The position numbers and the translations under genes were made by a program. The notes under the pieces were generated by a model, which was not told the origin of the DNA, searched no databases, and saw nothing but the letters and a program-made list of their open reading frames with translations. From Sphaerodactylus townsendi (lineage: Eukaryota), in assembly GCF_021028975.2 (NCBI RefSeq), contig NC_059437.1, positions 35,402,001 to 35,466,000 of the forward strand: 64,000 nucleotides of DNA. The letters are read 5' to 3'. Of the stretch, positions 1 to 64,000 are shown piece after piece. Positions within the stretch are counted from its first letter, which is position 1. Each line of letters starts with the position of its first letter.

Positions 1-894
1 CTAACAAGCCATTTAACTCCAGCACAGATTTTTTTTTGATGTCTGTTGTTGTTTTCAAATGTATTATTTTTCTTTACAAAACATATTTTTCTGCAAACTT
101 GGGAGTTCCCCTAGAGTACCAAAAGCCTAAATTGTAACTGTGGCTATCCCATGGTGCAGATTTTTTTAACCCCTACAGGGGACAGCCCTTAACAACTGGA
201 CATGAAGATATGCCTATCCTGCATCAATGAATTATTTATTTAAAGAATTTATACCCAGTTTTTCTAACCTGATCAGGGCCACCAACGTGGCCAGCAGATT
301 AAAGACATACATAATAAAACATATCTTTAAAAAACATTAAAACCAAACACATAATTAAAACAATTAAAACTAAACTAAAATACACATACAAAAACAGAAA
401 AGAACAATTAAAACAGACGAGTGGGAACAGACAAGTTTCTCTTGGGAGAGAAGGGGGCAGATTAGTCTTTTTGGAAAGAGAGTTCCCGAGTTTTGGTGCC
501 AAAACCAAACACCATCTCTTAATGCTTAATCTAAGGTGGGAGCACCTGAAGCAGGGGCTTGGAAGATAGTTGTAGTGGTTGAATAGGTTATGCATTGCAT
601 GAAGAACTACTTTTTGTTTACCAGAATTTGTTGCCCATCAACTTTATTTGGTGCCCCTCAGATCTAGTATAATGGTGAATGAAAAAGTCTCTATCCACTT
701 TCTCCATGCTATGCAAAGTTTTACAAACCTCTATCATGTTCCCCCTAAAAATGAAATACAGGATTTTCTTGAAGACTTCAATGGATTGCAAGGGCTTGAT
801 GCAAAATAGAAACATTGATTTCCGACACTTTGGTTGAACCTAGTTTTAAAAAAGTGCTACTAATTGTTGTTGTTTTTTTTGGGGGGGGGGGTTC

Positions 895-1050
895 CCTAAG
901 AAACTATTTCACACCATATGCAATTAACTTGGGGGACTTGCTGCCACAAGATGAGGCAATGGCCACTAGTCTGTATGGCTTCTAAGAAAAAATAGACAAA
1001 TTCAAGGAGGATAGTATTACTGCTGGTAGTCATGAAGACGCACATGTCCT
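895..1050 (+). mobile_element. CR1 LINE 3' end fragment
   Basis: AATTAACTTGGGGGACTTGCTGCCACAAGATG...GGCTTCTAAGAAAAAATAGACAAATTCA resembles the CR1 ORF2 terminus; similar decayed pieces near 620-760, 4780-5100 and 5630-5880. Confidence 0.5.
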
Positions 1051-3004
1051 GGAAGTATCTGTGTGAATGAGGATTGCCCAAATGATCAGGCATACCCAAG
1101 TAAATTTGGACCATGTTAGAAAGTACATTCTAGCCCTGAAACATTCCTCCCCCCCCCCCCTTTCCCTTCTCTTTCCAACAAACTCAAGGGAATTCACACA
1201 TTCACTCATTGGTTTGTGTTATATTTATTAGTACTAATTAAAGGGTATTATGCTGTTCGTGTTTATGTACTCTTGGAGAAAGGGAATCAGATGTAACTAC
1301 CCTCACGTGTGATCCACTGAATCGCCACAAGTTTACTATATGAATGTTACATCAAAGCAGACCTAAAGTGATATCACGTGAGCTTGACCTAAGCTGCAGA
1401 ATGTGCCAAAAATTGAGGACAGAATCTAGAACTCCCATCTGCAACCCCAGGCTCTGAGCTCCACACACACGGATGAGAACACCAGAGCCCCGACAAATGT
1501 TTGTGGCAGCTTTAGCAGATGGACTGATGCACTTGAAGGCCCCCTCGCAGCAATGGCAGATGTTCTTTCAGATGGGGAAACCAGAGGGAGGGGAGAGGGA
1601 AAGTCGCCTTTCGAAAGGAAAGATGCTGGGGTTTTTACATCAAATTAAATAGTTTGCAAGGCTAGTGACTGGATGCAATCTAATGTCTGGAGAAAGCCCT
1701 TCTTCTTAGCTGGATAAGTCTGGGAAAGATTTGGGGCTCTGAAGTCAAGACAAGGGATGAATGGATGGGTAAGAGAAAGGGAGAAAGGGAGTCAGGGTGC
1801 CTGGCCCTGTGGGAGCACATACAGCAAACATTTATGTGCATTAGGCTCTAGGCCAATGTGCCCAAAGAATGTTCATTTCTGTTTCAACGAACTCGCAAAA
1901 TGAAAAGGGGGTGGAAGGGTAAGGAACAGCTTCAGGCAACAGCAGACGGAGGCTTTAAATGACTGTTTTAATTTTAGCCAGATTGTTTCGTATGTTCAGT
2001 TGAGGAGGTTATTCTGGGATGCAAATATGCCTTTGGTGGAACAACAACACAGAAACGATGTTAGTTGTCTTCTTCAAATCACAAAAGCCTTGCATAAACA
2101 TCACCAACAACAAGTTCAATCACACAAGTTCAAACATATACACAGCGTCCAGCAAAAACCACTTCGGTCAACCAGGTGATAGCAGTATGCACTGGTGGTG
2201 TCTGCAGAATTTGCCTTTATCAATGTTCTGGCAGTCTCTAGAGGCATATTTGTGCAATTTTTTTCTAGGAATATGTTCTACACTCCTAGGTCTATGCTGT
2301 TGTACTCAAGTGGGTGGGCAAGGATCCATTGGTGGTTAAAAGCTGCAGTGTGACAAAATACAACCAATCATGGTCAGAGTCACTCTACAACATGCCACCC
2401 CTCCAAATCCCCACTTCATTTCCATTCTTGATTTAGATGGATATTTATACCTCACCTTTCTCCCCAAGGGGCCCAAAGTGACTTACAACTTTATTGTGCC
2501 CCTCTACTTTGCCCCCAGAGCATCAACAATCCTATGAAGTAGATTAAGTTGAAAGTGATTGGCCCTCCTAACTACTACATCATCATGGCTCTAAAGAATA
2601 GAAAGGACTGAAATGAACGTAGACAAATATTTGAAGTTCTCGAAGTGTACATTTTCACCACTCACATTCTACTGTAATAGGAAATTCAAATCCATACTTT
2701 GTGTAATGTTACCTCAAAGTCTGAGTGCTCAGTATCAACAGCTGATTAAGCTGATTAGCAGCTGATTAAGTTCAGAAAGTACTGCAGTCTATCCAGTATT
2801 GCCAAATATGAATAAATTGCTCGCCTGCTAACAAGTAATGACAAATATTAACTGACAAGCGGAAAGTTAATGGAATCAAATATTGTTAGATGACTAATAC
2901 AGGTTAATATAGATATCAACTATCTATTCAGAGTGCTCAAAGAATATCCAGGAAACATTTTACACCAACGTTCACTGAGGATAGTGTTTTGGAGCAAATT
3001 TGCT

Positions 3005-3061
3005 GTCAGCTATTTAAAACAAGCATTTTGGCAGTCAGCTATTTAAAACAAGCATTTTGGC
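3005..3061. repeat. 29-bp tandem duplication
   Basis: GTCAGCTATTTAAAACAAGCATTTTGGC x2. Confidence 0.9.
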
Positions 3062-5224
3062 TGTTCTGTTCAGGGTTGTGTTGCAAACTTGTTAGTCTTT
3101 ATGGTGATATGAGGTTCCTTTATGCTTTATCTTCTTTTAATATTGTTGTAGTGCTGCAAAACTCAGAGCAAAGACAATATGATTTGTGATGCACTGTATG
3201 AAAGGGCCACACCCAATATTGCTAGGCATGCAAGTTTACTACCTGGCAGCCTTAGGCCAAGGTAAGCTCAGAGCAAGATTAAGATAGACAGAAGCCTGGA
3301 ACAATACCCTACCTCTGGGTACTACAACATTCACTTTGGTTAAAGAAACATTATTTCTGGATTGTCTTGTTTCTCTTCACTAGGAATGTACAGCAAAAGT
3401 TCCTTTAGCAGCTTTTTAGACTTGGACCAAACGCAAAATCATACTTTGAAGGGAATTGGGTAGATATTTTTCTAGATGTCAAAAGCTGGAGCTGCTGCTA
3501 GATTCAGCTAAACTGCAAGGACTTGGCTGATAGAAAAGTAATTATGTTTTATTGGGGGGATAGAGTTGTTCTTTCAAATGTGCATAAATGGGATAATCCT
3601 GGCAGGTTACTGGTATATCCCGTGATTAATTTTAATGATTTCTAATCTCCCTTCCATTGATCTCACCAGTATAAACTATAATGATGCTTACCATTTGTAC
3701 AGAACATTAAAGTATTCAAAATGCTTCACATATATTATCTTATTATAATCCTTTCAGCTACAGGGCAGGTCAGAATCACTGGCCTCATTTGGCAAACAAT
3801 GCAGGGAGAGGGCTGAGATTAGTTGTTTGATGCCTCCTTCATAACACTCAAGATTCAAACCAGGAATTTGGTGCAGGCCTAGGCTGGTAGATTTGCCCTC
3901 CCTAGGGCACATGCCCAGAGGGGTGGATCTGTTGGCAGGCTGCCACCATGGACCTCCAAACAGCTGGACATGGCGGTGCATGCCACACCAGTGGTCCTGT
4001 GCCCCCGTTGCCTACGCCGATGTCATGGGGGTGTTCTGGGGGCATGGTCAAGGATGGAGCCAGCATTTGCTGGAAACGCTGGTGCTTGGCTCCAATGTTA
4101 GTTGGCTTCCACCCCCGCTTTGCCACCAGAAATGCTGGTGCCTGTTTCAGTGGCATAAGTCCATGGAAGCCCTATGGAAGGTTTTCAGGAAGCAGGGGGA
4201 TTTGTTTTCCCTCTTGGCTCCCTGTGCTGCCAGAAAGGCCTCCCGGGAATGGCACGGTAGCAAGGCTACAGTGCCGCATCCGGCTGCCCGGTCATTTGGA
4301 TGGGGCTGGCCACTACCTCACAGGGTTGTTTTAATGATCAAATGGAAGAGAGAAAAGAATGTACAATGCTTTGGATCGCCATTTGAGGGAGTGGTGGGGT
4401 ATAAATAAATACCACAACTCAATACAGGGCAAGCCAATGTCTTTAGGCTTTTTTTTACAGGTCCACAACCAAATGTGCGTGCTTAATGCCCTTACAGTCT
4501 GGAATGCAGTCCAAATTCTGCCAGGTCTGAAACCAGTTTTATGTCTGTAGGGTTATATGCCAAGGTTGGGGCGAGGAGCAGAGTCTGAATGTGCACAGAG
4601 AATCTAACACCAGAATCTGCCGAATCTAAAAAAATTAGATCCAACTAGTTCAGCATCCTGTTTTCTTAAACCAGGTTCCAAAAAGCACAAAAGCCACAGT
4701 CTTCTTCCACTGTTGCCTCCTTTGCTACAGAGATATTGATCAGATGTATACTACATGGAAGCTCCTTTTAGCCAGCATGATATACAGGCATGTATAGATT
4801 ATCCCTTAAATTTGTTTAATTTCCCCTTCAAAGTCACTAATAGCCATTCTTTGACAAAAAAAATATGATTTTAAAAAAGAACTACATTATTTTTTTTGCC
4901 TGGCTTGAATAAGCTGCCAGTAAATGTTATTTGGTTAACTCAAAAGTTCTAGTATTATGGGAGAGAGTGAAAAAGTTTTCTATCCAATTTTCTACACACC
5001 ACACTAAATTTTTAAAATCTCTATCCTGGACATCCTAATAATCAAAACTAAAAGACCTTTCATCAAGGAAAGGTACATCAACCCCTTTATCATTTTTCCA
5101 TGTCATTGTAAACTTTTGCCTTACTGCACATTTGCTCATGACAGCACTCAACCCCTTACACTTCCTGTTTACCAGTTGGTCATATTTTGTTGCTGCCCTG
5201 TTGGGAAGAAGATGATGGCTACAT

Positions 5225-5480
5225 GGTTGGTGTAATGATTATGAGCAGTGGGCTCTAATCTGAAGAACTTGGTTTGATTCCCCACTTCTCCACATGAATA
5301 ACAGACTCTAATCTGGTAACTGGATTTGTTTCCATGCTCCTACACATGAAGCTGCTAAGTCACCTTGGGCTAGGTACAGTTCTCTCAGACCTCTCTCAGC
5401 CCCACCTACTTCACAGGGTGTCTGTTGTGGGGAGAGGAAGGGAAGGAGTTTGTAAGCTGCTTTGAGACTTCTTAATGGGA
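5225..5480 (+). mobile_element. tRNA-derived SINE (Squam3-like squamate family)
   Basis: tRNA-like A/B-box head (GGTTTGATTCCCC) and body CTCTCTCAGCCCCACCTACTTCACAGGGTGTCTGTTGTGGGGAGAGGAAGGG shared with the copies at 13.7, 16.4 and 53.6 kb. Confidence 0.75.
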
Positions 5481-7469
5481 ATGACGAGGTTATCTTATCA
5501 CTGCAGCCCAAGTTACTATAATATCACTCCTCAAACACTACATGACATTGTTCTGTGTAATATAAGGTGGCATGAGGCAGCAGGAGTTTCAGTAGGTGCA
5601 CAGAAGGATAGGAAAAGCTTCTTTGCAGAATCTGTAATTCATGTATGTATTGAATTCACTAACTGCCATATGATTTTTGAAAAAAGAATCCAAAAGACCA
5701 CCCATGGTGGTTAGCTAAATGGAATCTTCGTAACCAGAAGCAGTGTGCAATTTGATGGGAACAATGGATATGGCTAAACCCCACTTGTGTGTTTCCTGCA
5801 GGCACCTGGATTGCTGGTGACTATTGGAAACATTGCATTGGGCTAGAGAAACCTTGGTTTGATACAGCTAGGTAGTCCTTTAATTTCTTTACCTGCTGTA
5901 ATCTCTGTGTCTTCAACAAAATGGCCAAAGATCCAGGAACCCTCTTCTCCTTTGCCTTGGACTGCCCTGTGGAAATGTACTGCTTTCTGATCAGACCAGT
6001 TGCTGTTCTTATTTCCATTTGTTACTTAGTCAAAAATATTGTGCCCTTCCGTTCTAAGAATAGTCTAAAACATGCAAAATCTAGTCCAGTAAATTATATA
6101 GGTATGCACATGGTTCTAAGGATTCCTGTTGATTTTTATTATAGCAGTCTTTTATGTGTTATGTGTCTACTAGTGTTATGGCTATGGTTAAACAATTAAT
6201 TATTATGGATTATTTGGTATCTGCATTGTAAGGTTGGCATACATTAATCAAAACTCAAATGTCTGGAAGAAAACCTTGGGGTCAAACACTGAAATAATTG
6301 TCTTTCTGTAAACCCACATATTAAAATATAAGTGATGTCCTATCAAAAACCAACAGGGAGGGGGCTCTCTAAAAATTCCTTTGCTTCAGTTTTCGGTGTC
6401 TCTCTTAATTAGACTCCTGGGCTGAAAATAGAAGCCCTTTGCCGAGCATTGGGCACTGAGCTCAAAGCCATGCACAGTGCACATGTCCTATCAGATTACA
6501 GGATGGAGTGCGCTCACGTGGCCCAGTGTACTAGAGACCCAGCTGTGTCTTTGTAAAACAAGAAAAGGGAATTAGGCAGCAGGGATGAGCACAACCTGAG
6601 CCCACTGATTCATAAGACAGAACAGAGGGTATCATGGCGGGGAGGGGTTTACAGACACAAGTTTCAGGTGGGTTGGACCTCTCAGTATTGAGGAAGGCTC
6701 ATCAGGATCTCAAACAGAATCTAGTTGGTCCATGGGTTCAGAACAGGAAAATTGCTCAATGTGGCTCAATGTGGCTATGAACAGAAGGAACAGAATTGAC
6801 AGTTAACAGGATACAGAATGCTTGACCAAGGTGCTGTCTGAGGCCATGACGGTTTGCAAGGTTCATTCTCTTCAAGCATGGAAGGGAATATTTTTATTTT
6901 TATTTAATTGGATTTATTGAAATTAAAACAATACATACGTTTATTAACGTACATCTATACTAAATAAATTATCACTAAAATACAAATTTATTTATTGCAT
7001 TCATGTTCCATTTGCCTTTCCTTTTAGTAAGTGCAAATCAACTTAGTATGTTCCCTGGACTCCTGTCCAGGCATAAACCAAATATATATATAAATCCATT
7101 TAGCTTAAACAGTGCTATAACAACAGCTGCATCAGGAGTTCCCAGGCTATTCTTGGGGCCCAGAGGCAACATCATGCCCTCTTCCCAGCAGGCTTGGTAT
7201 AAATACTAGAAACTGAGCCATCTGCCCTTGTCTGATCAACTGAGTAGGACTAATAGTGCTTCAGGCTCCTACCGCTTTGGCTGCTCCATACCCTCCAGGC
7301 CTACTGTAGCGAGCTGCTCGCAGATTCAGAAAGATCTTGATGGGCAAACTCTTTGTGATAACCTTAGACTCAGGTTCTAATTTTGATTATGTGTGTTGAG
7401 AGTGGATGTGACAGTCTCTATGAGCTTAACATTTGACATAAGTGACGTAATACACACACCACGACATTA

Positions 7470-8255
7470 AAAAGGTGACTTTAAAAAGGGGAAGGTCTGC
7501 CCCAATTAATCTAATAGAAGAACCTCTGGCAAAAGAAATGGAAGTCAATAATTAGGAATGCAAAAAGAGAATTTGAGGAACAGGTTGTTCTAAAAACATC
7601 AAGGCAAACAATAAACATTTCCTTATATCTGCAGTAGAAAACTCAGGCAGAGAAGCAGTTGGGCCTTTCAATGACCAAGGAATAAAGAATTTGCTAAAGG
7701 AAGGTGGAGAGATGGCAGAGAAACTCAATTAATTGTTTGCTTCTGTGTTCAATGTGGAAGGTTTGGACCATTATTTTCAGGAAGGGAGCCTGAAGAACTG
7801 AGTCAAATGGAGTGACAAGAGACCTACTGAGGAAGTTAAAAACCAGTAAATCAGAAGGTTCAAAGGGCATATACCCAAGAGCTCTTAGGGAACTCAAATG
7901 GGATATAGTAGATATACTAACCTGTATATGTAATCTGTCACTAAATTCAGTTGCTGCACCAGAAGACTGGAGTGTAATATGTTACACTGATTTCTAAAAA
8001 GGTGTCCAAAGAAGAGCTAGAAAATTACAGGCCAGTGTCTGTCCCAGGAAAATTAGTAGAAACTGTAATCAACGATTGACTTATGAGATACATAAAGGAA
8101 CAAAGCTGGCTGGGGGGAAATCTGCATGGCTTCAAAAAGGGAAGTAGTCCTCCTGACTCATCAACCTTTTGGAATTATTTGAGAAAGCGAACAAGCATGT
8201 AGGTAACAGTGACTCACTGGACATTACATAGGACTTTCAAAAGTCTTTTGGTGAG
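7470..8255 (+). mobile_element. CR1 LINE ORF2 (reverse transcriptase) fragment, decayed
   Basis: Broken frames give KSEGSKGIYPRALRELK (CR1 SPGPDGIHPRVLKEL-like), PEDW, ENYRPV and DFQKSF (DFxKAFD). Confidence 0.8.
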
Positions 8256-11210
8256 TCCAACTCTTTTGCATCCGATTCTCCCCAAGATAATACAAGATAA
8301 TACATCCGATTCTCCCCAAGATAATACAGTATCAGCCATTCAAAATCATCATGCCAGTTACAGCATGTGAAACTGTACGCTACAATGGGACCTTATTGCT
8401 TATGTGATTTTATTTATTTACTTATCTGTAAATAAAGTTGTATATCACTTTTCAACCATAATACTTCTCCAAGGGCATCAAATTAATTCCGTTGACAGGC
8501 TGAACATTGTGGGTCAGCGATTGAGAACATGTCATCTGTGCAGAAGGTCCCAGTCTCAACCTCTGGCATCTCCAATTTAAGCTCTCAGGTGTCAGGAGAA
8601 AAGACACATGGCAACTCACTGCCAGTCAAATGACTGAACTGGCTATGAGTCTGAGGTGAGAGATATTATCAGATTAATCTGGGCTGATGTTCAGCTGCCA
8701 TGGCTTGCCTATCCCTATACAGTAGCGATAGGAGAAATACGGTAGATATCCTGCAGAGTCCTCTCCTGACTTCCAGGTGCATGGAGCAGATGGTATCAAT
8801 GGCACGTAGTAATTAGAGGCAGTTTCTATTGTGCTTCATAATAAAACGTATTGGAAAGATAAACATGACGGCTGAGTATTTAGCAGTTCAGTCAATTAAT
8901 TACTTTGTTGAAGTTGTCCATAAGAATCTGGCCAGTACTACGTAGGTACATCTCAATCCATTCTCTATACGCTGAGTATTTTCTTGATGCTGTCGGCGCA
9001 GGTGTAGTAAGAATGGCAACTTAAGTGGCCGAGAAATTCCAAACCATCTGAGACTTTCCTCCCTGTTTCTTGTTCCATCATCATTGCTTCAATAATCTCA
9101 ATGACCTTTGGGAAGAAAAACAGCTGCACCAGAAGCCTAGCCAAGTCCATCACAGTGGTGAGCATCAGGACACCCTCCAAGTTCTTGGGTGCCAAAATTC
9201 TGTCCCACATGCAATGGTGATAGAAGTGTTTTCCAGTTTCATACTTGGGCTGTGCCAGGTTGAATCAGCATTTGATTTCAGATGTAATACTGATAACAGC
9301 AAAGAAATTGTTCCAGGGGTGTTTCTTCACATTCAAGATTGCTGATGCCTTTGGAGTCCTTGTCTGCTGGCAGTTTTTGAACCCTTGGAGTTTGGGGCTC
9401 GTTTAACTTTAAACTTAGAATCTCAGTGGCGTTCTTTGTGAATTTTAAAAAAGCAAACAATTGCAAATAGAAGCAAAGGCTAATAGTATGTGCATATCAG
9501 TGTTCTCCAATGGAAGGTAAACGACCATGTTATTTGACTTTCAGAATATTGAACCAATTGCTGACATTGTGGTAGTTACTACGGTAGGTATAAAATAAGA
9601 ATAAAAGGTTAACTAGGTGGATCACTGGGTGACCTGTGCACAGTCACTTGCCCAGTCCCTGGCTTTTAATTATTAAGCCATAACGTGCTCACTAATTTTT
9701 ATACCACACAGTTACTGAAATAAGCGCTTTCCCCACTCATGTAAGAGTTCTTATAATTATACTAAGTTTAGATTTCATTTTGAACCAAGTTCTTTTATGA
9801 GAACTAAAGGATTTTTAATTTTTAACAACCTGATCTGATTTTCTTTTTTTAGATAAGTTTTTTATTCACCCTGATTTGGACTTATTTACTTCATTGTTGA
9901 ATTCCTGCCCTTTTGAAAAAACCTGGAGTTTCCTGGATCTTTTGTGGCCCTTCTCACCATTCTTAAAGAAGACTTGTATGGATTCTGGAAGCCCATGAAG
10001 TTGGACACAAAGGATGGAGACTGGTTGATGTATGCATCTCTTTGGCATTTTCTATAGTCCCAAATTATGTTAGGCTCGTCTTTCACATCATTTCACAGCT
10101 GTTTTTGGAGCTGTGATTGACCTACAAGCCAGACCTAGTGAGTGGTTGCTTTGACTGAATATTGATGACTTTTAAACACAAAAGAAGTGGCCAGATATGT
10201 GAACTGAACTGCTGAATAACACAAACCAAGGAAGAGAGGTCCCAACTGAACCAACATTTCTTTAACAGCAGTGGAAATTGTTATCAACCTATTCTCTTTC
10301 TGGTCTTTGGAACTCTGAACCCAATATAGACACAATGTAAACAGCTCATCTCCAGGCATGTTTGTCCTCCCATTGGCAACGATGCCAACGAAAACCTTTC
10401 ACTGCTTTCATGATGTGATGTTGGAGCACTTGAGCCATAAATTAATTTAGTTCTAGTTCATCATCACTGCTCAGCCACTTGTGTCTTCAAGTGAGCCATT
10501 TTTAAGGGCAAGTACATATTTTGAGCTTTCCTTCAAAAGGTCAATGAAATTATCATTGTTTGGTGTGCACCTGCAATGCTTAACAAAAACTGTGATGTTC
10601 AGTACTGATCACACTTCGTCCTGATACTAACTTGACTTCTTAGTAAAGAGCTCAAAAACATGCTAACCCTTTCTGTGACATTCTCATTGTATTTTATTCC
10701 CAGACTGTTTTGAAAAGACTGTTATGAACACTCTGTTTAGGGTTCAGCTTCTGTATCCCACCACTCTTCCTCCATTCTACACATTGGTTTTCCTCAGCTG
10801 AGCTCAGCCCTTCCCTCCACAGCTAGGCACTATCTCTAAGCAAGGCTGCTGTGTGGGACAGACTGGAGGAAAAATCCTGATGTGATCTATTTTCAAACAG
10901 CATTTGGGTTGAGTTGGTTGATAGACTCAAACACTAGATAATTTTTCTTTAGAAGTTCTTTAGAAGTTTTAGCAGCCCTGCTCCTCAGCTCCAGCAAGGA
11001 AAGCACTGTAGTTGCCTGATGGATTGTAGCCAAGGGGCAACATCTTTTCTTTTCCATTATCAGCAGCTCTGACTACAGTAGCAACAGTTTTTGCCTATGG
11101 GTAGAGGGGCTGGGGTTTGGCCACCCTATCTTATCTTGTGAATGTTTGGCTACCCGATCTTATCTTGTGGCTTTAGTCTCCTCAATTCATTTGCAGGAAC
11201 TAGTTGTGCT

Positions 11211-11600
11211 CAGAGGTGGGATCCAGCAGGTTCTCACAGGTTCCCGAGAGTAGGTTACTAATTATTTGTGTGTGCCGAGAGGGGGTTACTAATGGGTGAT
11301 TTTGCCACGTGTTTTTTGCCTTAGTTATGCCCCTCCTCTCAGCAGTAGCACGCAGAACTTGAAGCAGTCTAGCAGGAGGTGCACTGGCGTGCGTGGCAGC
11401 CTGCGCCTGCGTGCATTCGTTTCCCGCCCAAGGACCAGCGCAGCGGCTGCGTCCTGGCCACAGCCCCGCCCAGGAATGCCCCACCCCCAGAATCCCTGGG
11501 CACACCCCCATCATGCCCAGCCCAGCCCCATTGGCGCTACGTCACAGTTTGAATTTCACCCATGGGAACCTATTACTAAAATTTTTGGATCCCACCATTG
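11211..11600. mobile_element. Non-autonomous hAT transposon (MITE)
   Basis: TIRs CAGAGGTGGGATCC / GGATCCCACCATTG; perfect 8-bp TSD GTTGTGCT at 11203-11210 and 11601-11608. Confidence 0.88.
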
Positions 11601-12329
11601 GTTGTGCTCTCAGTGCCAGTTCCCCAGCTGCAAATCCAGAAGCAATAGAGTTGTGTAGGCAATAGCAAAAGTGATCTTATGGAAGTCCACTTTAGGGACA
11701 GGTGTGGAGCTTGGCTTGCTACTTTTATCCACTTTGCAAATGGCTGCTGACCTTTGAATAATATAAATAATCTTTGCTCTAAATTGTGAAGTAGAACCAT
11801 GCCCGGTTTTAAGCTTGCCATCAATCTGTTTTATTTGATGTAGTTCACCTCCCCATAGGACAAATTCCAAAGGGTTCTGTTAATCTGTTGCAGCAGGCCC
11901 ATAAGAACATATGTCACAATTCATTTGTCAGTCTTGAAGTTGCCCTCAGGAAAAAGCTCTGCCTCCCCTTCCCCAGAAGATTAGGAACTATTTTACATTT
12001 CCTCTGTCTTGAGGGGGCAACAATCACTGTACACATTAGCAGACACTCTTATAATGCTGTGTCTCATATCCTAAGCCTGTGTCCTGGGAAGAAGTTCTGT
12101 CGGCTAAACTACAAATTATGCACAGGTTCCCAGAGTCAAGGGGAGTCTTCGGGATTATGAGCACTGCTGACGTGGCTTGAAGCCCAAAAACACATGGATC
12201 CTTTTAACGAGCTATTTTGTGTAATTTGAACATACTCCTCTTGCTTTTCCCGAGTTTTGTCATGAGGGACTATCGTACCCCCCGGGTTTGTCTGTACTTT
12301 CTCAGAGCATTTTTCTCGAGGAGAGTTAC

Positions 12330-12835
12330 GCTTTAGAGACACGCGCGCGCCCCCGCGCGGGCACGAAGATTTATTTCAGCAAAGCCAGGCAACCCTCCTC
12401 CCCGGGGTTCCTGCCCCGCCCTACAATCCAGAAGAGCGAACTCAGGGGCACGCGCTATTCTGACGGACAGGAGAAGAAACCAAGATTCCAAGTTTGGGAG
12501 GGGGAGGGGCCCCGATTATGACAAGCAAGAAGACGGACAAGTGCTGAAGCACCTACAACTGGCAAGTATTAGAGCACCAGGGAGGGTGGAGGAAATCAGA
12601 GGAAAGTAGGCGGGGCCAGTCACATGTCCATCTCATAGCGGGGGCCCATAGAGCGGGAAGCATTCCACTACCTTATTGGTGCTTCTCCTGCCTCGCCTTC
12701 GTGTTGTGATTTGCGATTGCTTGCGGTGAATCGAGGGCGTTCTCTCATTGGGTGGCGTGAATTCCGGCTTCGAAGAGCGATCGGAGCAATGCTCCCGGAA
12801 GTTCAATTGAAGCTGTTTTATAATCGCGGAGATGG
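12330..12835 (+). promoter_or_regulatory. POP5 CpG-rich promoter
   Basis: CpG cluster upstream of the ATG, two inverted CCAAT (ATTGG) boxes near 12675 and 12747, ETS-type CCGGAAG at 12795-12801. Confidence 0.6.
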
Positions 12836-15800
12836 TGAGGTTTAAGAACAGGTGAGTGTGTTTAGGAGGTGTGGTTGTTGATGAAGTTATGTTTTGTAAG
12901 CTGAGTGCACGAGAGAAATTGTGTTGGATCATCAGACTAAAGTTGCTCTGTATAGTCTGTCAAGCAGTGTTTTCCCCACATTTGACTGGCAGAAGCGAAT
13001 GAAGGGGCTGCTGTATAGCTTGTTCTTGGTAGTTGCTATTTGGAGGTAGTCCGTCTCTGTTCGTGGAAAGCCCATTTAAAGAGACCCGTAATCTTATGAA
13101 AAGGATGTTTTTAATTGAAAGGATCTAACCATTTACCCAAAACCTTTGTTGGTTATATTTTGGCCTACTTGCCACTGATTTATGGGGCAACAAGTGTTCA
13201 ATCCTCATTTTATGCTTTCCCCCACCCCTGTGTGGTAGGTGAGGCAAAGCATGATTGCCATGAGGTTATCTTTTGCATTTTTCATTGTAAGTTTTACGAT
13301 TATTATGTTACACTGGCCACCTCTTCTGTTTCTTTTTATAAGTTATTTGTGCTAGTTACTGTCATCACATCTTCTCATAATGGGTTTCATTTTATGTTAT
13401 GAAGTACTACCACCTTTTGTAAGTACTGAACTTGTTTTTCTCCTTAGGTTTTTTTTAAAGGGGAAAGAAGAAATGATGATTTATGCATTTACCAAACAGT
13501 GCTCACCTATCTATTCATCCAAATGTCAGTGTATTTTTTGTTCTCTTTTTCCCCAAAGGCAAGAGTTTTTTTGGACTAGTCTGATAATGTTTAAACTTAA
13601 GGTGGGGCTTGCTTCTAATTCAGTATCCATTGTAAGGTGTTTTTGTCAAACATGGTGCAGAATTAGATCACAGATTTCAGTTGCAGCATAAACCAGCCTG
13701 AGATAGAAAAAGAAGAGTTTAGGTTTATACTCCCCTCTTCTCTGCTATAAGGAGACTCAAAATCCCTTCCTCTCCCCACAACAGACACCTTGTGAGGTAA
13801 GTGGGGCTGGGAGAGTTTTGAAGAACTGTGACTAGCCAAGGTCACCCAGCAGGAATGTAGGAGTGGGGAAACAAATTTGGTTCACCAGTTAAGACACTGC
13901 TGCTCATGCAGACCAGTGGGGAATCACCTGTTCTTAACCACTATGCCATGCTGGCTCTCAAAATAGGTTTGTAAATGTAGGTTTGTGATTTAGATGTGTT
14001 TCATCCCTCAACAGGAAGTAATGTTCCATAGTTCCTCTTCCAGGTATTTCACACCTTCCTTCTTACCCTCTAGCTGTTGGTCTGACATGCTGCCTTCTTT
14101 CTGCTTCTACAGATACTTCCTCTGTGAGATTATCTCTGAAGACTCACGGTTTCAGCAATGCATTGATGAACGAGCTGTGCACAATACAGTAAAAAATGTT
14201 GTTGCAAGAATGCATGGAGACTTTGGACTGGCATGCTGTTCCATTGCTTTTTCAGGTCTGGTTTCGGATAATTTGAAGTCGGGATCCGTGTCTATGATTC
14301 CCATCTTTAAGGAAATCTATCCTTGCCTTTCCCTAAATCTCTTTACAGGCCTATGCCAACCCCTCTCTTTTGGATAATATTTGAGATTTAAATATAGATG
14401 GGCAGTAATAACTTGCTCAGATGGCATTGCACTCACTGGCAAATCCAAGAGGAATAGCAGCAGTCAGGTTGCACCAGTGGGCAGGAGAAGACAAAAGAAG
14501 CAATGTTGAGAATGTATTTAGCTCTTCTAGATCACTATGCATTCCACAATTTGCTTTGTCAGGGGATCTTCTATAGAAATTTATCAGTTTCCACCTTAAA
14601 ACATGCAGGGATCTAGAAGAGCTAAATAAAGTCTAAACTTTGCTCCTTATTTGTCTTCTCAAGGCCAAGAGAGGCCTGCCTTGGCTCTGGCATGCATCTG
14701 AGGAATTGGTTTCACCAAGAGGTAAGACATGTGCTCTGCTACTTTTCACCCATGACACTTAAATTTGGCTGAGCTATTTGTCCCATCTTGTGCTGATGCA
14801 ATAGCCATTGCCCATGCAGTAACCACAGGGTTTGGCAACATTTTTTTTTATTTGGAGGAGGTCCTGAACTGAAAGCAGTCCACCAGCCTTCCTTGCCCAA
14901 AGCCTAAGCTTCTGAGACACCATTCCTCTGGTAGAAACAGGTACGTGTTTATCAAGGTAACTAAAGTAGTGCAGACAAGTTGCTGATGTGAGCTATGTTA
15001 GCGATAAGTCATACTGGTCAGTTGCGGTCTCTAAATCATAATTCAACAAGTCTAGTCCATTTACTGAACTGGCAGCTGATATTTTATTTTCCCCAAGGTG
15101 GTTTTGTTTTGTTTTTCCTTGCAGACAAGCATTTTTTATATATTGGCTGGAAGATACAATGGAATAATCTTCAATTCTGAGCCTGTTAAAGATTCGTTGT
15201 AAGGGGATTGTTCTGTTTTATATATTTCCCCAAACGTACCCTGAAAACATGAAGCTGTCTTGTATAGTCTGGTCACTGGTTTTTCAAGGTCAATAGTCTA
15301 CTCTGACTGTAAGGACTATATAGACGCACACACAGCTGACCTATGGAGCATCATTCTCTTCTGTCTCTTTTCTGCAGTGAAGTATCTCAATGCCTACACG
15401 GGGATAGTACTTTTGTGTTGCCGGAAAGACTTTCATCGACTTCTTTGGTCATCTCTACCTTTTATAACATACTTGGAGAGCAGGAACCAACGATACCCAT
15501 GTTCCTTTAACACACTGCATGTTGGAGGTGAGCTCTCTTGCTTGGGTCTTTCCTTTCCAACAGTATACTTGGTTAAGTATGTGCACTGAAGTCTCCTGCC
15601 TTGGATAGACTGATTTTTTTGTTTAGTGTCAGCACAGCACAGGAAATGGTTAATGCCTCCAAGTTTGTGGGCAAGACCTATTTGAGACAAGACCCTTCCA
15701 GTTCTTGTTCTGCTTTTGACTACACAGTGAGCAGACATTTCTGCAAGAATCAGAAAGGTTATCTGTAACATCTAAGAGTATTTCATCTCTGACATGGTTA

Positions 15801-17250
15801 CATTGGTTGTTTTTTATTTTAGAGCTGTCCTGGCACTAAACAGAAAGTACTTACTTCACAGCAAGTCCAACACCATTTTCCTTGGTAGTATCTTGCCAGA
15901 AATGAGGAATGTTTTATGAAGGCTTGTAGTATATCCCCTACATGTACTTTTTGTGTCATTCTTCCCCATGATTTTGCCCTTAAGTTCTGTTTTACTGCTC
16001 AATTATTAATTACTACTACCAGGAAAAATACTGGTTTTAAGATTCAGTTGCCCCCCTCACCTGTGGAATTGTTCACTTTTTTCTCCTCCAGCTACAATAA
16101 GAAGATGTCAGAAATTCCTAATTCACTACAACAGGAAACAGCTACTGGTGTTGCTGCGGAACTGCACCAGTGAAGGTAACCAGCTGTGCAAACCAGGCCA
16201 AGTTTAAATGTGGCCTCCCTGGAAGAAAATACACTCTATTGGAATAGCAGTCAGAGAGCAACACAGAAGGAGAATCTCAGCACCCAAGTTAGCAAGTTCT
16301 TGGGTTGAATATAGGAATGTCTTCTTCCAAAATGCATGTTCACTCCCTTTAAACTTCCCTAAATCTATGCCTTCTATGCAGCCTGTCAAGTAAATTTTTT
16401 TCTTCTAGGCTTGTTGGCTTTGAGTGTTGCTGCCAGGTAGAAGAAGAGTTTGAATTTATACCCCACCTTTCTCTCCTTTAATGAGACTCGAAGGGGCTTA
16501 CAAACTCCCTTCATCAACCAACACACTTTGTGAAGTAGATGGGGCTGAGAGTTCTGAAGAACTGTGACTAGCCAAGGTCACCCAGCAGGAATGTGTAGGA
16601 GTGGGGAATCAAACAGATAAAACCCTGCGCTCATGTGGAGGAGTGGGGAATCAATCCTGGTTCTCCGGATGAGAGTCCACAGATAAAACAGTTTCTTGTT
16701 TCAGAGAGTACAGAAAACCCACATATTATAGTTCTGAGTGCAGAATTCAGCTTCCTGGGGGTTTTATAAAGCAGGATTCTAACCCTTATGGACATCAATG
16801 TGCTTCAGACTGTATGGCCAAGGGATGTTGGAAATTCAAAGGACTTCATGTGAATCCTTTGACCAAAAAAGGGCTTCAATTTGAATGAACAGAAATAAAA
16901 GCTGCTTTCAAACTGCACTCTGGAAATCCTGGAGTTTTCTTGAAATTTGGTATTAGCTGTTCAAAGACAAATCAGTAATACTGGACAGTGATGATGGAAC
17001 AACAGGCAAAATATGAGGCTGTGGAACCTTAGCCAGAGGAACAACAGGCAAAATGTGAGACTGTAGTACCTTAGCCAGAGAGCTCCTGTGTAATTCAAGC
17101 ATGGGCCTTAGGACCATTTGTGGACTGATATTCTCCATTTTTGTTGCAGCAGACAGACAGGCTATCCAGAAGTCAGTGGCGAGCTGTACGTTTGTGGAAG
17201 AGGAACACTTTCAGGATGAAGAAAGTGATGACAGCGCGCAGATGGCGTGA
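12832..17250 (+). CDS. POP5: Ribonuclease P/MRP protein subunit POP5, 5 coding exons: join(12832-12851,14113-14255,15378-15527,16092-16175,17150-17250), 165 aa
   Basis: Spliced translation MVRFKNRYFLCEIISED...VKYLNAYTGIVLLCCRKDF...NTLHVGATIRRCQKFLIHYNRKQLL...DRQAIQKSV matches the known vertebrate POP5 protein; all introns GT-AG with consistent phases; total 498 nt ending in TGA. Confidence 0.96.
13706..13959 (-). mobile_element. tRNA-derived SINE (Squam3-like) in POP5 intron 1
   Basis: Reverse complement of the 5225-5480/53636-53930 family, with an (AAG)n tail remnant. Confidence 0.75.
16439..16680 (-). mobile_element. tRNA-derived SINE (Squam3-like) in POP5 intron 4
   Basis: Shares GAAGAACTGTGACTAGCCAAGGTCACCCAGCAGGAATGT with the 13.7 kb copy. 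Confidence 0.75.
16997..17080. repeat. 42-bp tandem duplication in POP5 intron 4
   Basis: GAACAACAGGCAAAAT(A/G)TGAG(G/A)CTGT..ACCTTAGCCAGAG x2. Confidence 0.9.
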
Positions 17251-18942
17251 AATGACTTGGGTTCTTTTAAAGCACACACCTGGACTCAGTAGATCACACT
17301 GTCTCCTTCCACTCCACTCCCTTTTTAAATTAAAGGATTTATGAACAAATGACAACCCAGTTTATAGCGTACCTGTCCTAAAAGGAGGGGGGGATGTAAG
17401 TATCTTAACCAGCATCTTTTTAAAATCATGCCACAGCGTATACCCCATTCTGTTTTCTTCTCAGAGCAGCAGTTCCATAATCAGCGTTAAGTTGTTTCAA
17501 AAGCACTTGATGAGCAACACGATCCTTGCAATCATGAAAGAGAAGGGAAATTACACTGCCTGTAATGTAGTTCTTTTCATCATCTCCATTTAGCTCAAAT
17601 TAACTGAAAAAGCATTTCACCATTACTAAAAGAGGCTTGGAGTCTCCTGGGAAAAATATTCTGTCTCTAAGAGGAAGTCAGAATGAAATGTGACTTAACT
17701 GGATATGGGCAATCATCTTTGAGGCCTTGTGGAGGCACAGAGGACTACTTTTGCTGACTGGCGGACGGAACTGACAAGGCCCCTGAGGACAAATCACACA
17801 AGGTCAAGTTAGAACCGAAAGGGCTTGCCTGTAATAATAGCTTGGGGAAGGGGATACTCTTGGTAGCTTAAAAGTTGCTGCAAAGTTCAGCTAAATACTG
17901 ATCCAGTGGAGTATGAACTGATATTACTGTTGAATAATACTGTTGAATAAATAATGAGAGAATTGGTCTGATGCTTTTAAATGGTAGAAGGTGATACAAT
18001 TCCTATAGCCTTAATTGCTACACAGTTGAGTCTTCCTACATTACTTTTCTCCCATTATTTGGTTGCCTGCATGTAAATGACATTTTTAGATTTAACTGAT
18101 CAGTAGTTAGGAATAACTCAGTGTTTTGTCTATGAAAATAAAGGCAATGAAGAATTCTGGAGAATTTGAAAACTTGCCTGTTGTGTGTTTTCTTTTTTAG
18201 AACTGAAGTATTATATGGCTTGTTTTTAACGTGTACTATGCTTTCAGCAAAAGTGAAGCTTAAGGCAGCTAGTAACACAGGATCAGGTCCTTCTACAGGA
18301 TTCAATCTACCAAATGCATTAAGTGGGAAGGGAAAAGGAAAGGCAATCTCTACTTTTCTGCCATGGGTATGCTTTTGGATGGAAAATTAACTGTGATGAC
18401 AGAAGAGCAAACCACTCACAGAGTAAGCACTTACATTGGTACTATGAGACAAATGCAAGAGAGTACAGATAGGGCATCAAATTCACACCACACATCAATA
18501 GCCCTGTGTTCATACGTTTATTGAAACTGTTTGCCTTTGCTGGTATGATACATGAAGCTCACTGTATTCAACACAGCTTTTAATAAGTTCCCAGTTAAGC
18601 CACAAGCAATGATCTTTTTTAAATGAAGGGAGAGAAGTATGGCTGAAATAACCAAGTCCAAACCCACACCATTATACCGAGGAGACCAGCATGTCCTTAG
18701 TCTTTGGACCTCAAGCGACAAAGATGTTTAACCACGCTACTACCTGTTCATACTCTGCTTCTTTCAGTCTTATGATAACACCACACACAGCTAGATCACC
18801 AGACTGAGTACAATGGCTCTCTGAGCCTATTATTGCTCTATTTAAGCCCTTCCCTCTAAAGTCAAGGACTGTAGAAGGTGTAATAGAACCAAATTATTTT
18901 GCCACCACCTGTTATTTTAAAATTAGAAATTTTAATCTACAT

Positions 18943-19082
18943 GGCCCCTTCCGCACATGCAGAATAATGCACTTTCACAATTGTTTGCAAGTGGATTTTG
19001 CTATTCTGTACAGTAAAATCCAGCTGCAAAGTGCATTGAAAGTGGATTGAAAGTACATTATTCTCCCTGTGTGGAAGGGGCC
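18943..19082. mobile_element. Palindromic MITE, PIF/Harbinger-like TIRs
   Basis: GGCCCCTTCCGCACATGCAGAATAATG ... CATTATTCTCCCTGTGTGGAAGGGGCC inverted ends; superfamily inferred from the GGCC-starting TIR. Confidence 0.7.
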
Positions 19083-19326
19083 TAAGTGTGCTCTAGAGGC
19101 ATTCGTTATTTCCAGGGAAGCAAGAGGACATGTTGCTCAGCCTTCTGTATCTACTACACTCCCATCTGTCCACACAGGCTTACCATTGGAATCCCTGCCT
19201 CTAGTGTAGCACACAACTGCACCATGCTGGCAGCACAGTTTTTCCCCCACAGACCACCCGCAAGTCAGGCTAAAATTAAGCTTGGCACAACCTGAAACAC
19301 TGACTGAAGGGTCTGAATTTTAATAC

Positions 19327-19413
19327 TTTATTTTGGTATCAACAAGTGAATTAATTGAACAGAAGCTTGCTTTTAATCCCCACCACAGCCCAGTTCCAGA
19401 AACAGACTTTATT
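19327..19413 (-). terminator. Candidate RNF10 polyadenylation signals (two AATAAA)
   Basis: TTTATT on the plus strand at 19408-19413 and 19327-19332, about 90-180 nt past the stop codon. Confidence 0.55.
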
Positions 19414-19504
19414 CAGCTGAAACGTAAAATATTCACCTATAGCAGCAAACAATAAAATAAAGAACACACGAAAGCAAATGAAAGAAACCTGTCCGTTACC
19501 AAGG

Positions 19505-22500
19505 TTATTTTGTATGAACCACTGAGGTGCTGAACAGCAGAGTTTGCTTCTGTTTCTTTTTCTTTCCTTTTTTCTCTTCTGCAAAGAGTAAAAAGTCAGC
19601 TGTAGACTCAGTTTTGACAAACAGCAACCCTCTTATGATGATTAAACACTAGATAATTGCCCTCAGGTAGCAACTTTACCCCTTTCAGTTGTTCAAGTAT
19701 GTCATTCCTGTAGCTACGGTACTTGACACAACCTAAACTTCAGCTTTAACCCACAAACTTCCCATTCCAATCCTTAAGACCCCAACCCCTGGTCAGATTA
19801 ATAGATATCACACACAGTCATATATCATGCCTCGCTATCGGAAAATAAGCTTGGCACTCAGGTTGTGTCAGAGTCAATCACTTACGTCTTAAGACTGCAG
19901 AGTGGGGCTCCTTACATGCAAACACCATTCCTATGGCAACACTTCCAATCCAGTGAAACTCAGACAATCATACTGCCAATCCATGCGGCCATTTCACTCT
20001 GCTGCCTTATGAATTAGTTAGCAGGATGAACTGCTACATCACCGAAAGACAATGCTATTGCACCTTCTCTTACCGAAGAAGTGGCTAGCAGTGGATGGCT
20101 TGTCCAGTTTTAGGAAAGCTGCTTCCATTGCCTGACTGAAGGAATTCTGGAAACTAGGCACAGGTATTCGGTCTGAATTATCACTCTCCCCATCACTGTC
20201 CCCTGCAGCAGGAGGTGCCAGGGTGGTATTCTCTTCTGAAAAAAAAAAAGATTGTTCAGTAAGGCCTCTAATAAATTCTTGTGGAATGGCATATGGGGGG
20301 GCGGGGGCGCAAGTGTTGCATAACTTCTCTATTAAGCCCCCGCTGCAACACAATTGCATAAATCGAAACTTTCCTACCTTTCTTCTTTGGGATAGTTTTC
20401 AGCCATGTTTCTGGTTTAGCTTTCCCAGCCCGCAACATCTACCATAAGTAAGAGACACAATCAGAATGAAGACTCAGATCAGTCATCTCTAACAGGAATT
20501 ACTTCCGTTTTTCCAGGCTTAACCCATTTCAGAGCACTCTGCTAGGCTCAGGGTCTGAATTCTTTAAGTCAGTCCTTTGTACAAGGTAATCAAGCATTTA
20601 ACTTGGTGTAACTGAAGATTCTGTACAGAGGTTATTACCTGGGCAAATGAGGGGAAGGGAGATTCTTCCTCTAGGCTCCCAACACACAGAGAGGGGCTGC
20701 TGAGGCTGGCTGTAGGTGACACTGGAGTCAAAGACTCTGTAAGGAGAGGAATTGCACATTGAATGCAAGAACTAAAAATGTCCTTAAAGGAAAATGATTG
20801 ACTAGAAAGCAGTAAATATTAGGCTCCCAATTCCATCATTTCAGCACTATCTATTCAACAGCACTTCTTTTCCAAGTCTCTTTAACTTATGTATTCTGTA
20901 TGACTGGACATAGTTGACACCCCATCTTGCTTCTCACAGTTGCCTAAGGAAGTTTGTGCAAGGCCAGGCACTTTTTTTAAACATCGCCTCTATGGCTTGC
21001 GCTAAAATGCAGGTACTTAAGCCATCACCGGCCAGCTAAGGACCTATCAAACGTTCAGAGAAGTGCAAGCATGAGTCATCAAGGCTTTTGGCTGCTCACC
21101 TGGTTGAGACACAGGGCTTCTACTGAGTAATGATGGCAGAGCACTGCTTTGGTTCTCGGTGCCACAGGGTTCTTCTGAGGAGCTGAAGGCAGGAAACTGC
21201 TGCAAGTTCTCCAAAGCGATCGAAACCTCTGGATCTAGATAGAAAGCCAAAAACTCTGTAACACATCCAAGCTTAGACAGGGTCTCCAATGCAGCTATTC
21301 AAGTCAGTTTCAGTTCTTTTTATCTCCTGTCTCTACTGCAAGTAATGCTACCAGGATGCCACCCATTTGAGTGGCTCCTTAACATTCCTACTGGTTAGGG
21401 GAGTTTGTCCCTGGAGTCTCTTCTGTAACTTTTCCCACTGCTTCTGCATATCTATTCACCTATTTCAAATCACATTCAAGTATAATCACAAAACCTCAAG
21501 GTAGAGGACAGAGAATTTTCTCCTAGCAAGCCTTTTAAAATTTAGAGAAAATCAGCATGGCAAAGGGGATATAGTTTTTGACTAGACACCAACGCATGCA
21601 TCCACATTGCATCATGGAAGCTCACTGGGTGACTTTTGGACTGGTAATACTCTCTCAGCATAATCTGCTTCACAAGGCTGTTGTGAAAAAATCGAGGGGA
21701 GAAGTATGGTTGGTGTAAGATGTTTTACATACACATATACAAAGGCAGTGGGGTATAAATACAATACATAGTCCCTTTGTCTTCAGTATGATACAAGTCA
21801 TTTCAAAGGAGTGCCACTTACATCTGTCCTGCTTCTTGTTTTCTTCCAACTCAATCCTACGTTCCCGACGCCGCTCATCTCGAGCTTTCTTCTGTCTCAA
21901 GCGCTTTCTTTTTTCAATGTCATCTAGGAAGCATTGAGAAAAGATCTGATATGACACAGGCTGCCAGGCATCCTTTCCCTCAACCTCCTAGTTTGGTAAT
22001 AGCAAATTGTATCTTCAGCCACCCTCCTTTGGACATCTTGAGTGTGTTAGGATGCTGGAGTAGATGTTCTTTACGAATGGGGTTCTAACTTACAGGTTCT
22101 ATTTTCTAGCACAGGATTTCGTTTCCACATATGTTTAGTGTTCCCTGGTTTCCAACCCACTTTTATTAATCCCTCAACACAAAACAAACTCTTCTATTTC
22201 AGCTAGTGGAGAGGCAGCATCCCTTCCAACTTTCTTACAAGAAACTGAAATAGTGCTCACCTGCAAACATCAGCAAAGTTTCCTGTGAAATCACGGGAGG
22301 CTTCAAAGCCAGTTCACAAATACTGAACTCACAGGTGAGTGGTAAGTGACACAGATAACGATGGCGCTGCCGAACATCCTAGTAACAATATACAGGTTCA
22401 TGTGTCAAGCACAAATCATAAAACAAAAAAACACAATGAATCAAACAGGGAATAAAGACTTGCAAAATTTAATACAGAAATTGCACACCCTCACACTATG

Positions 22501-25500
22501 GATGTTGCAAAAATAATAATCTCATGTGCAGCGGTAGCGCTAGAGAACTGCCCAAGAGCAGTTTAGTCTCATGGAGTTTCTCAAGCACTGAATAATGCTA
22601 ACAAATTCTCCAGAAATAAGGCAAGAATTAAGATTTACAAGAAAACTGATGAAAGGGTTAAAAACACAAAACAAGAATTATTTGTGACCAGCGTTCTCAT
22701 TCACCAGTCTTTTCAACTGGGCACTATACTTTACTGAGCATTGATACTGTTTGACATGGACTCAGAACTTAGCATATCATGTCATTTTGTATTTTGTTGT
22801 CTCCAGCCATTGAGAATAGTTGGTGCTGCCAAACATCCTGTCAGGGGAGGAGGAAAGAGCATTCATACATTACAGTACCTATCCTCTTCCTTAAGTTGTC
22901 AACTGGTCAGGAGAGTATAAACAATGTACTTCATGGAACCTCAACCACCAGTTCTCTCTCTATTCCTTGTGCTAAATGGAATTCCAGACATTAAAATTTC
23001 CAACAGACAAAAACCTAGCTTAAATATACTGAAACACAGCAAGCTGCTGGAAAATGTTCTAGCTAGCTTTGAACACTCATCTTCTCACAAGGTTAGGCCT
23101 AGCTTCCCTAGGCAGTCTTAAACAGGATGATGCCACCATGGCCTTACTGACCACAAATAGGAGAGTAATTACCTCTGTCATGGAGTAGCCGGATATCTCA
23201 ACCACAGTGGCAGTGATCTTCTCTGGACTCTTCTCTAGGCTGCCATACTCATGCACAAGGCAGCGAACATTCACTGGGTGAAGGTATAGGCACTGGCCAT
23301 CCTCTGCTACAGTGTGCAAAGAAATCATAGGATGGTTATTGAAATAATTGGAGACTGACATTAATGAAATAACGGGAATTACTGAAATAATGGGAAATTA
23401 TTAAAATATTGAGAGATTACTGAAATAACAAGAAATTAGTGAAATAAAGGGAAATTGAGAATATCCCCCAGGTTTTAGTTTGGAGGAAATGCTCTTCAGT
23501 CTACCACTCTGTAAAGTATAATGCTTTCCAGTTCAGTTAAGTTAGGAGGCTTCAAACAGAAAGCTAAACTACAGGTCCATGGCCCCAAATCTTCAGCAGT
23601 TCCATGCTTGTGTACATTTGAAACATTACTGAACAACCTGCTTCATCCCCCCATTGCACAAATCCTTTACTACAAAGCCACATTCTCATGTCTACCCAGT
23701 ACAGAAAAAGCATATTTCCCTTCAGACATCACAGCACTGAAATTTCACCCATTTTCTTCAAGTCTGCAGCCTGCAATTTACCTTTGGGATCCATCCTTTT
23801 GTGTGTACAAGCAAGGTCAGAATGCAACCTGAAACTCCCATTCAACTCCTCTAAGTCCCTTTGACGTACATATATACAGGTCCCTGCGAGGCTTCTGGTA
23901 ATTTTTTGCTTTATTGCTAGGTGTGCCTGCTCTTCAGCATGAGGGACAGGAGCATCCTTTAGAAGAGCTGCTTGAGGTTACACTATGTTACCCAAGTATC
24001 ATTACCAACAGCACCCCCCCCCCCAAATTACTAAATGAGAACCCATCACCCCCCAGGATGAAGTTGGTTTTTAATGGTGAAACCACCTCTGTGGATCACT
24101 TTCTGAGAATCCTTTAAGTACTGAACTAACCTTGGTAGAAATAGTAGCATGGAGAACTACTTGGGTGCCTGCTGCTGAATGCTGAAGGCAGCAGTGATTC
24201 CTCACAGGCAGCTTCAGACAGACTAGCCTCACCCAGTTGATGTGGGCCTGCTGTGTCCACAGAATCTTCAACAGCATCCACCACAGCCTCCTCCTTAGTC
24301 TGAGCGAGGGGTAGGACAGCACTGGCAGAATCCTCAGAAGGAGGTTCCAGGATCTCTTCATCAAAAGCAGAAAGATACTCTACGGCACACTGTTAAAGCA
24401 GAAAGAAGTTATAACATTCCTCTTCCTCCACCCACTCAAACAAGCCATAGAATCCATATTTCTTCATGTATTTAAACAAGCCATAAAAATCAGCTGCTAT
24501 CACAATAGTGCTGTCACGTGTCAAAGTGGTACCTCTGCCTAATAAGATTTTACTAGACCCTCCAGGAAGTGGCAAGTCCAGTTTACAAATCCTCCCATAA
24601 GCACTGGAGCCCCATTAGAAGTGCTCCCATAAGCACTGGAGCCCCATTAGCACCATTAGAAGTGTTTTAGAATCTGTGGGGAAGTGTTTCAACAACACTC
24701 AAGTTCTCACCTTCCTCTCTTGGGCTACTGTTTCTTCTCTGTCAGAGGAACCCATCAGGACTAATTCTTCCACTGCGGTAGTGGTCTCTGCAATATCATC
24801 ATCCCTATCTTGTCCAGAGACCAAGATGTCCTCTCGATCCTGTATCAGGATTAAGAAAAATGTTCAACCTTTAGTTGGGGTTATAAGACACAGTTTCTAT
24901 TAGCATTTGCTAGATGGCAAAAGGTGACTAATAGCCATGATCTGCCAGCTTGCAACCACTGCTAGCTGAAGTATTAACCATTTCACCTTTCCATCAACAT
25001 TCTGCGTTTTTCAAATGGCTACAAGTACCCAACACTGCATATGCTTAAGCACAACTGGGACTGTCCAAGCTTTATTATGCATCAAAAGCAAAGTAGGTCT
25101 TTGAAACCACTGAGCTTTGACTCAAAGTTTTATGAATGCAGGCAGAAGTTCCTGAAGAATTTCAAACTGGTTCACAGAACACTACACAAGTCTTAGGCTG
25201 ATTATGTGTTTGCTGCGTGGTGGGGGTGAACATCAATTGCAGAAATATTCCTGTTATGGGCGTACTGCTTCAACCCCCGCTTTCACTTTACATTCTCTCC
25301 AGGCAAGTGAGACCATTTCTAGCACGATTGTAATTTTGCTTCGCTGCCAGAGCAGGCAGATTTACCAGTAAGCACAGCTTTACCCCACCACAGCCAGCCT
25401 TCCCGCTCCCTTCCACTGCCATCCCCACCTTCTCCCTTGGCCCCCCCTTCCATGTTGCCAGCTCCTTCAAGTGAAAGAAAAGAAGCTCACTCACACAGGC

Positions 25501-28500
25501 TTAGCTAAAACACACCAACCTCTGCATTCTGTCAATAAGTCGAGATACTGACAAAATAAACAAGCCTCTTTGTACTTCCGTGGCAGTAGCAGCAGGGGGT
25601 GGGGTGGGTGGAGATAATATCGGCATGGTCCCCTTCTTTAGCAACCTGTGGTCCAAAGAACTGCTTTGCTCTTTCATGGTGGGGAGGGGGATTTATTTTT
25701 GAAACAGTAATATTGATAAATGTTTAAAGTTCAAACTTAGTATAAAGACTAAGCCAGCAATCTGGTGTAATGAGATCTGTGAACAAGAATAAATGCCTTT
25801 AAGAATACGCTGATGGGCGGAGTGAAGGGAACCAGGCTGCAAGAGTTCTCTGCAGGAAAACTGCACACCCAGGAGGGAATGCCTTCTCACATGTAAACAG
25901 AGTAACAGGAGGAGAGCCACTGCAAGCCCATCATGCAGAGAAGAGTCCCAAGGTAAGTGTTCCATGAATAATGGACATTAGATTTTAAAATGAGGATGTA
26001 TTTGACTTTGAATGTGTTGAATTTCTATTTCAGCTCTGGTTGCTATGGAGCTCTCAATTGTATTTTGTCCATGAATACCTCATGTACCAGCTAAACAGAG
26101 GATCCAGAAATTGGCACTGGAAATAGTGATTCTAAACTGCTTATTGCTTCGGCCCAGTCTAACATAATGTATAGCTCAGTGGTGGCGAACCTTTGGCACT
26201 CCAGATGTTATGGACTACAATTCCCATCAGCCCCTGCCAGCATAGCCAATTGGCCTTGCTGGCAGGGGCTGGTGGGAATTGTAGTCCGTAACATCTGGAG
26301 TGCCATAGGTTCGCCACCACAGGTATAGCTTCAGGGTTACTGCAAGGATGAAATACAACCCTGAAAGCACAGTGTAAACCTGCAAGAACTACAGAAAATC
26401 CACTCCTATCAGTTTAAGCCACCACTAGTAAAATTTGTGGTTCTCCTTTGATCTCCAACATAATAGAATATTTTCAATCCTTAGCAAAGGAAATACAAAG
26501 AAAGAGTTCAAAGATATCTATATTAATAGGTCTGCTATGCAACACAGATCCAACACCAACACATTAAGTAATCATTAAGAGGGTCTTGCCTTCAGTTCCT
26601 GGATGGCAGCTTCAATGAAACATGCTTCAGGTGTGTGCTTGTCCTCCTCATACTGCTGTAGGAGGGCCACCTTCTCCTCTGCAATTACCTCCTGCAGCAC
26701 TTGAGCCTTGGAAGCTAGAAGGAGCTTTGAATATTGAGTGTGTTGCTTATCTGTGTGAAGAGAAAACACATTGGAAACAAACCATGACCGCTTAGCTCTG
26801 GACACCCAGAACTGTGATATTCCCTGCTACAAAAAACAACCACCCTCAAAGCCTGTTCGAAGAGGATGCTTCTTCCTTACAATAAAGAACTCTTAATATT
26901 CATTAGAAATAGTTAAGAATCTTGTGCTCAATCTTATATTGCATTCAGCAGGCATTACAACCCCTGCATCTAGCACAGGGGTAGGGAACCTGCGGCTCTC
27001 CAGATGTTCAGGAACTACAATTCCCATCAGCCCCTACCAGCATGGCCAATTGGCCATGCTGACAGAGGCTGATGGGAATTGTAGTTCCTGAACATCTGGA
27101 GAGCCGCAGGTTCCCTACCCCTGATCTAGCACAACTGCGTCTTACACAACTATTATTAGTAAGGGATCTGCCATGAGTCTTATGGCTGGTCTCCAAGGAG
27201 TCACAGTCAAAATACATATTTTCATACAGCTTCTTTTGATGTCAACAGAATCTGAAGGCTTTTCCAACAGTTTACAGCACATAGTAAGATCTATCTAGCT
27301 CCAGCTCCATATCTTTAGGACACAGGGCTATCCACACAAGATTGTCTTGTAAAGAGATGTTTTGTAACATATGGACCATAGATCCTTGGATTCTACCAAC
27401 CCTCCTAGGTTGGGCAGGTTTCTGTCACCCCCAAGGCTTGCTTCCATGGTGGCCGTACATGCCCCGCACCCCATTTCAGGCCATTTTGACCTACGTGCCA
27501 GAGCATGGCCATACTTCAACTGGGTCCACTTGTTTCAAGCTCCCATCCAGAAAACAATATTGGGTCTGTTTCAGCCAGAAGCCCCCAACTGAGCGCAAGC
27601 CCAGTCACAACTGATTGTCTATTCATGAGAATGGAGGCACCATTGGTAAATCCAGGGAAGAGCCACCAGACATCCCTTGATCATGCCTGGATACAGCAGA
27701 ATTGAGAATTCTCTCCACAAGGACATTTTGTATTACTTTTTAAATGTTACCACAGGTATATAATCAATACCTGCGCACTCCTTTGGGAGCCAACTTATTA
27801 TTGAAAAGCAGGGTTCAAATCAAGGTAAAATTAGCATTCCCAATTGCTCTGTCAAGGATTGAGCACCCAAGCACTTCCCCATGAGTGCAGAATAACGGCT
27901 AACTATGTTAGCAAGGGGTCATTCAAGGCAGCTAATCCAGTGACTCCAAACTATAAAAACATATAAAGCCTTTTTATACAATGCCCAAGTCATTGGCTTG
28001 TACTGTCTATCCTAAGAGGGAAATCCCCTGTTCCAAGCATCTGGGATGTACCTTTAAAATCATAACTGAATTCATAGCAGCTTTTGTCATGTATTTTCTC
28101 AATAAACATACAGTAATAGTACAACAATTATCCTACGGGGGGTCCACAATTTTTTTTGACGTTAAGAAGGGGGTCCTTATACTTTAAAAGCCTTGCAACC
28201 ACTGTTGCAAACAGCCATGAAATCCCAACACACATGGTCAGCCTCAAATCACAGAGCTGGCAATGCTTCCTAGCATTAATATTAAAGAAGACTCACCTCC
28301 CAGGTGAACAGGCTGCTCCACATTCATCATCAGCTTCACTTTTGGCAATGCCATCAAGGCCCCCTTTTCCCGCTGCATCAGCTGCATGGTAATTGTATCA
28401 CCCACTGCATACTGGTGGGTTTCCAGAGCAACCACACTAAAGGGGGGGGGGGGGAGGAAGGAGGCAAGGGGTGAGCAAAAGGCAACTCTATTAACAACAA

Positions 28501-31500
28501 CAACAACAACAACAACAGATGTTCAAAGAACCTCTTTACCTCTTGAGGTCCTTCTTGTGAATGGAGCCATAACAGATAGGGCACTTAGTCCAAGTCTTTT
28601 CGCTCAAAGAGAGATAGTGCAAGATACACGGCCAGCAGAAGATGTGCCCACAGCGGGTGATCTTAGCTGCAGTGGGCGGGTAGAGACATATTGGACAGGA
28701 GGGAACTTCATGGCTGTAGATTCGCTGGGAAAGCACAACAGAATCTAGTTTACTAAGCTAAAGTCCAGCTATACAAATGCTTTTTCATTCAAGGACAACC
28801 CTTACTTTGGAAGATGCAAAGTGACTACTCTGCCAGGAGGACACTCCTCCTCCATGCCTGTATTTTGTCTATTAGAGAAACTTTCCTGATATATATTGAT
28901 GAAAGAGCAAAAGAAAACTGCTAGCAAATACTGACAATTCTGATATAGAAATTATTTTAACTCCCCTTTCAATGTTCTCTTAAAATGAATGGAATTTTAA
29001 ACAGCACACCCTGTTGAAATGCAGTTGGAACAAATCAATTTAGAGTCTTATATTCTAAAAGGGTAGCCAAGAGATCTTTGCCAAGCTGTTCTGTCCAACT
29101 TGAAAGTTTAAGCACAACTGAAATGGTCTGATCTCTTGCTTCTGTCATGTTTCCAAAGCCTGCCACGCAAGACTGTTCTAGACTGCTATTTGAAGAAGTT
29201 TAAACTGAGCAACTGCCAGGTTTAGAAGGTGGCAAATGACCCACTACTGTATGGTCACACAGGGAAAGGCAAATCTATTGCTACTGACCACTTGTTCCAC
29301 GAAGTCCCAATTGACCAAGGTATCTGGGTCAGTGAAGTGAACTGTGTAATCCTGATCATCACAAACCACAAACTGGCAGCTGAAAGGAATGTACATAACA
29401 GATTATAACTCAATGCTCTACAGAAAGGGATTCAAAAATACAGATTTTTCAGGATTACAAGCAATGCCCGCCTAGTAATGGCTGGGATATTATCTATTGC
29501 AGGATTAAATGAAAGGATAATCATGCTGCTGTACAAAACAACCTCTAGCAGGAAACCAATCCACTAATTGTTGGCAATTTAATCATGTATTTAATGATGA
29601 TCAAGGGGAGGCAAAATTGAAAATGACTCTTATTAGCTTAAATTTCTATATAGCTTGCCCTAATTAGAAATGTTGCTAACATGTATTTCCATGAGTTAAA
29701 AATCACTTTTGAAGCATTTATTAATATTTAGTTTTAGATAAAACTCTCTTTCTATCTGAAGCAGATGTACATTCTGAGCGTCCAGCCAAGCAGTTCACAT
29801 TAAGGCAACTCCAGGGCTTTCTAGCTTCAAAGCCTTCTTAGCAGAATTAGTATCCATTGTACTGAGACAGATTAGAAATTCAGTACTTCTACAGAAAGAA
29901 TCTGAATACATTTCTATAGGGCTATAGTGCTACATCAATTAGCCATTTTAAAAAAAAGCTTTCCAGTGGTGTTGCGGGGAAAATGACAGCTGCAGGGAGC
30001 TAATAAAGGAAAGCATGCAGGAAGTTCCCAAGTTGAACTCCACTGCCAACTGGAACATGGCTCTGCATTTGCTGCAGCCATAAAAGTCACACAAAGCATC
30101 CTTGCCATTTTAAAACAGCTTTAGATACCTGTAGAATATTTTCAGTAAAGCCACGTTGATCCCCCACTTACTTAGCCTGCAGAAAGAGCTCCTTGTTAAA
30201 AGGTTTGTTCTCTCGCTTGTTCCTTCTCCCCCAGCTGCCACGGCCATTTCCATCGAAGTGATTTGCTTGGCCACGGGGTTCAAAGGTAAAATTCAGTAAG
30301 TGGTTCAGACTGATCTTCTTAGGACCAGAAAACTGGGCAGGGCTGAACTCTGCCCGCTGGGCCTCTGCTACCTAAAAAAAAAGACAGACAAGTAATTGAA
30401 TGAATCAATAAATCAAATAAAAGCAATGTCACAGAGGCCCTTTCCGCATGGGCCTTTTACAGCGCCCTGGGGACGGCAAAAACGCTGTCCCGAGGGAGCT
30501 GTTCGGAAGGGGGGGGGCGCATTTGCTTTGCAGCCGCGCCGCCCACGCTCCTCCCTAGCGGCGCGAAGCCGCCATTTTCCCGCCTCGCTCCCCGAGCGAG
30601 GTTTTTGGAAAACGGCACCATCCCTCCCCCTTTGCCCAATCGACTTACTGTCCCTGCGACCGTCTGGCGCGTCGCTGAGGCCTGGGGACATGCCCCCCTG
30701 CCCTGCGACTCCGGAGTGGACGCGTAGGGCACGGGGGTGTGTCCCCTGGCCTCAGTAACCCGCTGGACGGTAAGTCAATCGGGCGACGGCGCAGCACGCC
30801 ACCGTCTTCCTGGTCATTACCAGGACTGTTCATGCGAACGGTCGGGGGGCGGGGGGGTTGGGTCAGGGTCATGTACGCCGACCTGACCCCCAGCATGGCC
30901 GTGCGGAAGCAGCCATAAATACCCACTTTTGGCAACACTAACATGTAGGAAATACAAATCAACAAGATTAGTCCAGTATGAATTTTTGAAAGTTTGTGTA
31001 CAAAACTGAAGTATCCCAAGTTCAATAAGCAGATGCATTTTACCTCTGGACTGGACTTGCAACTAGCAACACCCAAGACAACAATATTGACCCGATTGGG
31101 GAGTGGGCCAAACACAAGATTTAAGCTATAAGACAAATATTTGAGATTCCAGCATATGTTTATGTCAAAGGATCACTTTGAAATACTGAAATCAAGATTT
31201 TTCATATATTTGTGTATGTGTGAAGTGCCATCAAGTTGCTTCTGACTCATGGTAACCCTATGATTCAATGTCCTCCCAAAAGTTCTATAAACAGCCTTGC
31301 TCAGGCCCTGCAAATCTCAAATTGATAATGCTACTCCCCCCCCCTTCCAATACTCACTCCACACCATCTTTCCTTAAGATATGTTCTGCATACAGATTAA
31401 GAGATGCATTTAGATATTTCTAAATCCAGGTACATACTGACTGGCTATGAACAGCCATTATGCAATGAATGGGGTACTCAGCAAATTTCTAATGTATGCA

Positions 31501-34500
31501 ATCTTTACTTTGGAAAGTTTTGAATATATTGCTCATATTCAGAGTATGGCCCCAAGCGGGGCCTCTCTTGTAACATGCAACAATAACATACTTTTTAGAG
31601 AGGGCTTGCTGGAATGTACTAATTCTTTCTAGAGTTCCTTTGTGTTTCAGTCTCTTCTTTTACCATAGGAAGCCATCCAACTAGTTGTTTCTTGCAGAGC
31701 TGGGAATTGGTTGTCTTTTCCTCTATGATTCAACAAATGATCCAATGGTCCAAGAGCCTTGGATCCCACCACCTTTCTCCTTTTATTTAATTTTCAACTG
31801 CTCTCAAAATTCCAAGCCTCTTGGACCATATTCAGGTCTCATGCTGAAAATGTTTGTTCTTTTTCTTCTGGTTAATTGACAAAGTCACATTCCTTTGCAA
31901 TCTGGAGAGAGACCCACCTACTTGGTAAGCACATGGTTTTGCTATGTTCATGATTAGAGATGTGAGTGCCCAAGGTGGGGGAATGTGTATGCCGACAATA
32001 TGGGAAAACATATGCCTCCCCAGAGATTGCCCCCATTTCTGCCCAGAAAAATTGGAAAATTTTAAAGAAGCACTGAAATAAAAATCCTATGAAATGTTTT
32101 CTCTTACAGTAAGGAAAAACCTTGTCTTAAAAAACATTTCACTCATTCCAAATGCATAGCATAAAAAAGCATGAGAGCTTTTTCCAATTTTCCTTCCTTA
32201 GGGTCACCACATTTAGTGGAGCACTGGAAAAAACCTCATGACCCCCTGCCCCTCGGAATGAGTGAAACGACAGGTAGGTTTTATCAAAACGTACAGATGA
32301 TTTTTTTAAAAAAATGAAATACAAGGTATCATTGTCCAAATTGGACAATAACTCCTTTGCCTATGGTAGACATAAAACAAAATATGTCAAAACACTGTAT
32401 AAATGTACGTAATGGGGGAGGGTTTCCATAAGAGTTTCGTGGGGACTTGAAAAGCTGGAATTCAATTGAGTGAGAATACTAATAGACCCATCCTAAGGAG
32501 AATTACTCCAGTCATTTAACAGGCTTAGACTAGAGTAACTCTGTATAGGATGCCCTGTAGGACATGCACACTGATGGAATTCTCCTTTCTACAACTATGT
32601 GATGTTTTTATCCCTACTCTACTTCCAATGATTTCAGACTGGCACACATGATTCTCTTCTCATAACAACCCTGTGAGTTAGGCTAAGCCAAGAATGACCA
32701 ACCCAAGTTAACCCAATGAGTTTCATAGTTAAATGGGGACTTTAATCCAAGTATTTTCATTTCAAGTCTACTTATGTAAGGATCAGAGGTTCTATACTGG
32801 TGAGCATAGACTGTATTCCAATTCTCAGCAGAGTCAGGACTTCCTTCCCACTGTACTCAAGCCAAGAATTTAACTATGACTACATTACTGATAAGCAAAG
32901 AGCTCTATATCCCCACAAAAGAGAGTTGGGTTGCTATTCTGGCCAACAGTTAAATCAAGAACTCAAAGTACAATAAAGGGAACAGACAATCTAGAAAAAA
33001 AGACTTATCAATTGAGTGGGTAAAGATTAAATGCAACAGGTGCATGGTAATGTTGAACAAAATTAAGACTAGCAATGAAATGAAGCATTTTATATCTCAA
33101 TTACTCAAAGCCCAGAAATCTACTGTAACTCAGGGCTAGTGAGATTGTCAGAGGGTCTGTAGTAAGCAGGTTTCAGTTGGGCTTTACTACAGTTTGGTGC
33201 TACCATATAAAAGATATATTGGCACTGATTTTATCATAATGTGCTACTTCCTATCTCTAACAGCACTTAGACTCAATAGTTAATTGCAGAAAGGAATTAC
33301 AAGTTGAAGAGTGTGTGCCTACTTATTTCAAAGTAATCTGAATTTACACCAAGAATACTCTTCTCAGACCCCTCTTTAATATTTTGTCTCACAACAAAAA
33401 CAAATTCCCCCATTTGTTAACACAGCAGTAGAAGAGAAATATATTCTATGAGAAGAAGCAGGTGCAAGCAATAGGCCTGATCCAACCAGCTTTTCCATGG
33501 GTGAAAAAAGGAGAGGCACCAAGAAAGGTACTCTGGAGATCATGGACCCTGCATAGTCAAAGGCTATGGGGAGCTGAAACAAAGGGGGGGGGATTGGGTG
33601 AAAATAATGGCTGTATCTGACCCAATCATTTTGTCCCCCCAAAAACTTGTTATCCAGGTAGGACAGAATCTCACCTCTTCTCGTCTCCCACCATTAAAAG
33701 AAGCACTAAAAGGTTTGCAACCACTGGCATGTCCTCCCCTCTGAGGGGGCATCTTATTAAAAGCTTTGCTTTTCTGTGAAGTGGAGCGACGGGGCTGGCT
33801 GGAGAAGTTCTCATTTTTTGGATATGAAGTTTCTCGCTTACGATTATAACGCTGCCTGGATCCATTTGCATTTTTTCCATCTAAAACAACATAAAAAGGT
33901 ACATATTTACAACAATTAATACAAATGCAGAACTTCTACAGTAGCTTTATTTCATCAAGTAACGTTTAGAAGTAGTGCTCATTATAGAAATCTTTAAACA
34001 GAAATAATAAGTCGGGTAACTTTAAAAAACTTTAATGCACATAGCATACAATTAGAGGATTTACAAAAATAATAAATGGTACTGATGGAATGCACTCTAG
34101 CAATCTATTATGTTATCCTTTTACACTTATTTACGTACTACTCTCTTTAGCAGCAGCCAGTTCAACATATGTTGGGACATTTATTAAACAAATTTTTTTT
34201 GCACACATTACAGCATAATGCTCTTGGCTACATGGACCCCTTGAGCCAAGCCTTTCTATTTGGCTGATACAAGCCTAAGAAGTGGCGCAAAAAAGGGTAG
34301 TCGTAGTTACAATGCCAAAGAAACATAAGCCTTAAGTCCCCCCTTTAACCTCCCTTACTTGTTTGCAAGAGCTTGCATTAGTATTTCTATCCCACTGACA
34401 CCCAAAGCCCTCTACATTTTTGTATTTTTGTCATACATGGGATCTTGCTTACTTTTAAGTAGATTTTGGGTCATGTTCCTATAATCAGACCCCATTTTCA

Positions 34501-35691
34501 GATTCACAAACATGACACTGTATGTACCACATTTTAGCTGCCTGTTGTGGAAACATCAATATGTTTAATGTCACCTTTCGCTCAGCCAATCTAGAGACTA
34601 AAATGTCTAGACAGATGCCAGAAATTACTATTAAATCTAAAACAGCAAGCTCTCATAGCTAATTACACCTTACATCATGACATAAATGCTTCCTTGCACT
34701 GACATTATGTAAAGCAACTCACACAGAGGAAGTAATTAGGCTTCTCTACAACCCATATAGGCTCCATCATGACTCAAGACTTCAACACCCAGGAAAAAAA
34801 TTGTAGGTAAAACTTTCACAACCGTAATTTAAACAACAGACAAGCAAAAATCATCACCCCTCTTCCCAAAATCATTTGCAACACCACCTGTACAAATTAG
34901 AACCCAGTGCCCCCACACACAACCCTGACCAACTAAAAACAGCCCTTGCTCCACCCAAAACCTTTTATCGCTGAACAACACACTTCAGCATAATTATCTA
35001 ACTTGAATTACAACCCTAGTTTAAATGTAAAACGTCTCTATAGGAGTCCTAAGGCTGCCTGCCACAGCATTTTCTGTTGGTTGACAGCACAACCCTCAAC
35101 ATATAATTAGCAAAGAAAATAAGGAAAGTTCTGCTGGATCAGATCAGTGGTCTACCCAGTCCAGGATCATTGCTCAGTGTTTAGCCAGCTCCCCTGGAAG
35201 GCCAGCAAACAGGGGAGAGAGGCCTGGATGTTGCCACCTGGCGCTGGTTTCCTGAGAACTGCTTCCTCTGAATGTAAAGGTAGCAACTACCTGTTCTCCA
35301 TGAATCTGCCTAATCCCTTTTAAAAGCCCACATCCTCGAGATGTCTAATCCGACTGAGTACTCCCTCGCCAAGAGAGAAGCCATCGCAGCCGTCGAAGAG
35401 AGGTCGCTATTTCTCCTCGCTATATGAGGAAGCTGGACTTCCTAAGGCTTTCGCACCCTGCCCTTAACCAGCAGCACCTCTCGCAAAAGGGGGTCGGCTG
35501 GCCAGTCGCTTACCGCCTTTGGGCTTGGAATCTCCGCCGGCCGGTCCGGTGGAGTTAGAGCGGGGCTGCTGCCCTTTGCCTCCTGCCGCCGAGGAACCGG
35601 GGCCGAGATTGGAGCCACAGGGGCTGCTCTTGTCCATCCCGTCGTCGGTGAGAGCCGATGCTGCTACCTGCGTGGGGAGACGCCGCAGCAT
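19505..35691 (-). CDS. RNF10: RING finger E3 ubiquitin ligase RNF10, 17 coding exons: 35514-35691, 33675-33880, 30172-30371, 29289-29379, 28540-28724, 28297-28436, 26590-26750, 24711-24839, 24131-24389, 23173-23306, 22261-22378, 21822-21923, 21100-21234, 20639-20736, 20378-20438, 20074-20235, 19505-19578; 810 aa
   Basis: C3HC4 [33 protein letters not shown]...KCPIC, plus [42 protein letters not shown] and C-terminus [11 protein letters not shown] match known RNF10; exon lengths sum to 2433 nt with consistent phases; intron 7 uses a GC donor. Confidence 0.96.
23340..23462. repeat. Degenerate ~18-19 bp minisatellite in RNF10 intron 9
   Basis: About six units resembling ATTACTGAAATAATGGGA. Confidence 0.75.
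24592..24664. repeat. 32-bp tandem duplication in RNF10 intron 8
   Basis: CTCCCATAAGCACTGGAGCCCCATTAG x2 plus a partial third unit. Confidence 0.9.
26177..26322. mobile_element. Palindromic hAT MITE in RNF10 intron 7
   Basis: Near-perfect 146-bp hairpin starting CAGTGGTGGCGAACC; perfect 8-bp TSD GTATAGCT (26169-26176, 26323-26330). Confidence 0.9.
26976..27123. mobile_element. Palindromic hAT MITE in RNF10 intron 6
   Basis: 148-bp hairpin CAGGGGTAGGGAACC...GGTTCCCTACCCCTG; perfect 8-bp TSD ATCTAGCA (26968-26975, 27124-27131). Confidence 0.9.
28442..28516. repeat. Poly-G run and (AAC)8 microsatellite inside the 103-nt RNF10 intron 5
   Basis: Read directly; the G run is the polypyrimidine tract on the RNF10 strand. 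Confidence 0.9.
30436..30914. mobile_element. GC/CpG-rich MITE (Harbinger-like TIR) in RNF10 intron 2
   Basis: Ends GGCCCTTTCCGCATGG / CCGTGCGGAAGCAGCC; internal hairpin core GAGGCCTGGGGACATGCCCCCCTGCCCTGCGAC shared with 61239-61747. Confidence 0.75.
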
Positions 35692-36260
35692 CCACGGGCG
35701 CCGCGGGGGCGCTACTGTTGCGGGAGGGCGAAAGAAGGCGGCGGCGGCTGAGGCCGAAGCCCAGGCTCATGGCCCGGCAGCGGGGTCGACGCAGCTCAGG
35801 AGTCTCGGCCACCTTCATGGCGACATCTTCCTTATGGCTTCGCCTTGACGAGAGGAATGAACAGAACTCACTTGTCGAGTTAACAGCCTCACCTGCCGCC
35901 GAGCGCGGCCGGGCCTGCGGGGCCCCCGGGACGGGAGGAACGGCGGAGGGGCGGCGGAGGAGCCCCGCAGGGCCAAGACGGCCCGGCGCTGACTCCGGCC
36001 TAAACGGGCTCGGAGCAGATGTGCCGCCCAAGGGAACCCTCCCTCGGGCCGCCTGGGCACAACCGACGCCGCCTCGCTACCACCGCAGCCCTGTAATGGC
36101 GACGAATCGCCAACAGCAGTGCCCCCAAAAGGACCCGGATGAGGCTATTTCTACCAGCAGGCGGGGCCAGATTTGCCCTCAAAGCATGCCGGGTATTGTG
36201 TTTTTTACCTCTTGTTTGAATGGCTTATGTGGAGAAGAAAACTACAATTCCCTGCGTACT
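35380..36260 (-). promoter_or_regulatory. RNF10 CpG island/promoter with two ZNF143/THAP11-type motifs
   Basis: Very GC/CpG-rich; GCATGCCGGGTATTGTGTT at 36184-36202 (reverse of an ACTACAATTCCCAGCATGC-like motif) and ACTACAATTCCC at 36241-36252. Confidence 0.7.
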
Positions 36261-38379
36261 TTGTAGCAAGCCTTGCTCTCCTTTGACATAAACATATTTC
36301 TACAGCAGCTGATATAAAAGGCAATGGTATAGAAGAGTCAAATGAACACGACTGAAGGGGAAACTTTACCTTTATAGAAGGGTCAAACCGAAATGCTTCC
36401 TCTGCCATCTCCTTCTCTTCGTAGAACCTGCCGCATGTACTTACTTGTTTCTAGTTGAAAACTGGTGGCTGTGGGTTGAGAATCCTCATCGTTTTGCGCT
36501 TCTCTGTTATAATAATACATTGCATTTATATGGCACTATGTTTTAAAGGCGCTTCATGCACGCTATTTCTTTATTGACTTATACTGTAGTCCACCGTTCT
36601 CACTGAGATTTAAGGTGGATGCAACTATTCTGTTCGGTTGATCATGATTATTATCCCTGCCTTGCAGGAAGCGGACTGAGATTTTCTGTACAAAATTATT
36701 CTAGATCAAGCCCATTGAAATAATAAACTGGAGTAAGTCTGTATAGGACTGCACTGTTATAACTTGCCTATGATTAATTGATAGGTAAGTTTGTGGCACA
36801 AACAATATCTGAACTCTGGGCTTCGAGATTCATAACTCTTTATTCTAGCCATCACATTCTTGCAAACTTTACATGACATTCAGGCTGAGCTCTCAACTTC
36901 TGACAAATAACTTTATATTCACATTGCACATCTTCTATATACATTTAAATGTGTTATTAGCCTAATTCTCCTACACTTGTCGTTCCGTTTTTTATTTTGT
37001 CATTTTTATTACTTGGCTTGCTTCATGTTACGATTCTTGAGCTTTGATTTTATTGCATATTGGTATAATGTTATGATTTAGCAGATGCTCTGTTTGTTTT
37101 TATTACTACTTTATTATTAAATATTAAAGTTCACATTAACTAATTGCTTTTAATGATTTGTGAGGTGTCTTAAGATCTTAAACACACAGTGTGTGTGTAT
37201 AACTATATAATTGAGCAGCTTGTTCATGTCGACGAACCAAAAAGGGAGAGTGTCGATGCTGGATTCCTGACCCCAGCTGTGCAGCTGCACCATGGCTGTG
37301 CCATTCCCAGTTGTGGTGCTACTCCCCCCCCCCCCCAATGTACTGTTAGAAGGAGAAATAGGAAGTCTTAGGGGGAAAATTGGAGGGAAATTTTATACCC
37401 TTCCCCAAAATTTCTCACTGAAAAATTAGAAAATTTGAGGGACACTCTGAAAAAGGACTTCTTACGTAATACTGTCTTTTAGAATGAGTAAAATGCTTCT
37501 CAAGGCAAAGCTTTTTGCACTCATGGACAGCATAAAAAACTTAAGAATTTCTTCAGTTTTCCTCTGAATTGAAAAATTGGGAACTTGAAAAACTCTTATA
37601 ATGTTGGCAATGCATATATAGCAAAAACATTTTATGTACATATAAGTAATTTGGCACGAATAATGAGATTAATTATAATACAAAATGAAGGAGTTCAGAA
37701 TTTTCAATGATATAAGGTTTAGTTTAATATCTCCTTATCCCAGGAGTTGTACGTATTGTGATTCTGAGAGTTTCTGACCTAACTTTTATTTTTCCTTGCT
37801 TGGCCAAATAAAAGTTACATGTGCTATAACAGCACCAGGTTCAGTAGTTTACAACTCTCTCAAATATTGGATACCATTTTTCCTATGGAAAATGTAGGTA
37901 TTTTAATTAATTCTCTAATATACCAAATAGTACAATAATACCAGTATATAAAATTATGTTAAAAATGACGCACATTATGTTGTCAAATAAGTCAAAAAAG
38001 TTTACATTTGATAGTAAAATAAGTGCTGCATATACTCAAGTCCCGCCCCCGCCCCCCCCCCCCCATATCCATATTTTTCCGGGGCTTAAAATTTTCTGAA
38101 ATGTACTCGGAATCGGAATTAGTTCAGTGGAATTTAATTCAAAGCTTGGAATTGCAGGGATGAGTCGCGTATTTGGAAGTAAACCACTCCGAGTTCAAAA
38201 GAGTTTTCCAATAATTTAAAAAAAAAGATTAATCTGAGAAATCGGCATGCTAATGATTTGCCGTTTAACAGGCTGCATTGTAGGATAGGATCATTCCTAC
38301 TATTTATTCATTTCCAGCACACTTTTGAGCTTAAAGGATAGGAACGCTTTACACTCACAAGGAACCAAACCCTCGCTGG

Positions 38380-38485
38380 TGTCCAACGCGAACTGGACTA
38401 ACTGCGCATGCGTTTTCCAGCCTTTCAGAACCCTGCGTGAGAGAGATGACGTAATTGAAGCGGCATGAATCAAGATGGCGGCCTT
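38380..38485 (+). promoter_or_regulatory. COQ5 core promoter (NRF1, CRE/ATF-like and YY1 motifs)
   Basis: TGCGCATGCG 38403-38412, ATGACGTAAT 38446-38455, CAAGATGGCGGC 38471-38482 overlapping the start codon; a typical motif set for nuclear-encoded mitochondrial genes. Confidence 0.65.
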
Positions 38486-41400
38486 CACAGGAGCCGCTTC
38501 TTGCCTGGTTTTGCGAGGTTGCCATGAACAGTGGCTGCTTCTTGGGTGGGGGCGTCGGCTGTGCAGTGGAGGGAGGCGCGCGGCAGCCAATGCGAGGACT
38601 CACTTTGGGTTTCAAACTGTGTCTGAGGAAGAGAAGGGAAAGAAGGGTGAGAATTAGGTTGTTATTCTTGGGGAGACACCTGCCCCGTCCCGTCTAGGAA
38701 AGGCGGTACTTAGAGGGCTGCTATCATCTGTTGTTTTATATTGCATTTCTTGTATGGTCAAAGTGTTTCAAGTATTTGTGAAGCCTTGTGGAATTGCATA
38801 AGGCAACATTCTAGGCCCCTGACCTTTGAATATGCGGTGGTTAGATTGCCGGAATTGGATACCCAGGTTAGTATGCCCCCCACTGCCATGGAAGTTTGGT
38901 GAATGACCTTGGGTAAGTCACACCTACCTTCATGTCTTAACTGGCCTCATGGAGCTGCTGTGATTATAAAATGGAGGGGAGGAGAATGAGGTAGCTCAGA
39001 GTTACATTGGAGAGAAAAGTAGGGTGTAAATGAAATAAATAAATAAAACCTTGGCAATAGAGGGAGAAGAAATACAGAAATTAAGTTAAGAGTAGAATGT
39101 GGGCAAATCAAACATATGTCGACTTTGTTTCAGTAAAGCATGGAGACTTAGAAACTGAGGCAAACATTTAACAGAAAATGTTATTTTAGTGATCACAGAT
39201 TAGGATGAAATCCTGGAAGACAGTGGCAGGTTTCCTACCAAGTTAATGCTTTCATATGCGGGAAAGAGCCAGCTTTCTTTGTATCTACCAGTATGAACTA
39301 TAGGTAGGATCCTATGCATCACAACTGGAAGGTGCTGCCATACATACAGATACTTTCTTGTCTTCGCCTGGCACCCATGGTGCAGTGTTTGAGTCCTTTG
39401 TGGACCCCATATAAAATGGGCAGCTGCATTGAGGAAGTAATTGAAATTGCCCTTGTTGAATCCACAGAGCATCTTTTACTAGTGGACAGAACAATTAGGT
39501 CCAATGTAAGCATTATATTCGATCAAAATGGGACTTGTCTGGTCTGCCAGTTTACCATTTTAAAAAAATCATTTCAGTTCACCAAGTCTTTGAAAATGTG
39601 GCAGAGAAGTATGATATAATGAATGATTCAATGAGTCTGGGGATCCATCGAATCTGGAAAGACATCTTCGTGCACCAGATGAACCCATATCCAGGAACCC
39701 AGTTGCTTGATGTTGCTGGAGGGACAGGTAAGCCGTAAACAATCCCAAGCTTATTATGGCTTATCTTAACACCATGTGTATGTTGAATATGCAACTCTAA
39801 ACTATGAAATATACTGTATAGACTAGCCTAGTTTAAAAGAACTGACATGTCAAAAAAGTCCAGAGTGTGTATGTCAGGATATGATTTTTAATGAATTCAT
39901 GTCATTTGATGGTATATGAAAGAAAATATTATAAAAACAGGGAAGAAATTCAATCACAACTGTCAAGCCAATCATGTTAAAGTTAGTTGAGTTAGTTTGT
40001 GGACTAAATGAAAAGTATGAGGAAAACTAGCTTACATTTACAAAATCTAAATTCCAAGGAGCTGGGATACCCATGGAATTTGAAATTCAAAATTTGTCAT
40101 TTCTTCAGGAGGGAAGATTAACGTCATCAACATGAATTGAGTGAACAAACTTTCCACTCTCTATCCTTTGTTTGAACATTTAATTTCAGGGGAGATCCTA
40201 TATTGTGAATCTTCCTTTCGCAACAAATGCAGGTGACATCGCCTTTCGATTTATCAATTATGTTCGTTCCCAGCGGGAGCATCAGGTTCGACAGAAGCTG
40301 AGGACACACCAGAATTTATCATGGCAGGAAATTACCAAACTTTACCAGGAAGAGGAACATAAATCATTGGGGGACTCCCATGTGGTGGTCTGTGACATTA
40401 GCAAGGAGATGCTGAAGGCTGGAAAGCAGAAGTCACGACGTCTTGGCTATTCTGAAGGTAATGAACTGTAACTTCTGCAATGCAGGGGTGCGCGTTAATA
40501 ATGGCAAGCCATAATTGTATGCATTATCATGTGAATTGATCCTATGAAATAAGCTCCAGAAACTTGGAGAGGTAGACCTTTCTCTTTTCTCTAGTGGTCC
40601 CTCAAGACCTCTGAAAAGCCAGAGAATCATGAAGACCTCTTGGACAAAATGCAACAAGGTGTGGGAAGCTGCAGTTAAGAGGAGGAATGCAGTAAAGTCA
40701 CCTATCTTACACATTACCTGCCTCGGCAACAGGAGGAGGTGGAAGAAATTTTGTCTTATTCCCCCTCCTCACTGTAGCAAAACAGATCTTCTGAGAAAGT
40801 GAAGCAGCACTCTGCAAACCTTGACAAATGAAATCAGAAATAGTTTATTAAGGATAGTGATACTAAGGGGTTGACTTGGAGTATTGCCACACTCAAGCAG
40901 GGACAATAATGATTATTGGAAGGTGTAACTCTGGGACAAGCTTAGATGCAAACAGAGTTCAAGATATTATTATGGTTTATGAAGCTGCTGCATAGCAGCC
41001 AACACAAATGGTGTTGTTAGAAATTGGCTTCCATGGTGATTGAATTAGTGGTTGAAGCTTGTCTTCGAGCCATGTGCAGAGACTCATGATTTGTTTCATA
41101 GAAGATCTGAAAGAGAGGTAGCCATGTTGGTCCATAGCAAACTCCAAAAAATAAAAATCATGGAATATTTTTAATAAGATCTGTCCAAATAATACACCAT
41201 GATATGCAAGCTTTCAAGTTCTCCAATACTAATCATCATGATGTATGCTACAAAGCAAAAAAAAAAAAAAAGGTGGGAGGTGTTCCTCAGCCATGACCTT
41301 AAGGCCTCTTCATCAGCGTCTTGTACAGAACGTTTTGCTGCCTTTAGTGAGCATAAGAAGTGGATAGTATCATATTGCACTCTTGCCATGCTAGAAACAA

Positions 41401-44400
41401 GAAGCAAGAGAAGGATGCCATCCAGTTGAAACTGTGCAACCAGTAATTTATCCCATGTCTCTGACAATTTCCACAAGACTGTCTTTGTTGGGAAGATTAC
41501 CATTGAATGTGACGCTGAACAATTCCTTCTATATTTTGTCAAAGGATTGTCATGGGTGCTTGGGAATGCAGAAGAACTTCCCTTCAACAATGACAGATTT
41601 GATATTTACACAAATGTCTTTGGCATTCGGAATGTCACTCGTATTGACCAGGTGAGCATCACGGAGGTGTCTTATACTGGGGAGCTAAAGAAAAGAACTC
41701 TGTACTATTCTGGAGATTGACCTCAAGTCATGCCTTTAAGGATACATCTCCCTTGTACTCCCATATTCTACCCAACATTTGGGCAACATATTTTCAAAAA
41801 ATGTATGAGGATCCCTCCCAATAGGATCCCCTTCCACAAAAGATCAAGGACCAACTCAAATGATCCACAGTCTCCAGAGGAGAGACTGATTTTTTTATTG
41901 GTTAAATGAGAAGAGGAAAGCCCCTGGCAAAGATTTAACTCTAACCCTAACCCATCTGAATTTCTGAAAAAATAACATAAAATGATGGGCTCCATTCTTG
42001 GCATCACTCCCCACTTAGGTCATATTCACCAGGACTGAGGCGTGGTGATCCTTTTTCCGTTTGTTAAAAGGGGAGGGAGGAATGATCCGTCAAGTTATCT
42101 GACAACTTACCTGATATTAGCAAATTGTATGTGAAACATCTTTAGATAAATGAACAGACTTTTTGCTGATTTTCTAAATCAGTAACATTGGCATATATTG
42201 GCATCACTAATGTGGTAACCATGGTGCCCTCAGACTCCTTTCCTGGACATCAGAGGGAGATCTGACTTGCTGTGCAGATTTTCTTTTTAAGCTGCTTTGG
42301 CCACGACTGCCAACACAATACAAAGATCTTCACGCTAAAGCAGTATGTTCTTCTTTAAAAGGCATCCTGTAAAGCCGAGCTTCTGCCCAAAATGTCGAAG
42401 TTATTATTAGTTATGCATAACCTCTCACATTTTGTGGTTGGTTCCACCTTCTGTGGCAGCCGTTTTGTGACTGCATCCACCAATCTGTATCAGAATTCCA
42501 AAGGCGCCTGCAGGCTTACAGTTTTAGGGGGTCCTGCATGATACTGATCTCTTATTGATAATTTAGTAAGACCCTTGTATCTGATGTCATTAGCTAACTC
42601 TTTGCTCGGTGTGATTCCTGTTTGCTGTGTATCATTCTGAATGGGTACTGAAATCTGGCATTTCGTTCTCAGAGTAGATGTGCATTATTTTTTTAAAAAC
42701 CTCCTCCCCTGGCTTGTTTGCTGCTGCTTCAAGGGGCTACCTCAAATGCTTAAATGCCTCTTTGAGAGAGGCAACCTTCATCAAGCCCCACTTTAAAAAC
42801 ATTGCTTTAGAACAAACCTCCTTTGTATTTGTCTTGTTTTAGGCACTACAGGAGGCCTATCGTGTCTTGAAACCAGGAGGGCGATTTATGTGTCTGGAAT
42901 TTAGTCATGTCAACAATTCCTTAGTTTCAAGGTTGGATTATGTTTCCTCTCATTTTTCATTACCTTAAACAAATAATATTCATGCCCAGTAGCACCTTAA
43001 CAACAACGTTTTCCAGGGTATCAGTTTTTTTGAGTCAAAGCTCATCAGTTACAACTCTGACCTACAAAGGCTTATAACCTGGAAATTGAAAGTAATCCTG
43101 GACTCACTTTCAGTCTTCTGCTACAGATTTAACACAGCTACCTACCTTGAGCAAACAGGATTTGCGTAACACAGTGAAATGTTGTTGAGGTCACATGAAA
43201 TGACTGTTTCCATTTGTTTACTTAATGCAGTTTCTGCCTCACTCCTTCCCAAAGGTTCAGAACAGTTAAAAATAAAACAACATGTGCACAGTAAAAAAAC
43301 AACAACCCCTCCTTGTGGTCAATTATTATATTCCCTTGGGACAAGAAGCAGGGTCTGAACTTGCTTGAGCCGGGATTCCCTCCCAGGCTGTACTGGAAGA
43401 GCAAACCACTCCAACCCCCCCCCCCCCCAACATAGCAAACCAAGGAAGAAGCATTAAAATAAAGTGATTGCATCTGCCATGGATAATCAAAATTAGTTTT
43501 CTCTCTGAGGTTTTCTTGAGGGTATTCTGGATTGTTTGAAACATGTAAAAGCAGTGCTATTTCAGGGTGCACTCCTGGTTAGACCAAAACAATCTTCCTT
43601 CAAGCAGCATTATATCATCAAGTGTTTTTAACACCAAATCAATGTCCAAGTCAAAGCCTTTACTAAAGACATGGATATGGTCCTTTCCCCCCACCAATTA
43701 AAATGAACTGTAATACCCACAAGAGGCATCTTACCTGGATTTTGGTAGGCCTGTATAGTACAAACTTTAAGCCATTCAAACATAGTAGGCTTAGATACTA
43801 TCTGCTCTAGAGAGCAATCATAGGACTGTCTGTTCAGAATACTACTCAGTTCTATGTAATGGTGCTTTCTCCCATGAAACTTTTTTTAGGATGTTACTGT
43901 TAGTCTCTCAGAACAAGGTAAATGGGCCAAAACTCTATGCTAGCCATCCTATGCAAATAAACCTAAAAAGATAGTAAATATGCATACTCCTTGTTAGGGC
44001 TGTAAAGCCCTTGTTCAGTTCTAAATTGAAAACATGTACCCCACAGCAAGATCAAGTCAACTTATTGTAAGGAATTTGAATGTAAAGGTGGTAGGAAAGA
44101 GTCTTGGTACCACAGTATACTGCCACTTGCAACTTCTTCTGGAATGTTTATTTAGTGATCACTCCATTTCATTTCTCATCATCTTATCACTCAGCTGGAT
44201 GTTCAAATCGTCCTTGTGATCTGTTATGGACAGTAGGTGTTTTTCTACCTGGTACAATAGGGCAAGTGATTCTCTAAGAAGTTGAAGAGAGGAAGTTCCC
44301 CATAGTGATTCAGATAAAAGTGCTGAAAACAGTTAATTCTTGCTTGTTGAAAGCAGAATGAGATAACCATCACCACATATGTACTTCTGCTTCCCTTGCA

Positions 44401-44832
44401 TCTTGAGTTGGATGCAGTGGTGCTTGGTTAAGACACTTAAAACATTTTGAAATGATAATTGTCACAGACTCGTGTAGAGAATAGCCCTGTGCAAAGATTT
44501 GAATTTATATTAACCTGCAATATTTACTTTCACAGTCTCTATGATCTGTATAGTTTCCAAGTTATCCCTGTGTTGGGTGAGGTGATTGCTGGTGACTGGA
44601 AATCCTACCAGTACCTTGTGGAAAGCATCAGGTGTTTTCTGAACCAGGTAAGACAATACTTAATTGCCTCTCAGATAAGGAAGTCAGGAATTCATGTATG
44701 ATCACTTAAATCTCCATTGCTGCATTTCAGGAAGAACTGAAGGAGCTGATGGAAGATGTGGGCTTCCTGAAGGTGGAATATCGTAACTTGAATTCAGGCA
44801 TTGTGGCCATTCACTCTGGCTTCAAGCTGTGA
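38475..44832 (+). CDS. COQ5: COQ5 mitochondrial 2-methoxy-6-polyprenyl-1,4-benzoquinol C-methyltransferase (UbiE/COQ5 family), 7 exons: join(38475-38646,39578-39727,40233-40457,41545-41651,42843-42931,44536-44647,44731-44832), 318 aa
   Basis: [40 protein letters not shown] (SAM motif I), [15 protein letters not shown] and [11 protein letters not shown] motifs; GT-AG introns, 957 nt in frame. Confidence 0.96.
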
Positions 44833-45654
44833 CTTTCAGGGAAAACATTTCCTGATAGAAAATACAGATCTTATGAAAACTGAATCATGATAGATTAATT
44901 AATCTATCACAAGAATCAATATTTAAAGTCCTGGAGTGGAGGCTTTAGGGGTGCATTTTTTAAAGGAAAAAGTATATTGTATGTATTTGGAGCATCTCTT
45001 TATCCTGTCAAGTAATAATACAAAGGCTTGCATTACTCACCTGAACCAGAGGCTTAAGTTTTTTAATATCTGATTTTTTACTCATTGGCAGTACAAAAAA
45101 ATCCAGAGCTCGTTTGTCTGCTCTTTGGTTATGTAAGCTGCCCTTAGTGTATTGACAGGTGGAAAATGAGATAAAATTGGTGTCCAAATGAAAGGTGTGG
45201 TTTTCCTGAACCTAAATAGCTCTGGGGTACTGTCTTGACCAAAGGTCCCTCGCCTGACTATAAAGTTGTGGGAGAAATAGGCACATATCCCTGTGTACTG
45301 CTACTCCACAGTATATTGCTCTATAATGCTGGAGATGTAAGTTTCCAAAAGATAAATGTAGAGTGGGTGTTCTAGGTATTTCATAGGAATACAGAAAGCA
45401 GTGTATTGGGTAGATAATTGCTCCTCAGAACTTCAGAAAAGCAAACAGGCAACGTTGACTGAACATTGTTAGTGCAGAGCTTCACCTCTCTGCTCAGAAT
45501 GATCAAAACTAGAATTATGCAAGTTGAGCTTTTTCTTGATATGCAGTTCCGGTGTCATAATGGAATGGTTATGGATCCCTGGAGGGTATACCCCCACCAC
45601 ACATAAGAGGGCTTTTTTTAATGCCTGTGAACTCTTCCAGAGGACAAGCAGTGA

Positions 45655-45660
45655 AATAAA
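45655..45660 (+). terminator. Candidate COQ5 polyadenylation signal AATAAA
   Basis: AATAAA about 820 nt downstream of the COQ5 stop. Confidence 0.4.
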
Positions 45661-47302
45661 ACTAAAACATTTTATATCCAGAAATTGAGTTTACCTCTGC
45701 TGAATATTTGTGCTGTTGGAAACTTTGGTAACTATAGCAGCTATCACTAGTACTAGCCATTCCTAACTTTTCAATTGAGCATAAAGATACTGTCACATAA
45801 CTGTAAAAATGTTTTACTTACCCCCCCCCCCCCCCCCCCCCCCAACCGGGTCTTCCAGTGTGAATGGATTCTGCCCATTATGTGTGAGGACTCTTATACT
45901 AATTTGAGTTGTTTAGTAATGGGGAAACAAAATCTGAATGCATACATAGAGCAGGCAAATCTTGTCTACATTGATGAGTGTGCTGGAAGGTAATTTCATA
46001 CACAAAATTATGTTATCCAAGTGGTCGTGTGTTACCTATACAAATCTAAAGGAATGTATTTTACATCAGTTTAACATAGCACAAATGTTGCTTCCCTAAT
46101 ACAAACCATAATTTGCTGTGTCAATTGCAGGCACTGTACAGTCTGTCAGGGAAAGGCACAATCTCAGATGTTTCCTTCTTTGGGGTAACAGAACCCATAT
46201 GGAATAATAGCCACATAGGTATGGAAAGGGTAAAATTACTCCCTCTTGCATGAGCAGAGCTCCTGGTACTCTTATCCTTTCTCCACAGGAACCTGTCAAC
46301 CCATGTGGCTATTTTGTACAAGCCTTGCAGCCCCAAACATAAAGTCTCCTGTGGCTAAAAAGGCCAGGGGACAAAAAGTTGAGAAGATCGGCAGCAATCT
46401 TTGCACTGTCCATCACCCACTAAACTGCTACTCTACGATGTATGTGCGTTCACAAATAGTTGAGCTCCTCTCTGAACAGAACATTAAATCACGAGTGCTT
46501 TGTCCAAAAAACTATATTGAATACCTATTTGAATTCAGACACCTTCTGTACAATAAAAGTCTGAAAGATGTTTCAGCCTATGTACATTAAATGCATGCAG
46601 TCCTCAGGATGCTTACTTGCAAGTCCCAGTTAAGCTGATAAAATTTAATTTCAAGTCACTATGCTTACAGGCAGCACAAATCAAACAGCCTTGACAATGG
46701 CACTTCATAAACATTTTCAGCTAGTTTGGAAAATCAGTCACCAAGACTGGCACCAATACCAGATTTCAGGTATCCTGGGCCTTGCTCAAGAGTCTAGAGG
46801 TATATATGCCTTAAGTAGATGTTATTTAAAGCTGGTATTTCAGCTGGTCAGAGATAATAGCAATGGAGAAGAGAAAAGACTGCGCTTAATTCTATCCCTT
46901 CTTGTTTTGATTCCACTGAGATTCTGATAAGAGTTTAGCCAATCAACAGATCAAGCCCAAAAATATAAGTGTTGGACACAGAGCAGACCCTTCAAGAATG
47001 AAGAGATGTGTTCACAAATTCTGGTTTAAAATTCATACCTTCTCTATTATTTGAGGTTCGTATCCAAACCTCCATGAAATTTAGCTGTTGTTCTGGCCCA
47101 TGAGTGGCCACCCACTGAAATCCCAGTATTTGCTAAAAGCAACAGCTCAGCTGCAAGCACAGAACATTAATCTTTTCATCAAGCTTTAGAACAAAAATCA
47201 AGTTCAATAAAACTGAAGGTGGTAAATCTGAAGAGGCAAAAGCTACTGGAAACATGTGAGATGGGCTCTTAACTCTGAAAGGTTGAGTGCATATCCAATA
47301 AT

Positions 47303-47308
47303 TTTATT
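47303..47308 (-). terminator. Candidate DYNLL1 polyadenylation signal AATAAA
   Basis: TTTATT on the plus strand about 230 nt after the DYNLL1 stop, following a U-rich 3'UTR. Confidence 0.6.
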
Positions 47309-47536
47309 AGAAAATTATTTTTTTAAAAAAGAAAATACATACAAGATTATTTTTTGTTATTTTTTATGGCCACAACAAAAACACAAACTGGTACAGAAGA
47401 GTACCTGCCCATTAAAACAACAAAAGGCTTGAAGATCAAGGTGTGTTCCCTGGGGTAGGCTGAAGACTTCAGTCTATTTGGAATTAGTGTACAGTCTTGT
47501 AGTCAAATGCATGTTTGGGTGTAACGATCCCATGTT

Positions 47537-48587
<1,051 letters not shown>

Positions 48588-49539
48588 CTAGTTCTTTAGA
48601 AATTAAATACCCTATGTAACAAAATTTGTTTTAGTTAATGGAATTGGTAAAATATGAAGATGTAAAAGAAAATATTCTGAAATGCCTATAACAGCTTCTG
48701 AAGAGCTTAGAATATTTATTTTATTTCCTTCAACACCTGAAAGTACTTGCAAATTTTAACATTATGCTCACTCAGATTTCAGTAATCCTAGTCCTAGTAT
48801 ATTAGTCATTCAGCATCTCTTCATACTAATTGTATCAGCCTACACTGTGCTTATTAGGTGTGTCTGTCTATGTATGTCTGTTAACAACTATCACCTTGTA
48901 CACCCACATACAAGGACCCACAATATTTCACATGAGTAACCTTGCTTGTTACACAGTACTGCATGAGGTGTGTCCACCCAAACTGCTTCATCTTCTTCAT
49001 GAGGAGGACCTGCATAAAATCCCTATTCCTATTTGCCCTTCATTGCAAAAAGACACTTGGGCAGAATGTGGGATTTCTATCATTCTCTCCAGATAATTCC
49101 TTCCCAAACATTCCCCCAAACCCAGCATTATATTCACTCCCCTGCCCCAATTCTTTTTGTGCATTGTTAGTTTGTGAATTGCACTACTGAACTTTAAAAA
49201 AATGTACATGAATCAGCACATTAACTTTCCTTATTAATATCTTGAAGATATTTTATCCTGTTAAACCTTCAAAAGTGTTGAGCAATGCAATAATCTGTGC
49301 TGTAGAGACAAGTTTTAAATCGTTGCAAGATGCGGACAAGGCCTTTAAATCGATTGACAATACTTAGCACATTAGACATGCCACCTCCCACCTTGCCTAC
49401 CACAATCCTAGGCACTTCCTAATGTCATCCACCTTGTACTTGTCCCTGGTTTACATACAACGCCTAAAGAACCCATAATACCTTCAGTTGTATAAGGGGC
49501 AACTAAAGCAACAACAACGCTATTGCCCACGCCGTAACA

Positions 49540-50600
49540 ACATTTGCACGCAGAACCCTCCAGCGACAGACGCCAGTACCTTCTGTTAAAGGGAAGCCGT
49601 TCCTGCGCCCGCAACCCTGGAGAGCCGCTGTTGCAAGTCCTGAGTCGGTTTCATCGGTTCGTTTTATGCGCTGCCACCTTAAAAGCTCCTCCACCCGCCT
49701 CGCTCCCCCAGAACCACCCCTCCCCGAGACACACGCGGAGAAGGCGGCGGTGCCCCCTTCCATTCCCTGTTTACACCTTTCAGAAATCCCGACCCCTTTT
49801 CCCCATTTCTGAATAAGCACAGCACCGAACACAGTAGCGCCATTTATACAAACGTTTTAAATCGTTTCCGTTCTCGTTCTTTGTAGGGTTTTTTAAAAAA
49901 TACAGAGTCTGGCTCCATACCAACCCCGTGGAAGTGGCGCCGCTCGCTGTTTCCTCAAGGAGTCTGTTGGCATGAAAAGGAACCCCCCCCCTCTCTTCCC
50001 CGCCCTTCCCCCACAGCTGCACAACCTCACGAGGCGCGGAATTCTCCGGACGGGCCTCGCTGAGGAGGGGCTGCCGTCTCCGAGCGCCACCGCGGAGGCT
50101 GCGGCATTCCTCTCACCGTGTGCTGCTGGGCTGCTTCCGAGGACCGCGGGAAGGGATGTTGGTGGAGCGAACGGGTGGGTTGGCGACTCCGCGCTCCTCC
50201 GGCTCCCCCGTCGCGCAACGAACTGAGGAGACCCGCGCGCTCAGCCGCCCTGCAGCCCCTCGCCCGCGACAAGCCTCGAGTGCCGCTCTGCCCACCGGCC
50301 ACGCCCTCCCTCCTCCGCGGCCGGCGCCACGCCCATCCCCTCCCCGGCAACAGTCATTGGCTACGACAACAATACTCCTCGTAGCCTATTGGCTTTTTTC
50401 TCCCTGCTTCCCGCAGGGTTTTATTGTTGCATTTTATTGCGATCCGGCATGCACCGCTACGGCGTCCGTTGCCATGGTTGAGAGGGACTGGGCGGGCGGC
50501 TTCCCGCTGGCCTGGGAGGTCAGTTGAGTGGCGGGCATTTTGCAGAAGTGCAAGTGTGGGGTTCCTTCGGACATGTGCGGGGACCTATTTTGTTTGTCCG
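49540..50600 (-). promoter_or_regulatory. DYNLL1 CpG island/promoter with tandem CCAAT boxes and an RFX X-box-like site
   Basis: ATTGG at 50356-50360 and 50388-50392 (32-bp spacing), GTTGCCATGGTTG at 50468-50480, dense CpG. Confidence 0.65.
50117..50235 (-). other. DYNLL1: Probable non-coding first exon of DYNLL1
   Basis: Minus-strand donor ACG|GTGAG at 50117/50116 inside a CpG island; exon 2 starts GTAACCATG after an AG at 48501-48502, so an upstream UTR exon is required; the 5' end is approximate. Confidence 0.65.
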
Positions 50601-50914
50601 GGAGAAAATGTGTGCTTTGTTTTACTTTTCATTTCTCCTGGGCATGTGGAGACTACTTTTGTAAATTACATTTTTACTTTGCCTTCATGGATCTCAGGGC
50701 GGCGAACTCCTGTCTCCGTCTCAACAGGCAAAACAGCCCTTTGAACACAGATGTTCCCCAGTTCAACTAGTATAGTATACTAACAGTGCCACAGACAGAG
50801 TTACATCTTTATTAGTCCTTCAATGGATTTAGAACAGCGTCATTCTGCTTTGAATTGCACTGTAAACTTCCAATTAGATAGTGATTAGATAGTGAACAAG
50901 AATGCCTGCATTGT

Positions 50915-51245
50915 CTGTCACGATGGCACCCCCCAAGTTTGGTGCAGTTTGGTTCAGGGGGTCCAAAGTTATGGACCCTCAAAACTGTAGCCCCATCTCC
51001 TATTAGCTCCCATTGGAAACAATGGGGGATGGGGCACCCCCTTTGGGAGTCCATAACTTTGGACTCCTTGAACCAAACCTCACCAAACTTGGGGGGACAG
51101 TCTCCTGATGACATGACATAAGGACAGTCTCCTGATGATACGCTGAAATATTGGTGCTGATATGTCTAAAAATGCACCCCCTGCAGGCACCCATGTCCTG
51201 GTGCAAAAAAAAATTGGTTGTGGTGGAGTGGCCACCCATGGGGGG
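50915..51245. repeat. Unclassified interspersed repeat with an internal inverted repeat
   Basis: CCCCCCAAGTTTGGTG...GTCCAAAGTTATGGAC is mirrored by GTCCATAACTTTGGAC...CACCAAACTTGGGGGG. Confidence 0.55.
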
Positions 51246-53635
51246 GTGTTACCGCGGGGTAACGAGTTAAGAGAATTAAACCCAAAAAGCTCAAGCCGAC
51301 AAGGAATAAAATCAAAGAGATATTTTATTCAGACCAACAAATGGGCAAGCTAGTATCAGAGGAGCCACACAAAATGGATGCAGTTTCTTATTTTTATAGG
51401 TTACATCAGAACAGCATTTGTTACCTATTGGGCTTGGGAAGGTTCTTCTAACCTAACTCTGTGCCTGTGGGGGTGGGGGGGCATCCAACTCAGGTTTTGC
51501 CCAGGGCTACAGTTGCCTCGTTACGCCCACCGCCCAGAGCCCTACGGAGGTGAGCGGTATATTACATTGAATAAATAAATAAATATTTCCACAGATTGCT
51601 GTACAAGTGGCTGGCTAATGCTTCAAAATCAGGAGTACAGATTGCCACTACCATATAAAAACATGTGATGGCAGCAGAGAGCAAGTGGCCCTTTAAGTAA
51701 ATAGGATTTCACCCACGAAGATGGGGATAGGTTCATAAGCCTGCATGCTAACTGAAGTCTCAAAATTTTCTGCTGCAGCTACTAGATGAGGTCCGGCTGC
51801 TCTAGAAAATCTTGTCAATTGGGGTCCTAAGTGACTGTGCTCTGACCTTTATTATACCCATCTTTGTTGTCATCAGAAGGGCTTTGTAAGACAGCTGGTG
51901 TTATTTTAATATGCTTCCAATTCAGTCCTAAGCAGATTTTCATTCTAAAACCATCTCAGTCGCTGTCAATTATCAGTGGACTGAGGGAACTCCAGCCCTA
52001 GACAGCCATCTTGTCTGATGACCTCACCACTTCTCCTGAGGAACTTTTTCAGTGTAATAGTGAGGCTAGCAGTGGCCACAGCAGCACCAGCAGAACTATG
52101 TTGTCCTAACACTTTTTCAGGTCCCCAAACACTTTCATCTCCAGGCCTCAGGATGTACCTGACAATCTCCTTTCAAGACTGGGTCCATGTCTCAAACTAC
52201 CCTGACTCCAGGTATGTATATTAGGGCATTAAAAAAGATTCCACAGCCCATTCCCTTAAAGAGTTAATTGCTTCAGTTGCATTGGGGGGGATATTTTCAG
52301 GATGGTAGTATGATTGCCACTGGCATAAATGTACATTACAAAGTCTATACTTTCTCCTCAGCAGATGATATCTTTGGAGGAGAGTCTTACAAAGAGTCCT
52401 TTTCAAATCAGGACTCATGGGCCACCTGAAAACCCAGCCATTAAGTGTACTATGATTCTCTATTTGAATGCATCTGGATTGTGTTATCTATATAGGAAAA
52501 ATATGCCTTACATGGAGCTGCCTTTGAAAGTAGTCCAGAAGTTTCAGTTGGTACAAAATGCTGTGGCAATATTGCAGAGAGTTTTAGACCACCTGCTTGG
52601 TCCCATATTTAACTCCCTGGTATCTCCAGCTAAAACGACCAGGTAGTCGGTGATATGAAAGACCTGAGACCCTAGAGAGCCGCTGTCAGTCTAAATATAT
52701 AATACTGATTTGATAGACCAATGGCAAATTTATATGTTCAGTATCGCTGACCATTTCAAGTTATGGGCAGCCCAATACAGAGCCCTGGGTGACTGAGGAT
52801 AGCGCTGTCCTGCTGCTTCCAGAGGGCTTTCAGGCAGTGCAGGGAGGGAGGGGGAAAAAGCCACCACCAGAAAGCCCTCAATAAGTCAATGGACTTATGC
52901 CACCCAAAAAGCCAAGGATGCTGTGCATCTGGCCCTAGACCTTGGGTGGAAGTTGACTAACCTCCGCAATGTCCCCACTGCACTGCCAAGACTGGCGGTG
53001 GGTGAGGGAGTGCTTGATGCAGCGTGTCTGGGCATTTGGAGGGGGATTTGCTCTCCACTGGGGTAAGTACCCTGGGGAGGGCAAATCTTTCAGCACAAGG
53101 CCACACCGCCTCTGCAACACGATTCAGCCCCCCTCCTTCTGGATTAGGCAGTATTTATTTATTGCTATTAAGTTAAAGCTGACATGATGATCCCATAGGT
53201 TTTTCAAGGCAAGAGAGGTTGGGAGATTGTTTGCCACTGTCTGCCTCTGGGCCACAACACTGGCATTCCTTGGAGGTCTTCTGTCCAAATAGTAGTGTGT
53301 GTGATTAGCCCAAGGTCATCCAGCAAGCTTTTGTGGCGTGAGTGTGGATTTGAACCTATATTTCCTTGGTCCTAGTTTGACACCTTATCCACTACACCAC
53401 ACTGGTTCTTGGCTCAAGTTACAAGGAACTCATATTCATATTTCTTCAAACTGGATACCAGGCTGCTTCTGGTCCCAATTCAAAATGCTGGTTATTCTCT
53501 AAAAAGTCCTAATTGTCCTTGGATCAGGGTATGTAAAGGACTGGCTGTTGTGCAGGGCTGTCTGCCAGCTGAAGTCATCTTGACCTGACTCCTAATGCTC
53601 CTTCCTTTTAAAATGAGGTGTAGCACTCAAGGTCA

Positions 53636-53930
53636 GGAGCAGCAGTGGGGGAGTGGTTAAGAGCAGGTGCATTCTAATCTGGATGAACCGGGTTTGATTG
53701 CCCACTCTGCCGCTAGAGCTGTGGAGGCTTATCTGGGGAATTCAGACTAGCCTGTGCACTCCCACACACGCCAGCTGGGCTGGTCACAGCTTTCCCAAGG
53801 TCTCTCAGCCCCACCCACCTCACAGGGTGTTTGTTGTGAGGGGGGAAAGGGCAAGGAGATTGTAAGCCCCCTTGAGTCTCCTACAGGAGAGAAAGGGGGA
53901 TATAAATACAAACTCTTCTTCTTTTCTTCT
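53636..53930 (+). mobile_element. tRNA-derived SINE (Squam3-like), near full length
   Basis: GTGGTTAAGAGC...CCGGGTTTGATT head, conserved body, (CTT)n tail. Confidence 0.8.
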
Positions 53931-55034
53931 TGTGTCTCTGTGGACTCAATATACCACCTTAGACTGCAAGTGGAGAATCATGGTGACATTGTATTTTGGG
54001 ATGGCTCAGTATGAGAAACATTCTCTGCAGCAAGACACCCAGCATATCAACAAGTCTGGGGCAGAACTTTTCCCTCTGATCTAGTTTTCTCTTTGTCGTG
54101 AAATTTTTATGCAAAGAAACATTCACATCCGAAATCTCCTATCTGTAGTCTGAATTGTTGCACTTAATTTTCTGCCACCTCATTCATCTACATTTGTGAA
54201 GCAGGGCTGAGGTGCATTTTAAGCCGATCTATTTCAACGTTTAGACAGTCTGACTCTACACGGGAAAAATGCATGTCCTTTTGAGTTTAATAGAGATTAC
54301 TTCCAGGTAAATACATATAGTTTTGCAGCCTTAGGCATGATTAAAACCTCCTGATTTCAGCAGGATTTGAGGTCTCAATCCCTTTCTTGGGAACAAGTCC
54401 CAGTGAGCACAATAGGATTTATTTTCAGTAAACATGCCTAACTGCACAAAGGCAACAGTTCCTACAGTCATGGTTCCTGCACGGTGATTTCAGACTTTCC
54501 CACAAAGCATCTGGAGACAGAGAAAACATAGAATAAATGACAAATTCCAGCAGGATAGCTATGTTGTTCTGTTGCAACAAAGGCAAGGAAGTGGCATGTT
54601 GGAATCTGATCGATAGTGACATAAACATTTATGTTGCAGAGCCCACTTCATATGATGCATAAAGGATTATCTTCTGTTGGCAGAGGTGTTTCCCCACCTG
54701 TTTACAGAGGGGAAAAATTGTGAAGTGGGATTAAGGGGAACAAGCATAGCCTATGCAAAGCTCAAGTGTATAGAAGAAAGGCAGAATAAACCTTCATAAC
54801 AGCGGTAACTAGTGATTACCAAGCTTCCAATAATTGCCATACTAATTTAACACCTGTAGCAGGAGAGGTGTATTATGAATATAACAAAGGCGGAAAGACT
54901 GTGTCATCACCAATTACTACGGCTGCAAAGGCAGGAAGGAATCTCGTGATATATTCAAGACCAGCAGTCTTTCACGGACTAGGTGCCTCCTCATCAGATG
55001 TATAACATGTATCCTCAATTGGCGTATAATTCCA

Positions 55035-55250
55035 GGTAAGGAGTCATGGTTAGTCGTGTAGCAGCAAAATAAAACAGGAATCCAGCAGCACTTCAGAGAC
55101 TTATGTGTATTTGTGCATGAACTTTTCTGAGTCTGGGCTCATTTCATCAGACGCATGATGTATACATATGATGCTCATTCACACACACAAATCATGCTGG
55201 ATTAAATTTGGTAAATCATCGAGGGACTTCTAGAGTTCTGTTTCGTTCTG
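55035..55250. mobile_element. Decayed Penelope-like terminal repeat immediately upstream of the SRSF9 promoter
   Basis: GGTTAGTCGTGTAGCAGCAAAATAAAACAGGAATCCAGCAGCACTTCAGAGACT...TTCATCAGA pattern; similar more decayed pieces near 41110-41240, 42985-43145 and 54630-54660. Confidence 0.5.
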
Positions 55251-56050
55251 CCAATCAGAGCCCCGCTCAGGAAACGTCCGCTTCCCGGCCTGTGGTTTTG
55301 GCTGAGCACGCGCCACTGCGCATGCGCGTTGCACAGGGGCGGGATTAATTTTTTGTCTTCTTGTAGCGTGTTTTCCAGCGCGCGCCGGGTCTTTTTCCGC
55401 CTCCCCTTTAAGTGGCTTTTTTTTTGTCCTCCGTCAGGTACCGAAGCCTGAGGGGGGGGCGGCGAAGGTGGTGACCGAATTTACTCTCCGTCGGCTGCGG
55501 AGGAGCTGAGGGGGCGCCGAGAGCGTGAGGGGGCGACGACGAGAGCTGCGATAGCGGCGGCATGTCTGGGGGCTGGGGCCGGGATATGATGGACTATGGC
55601 GGCGGCGGCGCCGGGATGTCCGGGGGCGGCCGGGGCGGGGGCGGCGCGGGCGATGGCCGCATCTACGTGGGCAACTTGCCGGCCGACGTGCGCGAGAAAG
55701 ACTTGGAGGATCTTTTCTACAAATACGGCCGCATCCGGGACATCGAGCTGAAGAGCAAGCGCGGCCTGGCGCCCTTCGCCTTCGTACGCTTCGAGGATCC
55801 GCGGTGGGTGAGAGGGAGGCGGGGCCGGGTGGGGATCTCGACCGGGTGCCCCCCCTCAACGCGAAAGGAACAGAATAACTGCCCAGCTTCTCCCGCCCTC
55901 CGAGGATCTGGAGGCCGCTGCCTGCCCCCGAGTCTCCGCTTCGCGCGCCCCCCTCCCCTTTCCCGCCTTTTACGAGACAAATCTCCTCTCCCCCCCCCCC
56001 CTTCTGAGGAGAAATGTGGGGCTGAGTGGGAGCAACACAGCTTCGGGCGT
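55250..56050 (+). promoter_or_regulatory. SRSF9 CpG island/promoter
   Basis: CCAAT at 55251, NRF1 motif TGCGCATGCGC 55317-55327, GC box GGGGCGGG near 55336, dense CpG through exon 1. Confidence 0.7.
55562..55803 (+). CDS. SRSF9: Serine/arginine-rich splicing factor 9 (SRp30c), first coding exon (N-terminal part of RRM1); the rest of the gene lies beyond the window
   Basis: [34 protein letters not shown]...[11 protein letters not shown] followed by donor CG|GTGGGT (phase 2); synteny next to DYNLL1; exon 2 (DAEDA..YGRNGYDYG) not found before 64000. Confidence 0.93.
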
Positions 56051-56371
56051 GCAGGAGAAATAGGGAGGCAAGCAAGACTTTTGGGATGCCTCTGCAAGTA
56101 GAAAACCAGACAAAAAGCCTGTGAGGGGAATTTTTCTCTCTGCTATGCCAGATTTTTATGAGCAGGGAGTTTCGTGCAGAGCTCTGAACCTGCGCATTCT
56201 GAAGCAGTGAAACCCAGTCTAAGAGCCATCTTCCCTGACCACGTGAATTAGGCCTACTATTTACAAATAACACTTAGCTGGTATATCTGGCTCTATAATG
56301 TTTGAAAAGTGGTGCCGTTTTGTAATCCTTGCAGCGGCCCTTTTAGAGTAGGCTGGCACGACCATAACTTC

Positions 56372-56588
56372 CCAGTTATTAGACATGAAGCTGCTTTGTG
56401 CTGAATCAGACCATTGGTCCATCATGGTCAGTATTTTCTGCTCAGACTGGTAGCAGCTCTCCGGGGTTTCAAGTAGAGGTCTTTCACGCTGTCCTACTAC
56501 CTGGTCCTTAACTGGCGATTCTGGGGTTTGATCCTGAAATCCTCTGCACACCAGGCAGATGGCTGGCCTAATGAGCCTTGACCCCTCT
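56372..56588 (-). mobile_element. tRNA-headed SINE with a CR1-like tail
   Basis: CTGAATCAGACCATTGGTCCATC tail and decayed tRNA-like head; related plus-strand pieces at ~8500-8660 and ~52620-52740. Confidence 0.55.
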
Positions 56589-57155
56589 TCATATCCTTAA
56601 AAATTCAGGTCACCTTATTGGAGTTAATGAATAAAGTATGATAAAAAGGTGGGGGTAGCACAGAATGAAAAAGAAAAAAATTGCACAGCTGGCTAATTGG
56701 TCACAACAGACCATGATTTCTAACAATATGCAAAAACATAGAATCCAAAGTAAAGTTGTATTAGAACCACACTGACCTTATGGGTCTTAGTTAAGCAATA
56801 AAAACAAATATATCTATTTCAAACAACAAACAAACATTTATCCCGTTAAAGAGTTCAATCTGGACACATATAACGTTCTATGAGGAGAAACCAAATAATC
56901 ACATATTTTAAAAATCTCAACCTGTACAGAAAATACACCATTTATGAAAATAGAATTTCTCATATCATATAGTATTTTCACAAAATAAAACATCAAGCTC
57001 ATACATTAGAAATTAATGGTCTGGTGTGACTAATTAACCAGCTGTCCAGTTCTCTGACCTTATTGAAATTAAGCAGATCTGGGTTTAGAAAAGACCTATA
57101 TAAGAAGATGCCATGGAGACCCTCTCCCCTCATGAGTGCTTCCTTGAGTTCCATG

Positions 57156-57291
57156 CAGTGGTGGGATCCAGCAGGTTAGCACCACTTCAGCAGAACCGGT
57201 TGTTAAAATGGTGCTTGTAAACAACCAGTTGTTAAATTATCTGAATCCCACCACCAGAACCGGTTGTTAAATTATTTAAATCCCACCACTG
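57156..57291. mobile_element. Short hAT MITE with an internal duplication (same TIR family as 11211-11600)
   Basis: TIR CAGTGGTGGGAT / ATCCCACCACTG; perfect TSD GTTCCATG (57148-57155, 57292-57299). Confidence 0.88.
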
Positions 57292-57732
57292 GTTCCATGA
57301 TGAGAAAAAGTATGATATGACCAGAAAAAATAGGAAATGTTAGTTGGCTACTGTGTGAAGCAGAATGCTGGAATACTTGGACACTAATCCAGTCCAGCCA
57401 CTGCTTTTCTTATGTTCATATAAAATAATCGGGTGAGGCTGAAAGAACAGTAGCTTGCCTAAGACTATCTGATGTGTTCATGGCAGAGGTGAGAGGTGAA
57501 CTAGAGGCTTCCTCATCTGGGGTACCTATTATACTACACCAACTTTCAGGTGTGTATATGGCATGGAAGATCACATCTTTGCTACTCTGCCCAGTTTGTT
57601 GGTTCTATATACAAACCATTTCTTATAAACCATTAAATAGAGCTGAGTGCTAAAGGATCTGTACCAAACAAAAAAACCATTTGCCTATCTTTTCTCCTTC
57701 CTCCACCACTCAAAAAAATGTTCTTGAGACTA

Positions 57733-57993
57733 ATGTATTGTCAAAGGCTTTCACGGCCAGATTCAACTGGTTCTGGAGGGTTTTCCGGGCTGTGTGGCCG
57801 TGGTCTGGTGGATTTTGTTCCTAACGTTTCGCCTGCATCTGTGGCTGGCATCTTCAGAGGTGTATCACAGAGAAAAATCTGTTTCTCACTGTGTCACCTC
57901 TGTGATACACCTCTGTACACAGATGCAGGCGAAACGTTAGGAACAAAATCCACCAGGCCACGGCCACACAGCCCGGAAAACCCTCCAGAACCA
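57733..57993. mobile_element. Penelope-like element terminal inverted repeat carrying hammerhead ribozyme motifs
   Basis: Long inverted repeat (CTGGTTCTGGAGGGTTTTCCGGGCTGTGTGGCCGTGG ... CCACGGCCACACAGCCCGGAAAACCCTCCAGAACCAG); 13-bp direct repeat GTTCTTGAGACTA at 57720-57732 and 57994-58006. Confidence 0.8.
57820..57860 (-). ncRNA. Minimal type I hammerhead ribozyme motif (Penelope-associated)
   Basis: Minus strand reads CCU-CUGAAGA-U-GCC..GGC-GAAAC-GUU-AGG: conserved CUGAnGA and GAAA cores, stem II, palindromic mini stem III, GUU cleavage triplet and CCU/AGG stem I. Confidence 0.65.
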
Positions 57994-58044
57994 GTTCTTG
58001 AGACTAGTTGTAGAGATATGTTGTTTTCACGTACAGTGAACAAC

Positions 58045-58256
58045 CATGCCGTCACCTGGACAGCCCAAGCTATCATGATCTCCTCAAATTCCAGAAGTGA
58101 AGCAGGGTTGGTCCAGGCAAGTATTTGGATGGGAGACCTCCAAGGAATACCAAGGTGATGGTACAGAGGCAGGCAGTGGCAAACCACCTCTGAACATCTC
58201 TTGTTTTGAAAACCTCACTGGGGTCGCCATAAGTCAGATGTGACTTGACAGCAAAA
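58045..58256 (+). mobile_element. 5S rRNA-derived SINE with an RTE/Bov-B-type tail (5S-Sauria-like)
   Basis: GAAGCAGGGTTGGTCCAGGCAAGTATTTGGATGGGAGACC resembles 5S rRNA boxes A/C; tail GGCAAACCACCTCTGAACATCTCTTG...GGGTCGCCATAAGTCAG; partial minus-strand copy at ~53175-53300. Confidence 0.75.
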
Positions 58257-59309
58257 ATGATATCCATCAATACTTCAAAATACATTCTCTTCTGCAATTT
58301 ACTTTTGAGTATCTGTTATATTTTGCTAGGGACAGGGGCCACACCAACCTCATTCTGTTTTTTGTTCTTCCCTGAAAAACTGAAAAGTCATTCCTGGATG
58401 TGGGTGGGAGGGAGGAATTGCTTGAACATTTCCCTCCCACAGCTCAAATTTAAACTCTGTTAATCCAAACAGGATTCTTTCTTTCTCATTCTGAATGAAT
58501 CTTGGATGAGGATGGGATAATGTTTTTTGTAAATTTTCTACCCCATTGTTTTGGAGTATTTTTATAATGTCAGTATTCTTCACGTTGGATAATATACATA
58601 CTCAAGTTTAAAAGAGACTCAATTCCTGGGGACTTCTCTTTAAAACAAAAAGGCAATTATGTAATATGCTATTATTTTTGAGGTGGATAAGTTGGCACAT
58701 TTTCTCTTTCTGTATCTGTTGAGGGAAAGGGCCTCATAAAAGATAACAGGTTATCATGTATCTAGTATTTTTCTCAACCAGGATGTGATGAACCATGCTT
58801 TAATGAAACCACTTAGCCAAATGGAAAGTGAGGTGAGAAGCCAGCTTCCTGTGCCACAGCCACCTTAGAAGTGATTGGGCAGAAAAAGTATAAAAGGCAA
58901 ATTATTGTATGGGCCATCTATTAATATTTTACAGCTGGAACTCAAGGTACAATGCGAATTCCTTCTACCAGTTTTAGCCTAATTACTAATTATAAAATTT
59001 TTTAGAGTGCTGTAAATCCTTTCTTAATCCGGCAGTTATACAGTCCTTTGTTGGAAGAAAGTATCCAAGTTTATTAAATTTGATTTTGTTTCTTCTGCTT
59101 CTGTAGCAAAGAACTGCCATGCCTGTATGTGTTCAATTTGCTTTATAAATCTGTGCTATGTTAATCTAGTCTTATCACTGCTGGATTTTTAATAATATTA
59201 GTCATTTTCTTCCAGTATTAAATTCTAGGCAATAAGTCCAGTATGATTTTACCCAGTATCATCACACCATTGTCTGACTGCAACTGAAAGACTGCAGACC
59301 TTGAATTCT

Positions 59310-62300
59310 TTTTTTTCCTTTTTGTGTATTAAAACTTTTTAAAAGACAAATAAAAACAGCGAATAAGAATATATACCAAAACCATGCTATAAGAGGGAAA
59401 GGGAGGGCTCCTAATTTCCTCTGCGCTAAATATAAATACAGTTTAAAAATTACCACCTGATTCCTAGTTACAATTTTGAAATTATAGTTCAGTTAATTAT
59501 TAACACTAGTTCTTCTATTTTCTTATTCTTCTAAGTCCTCAAATCTACAAATTATAAGTTCATTATTTTTCTGATTGAGCATTTGTATATTACTTTTTTG
59601 AACATTTATATATTACTCTTTTAAATCTTCTGGATTATTGAATCCAATTTTTTTTAGCTTTAATACAAAATGTACCATAAATGGTAAAACAATCCTTCAT
59701 GATGATTACATTTCCAATATACATTTGGAACATTTTATACATTTTTGCTAATTTCTCTGGTGACAAATATCAATCATACATCATTTTATAGAAATTCTCT
59801 TTGAGATTGGACTTTATGTAAATTTAAGACCCCGTGACCACATATTCTCCCATTGATCCATTTCTATATTATACACAAAGTTACTGGTCCATTTTATCAT
59901 ATTGTCTTTCACCTGAGCTTCCTCTGTTTCAAATTTGAGCAGAAACTTGTACATTTTGGCAATAACATGCTCATAATTCATACATAGTTCTGCTTCTAAT
60001 TCAGTTTTAGAATATTCAAAACCATGAGATCTTTTATGTGCTTTGAATATTTCTAATAATTATGCATTAAAAACGACAGGTATGTCCTACTCAATCTTCA
60101 ATTGATTGCATTTTCATTCTTGAGAAGAATCTATTATATGTTAACTACCTGTTTTGAATATCATTTCTTATCTATCCAGGGCTTCTTATAATGAGAGCCA
60201 TAAACATGTTTTCTGAGAACCAGCTTATATTTGTCCTTTATTCTCAGAATGGAACATTTAATATAATGGCATGTTTAATGTAAATCCTTATTAACTTTAA
60301 TTGTTCCATTCCATAAAAAGGCATGCCATACGATTCATATGCCATGTTCCTCTAGTACCAGCAATCTTTTATTTCTCAACAGAATCCATTCTTTCTACCA
60401 AACGAAACAACAAACAGCAAATTTTAATTCCAGAACTGGTAAACCTAATCCTCCCCCTGCCTTTACATCTAGAACAAATATATTTAGTCTGAGGTTTGCC
60501 AAACAAACTTTGATTATCTTTTGCCACTGTTTAACTGGACTATCAGTTGCTAACATAGGTATTATTTGAAACAAAAATAACAATCTGAATAAAACATTTA
60601 TCTTAGTCACAGAAATTCTTCTCAGCAAAGAAGTTTGTTGCACCTTGACAAATCTTTTTTTACTTCATTCCATGTTTTGACATAATTATTTTGAAATAAC
60701 ACAGTTCATATTTGTCAATACTCAGATATTTCACCTTTTTTTCAACCTAAATCCCGTTTTGCTCATCAGCTCTATTTGATATTGTAATTCCATAATTTCA
60801 TTAAAACCATTGTTTTCTGTTTATTAATTATAAAACCTGCTAGTGCACCAAATTCTTTCAGTTTCAATATATTCAACTCCCTTTAACAGGTTTTCCAATA
60901 CCAGCACCAAGTCATCTGCAAAGGCTCTTAATTTATAGATCTTTCTTAATTTTGATACCCTCAATCCTCTCATAATGTCTTAAATATCTAGTCAATATTT
61001 TAAGAACTAGAATAAAGAGGGGCAATAGTGTGCCACCTTGTCTTGTTTCTTTCTATATCTCACATTGTTTAGTTCAATTTTTAATAGTTATTTGTGCTGA
61101 CTGTGAAGTATAAAGCAATATCACCCATTTTATAAAATTCTTTCCAAACCATATTTTCTAAATCTTTCAAAAGACCAGTACAAATTGTCAAACACTTTCT
61201 CTGCATCTAGAATAATAAAGCATCTTGTTTTTCATTATGGCCGTTTCCGCATGGGCGGAATATGGTGGCTTGGGGACGGCAAAAATGCCGTCCCCAGGCC
61301 GCCATTCGCACAGGGGGCGCAGCTGCATCGCAGCCGCACCACCCGACCGGCACGAAGCCAGCGTTTCCGGAGTGCGCTGGGAAGCGCACTTTCCCGGGAA
61401 CGCCGGCTTGAAGCCGCTGCCGTGCGAACGGCAGCGGCTTCAAGGCGCCACCCCCCCACTCCCTCCGTGCACTTACCTTGTCCCCGGGCCTCCGGCGCGT
61501 CGCCGAGGCCTGGGGACATTCCCCCCTGCCCTGCGACGCTGGAGCAGGCGCGCAGGGCCGGGGGGCGTGTCCTCAGGCCTCGGCGACGTGCCGCAGGGCC
61601 GGGGACATGCCGGGTCGGCTGGGCGACGGCGCTCTGCGGCACTCGTCCCGGCTCTTTCTGGGACCGTCCATGCGGACGGTCCCAGCGTCGTCAGGTCGGC
61701 GCAAAATGCACCGACCCAGCCGCTTCCGCCTCCGTGCGGAAATGGCCCAAGTTTCTCCAAATATTCCAAGGCTAGCACTGAAGCCAACTGCATAAAAATA
61801 CAACGGACTGTAGAAAACTGAAACAGCATTGCTTGGTCATCCTATGTACCACATAATAAAGCACTGCCTCCATGTTATGGGATTATGTAACTTGATGTTG
61901 GGAGAGGAGAAATTCCATGTGAATGACTACATGCCTTTACAGACTTCTTACAAACTTTCCACAGGGAATCTGGCAGCTTCCTCCATTCTTCCCTCACATG
62001 CCCATCTTCCTACCCTTTCTCGCTCAATACCTTCTGGGGTTGTTATGCAGTTGGTCCTCCTGCTTGCCCTCCCCATTGCTATTTCTTGTTCTTGTGCTAT
62101 CGCCAGGGCTACTCTGCTTCCTCTTGGCGGCCCTTCTGCTGTTGCCTTCTCCCCTCACTGCCACAGTTGCTGCTGCTGCCTGTCCACTGTGGGATTCTAA
62201 CCTGTGCCCTCAACACCCAGCTGCTCAATAAGTCCATGGCCACCCAGCTGTTGCTGCCTCTTCATAGGGACTGTGGCTGCCCTATCCAAGGCCATGCCCC

Positions 62301-62935
62301 CCTCCCCCATCTGAGTCCCCCCCACTCACACAATTCTACAGTTGGCTGGAGAAGTGGCGCTGGTGCCTCCTGGCATCCTGACTTCTTGAGCCCTCCCCTA
62401 TGACATCCTCGCAAAGAAGTCTGGGAGTTGTAGTCCCATTGGCCCTTCTGTGTGGGAGAATTGGTGCCCCCTGGACTACATCTCTCAGACTCGTTATATA
62501 AGAAGTGAGTCGGTGCCAATATGGCTTGCTTTTTATATAGTAAGATATCTAATACACTTCTAACATTGTGCTCTAACTGTCTTTTAGGTAAAATCCATTT
62601 GTAATCCATAATTAGGCTCCAAATAATTAAAGGTTTTTGATATCCAGTTCAGTACCTTAGTTTCCTTGTTGTGACTGTTTTAGTCCTTGTTGATCTTGTT
62701 TTAAACTTTCCCAAGGTTTGTTTCATGGAACTTTCTTTTATATTTTTCAAGGGATTCTTGTGCCTTTTGGAGTGTATTCAATCTGGATCTGTGTTGTTTG
62801 AAAGTATATGCCCTCCAATTTTTCCCAACAAAACAATATTTTCCTGTTTTAATTATTTCTCTCAACTCCTGTAAAGCTAAATTATCCAGTTATCTTTCCA
62901 ATTGTTTATTTAAAACTTCTGCTTTATTATTAAAG
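59310..62935 (-). mobile_element. Decayed L1-clade LINE (ORF2 RT region and 3' part), antisense in SRSF9 intron 1, interrupted by other repeats; boundaries approximate
   Basis: Minus-strand motifs LDAEKVFDNL (~61180-61210), ETRQGGTLLPLLF (~61010-61050) and AFADDLVLVLEN (~60890-60925); A-rich coding strand; T-run at ~59308. Confidence 0.8.
61239..61747. mobile_element. GC/CpG-rich MITE (Harbinger-like TIR) nested inside L1 RT sequence
   Basis: TIR GGCCGTTTCCGCATGG / CCGTGCGGAAATGGCC; splits the L1 reading LEYLEK|HNEKQDALLFLDAEKVFD. Confidence 0.8.
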
Positions 62936-64000
62936 GTGAGAAAGAAAGGTAAAGGTACTTACTCATGAGGTGACATCACATTATAGCGTTTGTTGTGCAG
63001 ATTATTTTTACAGGGCGAGTCTCAACTTCAGGGTAAACTGCAAAAGCTTCCATTTTTATGGTTTATTCAAGAGGAGAGCTTTTTGAAGCAAGTTGGGTTA
63101 TCTCTCAATCTCTCTTTAGTCCAGAGTGATTTACTCAGTTGGAAATACACCTTCCAGATGGCTTTGTAGCTGCAATGTTCTGTCGCAGTTTGTAGAGGCA
63201 TCTACGCACCATAATCCCCCCTCAGGAAGTCCCAGACCTTGAATTCCTAACTTGAGGGTGAGCTAGCCTCCATGCACAGAAGCACCAACCAGTAAAGAGG
63301 GGTCTTGGCTCAGCCTTGTCATAGTTGAAGAATATTTTTTTTTAAATGAGCATCTGAAAATTATAGATCCACAACATCACATGCATGGGCTCCATGGCAC
63401 CCATCAGCGAGTTTCTTGGTACAACATTTTATGCTTAATAAAGGTTTACTGTACTGTACACATTTGCTTCATTGACAAAGTGCCTCTTCCCCAAAAACGA
63501 AGAGTTAATGCTAATTTTTTTCCACCCAGCTGAAATAGGAGAGACGTTGGAAGAATCCAAGAAGCATCTCTTTTGTACCTACAGAGAGCATTTGTTCAGA
63601 AACAGTTGTCTCCACCATATGAATTTTCTTGCAACCTCCAAACATTTGTCATCAACCATAATTTTGTGGTGGTGCCCACTCTACTTCCTTAAAATTCCAA
63701 AAGTGCCCACAGGCTGAACGAGATTGGAGAACCTGCAGTATTTGAATGAGTTTGTGATGTACTACTAGATTTTCTTTTAAATAAAACTGCAGTTGCTAAA
63801 ATAGCATTTGGAGCATTGATTGATTTATTGATTAGAAAATGACCTACTGAATGGCTATTGACAAAAAATTAAATAGGGTACAGACTTTTCTCAGAAGCAA
63901 AATTATCCTTTTAAGGTAGCATGCTTTTGAGTAACTAGTGCTGTTTTTTCCTCGATAATTGGAGCAGCAATGCCTTGGACTTTTAAAACTTTTTAATCTG

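Follow-up and report, generated by a model that had tools for sequence, protein, structure and literature searches.

The upstream reading frames of the RNF10 leader in Sphaerodactylus townsendi, a likely reptile copy of a published translational control element

The RNF10 locus and its leader

The window analysed here, a 64,000-nt stretch of the Sphaerodactylus townsendi genome (NC_059437.1, 35,402,001 to 35,466,000), carries RNF10 on its minus strand. The gene was identified by its RING exon, whose top named matches were RNF10; the search returned 733 proteins at E <= 1e-20, and those bearing names among the 120 best listed were RNF10 or RING finger proteins. The exon 1 region has a single match in the genome, and the segment between the annotated-type start (M1) and a downstream in-frame AUG (MDK) is closest, by protein comparison, to gecko proteins, which begin MLRR. 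The leader, analysed as 419 nt with 71% GC, lies within a CpG island (CpG o/e 0.8-0.9), and its features are collected in Table 1. Elsewhere in the window, the stretches 30460-30774 and 61210-61572 (both minus strand) resemble each other over long passages of their six-frame translations, suggestive of a single GC-rich repeat present twice, once within an RNF10 intron. A perfect match to a TISU/YY1-type consensus lies at 38471-38482 (plus), some 2.4 kb upstream of RNF10, whose strand it does not share, near COQ5-like exons (40184-40468, plus; Pfam Ubie_methyltran).

Table 1. Features of the RNF10 leader and first exon (window positions)
Feature	Position	Strand	Basis or detail
Approximate 5' end of RNF10 leader, within CpG island	36100..36113	-	Primer match, RNA depth, relatives' contig ends
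3-codon uORF Met-Ser-Pro-stop, orthologue of human uORF3; in CDS frame	35815..35826	-	Sequence; Fig. S3H text of PMC12008924
ATGA stop-start overlap of uORF and overlapping ORF	35815..35818	-	Sequence; Fig. S3H text
87-codon out-of-frame overlapping ORF, orthologue of human uORF4 (86 aa, ENSG00000288623)	35555..35818	-	Sequence, alignment
Second AUG of overlapping ORF, orthologue of human uORF5	35768..35770	-	Sequence; 44 nt past uORF stop
Annotated-type RNF10 start M1, weak context	35689..35691	-	T at -3, C at +4
In-frame strong-context AUG (MDK), inside overlapping ORF	35635..35637	-	G at -3, G at +4
Coding part of RNF10 exon 1, ends at splice donor	35514..35691	-	Spliced reads

The primer that opens the human 5' UTR reporter matches the gecko sequence at 36100-36113 in 13 of 14 bases (0.02 matches expected by chance), and by this match the homologous 5' end and the first uAUG are about 285 nt apart. 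Three raw RNA runs labelled as the same species placed 209, 243 and 209 reads on the locus, and in each of them depth was continuous from about 36100, where it fades, to the donor at 35514, across all uAUGs. Contigs from relatives end at 36060-36102, and one of them spans 35514-36036. Splicing at the donor is marked by 38, 49 and 41 reads in the three runs with loose ends at 35514, and these ends match exon 2 at 33880. The earlier note had presupposed a transcription start upstream of 35826; the uAUGs do lie within the transcript in all three runs, but the position of the start is approximate, since a start cluster was looked for in these runs and none was found, and depth is about 2- to 3-fold lower beyond 35770-35840 towards the 5' end, with both mate directions present. 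Part of the RNF10 transcripts may thus begin downstream of the first uAUG. Reads ending elsewhere were also attracted by 36343-36375 and 35113-35168, which are interspersed-repeat fragments and not RNF10 exons, and a 12/14 match to the 5'-end motif at 50180-50193 (plus), in another GC-rich stretch, may reflect a shared promoter motif.

Between 36186 and the main start there are only three ATGs, at 35826, 35818 and 35770, and the layered arrangement of a short uORF and an overlapping ORF described in the earlier note checks against the sequence at every coordinate. The overlapping ORF opened by the ATG at 35818 ends with TAA at 35555 and shares 137 nt with the RNF10 CDS; the ATG at 35770 lies in the same frame and opens 71 codons. 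Both of these AUGs have a purine at -3 and are out of the CDS frame. The third uAUG also sits in an ATGA whose stop is in the CDS frame, as it does in human, dog and mouse but not Xenopus in the published alignment text. Good-context near-cognate codons occur at 36083 and 35976 and may be counterparts of the human non-AUG uORF1 and uORF2. Folding energies of 60-nt windows, taken without a shuffle control, ranged from -12 to -35 kcal/mol across the leader; stability was lowest in the AT-richer segment that precedes the first uAUG, and no conclusion was drawn from these values.

Taken from the gecko sequence alone, this layout is unremarkable and mostly no more than chance would give, the ATGA overlap excepted. 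Of 5000 dinucleotide shuffles of the 419-nt leader, 41% contained at least three uATGs, 15% an overlapping ORF no shorter than 87 codons and 8% a short uORF ahead of an overlapping ORF; the ATGA overlap occurred in 0.26%, a figure for a feature chosen after being seen. Synonymous randomisation of exon 1 left the shifted frame open through MDK in 63% of cases and for 44 codons in 28%. We therefore take the element as real because of its conservation and not because its layout is rare.

Conservation of the upstream AUGs and of the two RNF10 starts

Ford et al. (2025) reported three AUGs in the RNF10 5' UTR whose conservation extends from human to frog, in an alignment that also includes zebrafish (PMC12008924). 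The three gecko uAUGs match this alignment; the earlier note had proposed to examine their conservation across amniotes. According to the text of Fig. S3H, ATGTCGCC followed by an in-frame stop is present in human, dog, mouse, Xenopus and zebrafish and is invariant at base level from human to zebrafish, ATGTCGCCATGA is present in human, dog, mouse and Xenopus, and the third AUG has the same flank in the aligned species as in the gecko. The proposed conservation of the ATGA overlap holds in part: read by eye, the figure has ATGA in four of the five species, but zebrafish reads ATG TCG CCG TAA TG, where stop and start overlap as UAAUG and the frame offset is unchanged. The distance from AUG4 to AUG5, also read by eye and valid if the alignment blocks of Fig. 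S3H are contiguous, is 51 nt in mammals, 48 nt in the gecko, 39 nt in Xenopus and 24 nt in zebrafish, in every case a multiple of three. Neither the zebrafish form nor this spacing was found discussed in the available RNF10 uORF and microprotein literature, a scope that leaves out most subscription papers. Both overlap forms, AUGA in the tetrapods and UAAUG in zebrafish, are also those of viral TURBS termination-reinitiation, whereas the upstream ORF of RNF10 has three codons and is not long (PMC10275272, as far as its available text goes).

The gecko and human cassettes belong to the same gene, share the three AUGs in the same order and with the same flanks, the ATGA overlap, the placement of uORF4 and uORF5 out of the CDS frame and a homologous leader 5' end; human has two further, non-AUG uORFs on record, and the alignment of PMC12008924, as displayed in its figure, is without a reptile. 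The gecko element is thus likely the reptile copy of the published control element and not a new one. Four publications (PMC12008924, PMC11604940, PMC10654591, PMC10032668) already cover the element, the fact that it is translated and its connection with the supply of 60S.

The block at the first AUG could also be read as a DNA element, YY1/TISU-like and downstream of the TSS, with the uORF as a by-product; the base-level invariance of ATGTCGCC from human to zebrafish and the fit of 35819-35830 to the TISU consensus with two mismatches both speak for it. We consider this very improbable. Matches with two mismatches number 20 in the window against 8.8 expected, so that the fit is weak, and the site lies about 285 nt from the 5' end and not in a short leader. 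In the published alignment text zebrafish has changed bases while retaining the in-frame stop and the overlapped AUG, the uORF mutants act on a translation reporter (PMC12008924), and the AUG at 35770 is left unexplained by a DNA element at the first AUG.

Closer comparison came from contigs of relatives. Three runs (X1, X2 and X4), from one study and about 88-97% alike by piece, cover the uAUGs, and among the differences listed there is no change at the three uAUGs, the uORF stop or M1; of the five relative runs compared, X3 covers only 35959-36026 and X9 gave no coverage. The MDK AUG, covered in X4 only, and the ORF stop, covered in X1 and X4, are likewise unchanged among the differences listed. 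Indels inside the overlapping ORF, in the raw runs and the relatives together, are of 3 nt, of 6 nt or net zero. At a GCC run at 35736, an in-frame 3-nt insertion is present in 20/34, 20/34 and 32/57 reads of the three runs (about 57%), and X4 carries a 6-nt insertion at the same place. An apparent frameshift at 35673-35680 in X1 and X2, a +1/-1 indel pair, was read as aligned nearby substitutions with a net length change of zero. For the two uAUG blocks, a gapped DNA pattern found no match in metagenome contigs.

Downstream of the uAUGs the gene offers two in-frame starts, M1, whose -3 base is a pyrimidine by eye in all five rows of Fig. S3H (PMC12008924), and the MDK AUG, which is likely a second RNF10 start. 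The motif MD[KR][SN] is present in 91 of 94 RNF10 orthologues containing exon 1 and forms the first residues in 8, including four snakes, and the spacer from M1 to MDK varies among orthologues from 10 to 39 residues, reaching 56 in an agamid model. Counting the differences listed for X4, 9 of 54 bases are changed between M1 and MDK; the stretch between the uAUGs has 2 changes in 57 bases (P 0.03) and that after MDK 3 in 83 (P 0.01). By these comparisons the MDK AUG is the more stable and more conserved start, the N-termini compared being set by annotation choices and not by experiments. Gene models suggest that the weak first AUG may have been lost in snakes. RNF10 models starting at MDK are P0003, P0011, P0012 and P0065 from snakes and P0091 from Rhineura.

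Two further gene models reach into the leader frame. One, from a pit viper, begins at the AUG corresponding to 35818, with an ORF N-terminus identical at 22 of 42 residues (E 2e-7), and is the sole such match among the 120 N-termini compared. The other, the agamid RNF10 model of Phrynocephalus forsythii (P0029), opens with the uORF5 peptide MSLGFG, a 6/6 match that is not significant alone, and runs through residues 1-57 in frame into MDK. This would be either an overlapping frame turned into an N-terminal extension, with the brake lost, or an assembly error or indel.

Alternative readings of the overlapping frame

The overlapping frame has a protein-coding record in mammals, and one may ask whether it is kept for the function of its 86-87 aa product, rich in Arg, Ala, Ser and Pro, which would make the RNF10 mRNA bicistronic. 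In the catalogue of Sandmann et al. (2023), as given in its available part, the human ORF is annotated as protein-coding and conserved (86 aa, ENSG00000288623), was found in three Ribo-seq studies and one MS study, was detected on overexpression and was positive in a CRISPR screen (PMC10032668). In the accessible text of Zeng et al. (2023), the mouse ORF of 261 nt gave a 10 kDa band in CT26 cells and a T-cell epitope, RLFGQQQRA (PMC10654591); this peptide, which the earlier note had given as human and in need of verification, is real and lies in this shifted frame. The gecko ORF (264 nt) has the same frame and start as its human and mouse counterparts, a similar length (87 aa, against 86 in human) and, by eye, the shared blocks MK, AMSLG, APVDAA, GQEQ and QRA-AAPL, and the spacing from AUG4 to AUG5 has stayed a multiple of three.

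Other evidence speaks against this reading, and we consider a function of the product unlikely to be what has kept the frame open. By eye, the blocks common with human fall on AUG contexts (AMSLG, APVDAA) or shadow conserved RNF10 residues (GQEQ under MDKS, QRA-AAPL under KGQQPR), and the residues at the RLFGQQQRA position differ in the gecko. The shifted-frame stop, whose conservation the earlier note had put forward as a check, is displaced: the gecko ORF ends at the AAPL block, and the human one, by eye, continues for nine more codons. Of the 14 distinct sites at which the relatives differ in the leader-only part, 5 are synonymous, with 31% expected (P 0.77), too small a sample to show selection or to discount it. 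Between M1 and MDK all nine of the changes listed for X4 lie in codons in which they alter the ORF residue. The CRISPR result is open to the objection that cuts here would also strike the RNF10 leader or CDS. The peptide is of low complexity and belongs to no Pfam family, and in a word-indexed homologue search with the 87-aa ORF none of 11 candidates scored. Four HMMER matches among 1.84 billion representatives were to long repetitive proteins, with 5-18 stretches each and unrelated Pfam labels, and were rejected as compositional. These homologue negatives are weak, because the searched collections are without most small ORFs.

Stress-regulated reinitiation is the other reading of the same architecture. 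The ATF4 leader, which works by delayed reinitiation, combines a 3-codon uORF with a later ORF that is out of frame and reaches into the CDS. The RNF10 leader is alike in having a 3-codon uORF ahead of an out-of-frame ORF that overlaps the CDS by 137 nt, and the earlier note had likened it to this design. On such a reading, ribosomes would translate Met-Ser-Pro, reinitiate at 35770 and be lost, and would bypass 35770 when eIF2 is phosphorylated, so that RNF10 would be induced by the integrated stress response. The activity of RNF10 does rise under this response, and conservation of the uORF and its stop reaches zebrafish in the published alignment text. We find this reading improbable, slightly more so than a function of the peptide, and in this point the earlier note is not supported. 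The first overlapping-ORF AUG, 35818, lies upstream of the uORF stop and so cannot be a reinitiation trap; only 35770 could, and it follows that stop by a gap of only 44 nt. The stop-start overlap with the first inhibitory AUG and the two in-frame CDS starts further set RNF10 apart from ATF4. Human RNF10 was also not spared in two datasets with eIF2 phosphorylation, as far as their supplements go. Under arsenite, the fold change of RNF10 translation efficiency was 0.12 (Z -1.39), against 1.3 (Z 8.16) for ATF4 (PMC4383229). Under tunicamycin, RNF10 stood at 1.06 times and ATF4 at 6.4 times the median of 34 genes, these being the genes with at least 200 untreated footprints among 59 rows of a 10,943-row table (PMC4341466). 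A comparison of basal footprint-to-mRNA ratios was set aside, since high footprint counts had been the criterion for choosing the 34 genes. Both datasets are of HEK293 type and acute, and their CDS counts may include footprints of the overlapping ORF, which could hide a small rise.

A probable brake on RNF10 translation and the supply of 60S subunits

Translational control of RNF10 tied to the balance of 40S and 60S subunits, which the earlier note had offered as an inference, is already in print for human cells. In the available part of Ford et al. (2025), Ribo-seq gave at least four translated uORFs in the human RNF10 5' UTR, loss of all five uORF starts, including two non-AUG starts, lifted a reporter more than 9-fold, and GTPBP4 knockdown raised the wild-type RNF10 leader reporter, that is, the leader was derepressed on loss of 60S biogenesis (PMC12008924). 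Lehmann et al. (2024), in the text available, reported that RNF10 rose about 2-fold on RPL7 knockdown, whereas its mRNA stayed unchanged and nothing pointed to stabilisation (PMC11604940). Five further sources, in their available parts, had no bearing on the uORFs of RNF10 itself (10.1101/2024.07.30.605914, 10.1101/2021.04.20.440649, PMC13075771, PMC13275300 and 10.64898/2026.04.17.719311).

The sequence, transcription and orthology of the uAUGs are established in the gecko. Carrying the function over from human, we consider that they probably act as they do in human cells, as a standing brake that is likely leaky when 60S is scarce. Scanning ribosomes would be diverted by the out-of-frame AUGs at 35818 and 35770 past both RNF10 starts and lost to the CDS, and the short uORF would modulate how many of them enter the first trap, since ribosomes translating Met-Ser-Pro would miss 35818, with reinitiation possible at 35770 or beyond it. 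By analogy with yeast, slow joining of 60S may let 48S complexes slide past the uAUGs so that more of them reach the CDS, where initiation would probably often occur at the strong MDK AUG, and the extra RNF10 would then mark surplus 40S for decay. The yeast analogy rests on 60S-deficient strains (rpl33a, rpl16b), in which leaky scanning of an overlapping uORF reporter was 2-4-fold, according to the available text (PMC9700599). The physical basis in this GCN4 uORF system, slow 60S joining that lets complexes pass an inhibitory uAUG, is likely the same, whereas what is a mutant phenotype there would be a regulatory input in RNF10.

More tentatively, and with the balance of our judgement against it, the cassette could serve specifically to sense 60S joining, indifferent to eIF2 phosphorylation, with RNF10 started at MDK, an AUG masked by the overlapping ORF, as its output. 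The Met-Ser-Pro stop-start module and the two same-frame traps would then determine the share of 48S complexes that get through, and there may be feedback if RNF10 acts on 40S subunits stalled on the RNF10 leader. According to its primer table, the published reporter joins luciferase at M1, without the overlap, the ORF stop or the MDK AUG, and its uORF4 mutation also abolishes the uORF3 stop, which would extend uORF3 from 3 to 17 codons (PMC12008924). This reporter is blind to output from the MDK AUG because it ends at M1. Neither design point was found discussed in the available part of the RNF10 uORF literature.

Our additions to the published work are modest: evidence against the ATF4-type reading, attention to the MDK AUG as the better conserved of the two starts, and the design gap in the published reporter. 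The gecko sequence supplies the reptile copy that fills an expected gap in the human-to-fish alignment. RNF10 triggers the decay of surplus or stalled 40S, and a leader that reads the supply of 60S would rebalance the ribosomal subunits, a link already published for human and one that bears on ribosomopathies.
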